DNA from: Methanotrichaceae archaeon
Lineage (GTDB): Archaea > Halobacteriota > Methanosarcinia > Methanotrichales > Methanotrichaceae
Direction of reading: 5' to 3'
Assembly: GCA_963754945.1 (NCBI GenBank)
Contig: CAVWIG010000045.1
Coordinates: 1 to 42,425 of the forward strand
Length of the DNA: 42,425 nt
Shown: positions 1 through 42,425 of the stretch, in pieces
How the letters are laid out: each line of letters starts with the position of its first letter
How positions within the stretch are numbered: the stretch's first letter is position 1
Notes under the pieces: model-generated
What the model was told of the DNA's origin: nothing
Seen by the model: only the letters and a program-made list of their open reading frames with translations
Database searches by the model: none
Made by a program: the position numbers and the translations under genes

Positions 1-370
1 CCATGTATTATCGTTGCTGGTAAGATGGTTGTGCATCTCGGAAGCTTATATTAGCGAGATCTTTCGAGGTATTGGAGAACATCTCAGGCGCTGAATAACT
101 CATCGGCAACAGGATGGCAGATATAAAAGAGAAGTGTAGCAACGATGGCTCAGCATTCAGAAATTGTATGTGTTTAGCTCACCATAATCAGTATCTATGA
201 GCCAATTTTACGGTTTTCCATGTAGCCAATTGCTAGGGATCGTTTTAATGGTAAAAGTGCCACTTGATATCGATTTCTATTTAAATGCATCCTGAGATAT
301 ATTATTACCGCCAGAACCAAGAACCAGCAGCTATCAACCGATTCTCGGGCACCTAAACACATACCAGAAA

Positions 371-1303
371 TTAAATGGCGTAGAGAATCAAGATCGATGT
401 AAATAGAGTAACGGCAACTGTTGTTCCCACCAACCTCACTGCTAAGTGTATATCCTGAGTCTCTGGCTCTCTGCCCTCGTCGAGTAGCACATAGAACCCC
501 GGTTTTTCAAGCCTTATGCCCAGTGCACCTGCCGCGGCTGACATTGGCCAACCTGAATTGGGACTTGGAGTAGCCTGGTGGTATCGAAAGGCAGTCATTA
601 TTGTGTTCTTGGCTTTTTTTGGATTAGCTGCAGCCAAGAAGAGTGTGCTCAGTCTTGCCGGGATGAAGTTAGCCAAGTCGTCGAGCCTGGCTGGCACATA
701 CCCCAGATCTTTTAAGCCTTTTGTCTTGTACCCCAGCATGCTGTCCATGGTGCTGACGGCCTTGAAAGCCAGGGCCGCCTCCAGGCCTAGACCAAAGGGC
801 TCGAAGATCAGGAAATAGAAGAGGGGAGACAGTATGCCGTCTACGTAGTTCTCCGATAAGGATTCGATGACCGCAGAGGTCGCCTGGGATCTTGTAAGAT
901 CTTTCGTCTCCCTGCCCACCAGGGCAGGCAGCATGCCCTTGGCCTGGGAGATATTGGCCTCTATCGTCCTGCCTATATCCAGGGAGGTCTGTAAAAGGCA
1001 CCTCACCGCAAAGGTGGATTTCAGCAGGTAGGCCGAGACGGCGACCGTCGCCGCGTAACCTACGCTAGGAATCTGGCCCGCAACCCAAACTAACAGGTGA
1101 CCAAAGGATACTGTCATGGCTATAACTAGCGCTGCTACCAGGAGACCGCCTAGTTTAGTAGGCCGTGCTCGCTTTCGCAGAAGGGATATGAGGCGGCCAA
1201 TCCACACCACCGGATGAATCCCAACTGGCGGCTCGCCTATGAGAATATCGAAAGCGACCGCCAAAAGAAATACGATTAGGCTTGTGGATATTTCCTGGCT
1301 CAC
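371..1303 (-). CDS. cbiB: Adenosylcobinamide-phosphate synthase CbiB
   Basis: GEPP..HPVVWIG, ESLSEN.VDG..SPLF, T.DSMLGY, ARLDD.AN.IPARL and SPNSGWP motifs. Start moved to GTG at 1303, which overlaps the upstream stop (GTGA). Confidence 0.93.
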   Translation of the reverse strand: MSQEISTSLIVFLLAVAFDILIGEPPVGIHPVVWIGRLISLLRKRARPTKLGGLLVAALVIAMTVSFGHLLVWVAGQIPSVGYAATVAVSAYLLKSTFAVRCLLQTSLDIGRTIEANISQAKGMLPALVGRETKDLTRSQATSAVIESLSENYVDGILSPLFYFLIFEPFGLGLEAALAFKAVSTMDSMLGYKTKGLKDLGYVPARLDDLANFIPARLSTLFLAAANPKKAKNTIMTAFRYHQATPSPNSGWPMSAAAGALGIRLEKPGFYVLLDEGREPETQDIHLAVRLVGTTVAVTLFTSILILYAI

Positions 1304-1545
1304 AAAAGACTCTCCACCTTCTTCCACGCCTCGGAGATCGTCTCGCCGCTCATGAGGGCATCGACAACAGCGGCGACTACGTCGGGTCGATGGACTGCAA
1401 AGCAATCTTTGCAGGACCACACCCCACCTTCGCCGACCCGACCTTTTGTCCGCTCTTCCATACATGGATAGAAAGGACAGAAGCACAGGGAGCAGTCCTG
1501 TTCCGGAAAATGGCAGGGGTACATCTCGCAGTTTATCCGGCGCAT
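1300..1545 (-). CDS. Cysteine-rich small domain protein (zf-like, cobamide-cluster associated)
   Basis: C-E-x-Y-P-C-H ... C-x2-C-F-C-P-F-Y-P-C ... W-S-C-x2-C-x3-H pattern; overlaps both neighbours. Confidence 0.85.
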   Translation of the reverse strand: MRRINCEMYPCHFPEQDCSLCFCPFYPCMEERTKGRVGEGGVWSCKDCFAVHRPDVVAAVVDALMSGETISEAWKKVESLL

Positions 1546-2624
1546 CCTACCCTCTGCAAGGCGGCCACTAGCCGCTCGTTCTCATCCCTGTTCCGGACTG
1601 CTACCCGGATGTAACCCTCCCCCAGACCGAAAGATCCGCAGTCTCTGATGAGTATGCCCTCTGCTATCATGCGCTGGCCGAGTTCCCACGAGGAAAGGCC
1701 GGTTTGACTTATATCGACCAGGATAAAGTTGACGCTGCTTTCCAATGGCTTCAGGCCCAAGCTTTCGAGCTGGCCTTTCAGCCAGGCCAGTTCGGTCCGG
1801 ATCAAGACCCTGGCTTTCTCCAGATGATCCGTGTGCTTAAAAAGCTCAACTCCTGCAGCCGAGGCAATGGAGCTGATGGACCAGGGTAACCTTGCTCTGT
1901 TCATGACATCCGTCAGGAGGTCATTGCTGACTCCAAAGCCCAGGCGAAGGCCGGGGACGCCGAAGGATTTGGTCAGGGATCTCATTACGACTAGATACTC
2001 CATCTCCGGAGCCATGCAGACAACGCTCTGTTCCGGGTCGGATAGCTCGATGAACGCCTCGTCCACCAGGAGAAAAGTCTCGCAGCGTTCACACCGCTTC
2101 ACCAGATCGATGATTTTGCTTTTGGGCAAAAGACTTCCAGTCGGGTTGTTTGGATTGCATAGGAAAAATGCCTGAGCATCCAACAGAACAGAGTCGTCTA
2201 TATCCACCTGTCCGTTTGGGCCCAGGTTTGTCCTGTGAATCTCAGCACCAAAGAGCCTTGACTGGTTCTCGTACTCGCCGAAGGTTGGAAAAGGGATGAT
2301 GGCCAAATCCCCCTCTTCCAGAGTTGTCTCCGCGAAGAGCCTGATGATCTCCGAAGAGCCGTTACCAGGAACTATGTTGCAGACATTCACGCCAACAAAG
2401 GCTGCGGCAGCTTCTCGGAACTCCGTGTATTTGTTATCAGGATACTGCCCGAGCTTATCCATCTCCCTAGATAAGACATCCTTGAGCGGCGGACTGCCCA
2501 GGGGATTGATATTTGCGGAAAAGTCGAGCGGCTCAGTGCCAAAGAATGCGGCTGCCTCTCTAACTCTGCCTCCGTGACGGCAATCTCCCGATTCCGCGAA
2601 GCTTTTCCTGATGCGCTCAATCAT
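1533..2624 (-). CDS. cobD: L-threonine-O-3-phosphate decarboxylase (PLP aminotransferase class I/II)
   Basis: HGG, LDFSANINPLG, CNPNNPTG, DEAF, SLTKSFGVPGLRLG motifs; cbiB context. ATG at 2624 preferred. Confidence 0.9.
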   Translation of the reverse strand: MIERIRKSFAESGDCRHGGRVREAAAFFGTEPLDFSANINPLGSPPLKDVLSREMDKLGQYPDNKYTEFREAAAAFVGVNVCNIVPGNGSSEIIRLFAETTLEEGDLAIIPFPTFGEYENQSRLFGAEIHRTNLGPNGQVDIDDSVLLDAQAFFLCNPNNPTGSLLPKSKIIDLVKRCERCETFLLVDEAFIELSDPEQSVVCMAPEMEYLVVMRSLTKSFGVPGLRLGFGVSNDLLTDVMNRARLPWSISSIASAAGVELFKHTDHLEKARVLIRTELAWLKGQLESLGLKPLESSVNFILVDISQTGLSSWELGQRMIAEGILIRDCGSFGLGEGYIRVAVRNRDENERLVAALQRVGCAG

Positions 2625-2828
2625 AGGTCCTCTTCTTGTGCAGCCTTTTTGCATTTCAACCTAGCGGGATATGGCATTATCCATCAATAATCGTTGGTTT
2701 AAGTCGATGAACAACCTGTGTATAAAAATTATTCGAAGGTTCTGGGCCCCAAATTTATTCCCATGAGCTGCGTTTTATAAAATAATCTATCCGAAAGGGT
2801 TTTATGTAATTTCAACGAACAGGACGGC

Positions 2829-2852
2829 CGTATATATAAGGAAAGAGGAGGC
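2829..2852 (+). promoter_or_regulatory. Putative TATA box and SD-like sequence for the cdh operon
   Basis: TATATATAAG at 2831-2840 followed by GAGGAGG before the cdhA ATG. Other TATA-like elements lie at ~2720 and ~2773, so the true promoter is uncertain. Confidence 0.45.
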
Positions 2853-2862
2853 CAAGAACCCA

Positions 2863-5280
2863 ATGGTAAAAACCGAGGGCAGTTTTGCTGTTGAGGACAT
2901 GAAGAACGTCCAGATCAACATCGGAGCTGTCGTTAAGGAAGAGGAAGAGTGGGACCAACCCATGGGACCCTTCCCCAAGCCCGGCGTAGCTACTCTCCGG
3001 GACTGGGACTACAAGATAATGAACCGATACAAGATCATGTACGCCCCTGCCGACGACACTTGCACCCTGTGCACATACGGACCGTGCGACCTCACAGGAA
3101 ACATAAAGGGCGCTTGCGGCATTAATATGGAAGGCTACTCCGGCAAGATAGTCCTCATCGCTGTTTTGATGGGATGCTGCGCGCATGCTGCTCACGGCAG
3201 GCACCTTTACCACTGGTGTCTCGATAAATTCGGCGATATGAAGTTCGACATGGGCGACGAGATCCTGGTAGATTCGCCTTTATACCAGACCATCATGGGC
3301 AAGAAGCCCACTTCGCTCAAGGATTTCGACGAAGGCCTGCGCTACCTTGAGGAAGAAGTAGTCCAGCTCGTGGCTGCTACTCATACCGGCCAAGAGGCTT
3401 ACTACAAGGATTTCGAATCCAAAGCTCTGCATGCCGGCATGATGGATGACCTGGGCATGGAGATCTGCGATCTGCTTCAGATGGTGGCTTACGACATGCC
3501 CCGTGGTGCCGTTGATGCTCCGCTCGTCGAGATTGGCATGGGTACCCTGGATCAGAACAAGGGCGTTTTGATTGCTTACGGCCACAACCTGGCAGCAGGC
3601 GCAGAGGCCATGATATACACAGAGAACAACAACCTCTGGGATAAGGTGGATATCGGCGGTGTGTGCTGCACGGCCATAGACCTCACAAGGATCACCGAGA
3701 CTGGCAGAGAGAGCAAGATACCCAAGAATCTGGGTCCTAAGGCCAAAGTTGCCGGTGCAATGGGCTGGTGGAGGAAGATGGTCCGCTCTGGAGTCATGGA
3801 TTGCATCATGATAGATGAGCAGTGTGTCTTCTGTGACGTCCTAGAAGACTCCCAGAAGCGCAAGATCCCGGTCATAGCCACCACAGACAAGATAATGCTC
3901 GGACTGCCGGATAGAACCAATGATCCAGTCGATGCCATAGTGGACGACCTAGTAAACTTCAGGATGCCCGGAGTTGCCATCCTCGATCCCACTAAGGCGG
4001 GAGAGGTCGGAATCAGGGTCGCCATAGCCGTCAAGCCCAAGCGCGCTGAGGCCAAGGCACAGAGCCTGATCACAGAAGCGCAGTTTAAGGAGTACATAGA
4101 GAAGTGTACAGGGTGCAACGAGTGTGCCTTCGTCTGTCCGCCCCACACAACCATAAGCGAGCTGATTGCTGAGGCAAAGAAGGGCAACCTGGAACCGTTC
4201 TCCGCACTCTACGAGACCTGCGTCGGGTGCAACAGATGCGAGCAGGTATGCCCGCAGAACATCCCCATCATGGACCTCTACGAGTACGCTAACCGCCAAT
4301 ACGTCAAGAATCAGAAGTTCAAGATGAGAGCAGGACGCGGTCCTGCCAGAGATACGGAGATCAGGGCAGTAGGCGCACCCATAGTGCTCGGAACCATTCC
4401 AGGTGTCATCGCTCTGGTAGGATGCTCTAACTACCCGAATGGCACCAAGGAAGCCTACGACATGGCCAAGGAGTTCGTGGATAGAGGCTACATAGTTGTC
4501 ACCTCCGGATGCATGGCCATGGACATGTCCCTCTACACCGATCAGGACGGCAAGACCATCTGGGAGCAGTATCCCGGAGGTTTCGACGGTAGGAACATCT
4601 GCAACACAGGGTCTTGTGTAGCCAACGCCAACATCATGGGGGCGGCGATAAAAGTGGCTACGATATTCGCTCACAGGAACCACAGGGGCAACTTCGACGA
4701 TATCGCAGACTATATCTTGAACAAGGTAGGCGCTTGCGGTGTGGCCTGGGGGGCTTACTCTCAAAAGGCCGCGTCGATCGCGACGGGCTGCAACAGATTA
4801 GGAATACCGGTAGTAGTTCAGCCCCACTCCGTCATGTATCGCCGCTCATTCATGGGCAGGGCGGACAAGCCAGAGGACTGGATGGTCATCGATGCTCGTG
4901 ATGGAAGCAAGCAGCAGATAGAGCCAGCGCCAGAGGCGATGCTCTATATAGCCGAGACCAAGGAAGAAGCCATGGTAGAGATGGCCAAGCTCTGCCTGCG
5001 ACCATCGGATAACAGCATTGGCAGAGCGATCAAGCTGACCCACTACTGCGACTTATCCATGAAGTATATGGGCAAGCTGCCAGACGACTGGCACATCTTC
5101 GTCCGAGACACCAAAGATCTTCCCCTCGTCTACAAAGAAACGATGATGAAAGAGCTCGAGGAGAAGCACGGCTGGAAGATCGACTGGAAGGCTAAGAAGT
5201 TCATTTCAGGTCCGCTCAGGCCGGCAGATGTGAGCTTCGATCCGACGAACATCCCCAGGAAGATAAGGGTCAAGAAGTGA
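2863..5280 (+). CDS. cdhA: ACDS complex alpha subunit (Ni-CO dehydrogenase)
   Basis: CTLCTYGPC, GHN, GVCCTA, DEQC, two ferredoxin motifs (CTGCNEC..VCP, CVGCNRCEQVCP), GCSN, GCMA, GSCV; 805 aa. Confidence 0.98.
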   Translation: MVKTEGSFAVEDMKNVQINIGAVVKEEEEWDQPMGPFPKPGVATLRDWDYKIMNRYKIMYAPADDTCTLCTYGPCDLTGNIKGACGINMEGYSGKIVLIAVLMGCCAHAAHGRHLYHWCLDKFGDMKFDMGDEILVDSPLYQTIMGKKPTSLKDFDEGLRYLEEEVVQLVAATHTGQEAYYKDFESKALHAGMMDDLGMEICDLLQMVAYDMPRGAVDAPLVEIGMGTLDQNKGVLIAYGHNLAAGAEAMIYTENNNLWDKVDIGGVCCTAIDLTRITETGRESKIPKNLGPKAKVAGAMGWWRKMVRSGVMDCIMIDEQCVFCDVLEDSQKRKIPVIATTDKIMLGLPDRTNDPVDAIVDDLVNFRMPGVAILDPTKAGEVGIRVAIAVKPKRAEAKAQSLITEAQFKEYIEKCTGCNECAFVCPPHTTISELIAEAKKGNLEPFSALYETCVGCNRCEQVCPQNIPIMDLYEYANRQYVKNQKFKMRAGRGPARDTEIRAVGAPIVLGTIPGVIALVGCSNYPNGTKEAYDMAKEFVDRGYIVVTSGCMAMDMSLYTDQDGKTIWEQYPGGFDGRNICNTGSCVANANIMGAAIKVATIFAHRNHRGNFDDIADYILNKVGACGVAWGAYSQKAASIATGCNRLGIPVVVQPHSVMYRRSFMGRADKPEDWMVIDARDGSKQQIEPAPEAMLYIAETKEEAMVEMAKLCLRPSDNSIGRAIKLTHYCDLSMKYMGKLPDDWHIFVRDTKDLPLVYKETMMKELEEKHGWKIDWKAKKFISGPLRPADVSFDPTNIPRKIRVKK

Positions 5281-5298
5281 GGACAAGGAGGACATAAA

Positions 5299-5871
5299 AT
5301 GGCAGCAGAAGTAAAACCCAAGGCTGTTGGTATTGACACCACCAGGGACCCAACACCTTTTGAGATGGCCCAGATTCCTGGGCCGGAGATGGCCAAGACT
5401 TACATGCCTAAGGTCATCGCCGCTATAATCAAGAAGTCCAAGAGGCCTCTGCTCGTGGTTGGAGCAGAGCTCTTCGATGACCCAGTGATGTTCGACAAGA
5501 TGATCGAGATCGGCAAGACCGGAATACCAATTGCGGCCACTGCCCACTCGGTCAAGGGCTTTGTAGATAGGAACTACATGAACAATGTCTATCAGATCGG
5601 CCTGCACCCCCTGACCAACTACCTCCGCTTCGAGGACTGGAAGGGCCTGGACGGACAGGGCCAGTATGATACCGTTATATTCATGGGCATCTTCTACAAG
5701 TTCGCTAACGCCATGTTTTCAACCCTGAAACACTTCAACCGAAACATCAAGCGTGTCTCGATCGACAGGTACTACCATGTCAATGCGAACATGACCTTCG
5801 GGAACATGGCCTTCAGAACCGACGACTACCACGCAGCCGTGGACGAAGTTATAGCAGCAATGAAGAAATAA
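5299..5871 (+). CDS. cdhB: ACDS complex epsilon subunit
   Basis: SKRPLLVVG, W.GLDG.GQYD, IDRYYH.NA..TFGN motifs; position after cdhA. Confidence 0.96.
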   Translation: MAAEVKPKAVGIDTTRDPTPFEMAQIPGPEMAKTYMPKVIAAIIKKSKRPLLVVGAELFDDPVMFDKMIEIGKTGIPIAATAHSVKGFVDRNYMNNVYQIGLHPLTNYLRFEDWKGLDGQGQYDTVIFMGIFYKFANAMFSTLKHFNRNIKRVSIDRYYHVNANMTFGNMAFRTDDYHAAVDEVIAAMKK

Positions 5872-5900
5872 AGTTCATCTATGACAGAAGAGGTGTATTA

Positions 5901-7307
5901 ATGGCAGATGAAATCAAGTTGGACATATCCCCAATGTATGAAGGGGAACGCATCAGGAAAGAGGATCTATGGGTAGAGCTCGCCGGCCCCAAGGCTTACG
6001 GGTTCGAGCTTTCCCTAGCAACACCGATGGATCAGATCCAGGACGGAAAGGTGACCGTAGTCGGCCCTGACCTCAAGGACATCAAAGAGGGTTCAACCAT
6101 TCCCTTCGGCATGATCTTCAAGGTCGGCGGCGAGAAGATCGAGAAGGATCTGGAGTCCATCATCGAGAGGAGGAACCATGCTCTGCTCTCCTACATCAGC
6201 GGTCTCATGCACCTCAACCAGAGGTACGACATCTGGATGAGGCTGGGCAAGAGCCTGCAGAAGAAGGGCGTTACCTCCTTTGTGCAGATTTACAAGCCGG
6301 TCATCGACCTGTACAAGGCCGAGATGCCCTTCATCGAGAAGATGGAGATCACCATCGTAACCGATCCCGAGAAGGTAAAGGAAGAGAAGGCTAAGGCTAT
6401 GGCGGTCTACGAGGCTCGTGACGCGCGCGCCAAGGGACTGCACGATGAGGACGTCGATGTCTTCTACGGCTGCACCCTGTGTCAGGCCTTCGCCCCGACC
6501 AGCGCCTGTGTAGTCACCCCTGATCGGCCATCCCTGTGCGGCGCTATCACCTGGTTCGACGGCCGCGCTGCTGCCAAGGTGGACCCAGAGGGGCCCCAGT
6601 TCCCCATACCAAAGACGGGACTAAAGGATGCAGTTGCCGGTGAGTACGATACCATCAACGAGATGGCAGCGAAGAGGTCCGGCGGCGAGTACAGCGTCAT
6701 GAAGCTTTACACGTTCTTCGATGCACCCCATACCTCGTGCGGCTGCTTCGAAACCATCGGATTCTACATGCCAGAGGTTGACGGAATCGGCCTTGCTGAC
6801 CGTGACTTCAAGGGCGCAACCCCCAACGGACTGCCCTTCTCCACAATGGCCGGCCAGACCGGAGGCGGCAAGCAGGTCGTAGGATTCCTGGGCATGGGTA
6901 TCCTGTACTACTTCTCCTCCAAGTTCCTCCAGGCAGATGGAGGCTGGAGAAGGATTGTCTGGATGTCCAGCAAGCTCAAGGAGAGGGTAAAGGCAGGCAT
7001 CGCCGAGGATATGCTCGCCAAGATCGCCACCGAGAACGATGCCAAGGATATCCCATCCCTGAAGGCTTTCCTGGTCAAAGTCGGGCACCCCGTAGTAGAT
7101 GGCGTCACCAGGACCGTTGATAACAAGAAGATCACTGAGGGCTGGAAGTTCGAAGAGGTCGGCGACGATGAGAAACAGAAGCTCATCGGCTTCATCGAGC
7201 AGACAGGCGGAGAGTTCACCCTCGACGATGTCCACAGCAAGCTCGGCTGGTCTGAGACTCAGCTCAACCAGGTTGTAGAGGTCCTGCAGAACGAGGGAGT
7301 TATTTAA
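5901..7307 (+). CDS. cdhC: ACDS complex beta subunit (acetyl-CoA synthase)
   Basis: YEGERIRK, FYGCTLCQAFAP, R..LCGAI, PHTSCGCFE A-cluster motifs. Confidence 0.98.
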   Translation: MADEIKLDISPMYEGERIRKEDLWVELAGPKAYGFELSLATPMDQIQDGKVTVVGPDLKDIKEGSTIPFGMIFKVGGEKIEKDLESIIERRNHALLSYISGLMHLNQRYDIWMRLGKSLQKKGVTSFVQIYKPVIDLYKAEMPFIEKMEITIVTDPEKVKEEKAKAMAVYEARDARAKGLHDEDVDVFYGCTLCQAFAPTSACVVTPDRPSLCGAITWFDGRAAAKVDPEGPQFPIPKTGLKDAVAGEYDTINEMAAKRSGGEYSVMKLYTFFDAPHTSCGCFETIGFYMPEVDGIGLADRDFKGATPNGLPFSTMAGQTGGGKQVVGFLGMGILYYFSSKFLQADGGWRRIVWMSSKLKERVKAGIAEDMLAKIATENDAKDIPSLKAFLVKVGHPVVDGVTRTVDNKKITEGWKFEEVGDDEKQKLIGFIEQTGGEFTLDDVHSKLGWSETQLNQVVEVLQNEGVI

Positions 7308-7320
7308 GGAGGTTACGAAA

Positions 7321-7503
7321 ATGGCGGGAAAGATTCAGCTTAAACTTAAGCCCAAGGCACCTGCGGCAGCGGCTCCAGCAGCCGCACCCGCAGCAGGCGC
7401 AGCACCAGCCTTTTCCATGCCAGCCGGCGGCAGCGCTGGCGGCATAAAGCTGGTACTGAAAGATGCAAAGATAACCATCGACAAGGTGGTTCTCGCTAAG
7501 TAG
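7321..7503 (+). CDS. 60-aa Ala/Pro-rich protein resembling a detached CdhC C-terminal tail (copy 1)
   Basis: GGAGG SD, ATG start, operon-like codon usage; C-terminus GGIKLVLKDAKITIDKVVLAK. Confidence 0.85.
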   Translation: MAGKIQLKLKPKAPAAAAPAAAPAAGAAPAFSMPAGGSAGGIKLVLKDAKITIDKVVLAK

Positions 7504-7504
7504 A

Positions 7505-7546
7505 GACCGCCTTCTTCTCCCTTTTTCCTGTTTGGGAGAGGCGGTC
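7505..7546 (+). terminator. Intra-operon stem-loop with a pyrimidine-rich loop (terminator or stabiliser candidate)
   Basis: GACCGCC..TCTCCC / GGGAGA-GGCGGTC arms around CTTTTTCCTGTTT. Confidence 0.55.
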
Positions 7547-7588
7547 GCTGGCGAAGGATCCGATCTTAGTTCAAGTGAGGGAGATATT

Positions 7589-7771
7589 ATGGCAGGAAAG
7601 ATTCAGCTCAAGCTTAAGCCCAAGGCACCTGCGGCAGCGGCTCCAGCAGCCGCACCCGCGAGCGGCGCAGCAGCACCAATGTTTGCTCCAGCAGCGTCTT
7701 CCGGCGGCCTGGTCATTGAGCTTCGGGGAGCGTCCGTCCACGTGGCGGAAGTCATTATCAAGAAGAAATAG
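7589..7771 (+). CDS. 60-aa Ala/Pro-rich protein, paralog of 7321-7503 (copy 2)
   Basis: ATG at 7589 after GAGGGAG; MAGKIQLKLKPKAPAAAAPAAAPA...SSGGLVIELRGASVHVAEVIIKKK. Confidence 0.85.
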   Translation: MAGKIQLKLKPKAPAAAAPAAAPASGAAAPMFAPAASSGGLVIELRGASVHVAEVIIKKK

Positions 7772-7783
7772 GGAAGGCTAACC

Positions 7784-8545
7784 TTGGGAAAAGTAATAGC
7801 GGTAACCGGCAAGGGCGGCACGGGCAAGACCGCCGTCACCGCCATGCTGATCAGACACCTATTGAAGGTCTCGGCCAGAAAGTACAGGATACTCGCTATC
7901 GACGCAGATCCGGATGCAAATCTCGCAGATGCTTTGGGCGTAACTGTAGGAAAGACCATAGGAGACATGCGAGAGTTCATGCAGCAGTCCAGGTACACCA
8001 CGTCTCCAGACACAGATAAACATGCGCTGTTCGAGTCAAAGCTCTTCGAGATCCTGGCCGAGGAGGAAGGATATGATCTCCTTGTCATGGGCAAGCCGGA
8101 AGGGTCTGGATGCTACTGTTTTGTCAACAACCTTCTTCGTGGCCTCATGGACAAGACTGTTAGCGATTACGATCTGACCATCATAGACACTCCGGCTGGC
8201 CTTGAGCACCTCAGCAGAAAGACCATACCCGATCTGGACATCCTCGTTGTTGTCACGGACGAATCCAGACGCGGTCTGACCACTGCCGAGCGCATACGCG
8301 ACCTGGCAGGAGAGATCGAGCTCCGGTACAAGGAGCTGTACGTGGTCGTCAACAAGGTCACCCCAGAGCGAAAGCAGAAGGTGCTGGAGAACGCCAGAGG
8401 TGTCGGCCTTAAGGTTATCGGTACTATTCCATATGATGAGTTGTTAGCCAAGTTCGACTTAGTGGGAGATCCATTGATAGGCCTTCCCGATGACACGCCC
8501 GCTGTTGTTGAGATGAAAGGCGTGGTCAAAGAGATAGGCCTGTGA
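7784..8545 (+). CDS. cooC: CooC/AcsF-type nickel-insertion ATPase
   Basis: GKGGTGKT deviant Walker A, DADPD, GCYC, D..AGLEHLSR; TTG start. Confidence 0.95.
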   Translation: MGKVIAVTGKGGTGKTAVTAMLIRHLLKVSARKYRILAIDADPDANLADALGVTVGKTIGDMREFMQQSRYTTSPDTDKHALFESKLFEILAEEEGYDLLVMGKPEGSGCYCFVNNLLRGLMDKTVSDYDLTIIDTPAGLEHLSRKTIPDLDILVVVTDESRRGLTTAERIRDLAGEIELRYKELYVVVNKVTPERKQKVLENARGVGLKVIGTIPYDELLAKFDLVGDPLIGLPDDTPAVVEMKGVVKEIGL

Positions 8546-8556
8546 GGGTGATTTGA

Positions 8557-9909
8557 ATGGCAGAGAAGATCACATTGACCGATCTAAACAAGACATTATC
8601 AGAGATGAATGTTCAATCCCTCGAAGGGGTAAAGATCGAGGGAGATGTAGAGATAGAGATCGATGCAGGTGCAGGAGGGGTTGGACCTCTCTTCGCGTAC
8701 TACTTCGGTCAGGAGGCTGCCCAGATAGCAATGCAGCTTATCAAGTTCGCCAAGGCAGTCGGCTATCCGGTTGACGCCCTGATGCAGCCAATAGCACTCG
8801 CCCAGGCCATAGCCCCGGCACCAAAGGAGCTAGCCGCAGCAGCAGCCGCAGTGCCAGCCTTCAAGATTGCCAGCACCATGGCCAGCGCCAAATTCACTGT
8901 GGGCACTGACAAGACCTGGAGGTTGCCAATCCAAGAGGTCACCATCGGTGCAACAAAGGCTGATGGCGGAAGCAGAGGCCATGTTGTGAAGCTCGGTGGA
9001 GAGAAGGCAATGCCGTTCTTCCCCGATGCACCCATGCCCCACAACCCGAAGATCACCATGGACGTCTTCGACATGCCAATAGGCATGGCAAAGGCAGTCA
9101 AGATGCACTACGAGGACGTTATCAACAGTCCCGGCGAGTGGGCCAAGAAGGCTGTCAAGCAGTTCGGCGCAGATCTTGTCACAGTCCACTTGATCAGCAC
9201 TGATCCGCTCCTGAAGGATACCAAGCCCCAGGATGCAGTCAAGACTGTTGAGGAAGTCTTGCAGGCCGTCGATGTGCCAATCTGTATCGGTGGATCCGGC
9301 AACCCGGAGAAAGACCCCATTGTCCTATCCAAGGCAGCCGAAGCAGCTCAGGGAGAGCGCGTTCTGATCGCCTCAGCCAACCTGAACATGGATTGGGAGA
9401 AGATAGGCAAGGCCTGCGTTGACAACGGACACGTCTGTCTGGCCTGGACTCAGCTCGAGATCAACTCTCAGAAGGAGCTGAACAGGAAGCTAATGAAGGT
9501 AGCAGGTGTTCCACGCGAGTCCATAGTCATGGACCCAACAACCGCCGCTCTCGCGTACGGCCTGGATTTCGCCTACTCCAACATGGAGAGGATACGCCTT
9601 GGCGCTCTGAAGGGCGACGAGGAGCTGACCTTCCCGATGTCCTCCGGTACCACAAACGCCTGGGGAGTCAGAGAGGCATGGATGGTAAGGTCCCCCAACA
9701 AGGACGATTCCGATTGGGGAGACAGGATGCTCAGGGGCCCGATCTGGGAGATTCTCACAGGATTCACCCTTGCCATGGCTGGTGTGGACATATTCATGAT
9801 GATGCACCCGCAGGCCGTTGCCTACGTGCATGAGATAACCCAGTCCCTGATGGGACTCATCGAGGCCAAGACTCCGGACACGGCTAGCTGGCTCAAGATG
9901 GAGGTTTGA
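8557..9909 (+). CDS. cdhD: ACDS complex delta subunit (corrinoid Fe-S protein small subunit)
   Basis: [41 protein letters not shown] motifs. Confidence 0.97.
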
Positions 9910-9914
9910 GATCC

Positions 9915-11327
9915 ATGAAAGAAAGTAGCCCGCTTAACCTTTACAAGCAGCTTCCCCAGACCAACTGCAAGAAATGTGGTGAGGAGACCTGTATGGCCTT
10001 TGCCGCAGGCCTTATCGCCAGGACCAGGAAGGTAGAGGAGTGCACGCCACTCATCGATGAGAAGAAGTATGCTAAGAAGCTAGAGACCCTCAAGTCCATC
10101 GTGGCCCCCGAACTGGCTATGGTCTTGATAGGCGCAGGCGAAAAGCAGGTCAAGGTCGGAGGCGAGGATGTAATGTACCGCCACCAGATGACCTTCTTCA
10201 ACAAGGCGCCCTTCGCCTACGACGTGGCTGACAACATGGATGAGGCAAAGCTCGTCGAGCGCGTCAAGAAGATCTCCACCTGGAGGAAATTCTACATCGG
10301 CAAGTGGGAGCGCGTGGAGATGATCGCTGTCCGGTCAGTCACAGACGACCCGGCTAAGTTCGCTGCATGCGTCAAGAAGGTCATGGAGACCTCGGACTAT
10401 CCGCTGATTCTCTGCTCCTTCAACCCCAAGGTCCTGCGCGCAGGATTAGAGGTTGCCGCCAAGAGCAGGCCGTTGATCTACGCCGCCACCAAGGACAACT
10501 GGCAAGAAGTAGCAAAGCTGGCTGACGAGTTCAAGGTGCCAGTAACCCTGTCCGTTCCCTTCGACCTGGACGGCCTCAAGTCCATGGCTGCCACCTTCGC
10601 AGGCATGGGCCTAAAGGACCTGATCCTTGACCCGGGAACAGCACCCAACGGCAAGAAGCTCCAGGAGACTCTGCTGAACTTCATCAAGCTCAGAAGGGCG
10701 GCAGTCGAGGAGGCTCAGAGGGATATTGCCTATCCAGTCATGGCATTGCCCATCAACGCCTGGCTGACCAGTCAGGACCCAGCACGTGCAGCCTACTGGG
10801 AGTCGGTGCTCACCGGCGCCTTCGTCATTCGCGGTGGAGCCATAATGATCAAGCACTCCATCGAGGCCTACAGCATGATGCCGGACATGCATCTTCGGTT
10901 CAACATCTACACCGACCCGAGGAAACCTGTCCAGGTCAAGCCAGGACTCTACAAGGTCGGCACCCCGGGACCGGAGTCGCCCATCATCGTGACCACGAAT
11001 TTCGCCCTGACTTACTACACAGTCGAGTCTGACGTCGCCTCAAACAACATAAACGCCTACATCCTGTCCGTCAACACCGATGGTATCGGCGTGCAGGCAT
11101 CTGTTGCCGGCGGCCAGCTCAACCCGACTAAGATCAAGGAATCCATGGACGAGACTGGTTTCGATTGGAAGGGCCAGAAGTACCCCGCACTGATGCTGCC
11201 AGGAATGGCTGCCAAGTTCAGCGGCGAGCTTGAGGACCTCTTTGCAGGCAAGGCCAAGATCATGGTCGGCCCAGAGGACTCGGGACGCATCGTCGGCTGG
11301 ATGAAGGATTACTGGCCGCCAAAGTAA
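9915..11327 (+). CDS. cdhE: ACDS complex gamma subunit (corrinoid Fe-S protein large subunit)
   Basis: LPQTNCKKCGEETCMAFA...C Fe-S domain, NIYTDPRKP, TTNFALTYYTVESD, VGPEDS. ATG at 9915. Confidence 0.97.
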   Translation: MKESSPLNLYKQLPQTNCKKCGEETCMAFAAGLIARTRKVEECTPLIDEKKYAKKLETLKSIVAPELAMVLIGAGEKQVKVGGEDVMYRHQMTFFNKAPFAYDVADNMDEAKLVERVKKISTWRKFYIGKWERVEMIAVRSVTDDPAKFAACVKKVMETSDYPLILCSFNPKVLRAGLEVAAKSRPLIYAATKDNWQEVAKLADEFKVPVTLSVPFDLDGLKSMAATFAGMGLKDLILDPGTAPNGKKLQETLLNFIKLRRAAVEEAQRDIAYPVMALPINAWLTSQDPARAAYWESVLTGAFVIRGGAIMIKHSIEAYSMMPDMHLRFNIYTDPRKPVQVKPGLYKVGTPGPESPIIVTTNFALTYYTVESDVASNNINAYILSVNTDGIGVQASVAGGQLNPTKIKESMDETGFDWKGQKYPALMLPGMAAKFSGELEDLFAGKAKIMVGPEDSGRIVGWMKDYWPPK

Positions 11328-11336
11328 GAGAATAGT

Positions 11337-11385
11337 TGTGCCCGATGAGGGCACACAAACCTTATTTTATGCATTCTTTTTGTAT
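11337..11385 (+). terminator. Hairpin plus T-tracts after cdhE
   Basis: TGTGCCC-gatga-GGGCACA (11337-11355) followed by TTATTTTAT and TTCTTTTTTGT. Confidence 0.6.
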
Positions 11386-11540
11386 TATTCAGAATAGTTT
11401 GCCATCTCTCAGACAGTATCGGGCGAACGACTCGTTCAATTAATAACTCATCGATAAGTAACATATCGATAAATAACTCAATGATAAGACGATTCATCGA
11501 TGAGCAAAGTGCCAATTAAGAACTTATCCATGAATGGCAG

Positions 11541-11714
11541 ATGGATAAATCAGTGCTCACGGCACTTGTAGCTGATCTTCAAATGATGCCTAAGGACCGA
11601 AAGAGCAAGAGCTTGAACGGGTACAAGAACATCATGCGCCCCCATGGAGGATCGAGGGGTCCCCCAGCGGCCGCAGCCGGTGGTGGTGGTGGTGGTGGCG
11701 GCTGCGGAGGCTAG
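11541..11714 (+). CDS. Putative 57-aa peptide with a poly-Gly/Cys C-terminus (absent from the ORF track)
   Basis: Hand translation gives MDKSVLTALVADLQMMPKDRKSKSLNGYKNIMRPHGGSRGPPAAAAGGGGGGGGCGG*. AT-rich upstream region; T-tract after the stop. Confidence 0.55.
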   Translation: MDKSVLTALVADLQMMPKDRKSKSLNGYKNIMRPHGGSRGPPAAAAGGGGGGGGCGG

Positions 11715-11791
11715 ATACACAAGCCAATTATTTTTCTACTTACCAAAGACCAGGCTAGCTGAAAAGAACCTTTTAGGGATGAAAAGGAGTA

Positions 11792-12157
11792 CTACTCCAT
11801 CTCCGCTTCTTCCAAATGCTCCTTGGGAGCGAGCAGCAGCTCGTTGAACTGAAGTATCTCAACCACCTGGGCCACGTAGCGCCTCTGCTGGTACCTCTGG
11901 ATATCCTGGTTCATCCGCAGCTCGGCGTCGACCTGGACCCTGATCAGAGCAAGACGGAGGTCTTTCAGATCCTCGTCATTCAAGCATAGGGCGCAGATGT
12001 CCTTCAGAAACCACGGCAACCTCATGGGGTTACGCAGGATCTTGGCAAGCAGAAGGATATGCGGCTTGGGCTCCTTGACCTCATCCTCTCCAATGAGCAG
12101 CTTCAGGTCTGTAGACGAGTATCTCTCGCCTTTTATTGTTATGTCATTCTCGTTCAA
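11792..12157 (-). CDS. Hypothetical protein, last gene of the cobZ-cobS-cobY unit
   Basis: Abuts the cobY stop; plausible helical protein with typical codon usage. Confidence 0.75.
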   Translation of the reverse strand: MNENDITIKGERYSSTDLKLLIGEDEVKEPKPHILLLAKILRNPMRLPWFLKDICALCLNDEDLKDLRLALIRVQVDAELRMNQDIQRYQQRRYVAQVVEILQFNELLLAPKEHLEEAEME

Positions 12158-12757
12158 CTAAAGATCACCTTGCATTATCGATTCGCAGAGCTTGAGATCC
12201 TCGACAACATTCACGTTGACAGCCAGCTCGATCCTCTCCATGATCAGATGGTAGTCTTCCTGCTCCTCCCTAATATTTGCTCCGTCCAAGATATTTATGC
12301 CCGATGGAACAATAAGCTGGCTACGGTAGTTGAACAGCGAATCCGGCCTACGTCCAAGGCGACGATGCAGATCGAGCGGAGTGTGAGTGGACAAAGCCGG
12401 TTCGGGGCGCTTTTCGTACGTCTCCATGATCTCGTCTATCAGGTCCGGAGTTACCAGGGGCAGATCGGCCATTACTATCAGGATGGGCTCTGCCACTCCG
12501 GCCATCTCCACGGCTTCAACCATGTCCGTCACGAATCCCTTACCCTTCGTGTCAACGACACCCAATTCCCTCTCCAACGCCCATTTTCTGGTCATAGGCA
12601 CATTTTCAGTGGCTGCCACGAATATCCTATACGCCGAGCTGTCCAGCAGTGCGGACACGACGTAGTCTATAAGCGGCCTGCCGAACAGCTTGACAAGGGG
12701 CTTCTCGCCCATCCTAAGGCGGGAGCCCTTCCCACCAGCCATCACCAGTGCATCCAA
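12158..12757 (-). CDS. cobY: Adenosylcobinamide-phosphate guanylyltransferase
   Basis: MAGGKGSRL..GEKPL, ADLP, NVN..EDL motifs. TTG start at 12757 (MDALVMAGG) overlaps the cobS end. Confidence 0.92.
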   Translation of the reverse strand: MDALVMAGGKGSRLRMGEKPLVKLFGRPLIDYVVSALLDSSAYRIFVAATENVPMTRKWALERELGVVDTKGKGFVTDMVEAVEMAGVAEPILIVMADLPLVTPDLIDEIMETYEKRPEPALSTHTPLDLHRRLGRRPDSLFNYRSQLIVPSGINILDGANIREEQEDYHLIMERIELAVNVNVVEDLKLCESIMQGDL

Positions 12758-13506
12758 GGAAGTACACCCCCCAAAGTCAACGCCGCAGCCAGTGCAATGG
12801 CGCGACAAATCTCATTTGTGGCACCTATCCCGTCTCCGGTGGCTCCGCCGAAGTTCCTCTTTGCAACGATCACGAGATAGAGGGCGACCAATTGTGAAGC
12901 AGCCAGCATGATCAGTCCAAGGGTGCCGAGAGCAACGTAACTTGCGGCTACAGAGATGGCCAGGGCGATCAAGAACTCTCTATGGCCGGTCCTATCGATC
13001 ATTATCTGTCCGAACCCCTTGTGCAGTGATTTGGAGAATGCCGCGAAGGCGATCATCGACTGTTTGGCCGAAACCTCGGCAACCAGAAGTGCAAGAGGCA
13101 GGAGGAGAGCTGGCATAGAGTTGATGATGGCATAGTTTGCTATCAGGATCATGACTATGAAAGCCGCGCCGCCTGTCCCCAAGCTTACGTCCTTCATGGC
13201 CGCAACCTTCTTCTCCGGGGATCCGTGGGTCACTATACCGTCCCCGAAGTCGGCCAGACCGTCCAGGTGATTGATCCCGCACAGCTTGTAGATTATGGCC
13301 AAAACCAGGACCGAAGTCAGGGTGGCCGGGAATAATCTGGAAAGGAGGTAGGCCGACCCGCCCATTATTGCCCCCAGGACTATACCAACGAGGGAGAACA
13401 CGTAGACGTGGCTCATTAGGGCCTCCAAGCCTTCCATACTTATGCCAACGGGTATTGTGGACAGAAATCCGAAACCGGACTTGAGAGCAAAACAGAAGTC
13501 CTTCAG
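12742..13506 (-). CDS. cobS: Adenosylcobinamide-GDP ribazoletransferase (cobamide synthase)
   Basis: GINHLDGLADFGDG, MKD...GTGG, FGGATGD.IGA.NE. The N-terminal GFLSTIP motif lies upstream of the first ATG (13437), so a CTG start at 13506 is proposed. Confidence 0.92.
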   Translation of the reverse strand: MKDFCFALKSGFGFLSTIPVGISMEGLEALMSHVYVFSLVGIVLGAIMGGSAYLLSRLFPATLTSVLVLAIIYKLCGINHLDGLADFGDGIVTHGSPEKKVAAMKDVSLGTGGAAFIVMILIANYAIINSMPALLLPLALLVAEVSAKQSMIAFAAFSKSLHKGFGQIMIDRTGHREFLIALAISVAASYVALGTLGLIMLAASQLVALYLVIVAKRNFGGATGDGIGATNEICRAIALAAALTLGGVLPWMHW

Positions 13507-13967
13507 CCCAACACCGCCCTGGTATACATATTAGAGGAAACTCCTCCTATTAGGCCGCCGATCACATCGTCCATGAAGGGCCCCAAACGCCCGAGGATCC
13601 CGGGCTTGGCCTTGTCGTACCGGACATAATCGAAGACCCCTTTGTATCCGCCTATGTACTTAGCTATGCTCATGCCCAACACCTCGTCTGCTATCAGACA
13701 AGTGAGATCGTTGTCGTAATCAGACTGCTTTAGGTTTGGCAGATTGGCCTTGCTCCCTTCCGACTCAAGGAGTACACCGGCGTAGATCAAAAGGGCCAGG
13801 TTTGGATCGGAAAGCGCGAGGTCCAGCTCTCTCCTGAAGACTGCTTCGGCCTTCTCTCGTGTCTCCACGCCCGGGTGGGGAAAGTAAAGTTCAAAGGCAG
13901 CAGATACTATTTCATCTATAGTTATTCCCATACTCTTAAGGACCTCTCGGATGTCTCTCTCGGCCAT
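13503..13967 (-). CDS. cobZ: Alpha-ribazole phosphatase CobZ (PgpA-like)
   Basis: DPN, LIADEVLG..IA.YIGG..G.F.Y.RYD..KPGIL..LGPF.DD.IGGL motif; next to cobS. Confidence 0.88.
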   Translation of the reverse strand: MAERDIREVLKSMGITIDEIVSAAFELYFPHPGVETREKAEAVFRRELDLALSDPNLALLIYAGVLLESEGSKANLPNLKQSDYDNDLTCLIADEVLGMSIAKYIGGYKGVFDYVRYDKAKPGILGRLGPFMDDVIGGLIGGVSSNMYTRAVLG

Positions 13968-14053
13968 GAATAAGCTTGACATTCCTAAAGGATAAAAGAA
14001 TATCTAGCGAAGTTATTTAAGGTCTCCAGCCGATTAGTCTCTGGGGATTTAGT

Positions 14054-14380
14054 ATGAAGACCATGGTCAAGATCTTTGTGGATTATGAGCATCTGGTACG
14101 GGTCGTGAACACCCTGACGGAACTCGGGATCACCGGCTTCTACATAGTCGAGTACCAGGGGATGGCCCCAAAGACCTGGAAGAACTTTCGCTTGAGTGAG
14201 GACCCCAAGATGACCCTGGAGACGATAAGGAATCACTCTGAGCCCGGTGTCATGGTGAATACTGTAGTCGGCTCGGACAAATGTGACCGGATCATAAAGC
14301 AGCTCGAGGAAGCTTTAAAAGGAATAAGGTACACGATTATGGGGCACAAGGTCACATCGATAAAGGTTAAAGGGGACTAA
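14054..14380 (+). CDS. MJ1244-family (P-II-like) protein
   Basis: GITGFY..EY.G..P..WK.F...EDP pattern; 108 aa. Confidence 0.75.
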   Translation: MKTMVKIFVDYEHLVRVVNTLTELGITGFYIVEYQGMAPKTWKNFRLSEDPKMTLETIRNHSEPGVMVNTVVGSDKCDRIIKQLEEALKGIRYTIMGHKVTSIKVKGD

Positions 14381-14613
14381 TGAAAATGCAAGAGCTCAAA
14401 GAACAGGTAGAAGCTGCCCTAGAACGCATTCGAAACGCCCTGCGAGTCGAGGGAGGAGACGTCGAGCTGGTGGACATTGAAGACGGTGTAGTTAAAGTGA
14501 AGCTACAGGGCAGCTGTGCCGGATGCCCCTTCTCTCAGATGACCCTGAAGAACTTCATCGAGAAGGAACTTAGAAAGGACGTTTCAGGTGTAACTGGCGT
14601 CGAGGCTGTTTAG
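14380..14613 (+). CDS. NifU/Nfu-family Fe-S carrier
   Basis: GGDVELV...V.L.GSCAGCP.S..TLK Nfu signature. Confidence 0.93.
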   Translation: MKMQELKEQVEAALERIRNALRVEGGDVELVDIEDGVVKVKLQGSCAGCPFSQMTLKNFIEKELRKDVSGVTGVEAV

Positions 14614-14693
14614 AAAAATAGATTTTGTCTTCTGCACGTTTAGGCATACAAAATTTGAAATATTATCGCACCATATAATTGAGAGGTAGATTC

Positions 14694-14918
14694 ATGTTTC
14701 CCACTAAAAAGGTTCAGACTTTAATAGGCAGCAAGATTCAGGTCGAGATGAAAGGCTCTCCCAGGTACGTCCTCGAAGGCATACTCAATAGCGTAGACGA
14801 GTACCTAAACCTACATCTTCTGGAGACAGTCGAGTTGATCGGCGGAGAGAAGACGCGTTCTTTGGGATCCGTCATCCTAAGAGGAAACAACATCATCCTC
14901 ATAAGTCCTATTGAATAG
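14694..14918 (+). CDS. Sm-like archaeal protein (LSm/SmAP)
   Basis: Sm1 (G.L..VDEYLNLHL) and Sm2 (LG.VILRGNNI..ISP) motifs; ATG at 14694 after GAGGT. Confidence 0.93.
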   Translation: MFPTKKVQTLIGSKIQVEMKGSPRYVLEGILNSVDEYLNLHLLETVELIGGEKTRSLGSVILRGNNIILISPIE

Positions 14919-14926
14919 GTGTAAGG

Positions 14927-15313
14927 ATGTCTGCTGATGTGGATGCTCTGGAATTCATCAAATCAAGCGAGAGTGGCGTTCTGCAGAGTGATCTCTGGAA
15001 AGCGCTGAAGATCGATTCTAGAAAATGTTCTCGCGTAGTGGCAAAGCTGATGAAGGAGAACCTCATCACCAGGCAGCTGGAGACAATCGATGGTATCAGG
15101 ACTTATAGATTGTTCTATGCTGACAAATCAAATAGTAAACGATTCAAATCTCTCATGCCTGTACTGATATTTGAGCCCTGTGCAGGATGCATCGAAGAGT
15201 GTGAGCCAGAGCACTGTGCCAAGCTCAGTGAATGGATATTCTCGATAGTCATAGGTAACGAAGGAACCATAACGGCAAAGGACCAACCAGAAGATTACGG
15301 CCACGAAAGCTAA
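14927..15313 (+). CDS. Winged-helix protein with a C-terminal Cys cluster (TFE-beta/RPC34-like)
   Basis: GVLQSDLWK.L.IDSRKCSR wHTH plus PC.GC...C.P..C..L..W. Confidence 0.7.
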   Translation: MSADVDALEFIKSSESGVLQSDLWKALKIDSRKCSRVVAKLMKENLITRQLETIDGIRTYRLFYADKSNSKRFKSLMPVLIFEPCAGCIEECEPEHCAKLSEWIFSIVIGNEGTITAKDQPEDYGHES

Positions 15314-15342
15314 ACCTTCGGCCTTAGACCTCGATTAAAGAG

Positions 15343-15372
15343 TCAGCGGCCAAAACCGCTGAGCTTGTTTTT
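15343..15372. terminator. Hairpin between convergent genes
   Basis: TCAGCGG-ccaaaa-CCGCTGA followed by a T-tract. Confidence 0.45.
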
Positions 15373-15679
15373 AAGTGCTTATTTGCTCTGAGCCGAATCC
15401 TCTCTTCACAAGGATCTCTTTGATCCGCTGAATGTGATTGCCTTGCAGCTCTATTAGGCTGTCTTTTACGGTCCCACCACAGGCCAGCTTGGACTTAAGG
15501 TAAGTGCAGAGTTCCTGAAGGTCGATCTCATGGGGATCTATACCCTGGATCACGGTTACCTCTTTTCCATACCTGCGCTTTTGGACCTTGACAGCTATAC
15601 GCTGCTGTTCCTTGGCAACCTCCTCGCAGATGCAGAGCTCCCCAGGAAGGCCACAGACAGTGCACATTTCAGAACTCAT
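15371..15679 (-). CDS. Translation initiation factor SUI1/aIF-1 (YciH family)
   Basis: [27 protein letters not shown]...IELQG.H. Confidence 0.95.
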
Positions 15680-15754
15680 TGTGTAGCAGTTACCTCCACA
15701 GAATATAAGATCTTCTCATATGGTATGCTATTAAAATCTAATGGTGAGTTTCGG

Positions 15755-18112
15755 CTAGGACCGGCCGCGAATCTTTATCTCTCTTAACCTCCTTCCAATA
15801 ACTTCCGCCAGGAATACTATTAAAGCAGTAAGCAGGAGCAAATCCCTCTTCGACACTCTGTCCTGGACTGTTCTCTGGTTCTTCATCCTGGCCTCTTCTA
15901 TCAGGCTGAGGCCTGCTTCCTTCTCGGTAAAGACCCTGCCCCCATTGGCCATTATCTTTTTGGGCAAGTCGGGATTGAAACCCAAGTCCCTGTACTCCAG
16001 GGGGTAGTTCACAGCAATCCCGTAGTCTCCAAGGTACATAATCCCTGTTTTATCAGGTGTCAATGTAACAGCGTACTGATTTTCTCCAGTACGCTGTATG
16101 CTTGCTTGATCTATAACAGGCTGGCTCTCGCTCTGAACAGTTACCTCCAACGGCGTTCCGAGCCAACCATCTCCCGAATCTATTCGATTCGTCTCAGGCC
16201 TGGGGTCGCCCACAGCCCAGTTGACTGTTGCCGATATCAACTTTGAGCTGGGAGCACTGTAGAGAGTTCCGGCCCATCCAGATCCATCGTCGGTGGAAAG
16301 GGCAGCCACTCTGCCCAGGCCGTATCGCCAGGCTGTTAGCACGGGTTTGCCGTCGGTCATGGCCACTAGCTTCTGGGCCCCTGGTTTGGGAGTCACGTCA
16401 TTGAAGCCGGAAATCGTTGCATTGATGTCAAGATCTGTTGTGATGTAATGGATCTTGTTCACTACTGAAACTGGGTACTCGGATGTTCCTTGGGGCTTCT
16501 GGGTCAGATTCTCCGGTTGGTTCTGGACCTTGGTGGTTATCGAGGTGGGATAGGTGAAGGGAAGGTACTCCGCCCCCGACTTGGACGCAAGATCCCCGAA
16601 TATTCCGTTCCCGTTGGGAAAGGCCTGGACCTGGATGAGACGAGTGGTAACGTTGATCTGGCGGATCAACTCGGAGGAGTGCAAGAAGACTTCAGGGTAG
16701 CTCCTCAGGTCTCCATCGGAGATGACTATAATCTCCCCCTTTCCTTCGGAGGAGTTGAGCATGTCTCTAGCAAGCTCGAGGCCGTTGTCCAGGTTGGTGT
16801 CCTCGCTTCCTGAAGGAGACAGGCTGGATATCTTGTCTTCTATGATAGGCTGACCCCTGGGCAGCGGCAGGGGGCTATTGACAACGTAGGCCTTGGTTCC
16901 GAACACAACCACGCCAACTTTGTAATCCCGGAAGTCGGGAGATTTGAGCAGCTCTATGGCCAGGGCTTTTGCATAATCCAGAAGAGTGGTCCCGTCTTTG
17001 GTCCTGGTCGCAAGCATGCTCAAGGAAATGTCAAGGACCAGCACCACCACTTTACCCCCTTTGAAGGTGCTCGGCAGCGATTTGACGGGCAGCAACTCCT
17101 CAAAGGACGAGTTGAGGTAACCTCCCAGCTCGTAAGAGTCGGTACCGCCAACCACAACCAAGCCACCGCCATTGCGAACGAACATTTTGAGGTTGGCTGG
17201 CTCGGAAAGGCTTCTCTGATCGTCCAGAACTACCGTCTTGTATCCACTCAAGGCCGGAGGGAGACTTTCCGATTGGGACAGCTTGTAGAGCCCTGAGAGG
17301 ATAGTCGTCAGGGGAGAAACACCACCGGAGACCAGAAGCACGTTGGCCTTGGGAACGACATAAACGGCTTTTTGGTACACGTTGTTCACTGGCTGAATGT
17401 CCGGGGAGATCTCAGCCCTCAGGATATGGGTTCCAGTGGTGAAGAACGTATGAGATATCCTGATGGACGAAGTGCTATTGGTGGAGACTCTATCGTTATA
17501 GATCGACTGGCCGTCGGCTGACACAGAGAGGGTACCAACATAATTTCCTGAGGCCTTGACGATGACCGAGAAGGGATAATCGCCTCCCGCTACGGCAGTG
17601 TTTGTTCCGGATATCTCAACGCTGGCATCTGTGACCACCGGGCCCATCTGGATGGCAAACACAGTTGTATTGGAGGCCCTTGCCAGAGCCAGAGAATCAT
17701 CCAGGGAACGTCCTTTATTGCTGTACCCGTCGGAGACAAGTACCAGGGTCGATCCGGGAGCGGCGTACTGAAGGATCTTGTCTCCAAGGGGAGTGGACTC
17801 TCCCGAGAAGGTCCTGATCTGGGAGTTGGGCAGCACGCTACCTAGCCTGGTAGCTACGTCTGGGTCAAAGACGGACATGGACGCGGTCTTGTCCGACAGT
17901 ATGGTGATGCTCGGCTCAGAGGATTGGACCACGTGGGTAGCCACAACGTACGGGTTGGCCGCTGCCGCTAAGATCAGGCAGAACACGGCCAGCCTGCTGG
18001 CAGCCATGAGCCTGTTCTTGGCCCGCTTAAAGGTGTAGATAAGCCCAGCCACCAGGAGGATGGGAATGCCCCACAGAATCTGGGGGTTTGAGAAGTAAAC
18101 CCCTTCCATCAT
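15755..18112 (-). CDS. Membrane-anchored vWA-domain protein with a GATase-like module
   Basis: N-terminal TM helices, MIDAS-like DKTAS and DISLS, LVSDG/VISDG, GGGLVVVGG, WRYGLGRV, C-terminal TM; ATGA overlap with the upstream gene. Confidence 0.85.
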   Translation of the reverse strand: MMEGVYFSNPQILWGIPILLVAGLIYTFKRAKNRLMAASRLAVFCLILAAAANPYVVATHVVQSSEPSITILSDKTASMSVFDPDVATRLGSVLPNSQIRTFSGESTPLGDKILQYAAPGSTLVLVSDGYSNKGRSLDDSLALARASNTTVFAIQMGPVVTDASVEISGTNTAVAGGDYPFSVIVKASGNYVGTLSVSADGQSIYNDRVSTNSTSSIRISHTFFTTGTHILRAEISPDIQPVNNVYQKAVYVVPKANVLLVSGGVSPLTTILSGLYKLSQSESLPPALSGYKTVVLDDQRSLSEPANLKMFVRNGGGLVVVGGTDSYELGGYLNSSFEELLPVKSLPSTFKGGKVVVLVLDISLSMLATRTKDGTTLLDYAKALAIELLKSPDFRDYKVGVVVFGTKAYVVNSPLPLPRGQPIIEDKISSLSPSGSEDTNLDNGLELARDMLNSSEGKGEIIVISDGDLRSYPEVFLHSSELIRQINVTTRLIQVQAFPNGNGIFGDLASKSGAEYLPFTYPTSITTKVQNQPENLTQKPQGTSEYPVSVVNKIHYITTDLDINATISGFNDVTPKPGAQKLVAMTDGKPVLTAWRYGLGRVAALSTDDGSGWAGTLYSAPSSKLISATVNWAVGDPRPETNRIDSGDGWLGTPLEVTVQSESQPVIDQASIQRTGENQYAVTLTPDKTGIMYLGDYGIAVNYPLEYRDLGFNPDLPKKIMANGGRVFTEKEAGLSLIEEARMKNQRTVQDRVSKRDLLLLTALIVFLAEVIGRRLREIKIRGRS

Positions 18113-19863
18113 GACTCCCGTCTCCATCTAAGGATGGCCATCTCAAGGATCACAGCCAGAGCGGCCAGGGCAATAATCCAGGCAGAGAGATCCTTTTCTA
18201 CTATAGTCTCTCTGCCGCCTTGGGTGACGAACTGACCCTCAGGGTAGCTGGCACCATCGCTGAGGTCGGACTCACGGGGGTTATACATGCTGGCGGACAG
18301 GGTCTTCCCTTGGTAGCTGTACACGCCGACTTCATCCAGCAGCAGGTTTGTAGTGGTGACCGTGCCCGAGGGGGTCTGTGCACTCACTGTTGCTCCCAGA
18401 GGTATCGTCTCCCCGGTCTTCCGGTTTGACGCGGATACGTCCGGGACTCCGTTCAACCAGTTGATCATGTCATTCCAGAAGATGGGATACTCAGGCCGGA
18501 AGTAGAAATCAGAATCCTTCTCAAGGCCGTTGTACACCACAGTTCCTTTTCCCAGCCTCCAGTAGGCCAGGATGGGCGCTCCGTTCGCCTCCACCATAGT
18601 CACTGACTGTCTTCTGGCATTTGCCTCAAGATAGCTGGATATGCCGATCTCATCGAAGTGAATATCGGAGGCAAACTCGAGTGACCTTACCCACAGGTTC
18701 ACAGGTCCTTTGGCCTCGCCCGTTATTCTCACCGGAAGGTAGTCAGGGCTCTCGTTTCTGCTCTGGGCGATGTAGATCGCCTTGCCTCCTCCGTCTATGT
18801 AGCGGTTGAGCTTGCCGTCAGAGGAGGCGTTCTTTGAGACCACAACGACATCGAAGCTCCCGTAGTCTCCCGACTTCTCTATCTGGACGTTAGGAAGGGA
18901 CTGCAGTGCCGTCAGGGCGGGCCCCGGTTCTCCAAGGTAGAGGATATTCCTCTGGCCCTGCTCGGGTATGTAGACGTATGCAGTGTTGTCAGAGCTGATG
19001 GCGTCCAACAGGCCCAGGGTGATCTTGTTAACGCCGGGGTAGGCTTTGAAGGAGAAGTAATAGTCCTGACCCTGACCCAGAAAGACCGAGCGGGAGGATG
19101 TGCCGCCTGGACCGGTGACTGAGATAGGCACTGTCCTTGCCTGGCCGAAGTTGTGCACCAGGGCTGTGTGATTGGCGAACCCCTGCCCGGAGTCTATTGT
19201 CCATCCGCCAACTATGGCCACATTGTCTCCTCCGTTTCTGGAGTTGGCAAAGACTATGCTGACGGCTCCATTGGACTCCAGGAGCTTGCGGGTGTCTCCT
19301 GGGTCGTCGCCCTCCCAGCTTATGAAGTCAGAGACTACGAGCATGTTTCCGCCTTCCGACCCCAGGAGGCCGTTGGCCACGATCATTGCGCTGGAGAGGT
19401 CAGCCGAGACTGCGCGAGGTGTTAGCGTGGCAAGGACGTCTCGAGCCTCCGCCGGGGATCCCGACTGGAGGGCCACGACCGGCATGTTTTCTGCCAGGAC
19501 GATGCTGATTCTCTGGTAGCTGTCGAGATTTGGATCAGCCAAGGCCTTGGCTCCGGCGAAGTTGCTCTCCATGGAGGCGGATAGATCCACAACCAGGACC
19601 AGATGGCTGGTGGGAGTGCCCACCTCCGTTGTGTAAGGACCCGCGGCTGCGATGGAGAGCGAACACAGGACCAAGAGCTGGATCCAGAAGAGAGGATCGG
19701 TTATCAGGCGGCTGAGAACGGCAGAGCGCTCGGCTTTCTCCTCGGTCAGGAATATGGTGGATGAGAAGAGGACCTCGCGAGGCTTTGGCCTGATCAGGTA
19801 GATCACTATCAAAGGAATTATGCTCAGCAGTCCCAGAAGGGCCAAGGGGTTACTGAAAGGCAT
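18109..19863 (-). CDS. BatA-domain/vWA protein
   Basis: N-terminal F.NP.ALLGL..I..L...YL (BatA), MIDAS DLSAS, VVSDF, C-terminal TM. Confidence 0.87.
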   Translation of the reverse strand: MPFSNPLALLGLLSIIPLIVIYLIRPKPREVLFSSTIFLTEEKAERSAVLSRLITDPLFWIQLLVLCSLSIAAAGPYTTEVGTPTSHLVLVVDLSASMESNFAGAKALADPNLDSYQRISIVLAENMPVVALQSGSPAEARDVLATLTPRAVSADLSSAMIVANGLLGSEGGNMLVVSDFISWEGDDPGDTRKLLESNGAVSIVFANSRNGGDNVAIVGGWTIDSGQGFANHTALVHNFGQARTVPISVTGPGGTSSRSVFLGQGQDYYFSFKAYPGVNKITLGLLDAISSDNTAYVYIPEQGQRNILYLGEPGPALTALQSLPNVQIEKSGDYGSFDVVVVSKNASSDGKLNRYIDGGGKAIYIAQSRNESPDYLPVRITGEAKGPVNLWVRSLEFASDIHFDEIGISSYLEANARRQSVTMVEANGAPILAYWRLGKGTVVYNGLEKDSDFYFRPEYPIFWNDMINWLNGVPDVSASNRKTGETIPLGATVSAQTPSGTVTTTNLLLDEVGVYSYQGKTLSASMYNPRESDLSDGASYPEGQFVTQGGRETIVEKDLSAWIIALAALAVILEMAILRWRRES

Positions 19864-19976
19864 TATTTATAATTGGGCCGGGAGGTATGAAAAGGTTTGC
19901 GTGAAGCGGGCCAATATTCTTAATAACGATCGGTCCTCAGGGTAACATAGTCCTTCAATTTAGAGGTGTCAGATTT

Positions 19977-20435
19977 ATGGTCGGTGCCATGGAGATCTTT
20001 CAGCTATTGCCAAAGGATGCCTGCAAGGAGTGCGGATATACCTCATGCATGGCCCTTGCCGTAGCTCTTCTGAACCGGGAGAAAAAACTTGAGGATTGCC
20101 CTGCTCTCCTCAATCCAAAATATGCTGAAAAATTCAAGAAACTAAAGGAGTTGCTTGCGCCTCTAGAGAAGGCGTCGGAGACAGGCCTGATCATTCACCC
20201 AGAGAAGTGCTTTGGTTGTGGAAACTGCGTTGTGGCCTGCCCTGTAAATGTTGCTGCCGAGCCTACTAGGTGCGGCATCGGCTTGGGACCCCAGGGAGAA
20301 AGGGTGATTCTGGCAGTGGAGGACGGGGTAGTTAAGTGCATGAACGTCAAAGAATGCCGCAGGTTCGGGCCGAACAAGATCCTGTGCAATGCCTGCACTG
20401 TAACCTGTCCGAGCAAAGCCATTGAGTTTGTATAG
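19977..20435 (+). CDS. fwdG: Fe-S protein, FwdG/FmdG-like (N-terminal CdhE/RnfB-type Fe-S domain plus 2x[4Fe-4S])
   Basis: LP...C..CG...C.ALA...CP; CFGCGNCVVACP; CNACTVTCP. Confidence 0.8.
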   Translation: MVGAMEIFQLLPKDACKECGYTSCMALAVALLNREKKLEDCPALLNPKYAEKFKKLKELLAPLEKASETGLIIHPEKCFGCGNCVVACPVNVAAEPTRCGIGLGPQGERVILAVEDGVVKCMNVKECRRFGPNKILCNACTVTCPSKAIEFV

Positions 20436-20444
20436 GTGATTTTC

Positions 20445-21665
20445 GTGGCGGTATGTACAGGCTGTTCACTTCTCTGTGAGGATATCGAGCTGGCATTGAA
20501 GAATGGAGACATCTCCCAGGTCAAGAACCTGTGCCGTAAGGGGCACGGCCACTTCCAGGCCCTATTCACCGAGAGGACGATGCCAAAGATAGATGGAAAG
20601 GAAGTCTCAATAGACCAGGCCATCAAGAAGGCTGCGGATATCCTGCGGAACGCAAAGCACCCGCTGCTGTACGGGTGGTCGAACTCGACCCTGGAGGCCC
20701 AGCGCGTTGGGATAGACCTGGCCAAGAAACTGAGGGCCACAATCGACGACACATCATCCTTCTGCCAGGGGATACTAATGGAGCTTGTTCTGACAGGAAA
20801 GCTCTCGACCTGCACCCTGGACGACGTCAGGAACTTCGCCGACACCTCTGTCTTCTGGGGAGCCGATCCATCCAACAGCCATCCGCGACTCCTCTCGCGA
20901 TTCGCCTACTATCCCAGAGGATCAAAGCGCCAGAAGAGCTATGAAGAGGAGAGAAACTGCATCGTTGTGGACGTAAGAAAGTCGGCTACGGCGAAGCTGT
21001 GCAGCAACTACTTCCGGGTTCCCCCTGGCGGCGATACAGATTTCATAGCCTCGGTAATTGAAGTTCTTGATGGAAAGATCCCCAAGTACGGGGACAAGAA
21101 GCGCATGATAGAGCTGGGAACAATTCTTCGCAAGACTGAGTACGGTGTAATCTTTCCCGGCCTGGGCTTTGTCTACTCTCTCCAGAATAAGATCGAACTT
21201 TTGGAGACTCTGGTCGCCAAACCGAACGAGATAACAACATTCAAGGTTGTTCCTATGGTCGAGCACTACAACACACGGGGCTTCAACCAGCTCATGCTTG
21301 ACAATACGGGTTTCATAAACAGTGTTTCCTTCCATAGCGGCCAGGTCACTCATGGGCACGAGAACGGCGTCATGGCCGCGGCAAAGACCTGTGATGCAGC
21401 CCTGGTGATCGGCTCTGATCCGCTCTCATCTCTGCCTTTCGGTACCGCCAAGAGCCTTACAAGGGTTCCTCTGATTGCCATAGACCCGCGCCGTTCTCTG
21501 ACTACGGATGCTGCCCAAGTTGTGATTCCTTCGGCCATGTACGGACTGGAGGCTGGCGGCAGCGCTATACGAATGGACGGTGTCAGAATAGAGTTCGAGC
21601 CCATCGTGAAGTCCGATCTGCTATCTGACGAGCAGATCCTGGCCAGGATAAAGGAGGAGATCTGA
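20445..21665 (+). CDS. fwdB: Formylmethanofuran dehydrogenase subunit B
   Basis: CTGCSLLCEDI, DDTSSFCQG (metal-ligand Cys), WGADP..SHPR..SR, RMDGV. GTG at 20445 follows an AGGTGA SD. Confidence 0.92.
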   Translation: MAVCTGCSLLCEDIELALKNGDISQVKNLCRKGHGHFQALFTERTMPKIDGKEVSIDQAIKKAADILRNAKHPLLYGWSNSTLEAQRVGIDLAKKLRATIDDTSSFCQGILMELVLTGKLSTCTLDDVRNFADTSVFWGADPSNSHPRLLSRFAYYPRGSKRQKSYEEERNCIVVDVRKSATAKLCSNYFRVPPGGDTDFIASVIEVLDGKIPKYGDKKRMIELGTILRKTEYGVIFPGLGFVYSLQNKIELLETLVAKPNEITTFKVVPMVEHYNTRGFNQLMLDNTGFINSVSFHSGQVTHGHENGVMAAAKTCDAALVIGSDPLSSLPFGTAKSLTRVPLIAIDPRRSLTTDAAQVVIPSAMYGLEAGGSAIRMDGVRIEFEPIVKSDLLSDEQILARIKEEI

Positions 21666-21666
21666 T

Positions 21667-22062
21667 ATGGATGCAGTTGTGACTGTGGTCACCTTCAGGG
21701 ACATCTTCCAGGATGAGGCTGAGAAAAAGAGCAGGTATTCGGAGGACTACAGGAAGCTGAGCGCTCAGATTATCCTGGACAAGCAGGACATGGCCGGTCT
21801 TGGAGTGAAGGACGGCCAGAATGTCCTTGTTAAGAACGATGTCGGAAGCGTCGTGGTGGCAGTCAAGGTCTCGGAAGACGATCCCCATCCAGGGCTTGCC
21901 CTCATGGTCAACAGCCCCTGGTCGAACCAGCTTGTCAGGGATGACGTCTGCATGGCGAGCATTCCCGGGTTCAAGAGGATCTCTGCGCAGGTCTCGCCCT
22001 CGGGGGTGAATGTTACCCAGATATCAGAGCTGTTTCAGAGGATGAAGGCCCAGGGTGCTTAA
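21667..22062 (+). CDS. fwdD: Formylmethanofuran dehydrogenase subunit D (molybdopterin dinucleotide-binding)
   Basis: DM..LGV..G..V.V....GSVVV, PW.N.L, PGFK motifs. Confidence 0.85.
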   Translation: MDAVVTVVTFRDIFQDEAEKKSRYSEDYRKLSAQIILDKQDMAGLGVKDGQNVLVKNDVGSVVVAVKVSEDDPHPGLALMVNSPWSNQLVRDDVCMASIPGFKRISAQVSPSGVNVTQISELFQRMKAQGA

Positions 22063-22962
22063 ATGAATCTTATATCAATTTCAGACCTCGGAAAGGACGA
22101 CATCATCCGGCTCCTTGACAGGGCAGATGCCTTCAAGGCAGGCCGATACAAGACCAGAACAGCGCCCCTGAAAGGAAAAAGCCTGGCCATGATCTTCGAG
22201 AAGCCATCCACGCGGACACGCGTATCCCTGGAGGTTGCCGCCAATGAGCTGGGTGCATACGCGCTAAACCTTTCTGCAGGAGAGCTACAACTGGGGAGAG
22301 GGGAGACTGTTGCCGATACAGCCCGCGTTCTCTCCCGGTTTGTTCAAGGAATAACGGCTCGTGTCTATTCTCACAATACAGTCATACATCTTGCACAGCA
22401 CGCGAGCGTGCCTGTGGTGAACGCCCTGTCCGACTGGGAGCACCCGCTGCAGATTCTGGCAGACCTGATGACAATGCGCCAGCGCTTCGGCAGGCTGGAT
22501 GGGCTGAAGATAGCCTGGATCGGAGACGGCAACAACGTCTGTAACTCCATGATCCTGGCTGCGGCAATCATGGGCATGTCCATCGTCGCAGCCTCTCCGA
22601 ATGGTTTCGAGCCCAAAGCAAAGATACTGGAGGAGGCCGAAAAGCTTGGCGGGAGTCCGAGATTGGTCACTGATCCGTCGGAAGCCGCCCAAGATGCCGA
22701 CGTGCTGGTGACCGACACCTGGGTGTCCATGGGCGATGAGGCTATGGAGGCAGAGCGCCTGAGGGTTTTTGGAAAGTATCAGGTGAACGGCGAGCTCCTG
22801 AAGCTGGCGTCCAAGGATGCAATCGCCATGCACTGTCTGCCTGCCCACCGCGGCCAGGAGATCACCGACGAGGTGATGGACGGGCCGCAGTCAGCCGTCT
22901 TCGACGAGGCGGAGAACAGGCTGCACACGTCCAAGGCGGTCCTGGAGTGGCTTATGGGCTAG
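22063..22962 (+). CDS. argF: Ornithine carbamoyltransferase
   Basis: STRTR, HP.Q, DTWVSMG, HCLPA, AENR. Confidence 0.97.
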   Translation: MNLISISDLGKDDIIRLLDRADAFKAGRYKTRTAPLKGKSLAMIFEKPSTRTRVSLEVAANELGAYALNLSAGELQLGRGETVADTARVLSRFVQGITARVYSHNTVIHLAQHASVPVVNALSDWEHPLQILADLMTMRQRFGRLDGLKIAWIGDGNNVCNSMILAAAIMGMSIVAASPNGFEPKAKILEEAEKLGGSPRLVTDPSEAAQDADVLVTDTWVSMGDEAMEAERLRVFGKYQVNGELLKLASKDAIAMHCLPAHRGQEITDEVMDGPQSAVFDEAENRLHTSKAVLEWLMG

Positions 22963-23140
22963 AGTTAGATTGCGCACAAAGCACGGTTTGTTTCTCATGG
23001 CTATTATACAACCATTAAGATACAGCTAAAATGCTGTTTAGCTTATTAATAATCCCAGAGGTTACAAGCACAAATCCGTTAGCTCGCCTGCTATTGATCG
23101 ATTGTTGGCGTAGCATAGTGTTTTTGATAATATGGGACCT

Positions 23141-23223
23141 GGAGCGCAAAAGGTGGGAGTTGCAGCTCATGCGGGTTTTATAAATATGCTTTAGGCCTCG
23201 CACCCCCCCCTCCTTTGCGCTCC
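23141..23223. promoter_or_regulatory. Inverted repeat centred on a TATA palindrome (possible bidirectional promoter)
   Basis: GGAGCGCAAA (23141-23150) / TTTGCGCTCC (23214-23223) flank TTTATAAA (23177-23184). Confidence 0.45.
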
Positions 23224-23622
23224 GAGTTCTACACCATAGCAGATAGCGGTTAAATCGAGATCGGCCAAAGGGCCCGATCTGCACCCATAGACTTATGGAA
23301 TATCAGTTGCTCGAAGGTGTTAGGAGCCTTTTCTAGGCAGGGCTCGGTCTTGGATGAATTCTCGCAAGTTGCACGCACTCAGGTCATCGAAACGCCATCA
23401 GACAGTATTTCTAGGAATCAATTAGAATACGACGCAGATCAGACGCGACTTCACCTAAGCCCATAGGCCATGACTCCACGGGCCTATGGATCTGGGCACT
23501 CTAAAGGCCCAGGAACATGAATCCGGGCATCCTGGGTCGCTGTTCCACGGAAAATCGAATCACTATTCACGCTTTGGCCTTGGCTTCTGGCCTGCAGGCA
23601 CCAGAAGAAAATACCAACCAAC

Positions 23623-24057
23623 CTAATTGTCACAACTCTCTGTGCTACAAACACAAACGCCTTCCTCGCCCACATCGGCTACAACTGTATCCGATATCCT
23701 GTTAAAGAGGCGCTGCCCGCTGCCTGGCAGTGCAGCCCAGCCTACAAGACAGTCCAGGGGAAGGAGAAACGCCTTTCCAAAGCTCTCGATCGCTGCATCT
23801 TTGAAGCCTATGCTCTCCCCAAACGGGCCGACTACGGTTAGGTTTAGGACCATCTTGCCTAGAGACTGGCCTCTATAACCTTCGAGTACCGTCCAGTAGA
23901 GGAAGGTCAGGATTCCGTAGTACCCCAGAGCGATAACGCTTATTGCACTTAAATCGTAAACGTATATGAGCAGGTACCAGAGGATGCTCATGAGCAATGC
24001 ATCGATGATCCATGCCCAGAATCTACTCTGCCAGCTTGCAGGCTTTATCTTGTCCAA
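23623..24057 (-). CDS. RDD-family membrane protein
   Basis: AS...RF.A.IID, GQSLGK, QRL..R.SDTVV; probable TTG start at 24057. Confidence 0.88.
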   Translation of the reverse strand: MDKIKPASWQSRFWAWIIDALLMSILWYLLIYVYDLSAISVIALGYYGILTFLYWTVLEGYRGQSLGKMVLNLTVVGPFGESIGFKDAAIESFGKAFLLPLDCLVGWAALPGSGQRLFNRISDTVVADVGEEGVCVCSTESCDN

Positions 24058-24138
24058 ACGAGACCCTCCAGAACTTCTCAAGGACCTTAGTTGCTCTTAA
24101 ATGGAAGAGAAGGATGAATAAATGCTTGAGCAGAACTC

Positions 24139-25209
24139 TCAAGCCAACTTCCGCTTCCTCTTGTACACGTACCCACCTGCAGCACCGATGATGACCAGGA
24201 TCACTATCACTGGCAGCAGTAAACTCTGAGTTGCTGCGGTGACAACGACGGGTATCTTCATGCTCTCCGAGATGACAGTATCGCCATTAACGTCAGTGTA
24301 CTTGATCTCGCTGTTGATGCCGTAATCCTTTGGTGTGGCATCGGAGTCCACATCGATCCTGAAGGTCACTGTCTTAGCTTCTTGTGGATTCAGGGTTCCG
24401 ATGTACGCCTGATCATCCGTCGAGGAGAATGGCTGGAATATGCTGAGCCTTGCTATTGCGTCCTTTACAGGATCATCGCCGATGTTCTTGTAAGTGGCTT
24501 TCAGTTCTCCCTTCTTCTGGCCAGCGGCTAGTGTGCTGTTGTTGCCCCCAACCAGCTCAAAGTCAGCTTTCTTCTTAATTACGACAGGAATTGTGAGGTT
24601 TTGAGTAGTATGCCCGTAGAAGTAGGACCATTGAGCATTCACGAAGGTGGGCGGAAGGTTTACGTTTGGAATATTCTCCAGATTTGAGGCGTAGACCATT
24701 ACATTGGACTGGTAATCGTACTGCGTCTTTAAGGTAAGGGGATAGATTCCGGCCGGTGCATGGCTAGCGAGCTTGATGGTGAACTTCATCGGGCTGGCTG
24801 TTTTGTCTCCCGCTTTCAGTGATTGCACAACCTGGTCCCCGGATTGTACCTCGATCTGGGTGGTGTTGGACATGAGAGTTGTCTTGACACCAAGGGCGGT
24901 CGTTATTTTGGCCTCCTCCTGCTGCTCTGCATTGGCCAGGGCGTACTCTGTAGCCGTGTTCGGGACCTTGTCCTGCTTGAAACCGGTTATCCTGCCGTAG
25001 TTTGTTAGATCTACGTAGAGGGTGACGGTATCTCCTCTGTCGAACTCGTCAGTGCCGCTCACGCTCGCCGAGAGGCTTGGACCTCCGTAGAAATTGTAGT
25101 AATTGTCCCCACCTGTGGTTGATGGGATGTACGTGTCGTTGGCCTGAGCGGCAGCCAGTAAAGCCAGTGTGCAGGCCAAGGCTAAGCATATAGCGTTCTT
25201 AACTTCCAT
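24139..25209 (-). CDS. Secreted S-layer-domain (COG1361-like) protein with a C-terminal TM anchor
   Basis: Signal peptide, Ig-like beta-rich body, PFSSTDDQAY.G.L motif, TM plus KRKRK tail; typical partner of an archaeal RND protein. Confidence 0.82.
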   Translation of the reverse strand: MEVKNAICLALACTLALLAAAQANDTYIPSTTGGDNYYNFYGGPSLSASVSGTDEFDRGDTVTLYVDLTNYGRITGFKQDKVPNTATEYALANAEQQEEAKITTALGVKTTLMSNTTQIEVQSGDQVVQSLKAGDKTASPMKFTIKLASHAPAGIYPLTLKTQYDYQSNVMVYASNLENIPNVNLPPTFVNAQWSYFYGHTTQNLTIPVVIKKKADFELVGGNNSTLAAGQKKGELKATYKNIGDDPVKDAIARLSIFQPFSSTDDQAYIGTLNPQEAKTVTFRIDVDSDATPKDYGINSEIKYTDVNGDTVISESMKIPVVVTAATQSLLLPVIVILVIIGAAGGYVYKRKRKLA

Positions 25210-27538
25210 TCATCCTTCTCCTAGCTTGGTTATTGATTAGTTTGATCGCATTTTTGAACTCTTGCTGTGCAGCTTCCAGTACCTCACGCCTTATCTCCAT
25301 GCGGAGCATGAGCACGACGAAGACTGTAAATGTGGTTAGCAGGGCGAAGACGACCGCCAGAACTGTCACCATTCCGAAGTTGCTTGTGATGAGGAAGGGT
25401 GAGGCCACCAGAGCGCCAAAGCCAAACACCGTCGTCATCCCGGATGCAACTAATGCTGATCCTATGCGACGCGAGGCAATCCCCAGCGCCTCCATTGGAT
25501 CTCCGACTTTGTCCAGTTCCTCGTAGAAGCGCTCCATCATCAGGATCGCGTACTCAGAACCGACACCCAGGATGAGAGCACCTAGAGTTGCCGTAAGCGG
25601 GGTGTACTTCAGGCCCGCGAAGTACATGACCCCACCCATCCAGCCTATTACAACCATCATGGGCAAGACCGGCAGCAGGGCCTTGATCAGATCTCTGTAC
25701 ACCACAAGGAGCACGACGAAGATCAACACCAGTCCCAGCAGGGTCATCTCTGTTCTTCCAGTAGTAAGAGCCGCGATAACAGTGGTCATCACAACCGGAT
25801 CTCCGGTCTCTCGAACGGACACGTCTGGCGGAGGTGGATGCCAGGCGATGTCCTTGTCGATTTCTTTGATGAGCCGGTCTGTGCCCTCAGCCCCCAATTG
25901 TGAGGTAGTTTGGCCCACATTAAGATCTATGATGGCCGTGTCGTGGCCGTCAAGGTACCTGTTCTGTATAGAAGCAGGCAGCCCGTTGATCAGGCTTCTA
26001 GACAGGGTTTGATCAAGGGGCATCACTCCGCCGTTTGCTTGCTTGACATAGGTGGCGATGCTCGTGGCCCCGTACACCTGATCTCGAGAACCCTTGAGAT
26101 AGCTGCTGAAATCGTCCATCCATTGGAGGGTCTTGGGTTGAGTAATATCGTCGCTCTGGATTAGGAGCTCAATGACATCTGTGCCGCCGAAGACGTCGCT
26201 CATGTGCCTGAAATCTATCAGGGGCGGGAGATCCGAAGGCAAGTAGTTCTTGAAATCGGTGTCTACAAGAACCTGAGTATCAGCATAGGTCCCAACAAGC
26301 GACAGTAGTAGCGCGAGGGAGAGCACAAGCTGCCACCTTTGTACACATAGATTCGCAACCTTCTCTATTGCAAGACCGATGGCAGTCTCTTTAGGTACAT
26401 TGAGCTTGGTAACATTTCCCGTATCTTTCTTCTTAGGAGATCCTCTCCGCTCGACTATGTAGAGCAAGGTTACACCCACGAAGAGGGCAGATAGATAACA
26501 AAGGAATAGCCCTATGAGACAAGTCAGACCGAAGTCCCTGGTCATGGGCACAGACGAAGTTAAGAGAGAGACAAACCCCATTGCAGTTATTATCAGGGCT
26601 ATCATGACTGGAATCGAAACGTGATTAACCGTCTCCACTACTGCTCTCACCCGGTCCTGGCCTTTGGCGAACTCCTCATCTATCCTGTTGTGGAATTGAA
26701 TTGCATAATCTATGCCGATCCCAATGAGCACAGGAAATGCTGACATTGACACCATGGTGAAGGGTATGTGCAAGAATCCCATGGCTCCAAAGGTCCAGGT
26801 AACTCCCAGAAAGACGACCGGAATGGGCAGAAGCGGCCATTTCACGTGCCTGAAGGTGAGCAGCAGTGCGACGATCATGAGAAGCCCCGCTAAGGCCATG
26901 ATTGGGCCCATGGACTGGTTCATCCACTTCGTTATGGATGCCATTAGGGCGGGTCTGCCTGTGACGGTGACGCCCACACCAGGCGGAAAATCTGTTACCT
27001 TGACCTGGGCATTTGTCTCTGTATAAAGCTCTCCTAGCTGCGTCTCTGTCAAGGTGACGGGCATCGAAATCGAGAGCATGGTGTGCCTTGCATCTGGCAT
27101 CATGGCGTTTATCGCCTGGATATTCTGGGGGCTGGCCAGGATTTCGTTGATCCTCTCCTGGGCTGGAACATCCCGAACTCCCGTTTCACTCTTCTCTGTA
27201 TCAGCAACTACATCTGCAACGCTGTTTACCCCGATCACATTGGGTGCTATCTTCATCTTATCCGAGAGCCTGAGCATCGCCCTCAGAGTCTCCGGTTTTG
27301 TTAAACCGTCCCCTTCGATAAGCACGGCAATAGATTCAGTTCCGAACTTCTCGACGAAAAGGTGGTCGTATAGTTGATAGAGAGGAGAATCCTTGCCCAC
27401 CATGCTCTCTGTAGTCATTCCCTGCGACACTATCTGTTGAGCATAGTGGAAGGAGGCAATGGTCAGGAGCAAGGCCACAGCTATGATTAATATGGGGTTG
27501 TTCGCAATCCAGTAGCCTAGCCTTTCAGCGCCTTTCAT
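25199..27538 (-). CDS. RND/MMPL-family transporter (HAE3-type)
   Basis: Two repeats of TM plus a large loop; GIGIDYAIQF and GVGSEYAIL motifs; 779 aa. Confidence 0.93.
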   Translation of the reverse strand: MKGAERLGYWIANNPILIIAVALLLTIASFHYAQQIVSQGMTTESMVGKDSPLYQLYDHLFVEKFGTESIAVLIEGDGLTKPETLRAMLRLSDKMKIAPNVIGVNSVADVVADTEKSETGVRDVPAQERINEILASPQNIQAINAMMPDARHTMLSISMPVTLTETQLGELYTETNAQVKVTDFPPGVGVTVTGRPALMASITKWMNQSMGPIMALAGLLMIVALLLTFRHVKWPLLPIPVVFLGVTWTFGAMGFLHIPFTMVSMSAFPVLIGIGIDYAIQFHNRIDEEFAKGQDRVRAVVETVNHVSIPVMIALIITAMGFVSLLTSSVPMTRDFGLTCLIGLFLCYLSALFVGVTLLYIVERRGSPKKKDTGNVTKLNVPKETAIGLAIEKVANLCVQRWQLVLSLALLLSLVGTYADTQVLVDTDFKNYLPSDLPPLIDFRHMSDVFGGTDVIELLIQSDDITQPKTLQWMDDFSSYLKGSRDQVYGATSIATYVKQANGGVMPLDQTLSRSLINGLPASIQNRYLDGHDTAIIDLNVGQTTSQLGAEGTDRLIKEIDKDIAWHPPPPDVSVRETGDPVVMTTVIAALTTGRTEMTLLGLVLIFVVLLVVYRDLIKALLPVLPMMVVIGWMGGVMYFAGLKYTPLTATLGALILGVGSEYAILMMERFYEELDKVGDPMEALGIASRRIGSALVASGMTTVFGFGALVASPFLITSNFGMVTVLAVVFALLTTFTVFVVLMLRMEIRREVLEAAQQEFKNAIKLINNQARRRMNGS

Positions 27539-27553
27539 GATCCGACCTATGAA

Positions 27554-27587
27554 TTAAGTACGTTCGAAATAATCGAAACGTACTTAA
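27554..27587. promoter_or_regulatory. Palindromic operator between the divergent RND and regulator genes
   Basis: TTAAGTACGTT-N12-AACGTACTTAA, perfect 11-bp arms. Confidence 0.75.
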
Positions 27588-27610
27588 AGGTTCTGGTGCA
27601 CTATCAAACA

Positions 27611-28123
27611 ATGAGCCCGGATCCCTGTTGCGAGAGTGCGAAAAGGCATATAATAGACGCATGCGTCCAGTCTGCCAAGATAAAAGGTTTCAGCGACGCC
27701 TGCGGCGTGCTAAGAGGAACGCTCTTCCTTTCTGACGAGCCTTTATCCCTCGATGATTTGGCCAAAACAACGGGTTACAGCAAGTCTACCGTTTGTATTA
27801 ATATTAATCTTTTAGAGAACCTAGGCATAGCTCAGCGCATAGTTATTCCTGGAGATAAACGATCTTGGTACGTGGCTGTATCAGACCCCAACTCGATGAA
27901 GGCGGTTCTTTTAACGAATATAAAAAAAGAAGCTCAGGTAATCCTCAACGCCCTCGACCAAACCGAGAGGGAGCTTGTATCCTGTGGGGCGAATACAAAG
28001 AAAATACAATCCAAAATCGCTGCCATGAGACATTTCTATAAACAGACCGACGAACTTCTTAGCCTGATAAGCAGATTTACAACTGAAGAGCTGATAGATC
28101 TTCTCAGTAAAGCAAAGGTTTAG
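27611..28123 (+). CDS. GbsR/MarR-family transcriptional regulator
   Basis: G.L.L...PLSLDDL...TGYSKSTV...L..LE..G...R...PGD.R..Y wHTH. Confidence 0.88.
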   Translation: MSPDPCCESAKRHIIDACVQSAKIKGFSDACGVLRGTLFLSDEPLSLDDLAKTTGYSKSTVCININLLENLGIAQRIVIPGDKRSWYVAVSDPNSMKAVLLTNIKKEAQVILNALDQTERELVSCGANTKKIQSKIAAMRHFYKQTDELLSLISRFTTEELIDLLSKAKV

Positions 28124-28301
28124 GATTATATTTAATATATTTGGTCTGCATAGGTATTGGATTTGCTGGAGTTTAGGTGGTCACCCTTATTCAATGGGGA
28201 AGCACCCTTATGATCGTAGGCAGAATGAGTCGGCCATCGATTCTGCACAATGCCTATTGGAAGACTTCCGGGCAGAATAACACAGTAGCGGAGATTCAAG
28301 C

Positions 28302-29780
28302 ATGAACAAGGATAGCGATAATTGGCAGGGATACGAGTGGACTGCACTCTCAGTCACTACAATAGGCACCTTACTCGTTTCTGTCCAGGAGACTGCGTTG
28401 CTCATCGCACTACCTGAGATCTTGACCCATTTGCAGACCGACTTCCTAACTATAATGTGGGCGATCCTGAGCTTCATGCTGGTCACCACCGCACTTGTGC
28501 CTGTGGTTGGCCGTCTGGCTGACATGTTCGGGCGCAAGAACCTATACAATGCAGGATTTGCAATCTTCACTCTGGGATCTCTTCTCTGCGCCCTATCTCG
28601 ACCCCAGTTCCATGGCTGGGATTTTGTGCTCTCTCGTCTTGTCCAGGGCGTTGGCGGTGCAATGCTCTTCGGAAATGGTGCGGCCATAGTTACGGATGCC
28701 TTTCGTAAAGGCAGGATTGGACTGGGCCTGGGCGTGAACCAGATCGCGTTGGCTGCAGGCTTCATGCTAGGGCCGGTAGTAGGCGGGATCTTGACCGCCA
28801 TCTCCTGGCAATGGGTTTTCCTTGTGAACGTTCCCTTGGGCATCGCTGGAACAATTTGGGGAATAATCAGGCTGCGCGAGCCGGTCTCTTTGCCTACAAA
28901 ACAGCACTTTGATTGGCTAGGCAGTTTGACCTTCGTCTTTGGCCTTGGGTCGCTTCTTCTGGCCGTATCCCTGATAGCCTTCCCGCTGATAAGCATCAAT
29001 TACATTTATGCTTTGTTTGTTTGCGCTATACTAGGTCTAACCGCATTCCTCGTTGTGGAGAGACAGGTCGATCAGCCTATGATGGACTTCAAGCTCTTCA
29101 AAAACAGGCTCTTTGCCCACGCTTGTGCAGCAAATGCCTTAAATGGGCTTGCCAGAGGAGCTGTGCTGTTTGTTCTGATCTTTTTCCTTCAGGGACCTTA
29201 TGGCCAAGATCCTCTAAGGGCAGGAATAATGATGGCCCCCTTCGGATTGGCTTTCATGCTGGTTGGGCCGATTTCAGGTTATCTATCGGATAGATACGGC
29301 TCAAGGGGTCTAGCTACTGTTGGTCTGTTGGTATCTGCTATTGGATTGGCTGGTTTAAGCACAGTCGTTAGCACCACATCTTATTGGATTCTAGCTGTGC
29401 TTATGGCCCTGATGGGTGGAGGTTCAGGGCTTTTCGCTTCACCCAACATGAACGCCATTATGTCCTCGGTGCCCCCAGAAAAGAGGGGTATAACCGCGGG
29501 TACCAACGTTATGCTCATGAACACGGGCAGCATGCTCAGCATAGCCATAGCTTTTCCATTGGTGCTCAGCCGCATACCTTTGGATGTTATGTTTCGTGTC
29601 TTCCTTTATGGCGGAGGCATGAGTAGCACGCCTCAGGCCCTATTAGATTTTGAGATGGGGACGCATGAGGCATTCTTGGTATCCTTTGCTGTAACCCTGG
29701 TCGCGGCCGTAATATCCTTCCTCAGACCTTCATTCAAACAAAGACCGCCGGTTTTATCAGCATTAGGCAGGTCTAAATGA
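28302..29780 (+). CDS. MFS transporter, DHA2/EmrB-QacA type
   Basis: GRLADMFGRK motif A, R.VQGVGGA, GPVVGG, W.WVFLVNVP; about 14 TM segments. Confidence 0.93.
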   Translation: MNKDSDNWQGYEWTALSVTTIGTLLVSVQETALLIALPEILTHLQTDFLTIMWAILSFMLVTTALVPVVGRLADMFGRKNLYNAGFAIFTLGSLLCALSRPQFHGWDFVLSRLVQGVGGAMLFGNGAAIVTDAFRKGRIGLGLGVNQIALAAGFMLGPVVGGILTAISWQWVFLVNVPLGIAGTIWGIIRLREPVSLPTKQHFDWLGSLTFVFGLGSLLLAVSLIAFPLISINYIYALFVCAILGLTAFLVVERQVDQPMMDFKLFKNRLFAHACAANALNGLARGAVLFVLIFFLQGPYGQDPLRAGIMMAPFGLAFMLVGPISGYLSDRYGSRGLATVGLLVSAIGLAGLSTVVSTTSYWILAVLMALMGGGSGLFASPNMNAIMSSVPPEKRGITAGTNVMLMNTGSMLSIAIAFPLVLSRIPLDVMFRVFLYGGGMSSTPQALLDFEMGTHEAFLVSFAVTLVAAVISFLRPSFKQRPPVLSALGRSK

Positions 29781-29847
29781 TCCTGAAGGCAATGGGGAGT
29801 CGTTTATTCGGACTAAAAGGAAAATTGACTTAATTTTAGCTTTTGAT

Positions 29848-30294
29848 TCAGCGAACTATCAAGACGGGCAGCTTTGAGTTGTGAACTACTTTTTCCGCTA
29901 CGCTTCCCATGAGGAACTTCTCCAGCCCAGTCTTTCCGATGCTGCCCATTACGATCGTATCAATCTTCTCATCTTCTGCAATCCTCAATATCTCGCTTGC
30001 AGGATTCCCCTCGACAATCTGCCTTTCACTTATAACGCCGGATGCTCTTGCTAGTTCGCTCACTTGAAGCGTAACCGCTTCTCCAGTTTCCCTGATGCTT
30101 GCCATTACGCTATCGATTGCTTCTGGGCTGACTCCTCCAAAAGGGGGGATAAAAGATGCTGAGTACTTGCCGATATCTGCAACATAGACAATAATGACTT
30201 TTCCTCCTGAGAGCTTGGCGAGTTCAATGCCGACCTTTGCCGCTTTTTCGCTAAATTTCGACCCATCAGTTGCGATAAGAATACGCTCAAACAT
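29848..30294 (-). CDS. Universal stress protein
   Basis: ILIATDGS, GNP...I, IVMGS.G.TGL...LMGSVAEKVV. Confidence 0.95.
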   Translation of the reverse strand: MFERILIATDGSKFSEKAAKVGIELAKLSGGKVIIVYVADIGKYSASFIPPFGGVSPEAIDSVMASIRETGEAVTLQVSELARASGVISERQIVEGNPASEILRIAEDEKIDTIVMGSIGKTGLEKFLMGSVAEKVVHNSKLPVLIVR

Positions 30295-30460
30295 GAGTTC
30301 ATCATTGGTGTTTGAACATGATAATTATTTTGGTGATAAACACGGATGGAGACAAGTTATCCGTAAATGAAGCCGAACACTAACCCAAGCCAGGAAATAA
30401 TTTCAATTTCAATACAAAAGGCTTGAGCTAAGAACTATAGAGGTTTTGATATGAAGATTC

Positions 30461-31676
30461 TAGTGTCGCGTCAATATTGAAGTGACATAAGGTTTAAGAT
30501 ATATTATCTTCATATCCAATGTGGGGTAATAGCAATGAAGAAATATATCGTAACGCTTACTGAGGACGAGCGCAAAGCTCTTAGCGACCTTACAGTCAAG
30601 GGAAAGCAAAAATCACAGAAGATCCTCAATGCATTAATATTGCTCGGTTGTGATGAAGGTGAGTACCAAACAGAGGGCTCGACGAATGAAGAAATAGCCC
30701 GTGTGCTCCATATAAGCATGAGAAAGATAGACCGTTTAAAAAAGCGATTTGTAGAGGGAGGTCTTGATTCAGCTCTTGAAAGAAGAACGGGAAACCGCAT
30801 CTATGCCAAGAAGACCGATGGAGATTTTGAAGCCCATTTAGTTGCATTGAGTTGCAGCGAACCACCAGATGGTTTTGCGCGGTGGTCTTTGAGGCTGTTA
30901 GCCGATAAGGTCGTCGAGCTCAACTACATTGACAGCATTTCTCATGAAGCTGTGCGTCAAATTTTAAAAAAACGAGATCAAGCCATGGCAACGCAAAGGA
31001 TGGGTAATTCCGCCAAATCAAAACGGTAGCTTCGTCGCAAATATGGAAAGGGTATTGGATGTTTATAAGCGTCCGTTTGATTCATATCATCCGGTTGTAT
31101 GCATGGACGAATCTCCAAAGCAGCTGATATCCGAGACAAGAGTACCTATTGCAATATCTCCAGGGCGGGCTGCCAAACACGACTATGAATACAAACGCTG
31201 CGGCTTATCAAATATTTTCCTTGCATGCGAACCGTTGGCCGGGAAGCGTATGGTAAAGGTCACTGAAAGAAAAACTGCGCTGGACTGGGCTTGCTTTATG
31301 GAAGATGTCGCCGCCCAATACGAACATGCAGAAAAGATAACATTGGTGATGGACAATCTCAACACACATAATGCAGGATCGTTTTATGAGAAGTTTACGC
31401 CAGATAAGGCAAAGGCGTTAATGGATAGGTTTGAATTTGTGTACACGCCGAAGCATGGCAGTTGGCTAAATATGGCTGAGATAGAGCTGAATGTCCTTAC
31501 AGGGCAATGTCTGAATAGGCGAATCGATAAAATTGAAACTGTTAAGGATGAAGTAGCGGCATGGCAGGAGTTCAGAAATAATAAAAATGCAAAGGTAAAT
31601 TGGCAATTTACTACAGCGGATGCAAGAGTTAAACTATCTAGGCTTTATCCGACACTAGATAGCTGACGCGACACTA
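30461..31676 (+). mobile_element. IS630-family element 1
   Basis: Perfect inverted ends TAGTGTCGCGTCA / TGACGCGACACTA, inserted in CTAG with TA duplication. Confidence 0.95.
30535..31666 (+). CDS. IS630 transposase (two ORFs joined by a -1 frameshift)
   Basis: HTH ORF 30535-31029 and DDE ORF (MDE, MDNL, SWLNMAEIE); A7 slippery run at ~30966-30972 leads into KNEIKPW. Confidence 0.92.
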
Positions 31677-32197
31677 GGAATAAATGGAAGCCCCAGGGGC
31701 TCTGAGAGCCAGACCCTAATACTTGTCGAGGCAGTACTGGAGGGTGCAAAAGCTTCCGGCGCAGATGTCGAGCTAGTGGATGTGTGCAAGCTGAGGATAG
31801 ATTATTGCAATGCTTGCGACGTATGTTACGCCAAAGGCAAGTGCATTCACGAAGACGATTTCGAGGGTCTCTATCGCAAGATGCTCGATAGTGATGGACT
31901 GATCCTGGCATCTCCTGTGTATTTCAGATCCGTCACCGCCCAGCTAAAGACATTGATAGACCGAATGGCTGATGCTATTCGCTGTCAGCTTCTAACCGGG
32001 AAGTATGGGTGTGCAGTTGCGACCGCAGGAAGCCCTAATTATGCAGAGGTAACGGATTACCTTAGCCGGATCATTGTAGGATTCGGCGCATCCGCGGTAG
32101 GTAGTGTTGGTGCTACTCCGTCAATTCCTGGCGATATGGAAGCTAAGAAGAATGAAGCATTCAAGCTCGGTCGAACGCTAGCTGATGCAATAAAGAC

Positions 32198-33383
32198 TAG
32201 TGCACCATAACATTAATTTTGCAAATTAATATAATGCCTGTTTAGCTTTAATCTTGCATCATTCTTCGTGAATTTCCATCTTACAGTAGTTTTTTTTGCG
32301 TTACGTTCTTGTGCCCACACCGAAGCCTCTTTGGTTAAAGTATCGATGTCTCCAATCCGACGATCGAGGCATTGCTTCGATAGGGCTGAGAGTTCTATCT
32401 CAGCCATGTTGAGCCAGCTACCTTTCTTTGGCGTATAATAATATTCGAACTCCTTAGCCAGCTCAAACGCCTCTTCAGGCGCAAAAGCATTATAAAATGA
32501 GCCTGAAGTATGCGTATTGAGATTATCCTGGACCAATCGAATGGATTCTACACCTGGATATTGCTGGGTAAGTTCTTTCATGAAATGGGCGTAGTCCACC
32601 CTTGTCCTGTGCTCCATGACACGAATCATTCTTTTTCCTGCATGAAGATCAAAAGCAATAAGGATGCAACATGTCCCGTTACGGACGTATTCATAATGCA
32701 CCTTCTTCGGACTGCCTGGTTTCATGGGTATAGGCACTAAGACATCGCCTATCAGTTGGCATGGCCTCTCGTCGAAACAAACCACAGGATGCCTCGGATC
32801 ATATGGTTGCTCGTACAGAGTTAATACATTTTCCATGTTCCAGATATATTCGCTCGTCATGCTCCCTATGCACCATCGCTGTTTGAGCCATGGCTTTATT
32901 TCATTTTTTTTAACGCTCTGCAAACGCTCATTCCTGAGATCGAGTCCACTTCCCCCAGCTCAACAAGCTTGTCGGCCAATAGATTCAGCGTCCATCTCGA
33001 TCTGCCTTCAGGCGGATCTGAGCAAGCAATGCCGGTCAGTTTAGCCTCAACTCGTGCATCTATCTTCGGAGGCGCTCCACTGCGAGATCTTTCATTCAAT
33101 GCAGATTCCAGGCCACCCTCGAAATATCTCTTTCTTATCCTCACTATTGTCGTTCTGCTCGCCTTCAATGCATCAATGATCTCCGCATCGGATTGCCCTT
33201 CGTCGGCCAGGAGCAGTATTCTTGCGCGAGTTAAACTCCTTGCAGACGACTTCCCACGACGGATGTACTGGTTCAACTCTTCTCGTTCTTTCTCTTCCAG
33301 TTTCACACAGAATTTTGTTTTTCTTGCCACGATCTATATTCTAGACCTTTTATAAGATTTAAAACTTGCGTTATGGTGCACTA
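32198..33383 (-). mobile_element. IS630-family element 2
   Basis: Perfect inverted ends TAGTGCACCATAAC / GTTATGGTGCACTA, inserted in CTAG. Confidence 0.95.
32213..33330 (-). CDS. IS630 transposase (two ORFs joined by a -1 frameshift)
   Basis: HTH ORF 33330-32896 and DDE ORF (FDE, QDNL, SWLNMAEIE); A8 run at ~32904-32911. Confidence 0.92.
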
Positions 33384-33589
33384 GGCGTACCTATCCTGAA
33401 CAAGATGTGATACATAATGAGACGCGTAAGCGCTTTAAATTGCTAGTGGAGATGAATAAAGATATTTGGACTCATGAATATGAGCATTGGAAGAAGATGG
33501 GTTGGCTTTGAGGGATTGCTTCTATGAATCCAGGGATGATCCTTTTGGTGAATTCATGGTGATTCGTGTCAGTGATTAAACCATGAGCG

Positions 33590-33643
33590 ATGATCATGAG
33601 TGAGAATCGGCAGGGATACGAGTGGATGGCTCTCTCCGTCACC
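33590..33643 (+). pseudogene. 5' remnant of an MFS paralog
   Basis: Encodes MIMSENRQGYEWMALSVT versus MNKDSDNWQGYEWTALSVT of the MFS at 28302, then loses similarity. Confidence 0.7.
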
Positions 33644-33967
33644 AAATTCGACTTATTTCCTCGTCGTTCTCACTTTGATTTGCCGTAATTTGTTGGAACA
33701 TGGTCATGCTATCGGTTTTTTTCGATAAGGGTTTCACCGGATTTTTACTTTGATTCCATTTAGTAACGTCGAAATCATTACTGGAATAATAGATTCGTCG
33801 TCCAATGAGGGTTTCGATTTAGTGTTGGTTAATGAAGCCTTAAATTCTTGCGTTAATATTTTCAATCTTTATAGTGGTTTTTTAGCATATTTCACCCCTA
33901 AATTGGCTTATTAGATTTCAATTTACCTTGTTGTTTCTAATTTTTGCGCTTTTTTAGAGAGCTTCCG

Positions 33968-35029
33968 CTAGGCTGTTTGTTTATGCACTAAATATTTCAA
34001 CTGTTCCAGGTTGTAAACGACCGAATTCATCATGAATTTTACTCCAGCTCTTGCGACAGTTGTTACATAAACATGTGCTCCCTTATGCCCCCGCTTCATA
34101 ACAGCGAAGCATCTTTCGATGTGCGATCGCGTTTTACTGATTCTCTTATTCCTCAGAAGATCTATGATTCCAAGCTTGTGACCTCTTGTAGCTTTTTTCA
34201 TGGCTGCATCATATCCTCGAGTTTTTGCACCATCATATCCCTTATCGGCGTAACGTGGTAGCCCTTCAATTCCAAGATCTACCTGACTATCGTGTACAGA
34301 AGCAGTTGTAGTCTCAAAATATCTGATAAGGTGGTAATTGGTATCGATTGAGATATGACCTTTATATCCGAAAAAGGATTTGACACCCTTTTTTGCCCAA
34401 CTTCCCTCATTTATTGGCTCTTCTTCGAGTCTCTGTGGTTTGGCCTTGTCATCAATAATATTATTTGAAATACCAATTAGCTCTTTATCAAACTCCTGAT
34501 TCAGGCTCGTACTGGTGGCTTCGGAATCTTGACCTTCCTTTTTGTCCCCGCCTTGCTCGTCTTTCTTGTTCCTCTTCCGACCTGGGTCCGAAGTTATGAA
34601 GGTTGCATCCTGGATAGTGCCATTCTTTACAGTAAACCCCATCTCATCGAGCTGCCTTTGAAGCTCATTCCAAAGATCATCGTATACGTCGCACTTAATC
34701 AAACGTTCACGGAATAGCCAAACTGTGCTGAAATCAGGAATTACTTCAGTGGTGCCAAGGAAAATACGAAAAGAGATCCTATCCGCAACCTGTCGCTCCA
34801 GTTCTGGATCTGTTAGACCAAACCAATGCTGAATTACGAGAGCTTTCACCATAATCACGATGTCAATGTTCGGACGACCTCCGCGGCTAGTTTTATTTTT
34901 GTATATCAATGGTTCCAAAAATCTGAAACGCTCCCAATTGATCAACGATCCGATCTCGGATAGATCATCTCCGAGGGCTTTTACTCGAGCATATTCTGCT
35001 CGAATGGCAAAATCAATGAGAGTCCTCAT
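33968..35029 (-). CDS. IS5-family transposase
   Basis: GGRP, DRISFR.FLG, PD.ST.W.FR, IQDAT, GYK.H, ADKGY, IER.F; TIR-like GAGGGTTTCGATTTAGT at 33807. Confidence 0.93.
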   Translation of the reverse strand: MRTLIDFAIRAEYARVKALGDDLSEIGSLINWERFRFLEPLIYKNKTSRGGRPNIDIVIMVKALVIQHWFGLTDPELERQVADRISFRIFLGTTEVIPDFSTVWLFRERLIKCDVYDDLWNELQRQLDEMGFTVKNGTIQDATFITSDPGRKRNKKDEQGGDKKEGQDSEATSTSLNQEFDKELIGISNNIIDDKAKPQRLEEEPINEGSWAKKGVKSFFGYKGHISIDTNYHLIRYFETTTASVHDSQVDLGIEGLPRYADKGYDGAKTRGYDAAMKKATRGHKLGIIDLLRNKRISKTRSHIERCFAVMKRGHKGAHVYVTTVARAGVKFMMNSVVYNLEQLKYLVHKQTA

Positions 35030-35129
35030 GAGGACTCTTATAAACCTACCATTCAGAGGGTTCCAATGAACTTACCATTTATTCTATAACTATCGAAATG
35101 TTTATATACTAACAATACTATTAGATATT

Positions 35130-36068
35130 ATGAATTCTTTTATCATCTGGGCGTTGCAACAAGTCAAAAAGAAGAACAACAAGACTGGAAATAGGCTATT
35201 GGAGATATCGGATAAGATCGATTGGGTTCCGATTCGCGGTCATCTCGATGAAATGTACAATAACAAGAGTGAGAAAGGGGGAAGGCCGAACAGCGACGTT
35301 ATTCTCATGTTCAAGATTCTAATTCTTCAGCAGTGGTTTGGCTTGAGTGATCTTGAAGCAGAAAGACAGATAGCAGATCGCCTATCGTTCATGGAATTTC
35401 TTGGGTATCCTGAGCCATTCCCCGATTCCAGCACAATATGGTTATTCAGAGATCGCATGGAAAAAACCGGGAAGAACAAGATTGTTTGGGCGGAACTTCA
35501 AAGACAGCTTGTTGCTATGGGATTAGTTGTCATCATGGGAACGATTCAAGATGCTACATTCATTGAAGCTGATCCTGGTTCTTCCAAGAAGCCACGCGGC
35601 AACGAGGCCAGAACTCGTCGCAGTAAAGATGGCACATGGGCTAAGAAAGGAAATGAAACACATTTCGGCTATAAGCTCCATCAGAAAAGCGATATCGATT
35701 ATGGTCTGATACGCGAAATCGAGACTACCACGGCATCGCTGCATGATAGTCAGGTTGATCTATCTGTCGAGAATGAAGTGGTGCTCAGAGATAGAGGATA
35801 CTTTGGGGCGGAGGCTAAGGGCGTGGATTTCACAATGAAACGCAGGACCACCGATAAGCCTCTAGGTGAGCTCGATAAGGAGAGAAATCGATTGATCAGC
35901 AAGCTCAGAGCACCAGGCGAACGGCCTCACGCAGTTATTAAAAGAGTGTTCGATTCTGGTAGAGTGCTGGTTACAACTGTTCAGAGGGTTCACACTAAGA
36001 TGATGGTGGCGGCATTTGCTTTCAACTTATATCAACTCTGCACACTGAAAAATGCCAAAGTCATCTAG
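35130..36068 (+). CDS. IS5-family transposase
   Basis: GGRP, DRLSF..FLG, IQDAT, GYKLH, RDRGY, GERP; TIR-like ends near 35056 and 36204. Confidence 0.93.
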   Translation: MNSFIIWALQQVKKKNNKTGNRLLEISDKIDWVPIRGHLDEMYNNKSEKGGRPNSDVILMFKILILQQWFGLSDLEAERQIADRLSFMEFLGYPEPFPDSSTIWLFRDRMEKTGKNKIVWAELQRQLVAMGLVVIMGTIQDATFIEADPGSSKKPRGNEARTRRSKDGTWAKKGNETHFGYKLHQKSDIDYGLIREIETTTASLHDSQVDLSVENEVVLRDRGYFGAEAKGVDFTMKRRTTDKPLGELDKERNRLISKLRAPGERPHAVIKRVFDSGRVLVTTVQRVHTKMMVAAFAFNLYQLCTLKNAKVI

Positions 36069-36261
36069 GCCGAGCGGAAGCTGTCGAAAAATGATCGAAA
36101 AAGAGTGTAATTCAAGGAGAATCGATGTCTTCAAAGCAAAAAAGGTATGAATTTCGGCGAAAACTACTCATTTCGAAGAAATCTGTTAGTAAATAGAAAT
36201 CCTCCTATAAGAGATTATATTGCCATTGGGTCATAATAAATACCAGGCTCTGATCAATGAA

Positions 36262-36561
36262 TTATGCCCTATCCGCCCCGCCCTTCTCCTTCTGCGCCTT
36301 TACCAGCCCACCGTAAGCCTTCCCCGACTCCGTCAGCACAATATTCTCCTCATGCACCTCGACTAGGCCAGCCAGCTCCAGTCGGTGCAGATGGTAGTCC
36401 AGCATGCTCTCGCCAACGGCTCGGGTAATCTCCGCCACCGTGAGCTGGCCCTCGTTCATCAGGATGATCATCTTTCTGCGAATTGGGTTTTCAAGGGCAT
36501 GGTGCACCAGCGCCATCGCTTCTGGTGATTCCGGCTTGGCTGCTTTGTGTTCATTGCTCAT
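36262..36561 (-). CDS. ArsR-like winged-helix protein
   Basis: AL.NP.RR.M, LDYHL..LE.AGLV, LTE.G. Confidence 0.85.
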   Translation of the reverse strand: MSNEHKAAKPESPEAMALVHHALENPIRRKMIILMNEGQLTVAEITRAVGESMLDYHLHRLELAGLVEVHEENIVLTESGKAYGGLVKAQKEKGGADRA

Positions 36562-36686
36562 TTCAGTCCTGATGTAGTGAGCTAATGAACTATCTCTGTT
36601 TCGGATGCCGGGTTGAAGAGAATGCTGAAATAAATGATTGATTTTGCCTGGCTTAACTCGGTTGTACGTATCTCCGGATTGCCCGC

Positions 36687-37133
36687 CTAAGTCGGCTTCT
36701 CTTCATCGGATTTGCCTTTCTTGACCAGATAGTACCCGGCAGAGAGGGCGATTATGACCGCAGCAATCCCCAATAGATTCGCATTCCCGGAGGCGCTGTT
36801 CAGCTCCAGGGTTACGACTTTCCTTGCCATAGCCGTCAACGCCACCAACAACACCATCTGAGCGTTGACGTTATGCTCGTGTTGGTATGTCTTGAAGGTC
36901 TCCAGTAGCTCTACTCCGATGACCACCAATAGGATGTTTCCGAAGGTGTTCAACAGCTCGTCGATCTCCAGGCGGCCGAAGGGTGGAGTGATCAAGTAAA
37001 GAGCCAGGTTGTAGATCAGGTCGATGGTGGCCAAGATCACTGCCAAGGCCATCGTCCAGGTCAATACAACGACAATGATCTCCTGGATCTTGTCTAGGTA
37101 ATCGCCCGTTAGTCCTCTCTTGACATCGATCAT
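36687..37133 (-). CDS. PsiE-family membrane protein
   Basis: LLV.IGVELLET...Y, VALTA.ARKV; 4 TM segments. Confidence 0.87.
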   Translation of the reverse strand: MIDVKRGLTGDYLDKIQEIIVVVLTWTMALAVILATIDLIYNLALYLITPPFGRLEIDELLNTFGNILLVVIGVELLETFKTYQHEHNVNAQMVLLVALTAMARKVVTLELNSASGNANLLGIAAVIIALSAGYYLVKKGKSDEEKPT

Positions 37134-37243
37134 TTCGAGTTCCTCAGGTTACAATCCCTTCCAGAACCGTTGCACCGTGCAGTTCTACTCTTCTACTCTG
37201 ATGCTGCTTTTCGGGAATACTGATAACTAGGGAGACACGATCA

Positions 37244-37642
37244 TCATTCCAGATTTATCTCTAATTCATCGCCATCCTTTAGGTTCAGAACCTTCCTGAG
37301 ATGCACGGGTGCGATGACCTCTACCAGATCGAGCGGATAGTTGGAGCGCTCAGACCTAACGATAGCACCCTTGATGTCGCCTATCATCACTCGATAGCAT
37401 TTGCATCCCCAAAATGTCCCATTCTCGTCCACGAATCCATCGATCTCTATGGAGTCGGCGTCAGATTGGGTGAAAGGCGCTGCAAGTTTTAGGTTTAACG
37501 TCCCCGGAGACGGATCAAAACCCAGCTTAAGGTTGAACTGCTTTCTGTATCCATCCCTTGAAATGTAGTACTGGCCTTCGCCCAGTCCGGTAATGATCTT
37601 TCCCTTGAGTTTGGTCATGCACACGCTATTATTCTCCATCAT
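37244..37642 (-). CDS. ribK: CTP-dependent riboflavin kinase
   Basis: G.I.TGLGEG.YY, LGF.P.PGTLNL, EVIAP..LR..L.L.DGD; start uncertain (37642, 37639 or 37618). Confidence 0.88.
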   Translation of the reverse strand: MMENNSVCMTKLKGKIITGLGEGQYYISRDGYRKQFNLKLGFDPSPGTLNLKLAAPFTQSDADSIEIDGFVDENGTFWGCKCYRVMIGDIKGAIVRSERSNYPLDLVEVIAPVHLRKVLNLKDGDELEINLE

Positions 37643-37941
37643 ATGCTCTTCTACCAACCTATAGGCTTTGGACAAGAAACACTTATTGTGCCTCTATATA
37701 TCCTCTATCAGTTCTTCATATTACCATCCACCAGGTTGATTCTCAAAGGTGATACAGACAGTTTCAAAATAATGCTTGGTCTTCAAAATTAATCTTTTTG
37801 CACGCTATGTATTGAAGCTTCCCGGTTATCCCGATGACGCCGTTTCAAACCTAACTCAGGAAGATTGCTCTTAATTCCAAAAGGAATAAATAGCTTAATA
37901 GAAAAAAGGAAATATTACTAAAATACCTGGGAGAATGAAAC

Positions 37942-38022
37942 ATGGCAAAAAATGTGTTCGCCTATTGGATAGGGCTTTGGGTAGCGGCTATTGTTATTTT
38001 GCTGTTTTCTGCCCAAATGTAA
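37942..38022 (+). CDS. Possible 26-aa single-TM peptide
   Basis: MAKNVFAYWIGLWVAAIVILLFSAQM*, with GGGAG upstream and an AT-rich promoter-like region. Confidence 0.35.
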   Translation: MAKNVFAYWIGLWVAAIVILLFSAQM

Positions 38023-38128
38023 GCTGAGTTAGCCCGTGTGCCAGGCGTGAATGACGAGTCTCTGAAGGTCCGATCAAGCCCTCCTGGCATCACAATATTT
38101 GTCTATTCAAATCAGGGCCAGAGGACAT

Positions 38129-38868
38129 ATGAAAACAGTAGTAGTCGATTGTCATAAGGAGGTTTTACCTTACTGGTTCAAGGAATACCTGAGACTGAAA
38201 CTTCCGCTAGTCGAGGTTAGAATTGATCAGCATCATGACATGAACCATGAATGCCCAGTGTTGCCCGCAAGAGAAGGAAGACAAATTCTAAATACTTTTC
38301 TGAAATAATGCCCTACATATTAGAATACACTAAGATAGAAATAAATGAAGCGAATTTTACCTGTCCTGCATTTCACTATGGGATTATAGGAGCCATGTAT
38401 CATTTTAACCCAAGAGGCGAGGAAATAGAAGCCTATGGAAGGGTTTCAGGCTCTGAATTCACAGACGCGCCCAAAACAAAGAGAGAAGCTGTATCGATCG
38501 GAGGAAAAATAAGAAATCGTATCCTGTGGGACGAGGCTCAAACTGAGTTGAGAATCCGGGGCGGAAAGCCAATTCCAGTTTCTAAGAAAATAACAATGGA
38601 GGAATTTAGAAGAGACATTGAGGAGCGCAGTTTTCCGGTAGTGATAGGTTTTGATCTGGACGGCATATATGGGATTGGAGAGCATAAGCCGATAGAGGAA
38701 GTGCTGGAAAAAAGACTCGGAAGAGTCGAGCGACTGTTGGAATGCGTCTCTTCGCCTGCCTTTGCCTGTATCGCTCGCTCCCAGACACCGAGGAGATATG
38801 TGCCCGGCGAAATGGTGGATGGCCTACAGGAAGCTGCAACTAATCTCATTCAAACGATCTACACTTAA
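38129..38868 (+). pseudogene. Frameshifted hypothetical protein (UPF0489/arginase-like metal motifs)
   Basis: N-part VVD.H.EVL.YW...IDQHHDM (38129-38308) continues in another frame (NEANF.CPA...GFDLDG...IARSQTP). Confidence 0.65.
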
Positions 38869-38977
38869 GATTGAATGCTTTAACTTGCTGACTCCGCACT
38901 ATGGCCAAGGACCAATTGCAATATACTATACGGATACGGATCTCTATGAAGGTTTGCGAGTTCTCAAAACCACTAAA

Positions 38978-39426
38978 CTATTGACCAAGTTTCAATGGCT
39001 TTGGCATTAATTTGCCATTCATGAGATTCCTGAAGGAAATGAACAACGGCTCTGGCAAATCATCCATTTTAAAAGACCGCTTTCTGTAAACTCCGCGTCT
39101 CGGGTCTTCAATTCGCCTGAAGCCCAATCTGAACGGACCCAGACTGTTATGTAGTGGTTATCCAGCGCTATATCCTCGGTAAATCCCAGGACTTCCAGAT
39201 TTTCTATCTTCGCTCCGATTTCTTCCATTGTTTCGCAACGTGCGGTATCGAGGACGGATTCACCAAACTCGACATGACCGCCGGCAGAGACCATTGTTCC
39301 AAAACCGTACGACCCTGAACGCTTAACCAGGGCGACTTTGTCTCCTTTCCATACCAGTACTCCAACTCCTACTTTACAGGCATTCGCTCCATTATCTCCT
39401 TTCAACTGTCCTTGCCTTGCATCCAA
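38978..39426 (-). pseudogene. Nudix hydrolase with a C-terminal frameshift
   Basis: Nudix box GGHVEFGES...AR.E..EE.G; the expected DDLPEPLF tail is in another frame after ~39070, ending at 38978. Confidence 0.7.
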
Positions 39427-39431
39427 AGAAC

Positions 39432-39734
39432 TTATTGTCTGCTCATCTTCAGATTATCGATCTCACGATCTATCCGCTTCTCCTCCTCGGTCAGATCAGG
39501 CTCCTCCATCTCATCTGCCGCCTTCTTAATTACTACTCCTACCATTATGCCTTTCAGAAAGGCATGGCGCTCCTCTTCATCGATTGTTTCTACGACCCTG
39601 TTCATGTACCGCTTCAGAGTCGTTCCAGCGATCGACCGAAAGGCGTTGAGTTCGTCCAAGACAACTCTTTGCTCATCCTGTGCAAAACCGAAGCCCTCAA
39701 GAAAGGCTATTAGATCTTCATCATTCCCGCTCAT
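39432..39734 (-). CDS. Hypothetical protein (100 aa, acidic, helical)
   Basis: ATG start, plausible composition, 5 bp upstream of the Nudix gene. Confidence 0.7.
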   Translation of the reverse strand: MSGNDEDLIAFLEGFGFAQDEQRVVLDELNAFRSIAGTTLKRYMNRVVETIDEEERHAFLKGIMVGVVIKKAADEMEEPDLTEEEKRIDREIDNLKMSRQ

Positions 39735-39794
39735 GGCCTGGAGAATTGTCTTAGTTGTAATTCTTCTTTTTGATATGAAAATGATTGACCAATA

Positions 39795-40020
39795 CTATGC
39801 AGCTTCCACCTTTGCCACCGTATATCCAGCCTTTTCAAGTGATCTAATCATCGATCGCTCTCGTCTCTTCGCTGCTCTTTCGACAACCACCTCAGCACCT
39901 ATATCTTGATAAGGCTCTCCTGTTTTGAGGACATAATAGATATCCATTAGCATACGATGCGCTACGGCTACAAGAGCTCTTTTTTTGCCTCTCCTTCTGA
40001 CGATATTGTGATAGAATACA
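39795..40020 (-). pseudogene. IS110-family transposase C-terminal fragment
   Basis: Hand translation gives FYHNIVRRRGKKRALVAVAHRML..IYYVLKTGEPY.D.G...LEKAGY.V...AA*. Confidence 0.85.
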
Positions 40021-40893
40021 TTCTGTACTTTCCAAGTTTCTCCTTTATTTATATTTTCTAAATTATATCAAATTATATTTTCAATCCCATGCTTCTGAGT
40101 ATATAAAGCAATCCGCCTTCCGGTACGGGTATATTAAAATACATCAGCACATATTCAAATGTTTCACCTAATGCTTGCATTTTTACTAGGTCGATCATGT
40201 CGCCCATAGTTCTTGGATTTGAACCGTCCCCAGATGGCGGATTGTCTATTTCCCATAAGAGAATCGCAGTCCATACTGAGAAGACTAGCTGAATAAATCT
40301 TTCAATTGATTGTTTTTCTCTTAATTGGTAATCTTTGAATCCTAATTTTTGATTTGTCTCTCTGTGGGCCGTCTCGATATCCCATCTATCCTCGTAAATT
40401 GAGAGTATTTCTTTCGACGAAAGCGATTCATTAGTGCTTATAAAATATTTTGTAGTGCTCTCCTTTTTTCTCTTTGAGACTACAAGTTTAACTTCGCCTA
40501 CCTTGTCTATGACTACCTTCTTTTCAAATGCATAGTAGGTCTTCTTTTTGCCCCGAACACTAATAGTTGTCTTAATAAAATACTTATCCTCAATTTGGTT
40601 TGCTAAGTCTCTAACCTGAAAACACATGTCCTTATTTATCCTGATTTTCTTATCAGATTTGATTTGGCAGACTATATTATGCCCTAATTTGAGACACTTG
40701 TTAAAGAGATCAGAAGAAAACCACCAGCTATCGAAAACGATATAAAGGTCCATGCTTTTTGGTACTTCTAATGGTTCAATGATCTCGTCCAAGGCAATCT
40801 CCATTTTTGTTCTAAAATTCTCATTTTCGTCATCATTCTTGATATACATCTTAGCTTTATGTGGTATGAATAATCCTTTGGATTGGATAACAG

Positions 40894-41882
40894 TGCTGTG
40901 TCGCATGATTATTATAGTATTATTTCGTCATTCAAGAATTCATAATTTATTTTAACTAATTACTTATATGCTCCTAAGTATATCATACAAAATGAATGCT
41001 CTTTTAATCTCGGCGACCATTCCTTCGGGTGAAGATGCCCGAACCGTCTCACCAAAGATACGCTTGATCGATGAGAAGAAGCCTTCAACTGCCCACCTTC
41101 TACCGTACTGATGCATTTGCTTCCAACCCTTGTAGCCCATTTTTTTGAATTCCAGAACAGCTGTTGACCTGGTTGATGCATCTTTACCTACTATCGCGTT
41201 CTCTCTGATCTTAATCCCTGGACAATCTACACCTTTCGATTTCATAAATTCAAATGCGTCGTTTGTGTCATATGCGCCATCCATCAACCCCTCCTCAATA
41301 TTGACGTCTTTCAACAAAGGGCGCAAAACCTCGCTATCCGAGGTGTCTTCTTCGGTAACTTCCATAGACAATAATCTCTTTGATTCAACGTCGACTGCCA
41401 CATGAACTTTAAGCCATCCTCGCCGCTGCTTTCCGTGTTTCTCGCGCATCCAATCCCCTCTATTTGTTACCTTTATCCCAGTTGAATCAACTGCAACAAC
41501 AGCGTCGTTCTCTGGTATCTCTATTCCAAGATCTTGCTTAGAGATTCGCTTATGGAGGGTGGTATAATCTGCCGCCACCAATCCTGGTTCATAGGTCGAA
41601 AGTCGTCCAAAGAATCCTTCAAGTTGACGATATGGCATTCGAAAAAAAGAGTATATTATTGATGCAAAAGTTATAAAAGTGTTAGGGTATTTGTATGGAG
41701 CGCCTGTTTTCTTTCTATTCATTTCTCTTAATTCCCAACTCCAGTTCTTCACACAACTCAAATCGAGATAGAATTCGCCTCTTCGAACAAGTTGGGCATT
41801 ATATTCTGGCCAGTCTCTATTATCAACATAGTTCATGATATAATATTTATATTTAAACTATTTAAGCTTAATCGACACAGCA
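40894..41882 (-). mobile_element. IS5-family (IS903-like) element with an 8-bp target duplication
   Basis: TIRs TGCTGTGTCG / CGACACAGCA; TSD GATAACAG at 40886-40893 and 41883-41890. Confidence 0.93.
40964..41836 (-). CDS. IS5-family transposase
   Basis: W.EYN..L..RG, VDSTG.K, W.K.H.AVD, DGAYD, Y..RW.VE..FS..KR.FG. Confidence 0.93.
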   Translation of the reverse strand: MNYVDNRDWPEYNAQLVRRGEFYLDLSCVKNWSWELREMNRKKTGAPYKYPNTFITFASIIYSFFRMPYRQLEGFFGRLSTYEPGLVAADYTTLHKRISKQDLGIEIPENDAVVAVDSTGIKVTNRGDWMREKHGKQRRGWLKVHVAVDVESKRLLSMEVTEEDTSDSEVLRPLLKDVNIEEGLMDGAYDTNDAFEFMKSKGVDCPGIKIRENAIVGKDASTRSTAVLEFKKMGYKGWKQMHQYGRRWAVEGFFSSIKRIFGETVRASSPEGMVAEIKRAFILYDILRSI

Positions 41883-42425
41883 GATAACAGAGGTAACAAA
41901 ATTGTTACCCCAAATGTAGGTTTCTTTACTATGATCATAAAATTTTCCTACACCTTCCGTTTGAGTTCCTTCCTTCTCATTGTATGTGTCATCAATTATT
42001 AACAACATTCTATCATTTTCTTTTAAACATAATTTCTCAATAAAAAGGTCCACTTTGCGTTGAGCAACTTCATCCTCGTCCCAATTCGCATCGCTAAAGA
42101 ACCAATTGTACGAAGAGCGTGCTTTTTTTCCTTTCCTACATTCGGCCATAGTATCACAAAGGTTGGAAACGGTCTTGGATTTATCACACACGCTTAACGC
42201 TCCACACAAATCTCGAAACGATCCATAACTCGGTTTCGTAAAAAGATCCTGAAATTCATTCAAGAACGGCTCTAATTGTAATGGTACCTTTATTATTTTG
42301 ATCATTCTACTCCCAAAAGAGAGAATTTGATCCTAGTATAAAACCCTTACTTTTTATTTTTTTTATTAAATTTATATTCTAATTTAATCTGATGATATTA
42401 TAAATATACGAAAAAGTTGGAAAGT

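Follow-up and report, generated by a model that had tools for sequence, protein, structure and literature searches.

The cdh operon of a Methanotrichaceae archaeon carries two very small genes between cdhC and cooC, which raises the question of what these genes encode and how their products relate to ACDS. Methanothrix is among the main acetate-consuming methanogens, with ACDS as its central enzyme. In the window analyzed here (the whole stretch of 42,425 nt, contig CAVWIG010000045.1), the operon is encoded on the plus strand. It comprises cdhA (2863-5280) for the CODH alpha subunit (Pfam Prismane and Fer4), cdhB (5299-5871) for the epsilon subunit (Pfam CO_dh, E 1.6e-35), cdhC (5901-7307) for the ACS beta subunit of 468 aa (Pfam CdhC and ACS_CODH_B_C), the two small genes, a cooC-like gene for a nickel-insertion ATPase (7784-8545, Pfam CbiA and ParA-type matches), and cdhD (8557-9909) and cdhE (9906-11327) for the small and large subunits of CoFeSP, the latter with Pfam matches of the CdhD family and FeS type.

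The first small gene, orfA (7321-7503, plus strand), encodes a protein of 60 aa (60 codons and a stop), which we refer to as the A-type detached tail protein. The second, orfB (7589-7771, plus strand, ATG at 7589), encodes a B-type paralogue of the same length (60 codons and a stop). Each gene has a ribosome-binding site of its own: a Shine-Dalgarno sequence GGAGG (7308-7312), 8 nt 5' of the orfA ATG and described as overlapping the cdhC stop, and a Shine-Dalgarno-like GAGGGAG (7577-7583), 5 nt 5' of the orfB ATG. A previous sequence-only reading of this DNA had pointed out two such 60-aa frames with separate Shine-Dalgarno sites, and both positions and sites agree with our analysis. The two proteins share the same architecture. 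A basic N-terminal strand motif (7321-7356 in orfA, 7589-7624 in orfB) is followed by a low-complexity linker rich in Ala and Pro (and Met), spanning residues 13-39 in orfA (7357-7437, with a PAF.MP motif) and residues 13-38 in orfB (7625-7702), and by an end module (7438-7500 in orfA), which in orfB is diverged and carries a Lys tail (7703-7768). Residues 1-24 are identical, and the 72 coding bases differ at three positions, all synonymous. The likeness begins at the ATG and collapses past codon 24, as the earlier description of 24 shared residues followed by different C-terminal modules had it. The paralogy of both genes is supported by an E-value of 1.7e-13. A genome scan for the N-terminal motif found it in no protein of this genome besides orfA and orfB.

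A Pfam search assigned no family to either protein, and an Atlas look-up of orfA returned unnamed archaeal clusters only. The genes had been called overlooked, which is incorrect since both are already annotated, by NCBI as hypothetical proteins and by JGI as CO dehydrogenase/acetyl-CoA synthase beta subunit. Across the family, a match is present in 24/24 Methanotrichaceae genomes. At the loci themselves, the A-type gene was read in all 24 and the B-type gene in 21, the three remaining loci being masked, cut by a contig end, and a second operon, respectively. The presence of the pair at the same place across the family is thus more than chance. In every genome examined, the N-termini of the A- and B-type proteins are identical and their end modules different. 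Purifying selection acts on both end modules (pN/pS 0.18 in A, 0.25 in B). Therefore, orfA and orfB are real, conserved genes, and the view that they are free-standing, duplicated, diverged and conserved in cdh operons is borne out across the Methanotrichaceae loci. The synonymous differences in the shared 5' tract had been taken as a sign of coding selection. The three differences exist, but alone they are weak evidence: the mean A-B identity within a genome (0.78) exceeds the A-A identity between genomes (0.63; 45 nt, 21 genomes), and the near-identical tract therefore looks like the result of gene conversion rather than of coding selection.

Profile comparisons indicate where the small proteins come from. 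OrfA matches the ends of two NCBIfam CdhC profiles, namely positions 419-458 of 464 in NF003379 (E 2e-4) and positions 427-460 of 460 in TIGR00316 (E 1.5e-3). In relatives, orfA-type matches are found at the end of CdhC frames of 466-492 aa, and in other families the A2 profile matches the C-terminal end of CdhC frames of about 450-540 aa, with E-values down to 6e-13. OrfB has no CdhC-profile match on its own; it belongs to the CdhC-tail group because of its paralogy with orfA. On the basis of these matches, we regard the linker and end module of orfA as homologues of the C-terminal extension found in Methanosarcina-type CdhC. The resemblance to the CdhC tail had been proposed beforehand, together with an alignment to check it, and the profile search supports it. 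The companion claim that the CdhC of this operon has no such tail holds as well, since its match to NF003379 covers only positions 1-415 of 464.

The Methanosarcina-type extension is about 70-75 residues long (residues 401-470 in M. acetivorans, 398-472 in M. thermophila). It shares with orfA an Ala/Pro(/Met) linker, an aromatic-Met-Pro motif, a matching end module of about 20 residues and the same position within the operon: orfA and orfB are encoded directly after the cdhC core. Unlike this extension, the Methanothrix tail is encoded as a cistron apart from cdhC, with a start codon of its own, is duplicated, and has a new basic N-terminal motif. The separation is evident from 31 cdhC-small gene junctions. 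The frame of the small gene relative to the cdhC stop codon is 0 in 12, +1 in 14 and +2 in five of these loci, the gaps vary between 1 and 52 nt, all three stop codons are used, every start is ATG, and most loci have a GGAGG-like site ahead of it. Covalent continuity with the A3 domain of CdhC is thus absent, so orfA is a detached homologue and not the extension itself.

In place of the tail, the CdhC of this operon, the only one found in the genome, appears to end in an acidic, truncated winged-helix domain. The fit of the core to the CdhC profiles ends at about residue 415-428, and the last 53 aa (7146-7304, plus strand) form an acidic winged-helix-like end domain with a net charge of -8. 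This domain matches DUF7343 at positions 4-48 of 62 with an E-value of 2.2e-5, although the score of 24.6 bits lies below the Pfam cut-off of 27.6. Of 18 homologues, 14 match DUF7343 at E<=0.01, nine a NirDL-like HTH and seven MarR_2. The domain stops right past the third helix (profile position 48 of 62), and the wing beta-hairpin is absent. A basic surface for nucleic acid binding was not found, the net charge over 53 residues being between -5 and -20 in 21/22 loci. The best sequence match of the end-domain profile in the PDB, a weak one (E 6.8e-4, 44 aligned positions), is CdvB (2xvc_A). The fused form of CdhC differs in having an acidic run where the winged helix is located here.

Such a split is also seen beyond Methanothrix, in no fewer than five further families. 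A strong winged-helix CdhC match is accompanied by a detached tail gene directly downstream in 28/28 genomes of six families, a count that overstates the support because these families are related by descent and not independent. Mapped onto the tree of CdhC cores, the split requires at least three changes of state. Neither the winged-helix end of CdhC nor the split in the other families was noticed in the sequence-only reading, which to this extent was incomplete. The two partners also show complementary charges in 22/22 pairs. In 21 of the 22 loci, an acidic winged helix (-5 to -20) is accompanied by a small protein with a basic N-terminus (+2 to +6). In the 22nd locus (genome G089) the charges are swapped, the winged-helix end being basic and the small-protein N-terminus acidic. 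This variant, which comes in addition to the 28 genomes, is known from one genome, whose small protein (P0164) is named by NCBI as originating from a Methanonatronarchaeales archaeon. Methanonatronarchaeales are extreme halophiles, in which acidic proteins are common, and the acidic N-terminus in G089 may therefore have another cause. We found no further swapped genome in the same class (one out of five, being G089 itself) and no swapped variant in a metagenome scan. A protein search for the G089 type returned one relative (P0165), seen without its gene context, with an acidic N-terminus too.

The function of the CdhC extension has been addressed in two recent studies. In a 2024 cryo-EM study, it was unresolved in the structures and its function was called unknown (PMC11474084). 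A 2026 preprint proposes that the extension acts as a tether between ACS and a hub, which the disordered N-terminal regions of CdhD and CdhA would form, and says that biochemical data on the extension are lacking (PMC13370988). Its main text contains zero occurrences of Methanothrix or Methanosaeta, while Figure 5 and the Extended Data may place the Methanothrix CdhC. We found no paper describing a detached CdhC tail in a literature search on Methanothrix/Methanosaeta cdhC and ACDS cryo-EM (supplements and figures lay outside its scope). In the window, the cdhD N-terminal region (8557-8811, plus strand) comprises an acidic hairpin-like module and a helix whose position corresponds to the published coiled-coil hub (PMC13370988). 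The N-terminus of CdhA (2863-2997, plus strand, about 45 residues) comprises a conserved hairpin-like module and then an acidic run; this module is kept in the loci of families f1, f3 and f8.

The best explanation, to which we assign a probability of roughly 0.6, is that orfA and orfB encode free-standing tether subunits of ACDS: a detached and duplicated CdhC extension whose N-terminus docks on the winged helix and whose end module joins the hub. In each small protein, the N-terminal strand, which is conserved, basic and amphipathic, would dock non-covalently on the winged helix of CdhC, while the C-terminal end module would plug into the hub of CdhD and CdhA termini. Since orfA and orfB have the docking end in common but not the hub end, they may address two different hub partners. 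In families f21 and f32, CdhD carries this N-terminal motif at its own N-terminus, which fits a portable docking peptide. Metatranscriptome contigs span the cdhC-orfA, orfA-orfB and orfB-cooC junctions, with DNA carry-over being possible and stretches of little or no cover not counted as absence. The strand perhaps supplies the missing wing strand, with indirect support from the co-occurrence in 28/28 genomes and the complementary charges in 22/22 pairs, and by analogy with CdvB, whose broken winged helix is completed by a short terminal beta-strand of its partner, E3B of CdvA (PMC5840170). Like CdvB (PDB 2XVC), the CdhC end is a small archaeal winged helix without a wing strand. The two cases differ in that CdvB-CdvA is a cell-division system and that the CdvA strand is C-terminal, whereas the strand here would be N-terminal; complementation is at present a proposal for CdhC.

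A second analogy concerns the linker. In 2-oxo acid dehydrogenases and biotin enzymes, Ala/Pro-rich swinging-arm linkers join small docking modules to a large multi-enzyme core. The orfA linker weakly matches the profile of the methylmalonyl-CoA decarboxylase gamma subunit (E 0.083). Unlike these enzymes, the small proteins lack a lipoyl or biotinyl domain, homology to them is not detectable, and the analogy is one of design only.

The main competing explanation, which we regard as unlikely, is that the small proteins, instead of tethering CdhC, act as cross-linkers of the hub and determine the oligomer size of the complex, the winged helix having another role. The acidic N-terminal modules of CdhD and CdhA are kept in split and fused systems alike, and the alternation of Lys and hydrophobic residues in the N-terminal motif of the small proteins has its counterpart in an alternation of Glu and hydrophobic residues in the CdhD module, both as hub cross-linking would have it. 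A further point in its favor, and one against the tether reading, is a locus (contig C8 of genome G009) with the order cdhA-cdhB-orfA, where cdhC is missing. The winged helix also occurs in fused form: in lineage G052, the core, winged helix, linker and module are fused in one protein, so the winged helix does not serve solely for docking a detached tail. On the other hand, hub cross-linking leaves unexplained why the detached form with the N-terminal motif and the winged-helix CdhC co-occur in all 28 genomes, as well as the charge swap in G089. It was also suggested earlier that the small proteins pair with a similar beta-strand motif at the CdhD N-terminus. Such a motif is indeed present at CdhD residues 22-35, but an hhalign comparison of the small proteins with the CdhD N-terminus revealed no homology (probability 1.3 %), and the likeness is therefore one of pattern only. 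This speaks against hub cross-linking as well, though binding needs no homology.

Another scenario, to which we give a still lower probability, assigns a capping or regulatory role to one paralogue, most likely orfB, which would compete with orfA for the docking site and tune the amount of ACS held. Identical N-termini combined with different end modules in every genome fit such competition, and a stem-loop with a T-rich loop just 3' of orfA (7505-7548, plus strand) could set different expression levels for the two genes. This stem-loop may be an intra-operon terminator or processing site. Its energy in the window is no better than that of shuffled sequences (z-score -0.37), RNAalifold gave no consensus structure for 13 of 21 intergenic stretches, and a promoter and terminator scan near orfA and orfB yielded nothing above shuffles. 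Against a capping paralogue, the degree of conservation of orfB (pN/pS 0.25) is that expected of a structural part, and the small proteins of f21 and f32, which are the only detached tail genes found in their cdh operons, are nearer to orfB than to orfA by phmmer.

The two remaining explanations were rejected. The small genes could be functionless, decaying leftovers of a CdhC tail that was severed by the insertion of a domain, as they sit exactly at the place of the tail and are short and of low complexity; conservation in six families and in all 24 genomes of Methanotrichaceae, purifying selection, the presence of Shine-Dalgarno sites and a new N-terminal motif that is itself conserved make this very improbable. 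Least probable of all is that programmed frameshifting or stop-codon read-through joins orfA to CdhC across the mere 13 nt between the cdhC stop codon and the orfA ATG, since the frame offset varies among the 31 loci, with variable gaps, all three stop codons and an ATG start throughout, mostly behind a GGAGG-like site, which leaves no room for recoding.

The CdhC extension itself is a known element; new, as judged from sequence comparison, would be its detached and duplicated form combined with a winged-helix CdhC. Extending the preferred reading of orfA and orfB as tether subunits, one could tentatively imagine, with rather more doubt than confidence, that exchangeable adaptors hold ACDS together in Methanothrix and several other archaeal lineages, with a portable basic strand, located at the N-terminus of the small proteins and in some lineages of CdhD, completing the truncated acidic winged helix on ACS and the Methanothrix paralogues routing ACS to the CdhD versus the CdhA termini. 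If true, ACDS assembly would be non-covalent and tunable, and so would the exchange of ACS between CODH and CoFeSP. The natural detachment, the duplication and the separate docking end provide an experimentally simple way to test the role of the CdhC tail, and ACS clades described as lacking the extension may merit a second look for a detached copy next door.

The cdh operon is complete in the window and lies on the plus strand, in the order cdhA (2863-5280), cdhB (5299-5871), cdhC (5901-7307), orfA (7321-7503), orfB (7589-7771), a cooC-like ATPase gene (7784-8545), cdhD (8557-9909) and cdhE (9906-11327). As the sequence-only reading had proposed, orfA and orfB are two genes of 60 codons, each with its own Shine-Dalgarno sequence: GGAGG 8 nt upstream of the ATG of orfA, overlapping the cdhC stop, and GAGGGAG 5 nt upstream of the ATG of orfB. 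The genome contains a single cdhC, and its small tail genes are exactly these two. Minus-strand open frames across orfA/orfB (7335-7484, 7571-7741, 7603-8094) most likely reflect nothing more than the GC-rich repeats that encode Ala/Pro. The operon is flanked on both sides by minus-strand cobalamin biosynthesis genes (CobD/CbiB, a class I/II aminotransferase-fold gene and CobS; 371-1486, 1533-2654, 12742-13437), a sensible neighborhood for a corrinoid-dependent enzyme. orfA is followed by a stem-loop (7505-7548) whose 5' arm is rich in C/T and whose 3' arm is rich in G/A, the loop being T-rich. Per-sequence folding gives a similar hairpin, with arm sequences varying between genera, just 3' of the orfA stop in many of 21 family loci (L005-L026). 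It may be an intra-operon terminator or processing site, through which cdhABC-orfA and the genes after it would be expressed at different levels.

Both small proteins start with a 12-residue basic amphipathic motif, continue with an Ala/Pro linker in which an aromatic-Met-Pro motif is conserved, and finish in an end module of 21-22 residues, which is the part in which they differ. In two NCBIfam profiles of CdhC, orfA matches the final ~40 positions (E 2e-4 and 1.5e-3), and the CdhC of the window covers these profiles only to about position 415-428. The claimed likeness to the CdhC tail, the C-terminal extension of Methanosarcina-type CdhC, thus stands for orfA; orfB alone has no match to the CdhC profiles and is linked to the tail family via orfA (E 1.7e-13). 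In 12 of 13 genomes of the sister family f3, the orfA match is the extreme end of CdhC frames of 466-492 aa. Besides an acidic run and an Ala/Pro/Met linker, the tails of these frames have an end module with a clear likeness to that of orfA. Among named records, the tail is fused in Methanolobus, Candidatus Syntrophoarchaeum and Archaeoglobus, and detached in Methanothrix harundinacea and Candidatus Methanocrinis. The genes were not overlooked as such, since gene callers do find both: 385 proteins of 33-105 aa match orfA at E≤0.01, named hypothetical proteins (Methanothrix) at NCBI and CO dehydrogenase/acetyl-CoA synthase beta subunit at JGI, so an automatic pipeline had already seen the likeness to CdhC.

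That the CdhC of the window lacks the tail is borne out by its profile coverage, but its end is no simple truncation. The last 53 residues (7146-7304, plus strand) form a conserved helical domain, missed at first and present in every family locus. The domain scores as a winged helix, matching DUF7343 under the Pfam cut-off (E 2.2e-5); its homologues match DUF7343 (14/18), NirDL-like HTH (9/18) and MarR_2 (7/18). The DUF7343 match ends at profile position 48 of 62 because CdhC ends directly after the third helix, which means that the wing would be missing. The net charge of the domain is -5 to -20 in 21 of 22 loci, a strong acidity that speaks against binding of nucleic acids. In the PDB, the end-domain profile has its best sequence match, a weak one, in a domain of CdvB (2xvc_A, E 6.8e-4).

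The arrangement turned out to be real and wider than the sequence-only reading supposed. A profile of 31 A-type (orfA-like) and B-type (orfB-like) sequences, searched against 1.84 billion representatives, found 26 proteins at E≤1e-3, among them distant stand-alone proteins of the same three-part build; the recorded sources of some are Candidatus Methanolliviera, a Methanosarcinales archaeon and a Methanocellales archaeon. In 401 genomes sampled from the phylum, 153 have a tail match, either within CdhC frames of about 450-540 aa (families f3, f7, f14, f17, f19, f31 and others) or as small stand-alone frames (f1, f8, f10, f11, f21, f32). Strong end-domain matches (E≤1e-17) were found in 28 genomes of this sample (f1 13, f8 3, f10 3, f11 4, f21 3, f32 2), at the C-terminal end of CdhC-like open frames of 342-739 aa, one of them cut by a contig end. 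In all 28 a detached tail gene lies directly downstream (27 located by coordinates, one by hand), and so it does in G089, a genome with a weaker end-domain match. The fused-tail CdhCs read from f3, f7, f17, f31, f32 and f37 contain no helical domain but share a hairpin segment followed by an acidic run and the linker. One 553-aa frame of genome G052 (locus L089) runs from the core through a winged-helix-like domain and a charged helical linker to the end module, and may represent a step between the fused and split forms. A maximum-likelihood tree built from 38 CdhC cores (four loci with incomplete cores were dropped) requires four changes of the split state, at least three of them forced by well-supported branches; winged helix and detached tail were therefore kept or re-made together across several independent contrasts. 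The longest frame (739 aa; genome G100, L067 4835-7051) has a long N-terminal extension before the core, a winged-helix end and a detached tail gene; a 2026 preprint mentions a clade of prismane-fused CdhC to which it may belong.

The Methanosarcina CdhC extension of ~75 residues does not show up in cryo-EM and its function is described as unknown; after limited proteolysis, the isolated subcomponents include a truncated beta subunit (PMC11474084). According to the 2026 preprint, the CdhD N-terminal region forms an oligomeric core, to which the disordered CdhA N-terminus and CdhC C-terminus are proposed to bind, with one crosslink between CdhA E15 and CdhC K452 (PMC13370988). The N-terminal modules of CdhD and CdhA are conserved in the window and its family, so the hub is probably the same as published, and orfA and orfB can be read as the CdhC tether made as separate subunits. 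Their end modules would go to the hub, and their N-terminal strand, a new element relative to the fused tail, would dock on the winged helix of CdhC, as suggested by the strict association with a truncated acidic winged helix and by the charge pattern. In the 21 of 22 loci with an acidic end domain, the small protein has a charge of +2 to +6 over its first 16 residues. The 22nd, G089, is swapped, with +4 in the last 12 residues of the domain and -7 at the small-protein N-terminus. The small protein of G089 is recorded as coming from a Methanonatronarchaeales archaeon, a group of extreme halophiles, and one further relative of it also has an acidic N-terminus. Taken alone, the acidic N-terminus could be salt adaptation; the basic domain end of G089, a single case, is harder to explain in this way. 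The E3B beta-strand of CdvA completes the broken winged helix of CdvB (PMC5840170), a documented precedent by analogy with which the end domain of CdhC may accept a partner strand. The Methanosaeta enzyme was purified only as two subunits, versus five-subunit Methanosarcina complexes (PMC4500148), which in our reading would fit a non-covalent tether. We infer all binding steps of this model, which is plausible; the gene-level claims are well supported.

Alternatively, both basic ends of the small proteins could bind the acidic CdhD/CdhA modules and cross-link the hub, leaving CdhC untethered by them. A cdhAB-orfA locus without cdhC and the occurrence of the winged helix in fused form speak for this, yet it leaves the co-occurrence of winged helix and detached tail unexplained and appears unlikely. 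The locus without cdhC is one of two second, shorter cdh clusters in family genomes (L072 in G022; L073 on contig C8 of G009): one reads cdhA-cdhB-cdhC-orfA, the other cdhA-cdhB-orfA, and the B type is absent from both. Both continue with a ~250-aa membrane protein and a 458-aa Cys-rich iron-sulfur protein, presumably the heterodisulfide reductase subunits HdrE and HdrD. That one paralogue is a cap or regulator is less likely still.

Both small genes are conserved. At E≤1, 40 of 41 relatives (the genome of the window included) have a match, as do all 24 same-family genomes. Locus reading in Methanotrichaceae confirmed the expected conservation, with the A type in 24/24 and the B type in 21/24 loci; the B type was missed where the locus is masked (L004) or reaches a contig end (L012), and in a second, shorter operon (L018). 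End modules group by paralogue across genera, and N-termini group by genome. The A modules (24 sequences) have a pN/pS of 0.18 and the B modules (21 sequences) one of 0.25, with 0.43 and 0.42 for the respective N-motifs; these are uncorrected proportions, summed over all pairs, which are not independent. The similarity between orfA and orfB begins at the ATG and stops after codon 24; residues 1-24 are indeed identical, the 72 encoding bases differing at three sites, all synonymous. This had been taken as a sign of coding selection, but concerted evolution explains it better: over 45 nt from the motif in 21 genomes, mean A-B identity within a genome (78 %) exceeds A-A identity between genomes (63 %), so the 5' halves evolve in concert, through gene conversion, a shared partner, or both. 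The distance from the cdhC stop to the start of the small gene is 1-52 nt across 31 loci, with frame offset 0 (12), +1 (14) or +2 (5), all three stop codons are in use and a GGAGG-like site precedes most starts, which excludes a recoded fusion of orfA to CdhC. Functionless remnants are contradicted by the family-wide and multi-family conservation and the low module pN/pS. In four metatranscriptome runs on peat, drawn from three studies, contigs span the cdhC-orfA, orfA-orfB and orfB-cooC junctions, some with zero differences from the window; they are compatible with co-transcription, DNA carry-over being possible.

Neither the detachment and duplication of the tail nor the winged-helix end of CdhC, nor the fact that they occur together, is described in any paper that our literature search found. 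The 2026 preprint reports, nested within CdhC, an ACS clade without the extension (PMC13370988); its main text mentions neither Methanothrix nor Methanosaeta. The parts also recur elsewhere in the operon. CdhD of f21 and f32 starts with the same basic Lys-rich strand motif as the small proteins (L063, L069, L070, L071, L087); elsewhere, these genomes encode a second CdhC whose tail is fused. Between cooC and cdhD, f8 and f11 have an additional gene of 75-82 aa (L061 4528-4752, L064 8093-8329, L065 7887-8123, L090 3271-3516) that duplicates the CdhD N-terminal region in free-standing form, with the acidic hairpin-like module and the helix; this region is the one published as the oligomerization hub. 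The tether and hub elements of ACDS, the acetate-splitting complex, thus behave as modules that are fused or free, and the detached tail, not described in the literature found, is a variant of a known element, the CdhC extension.
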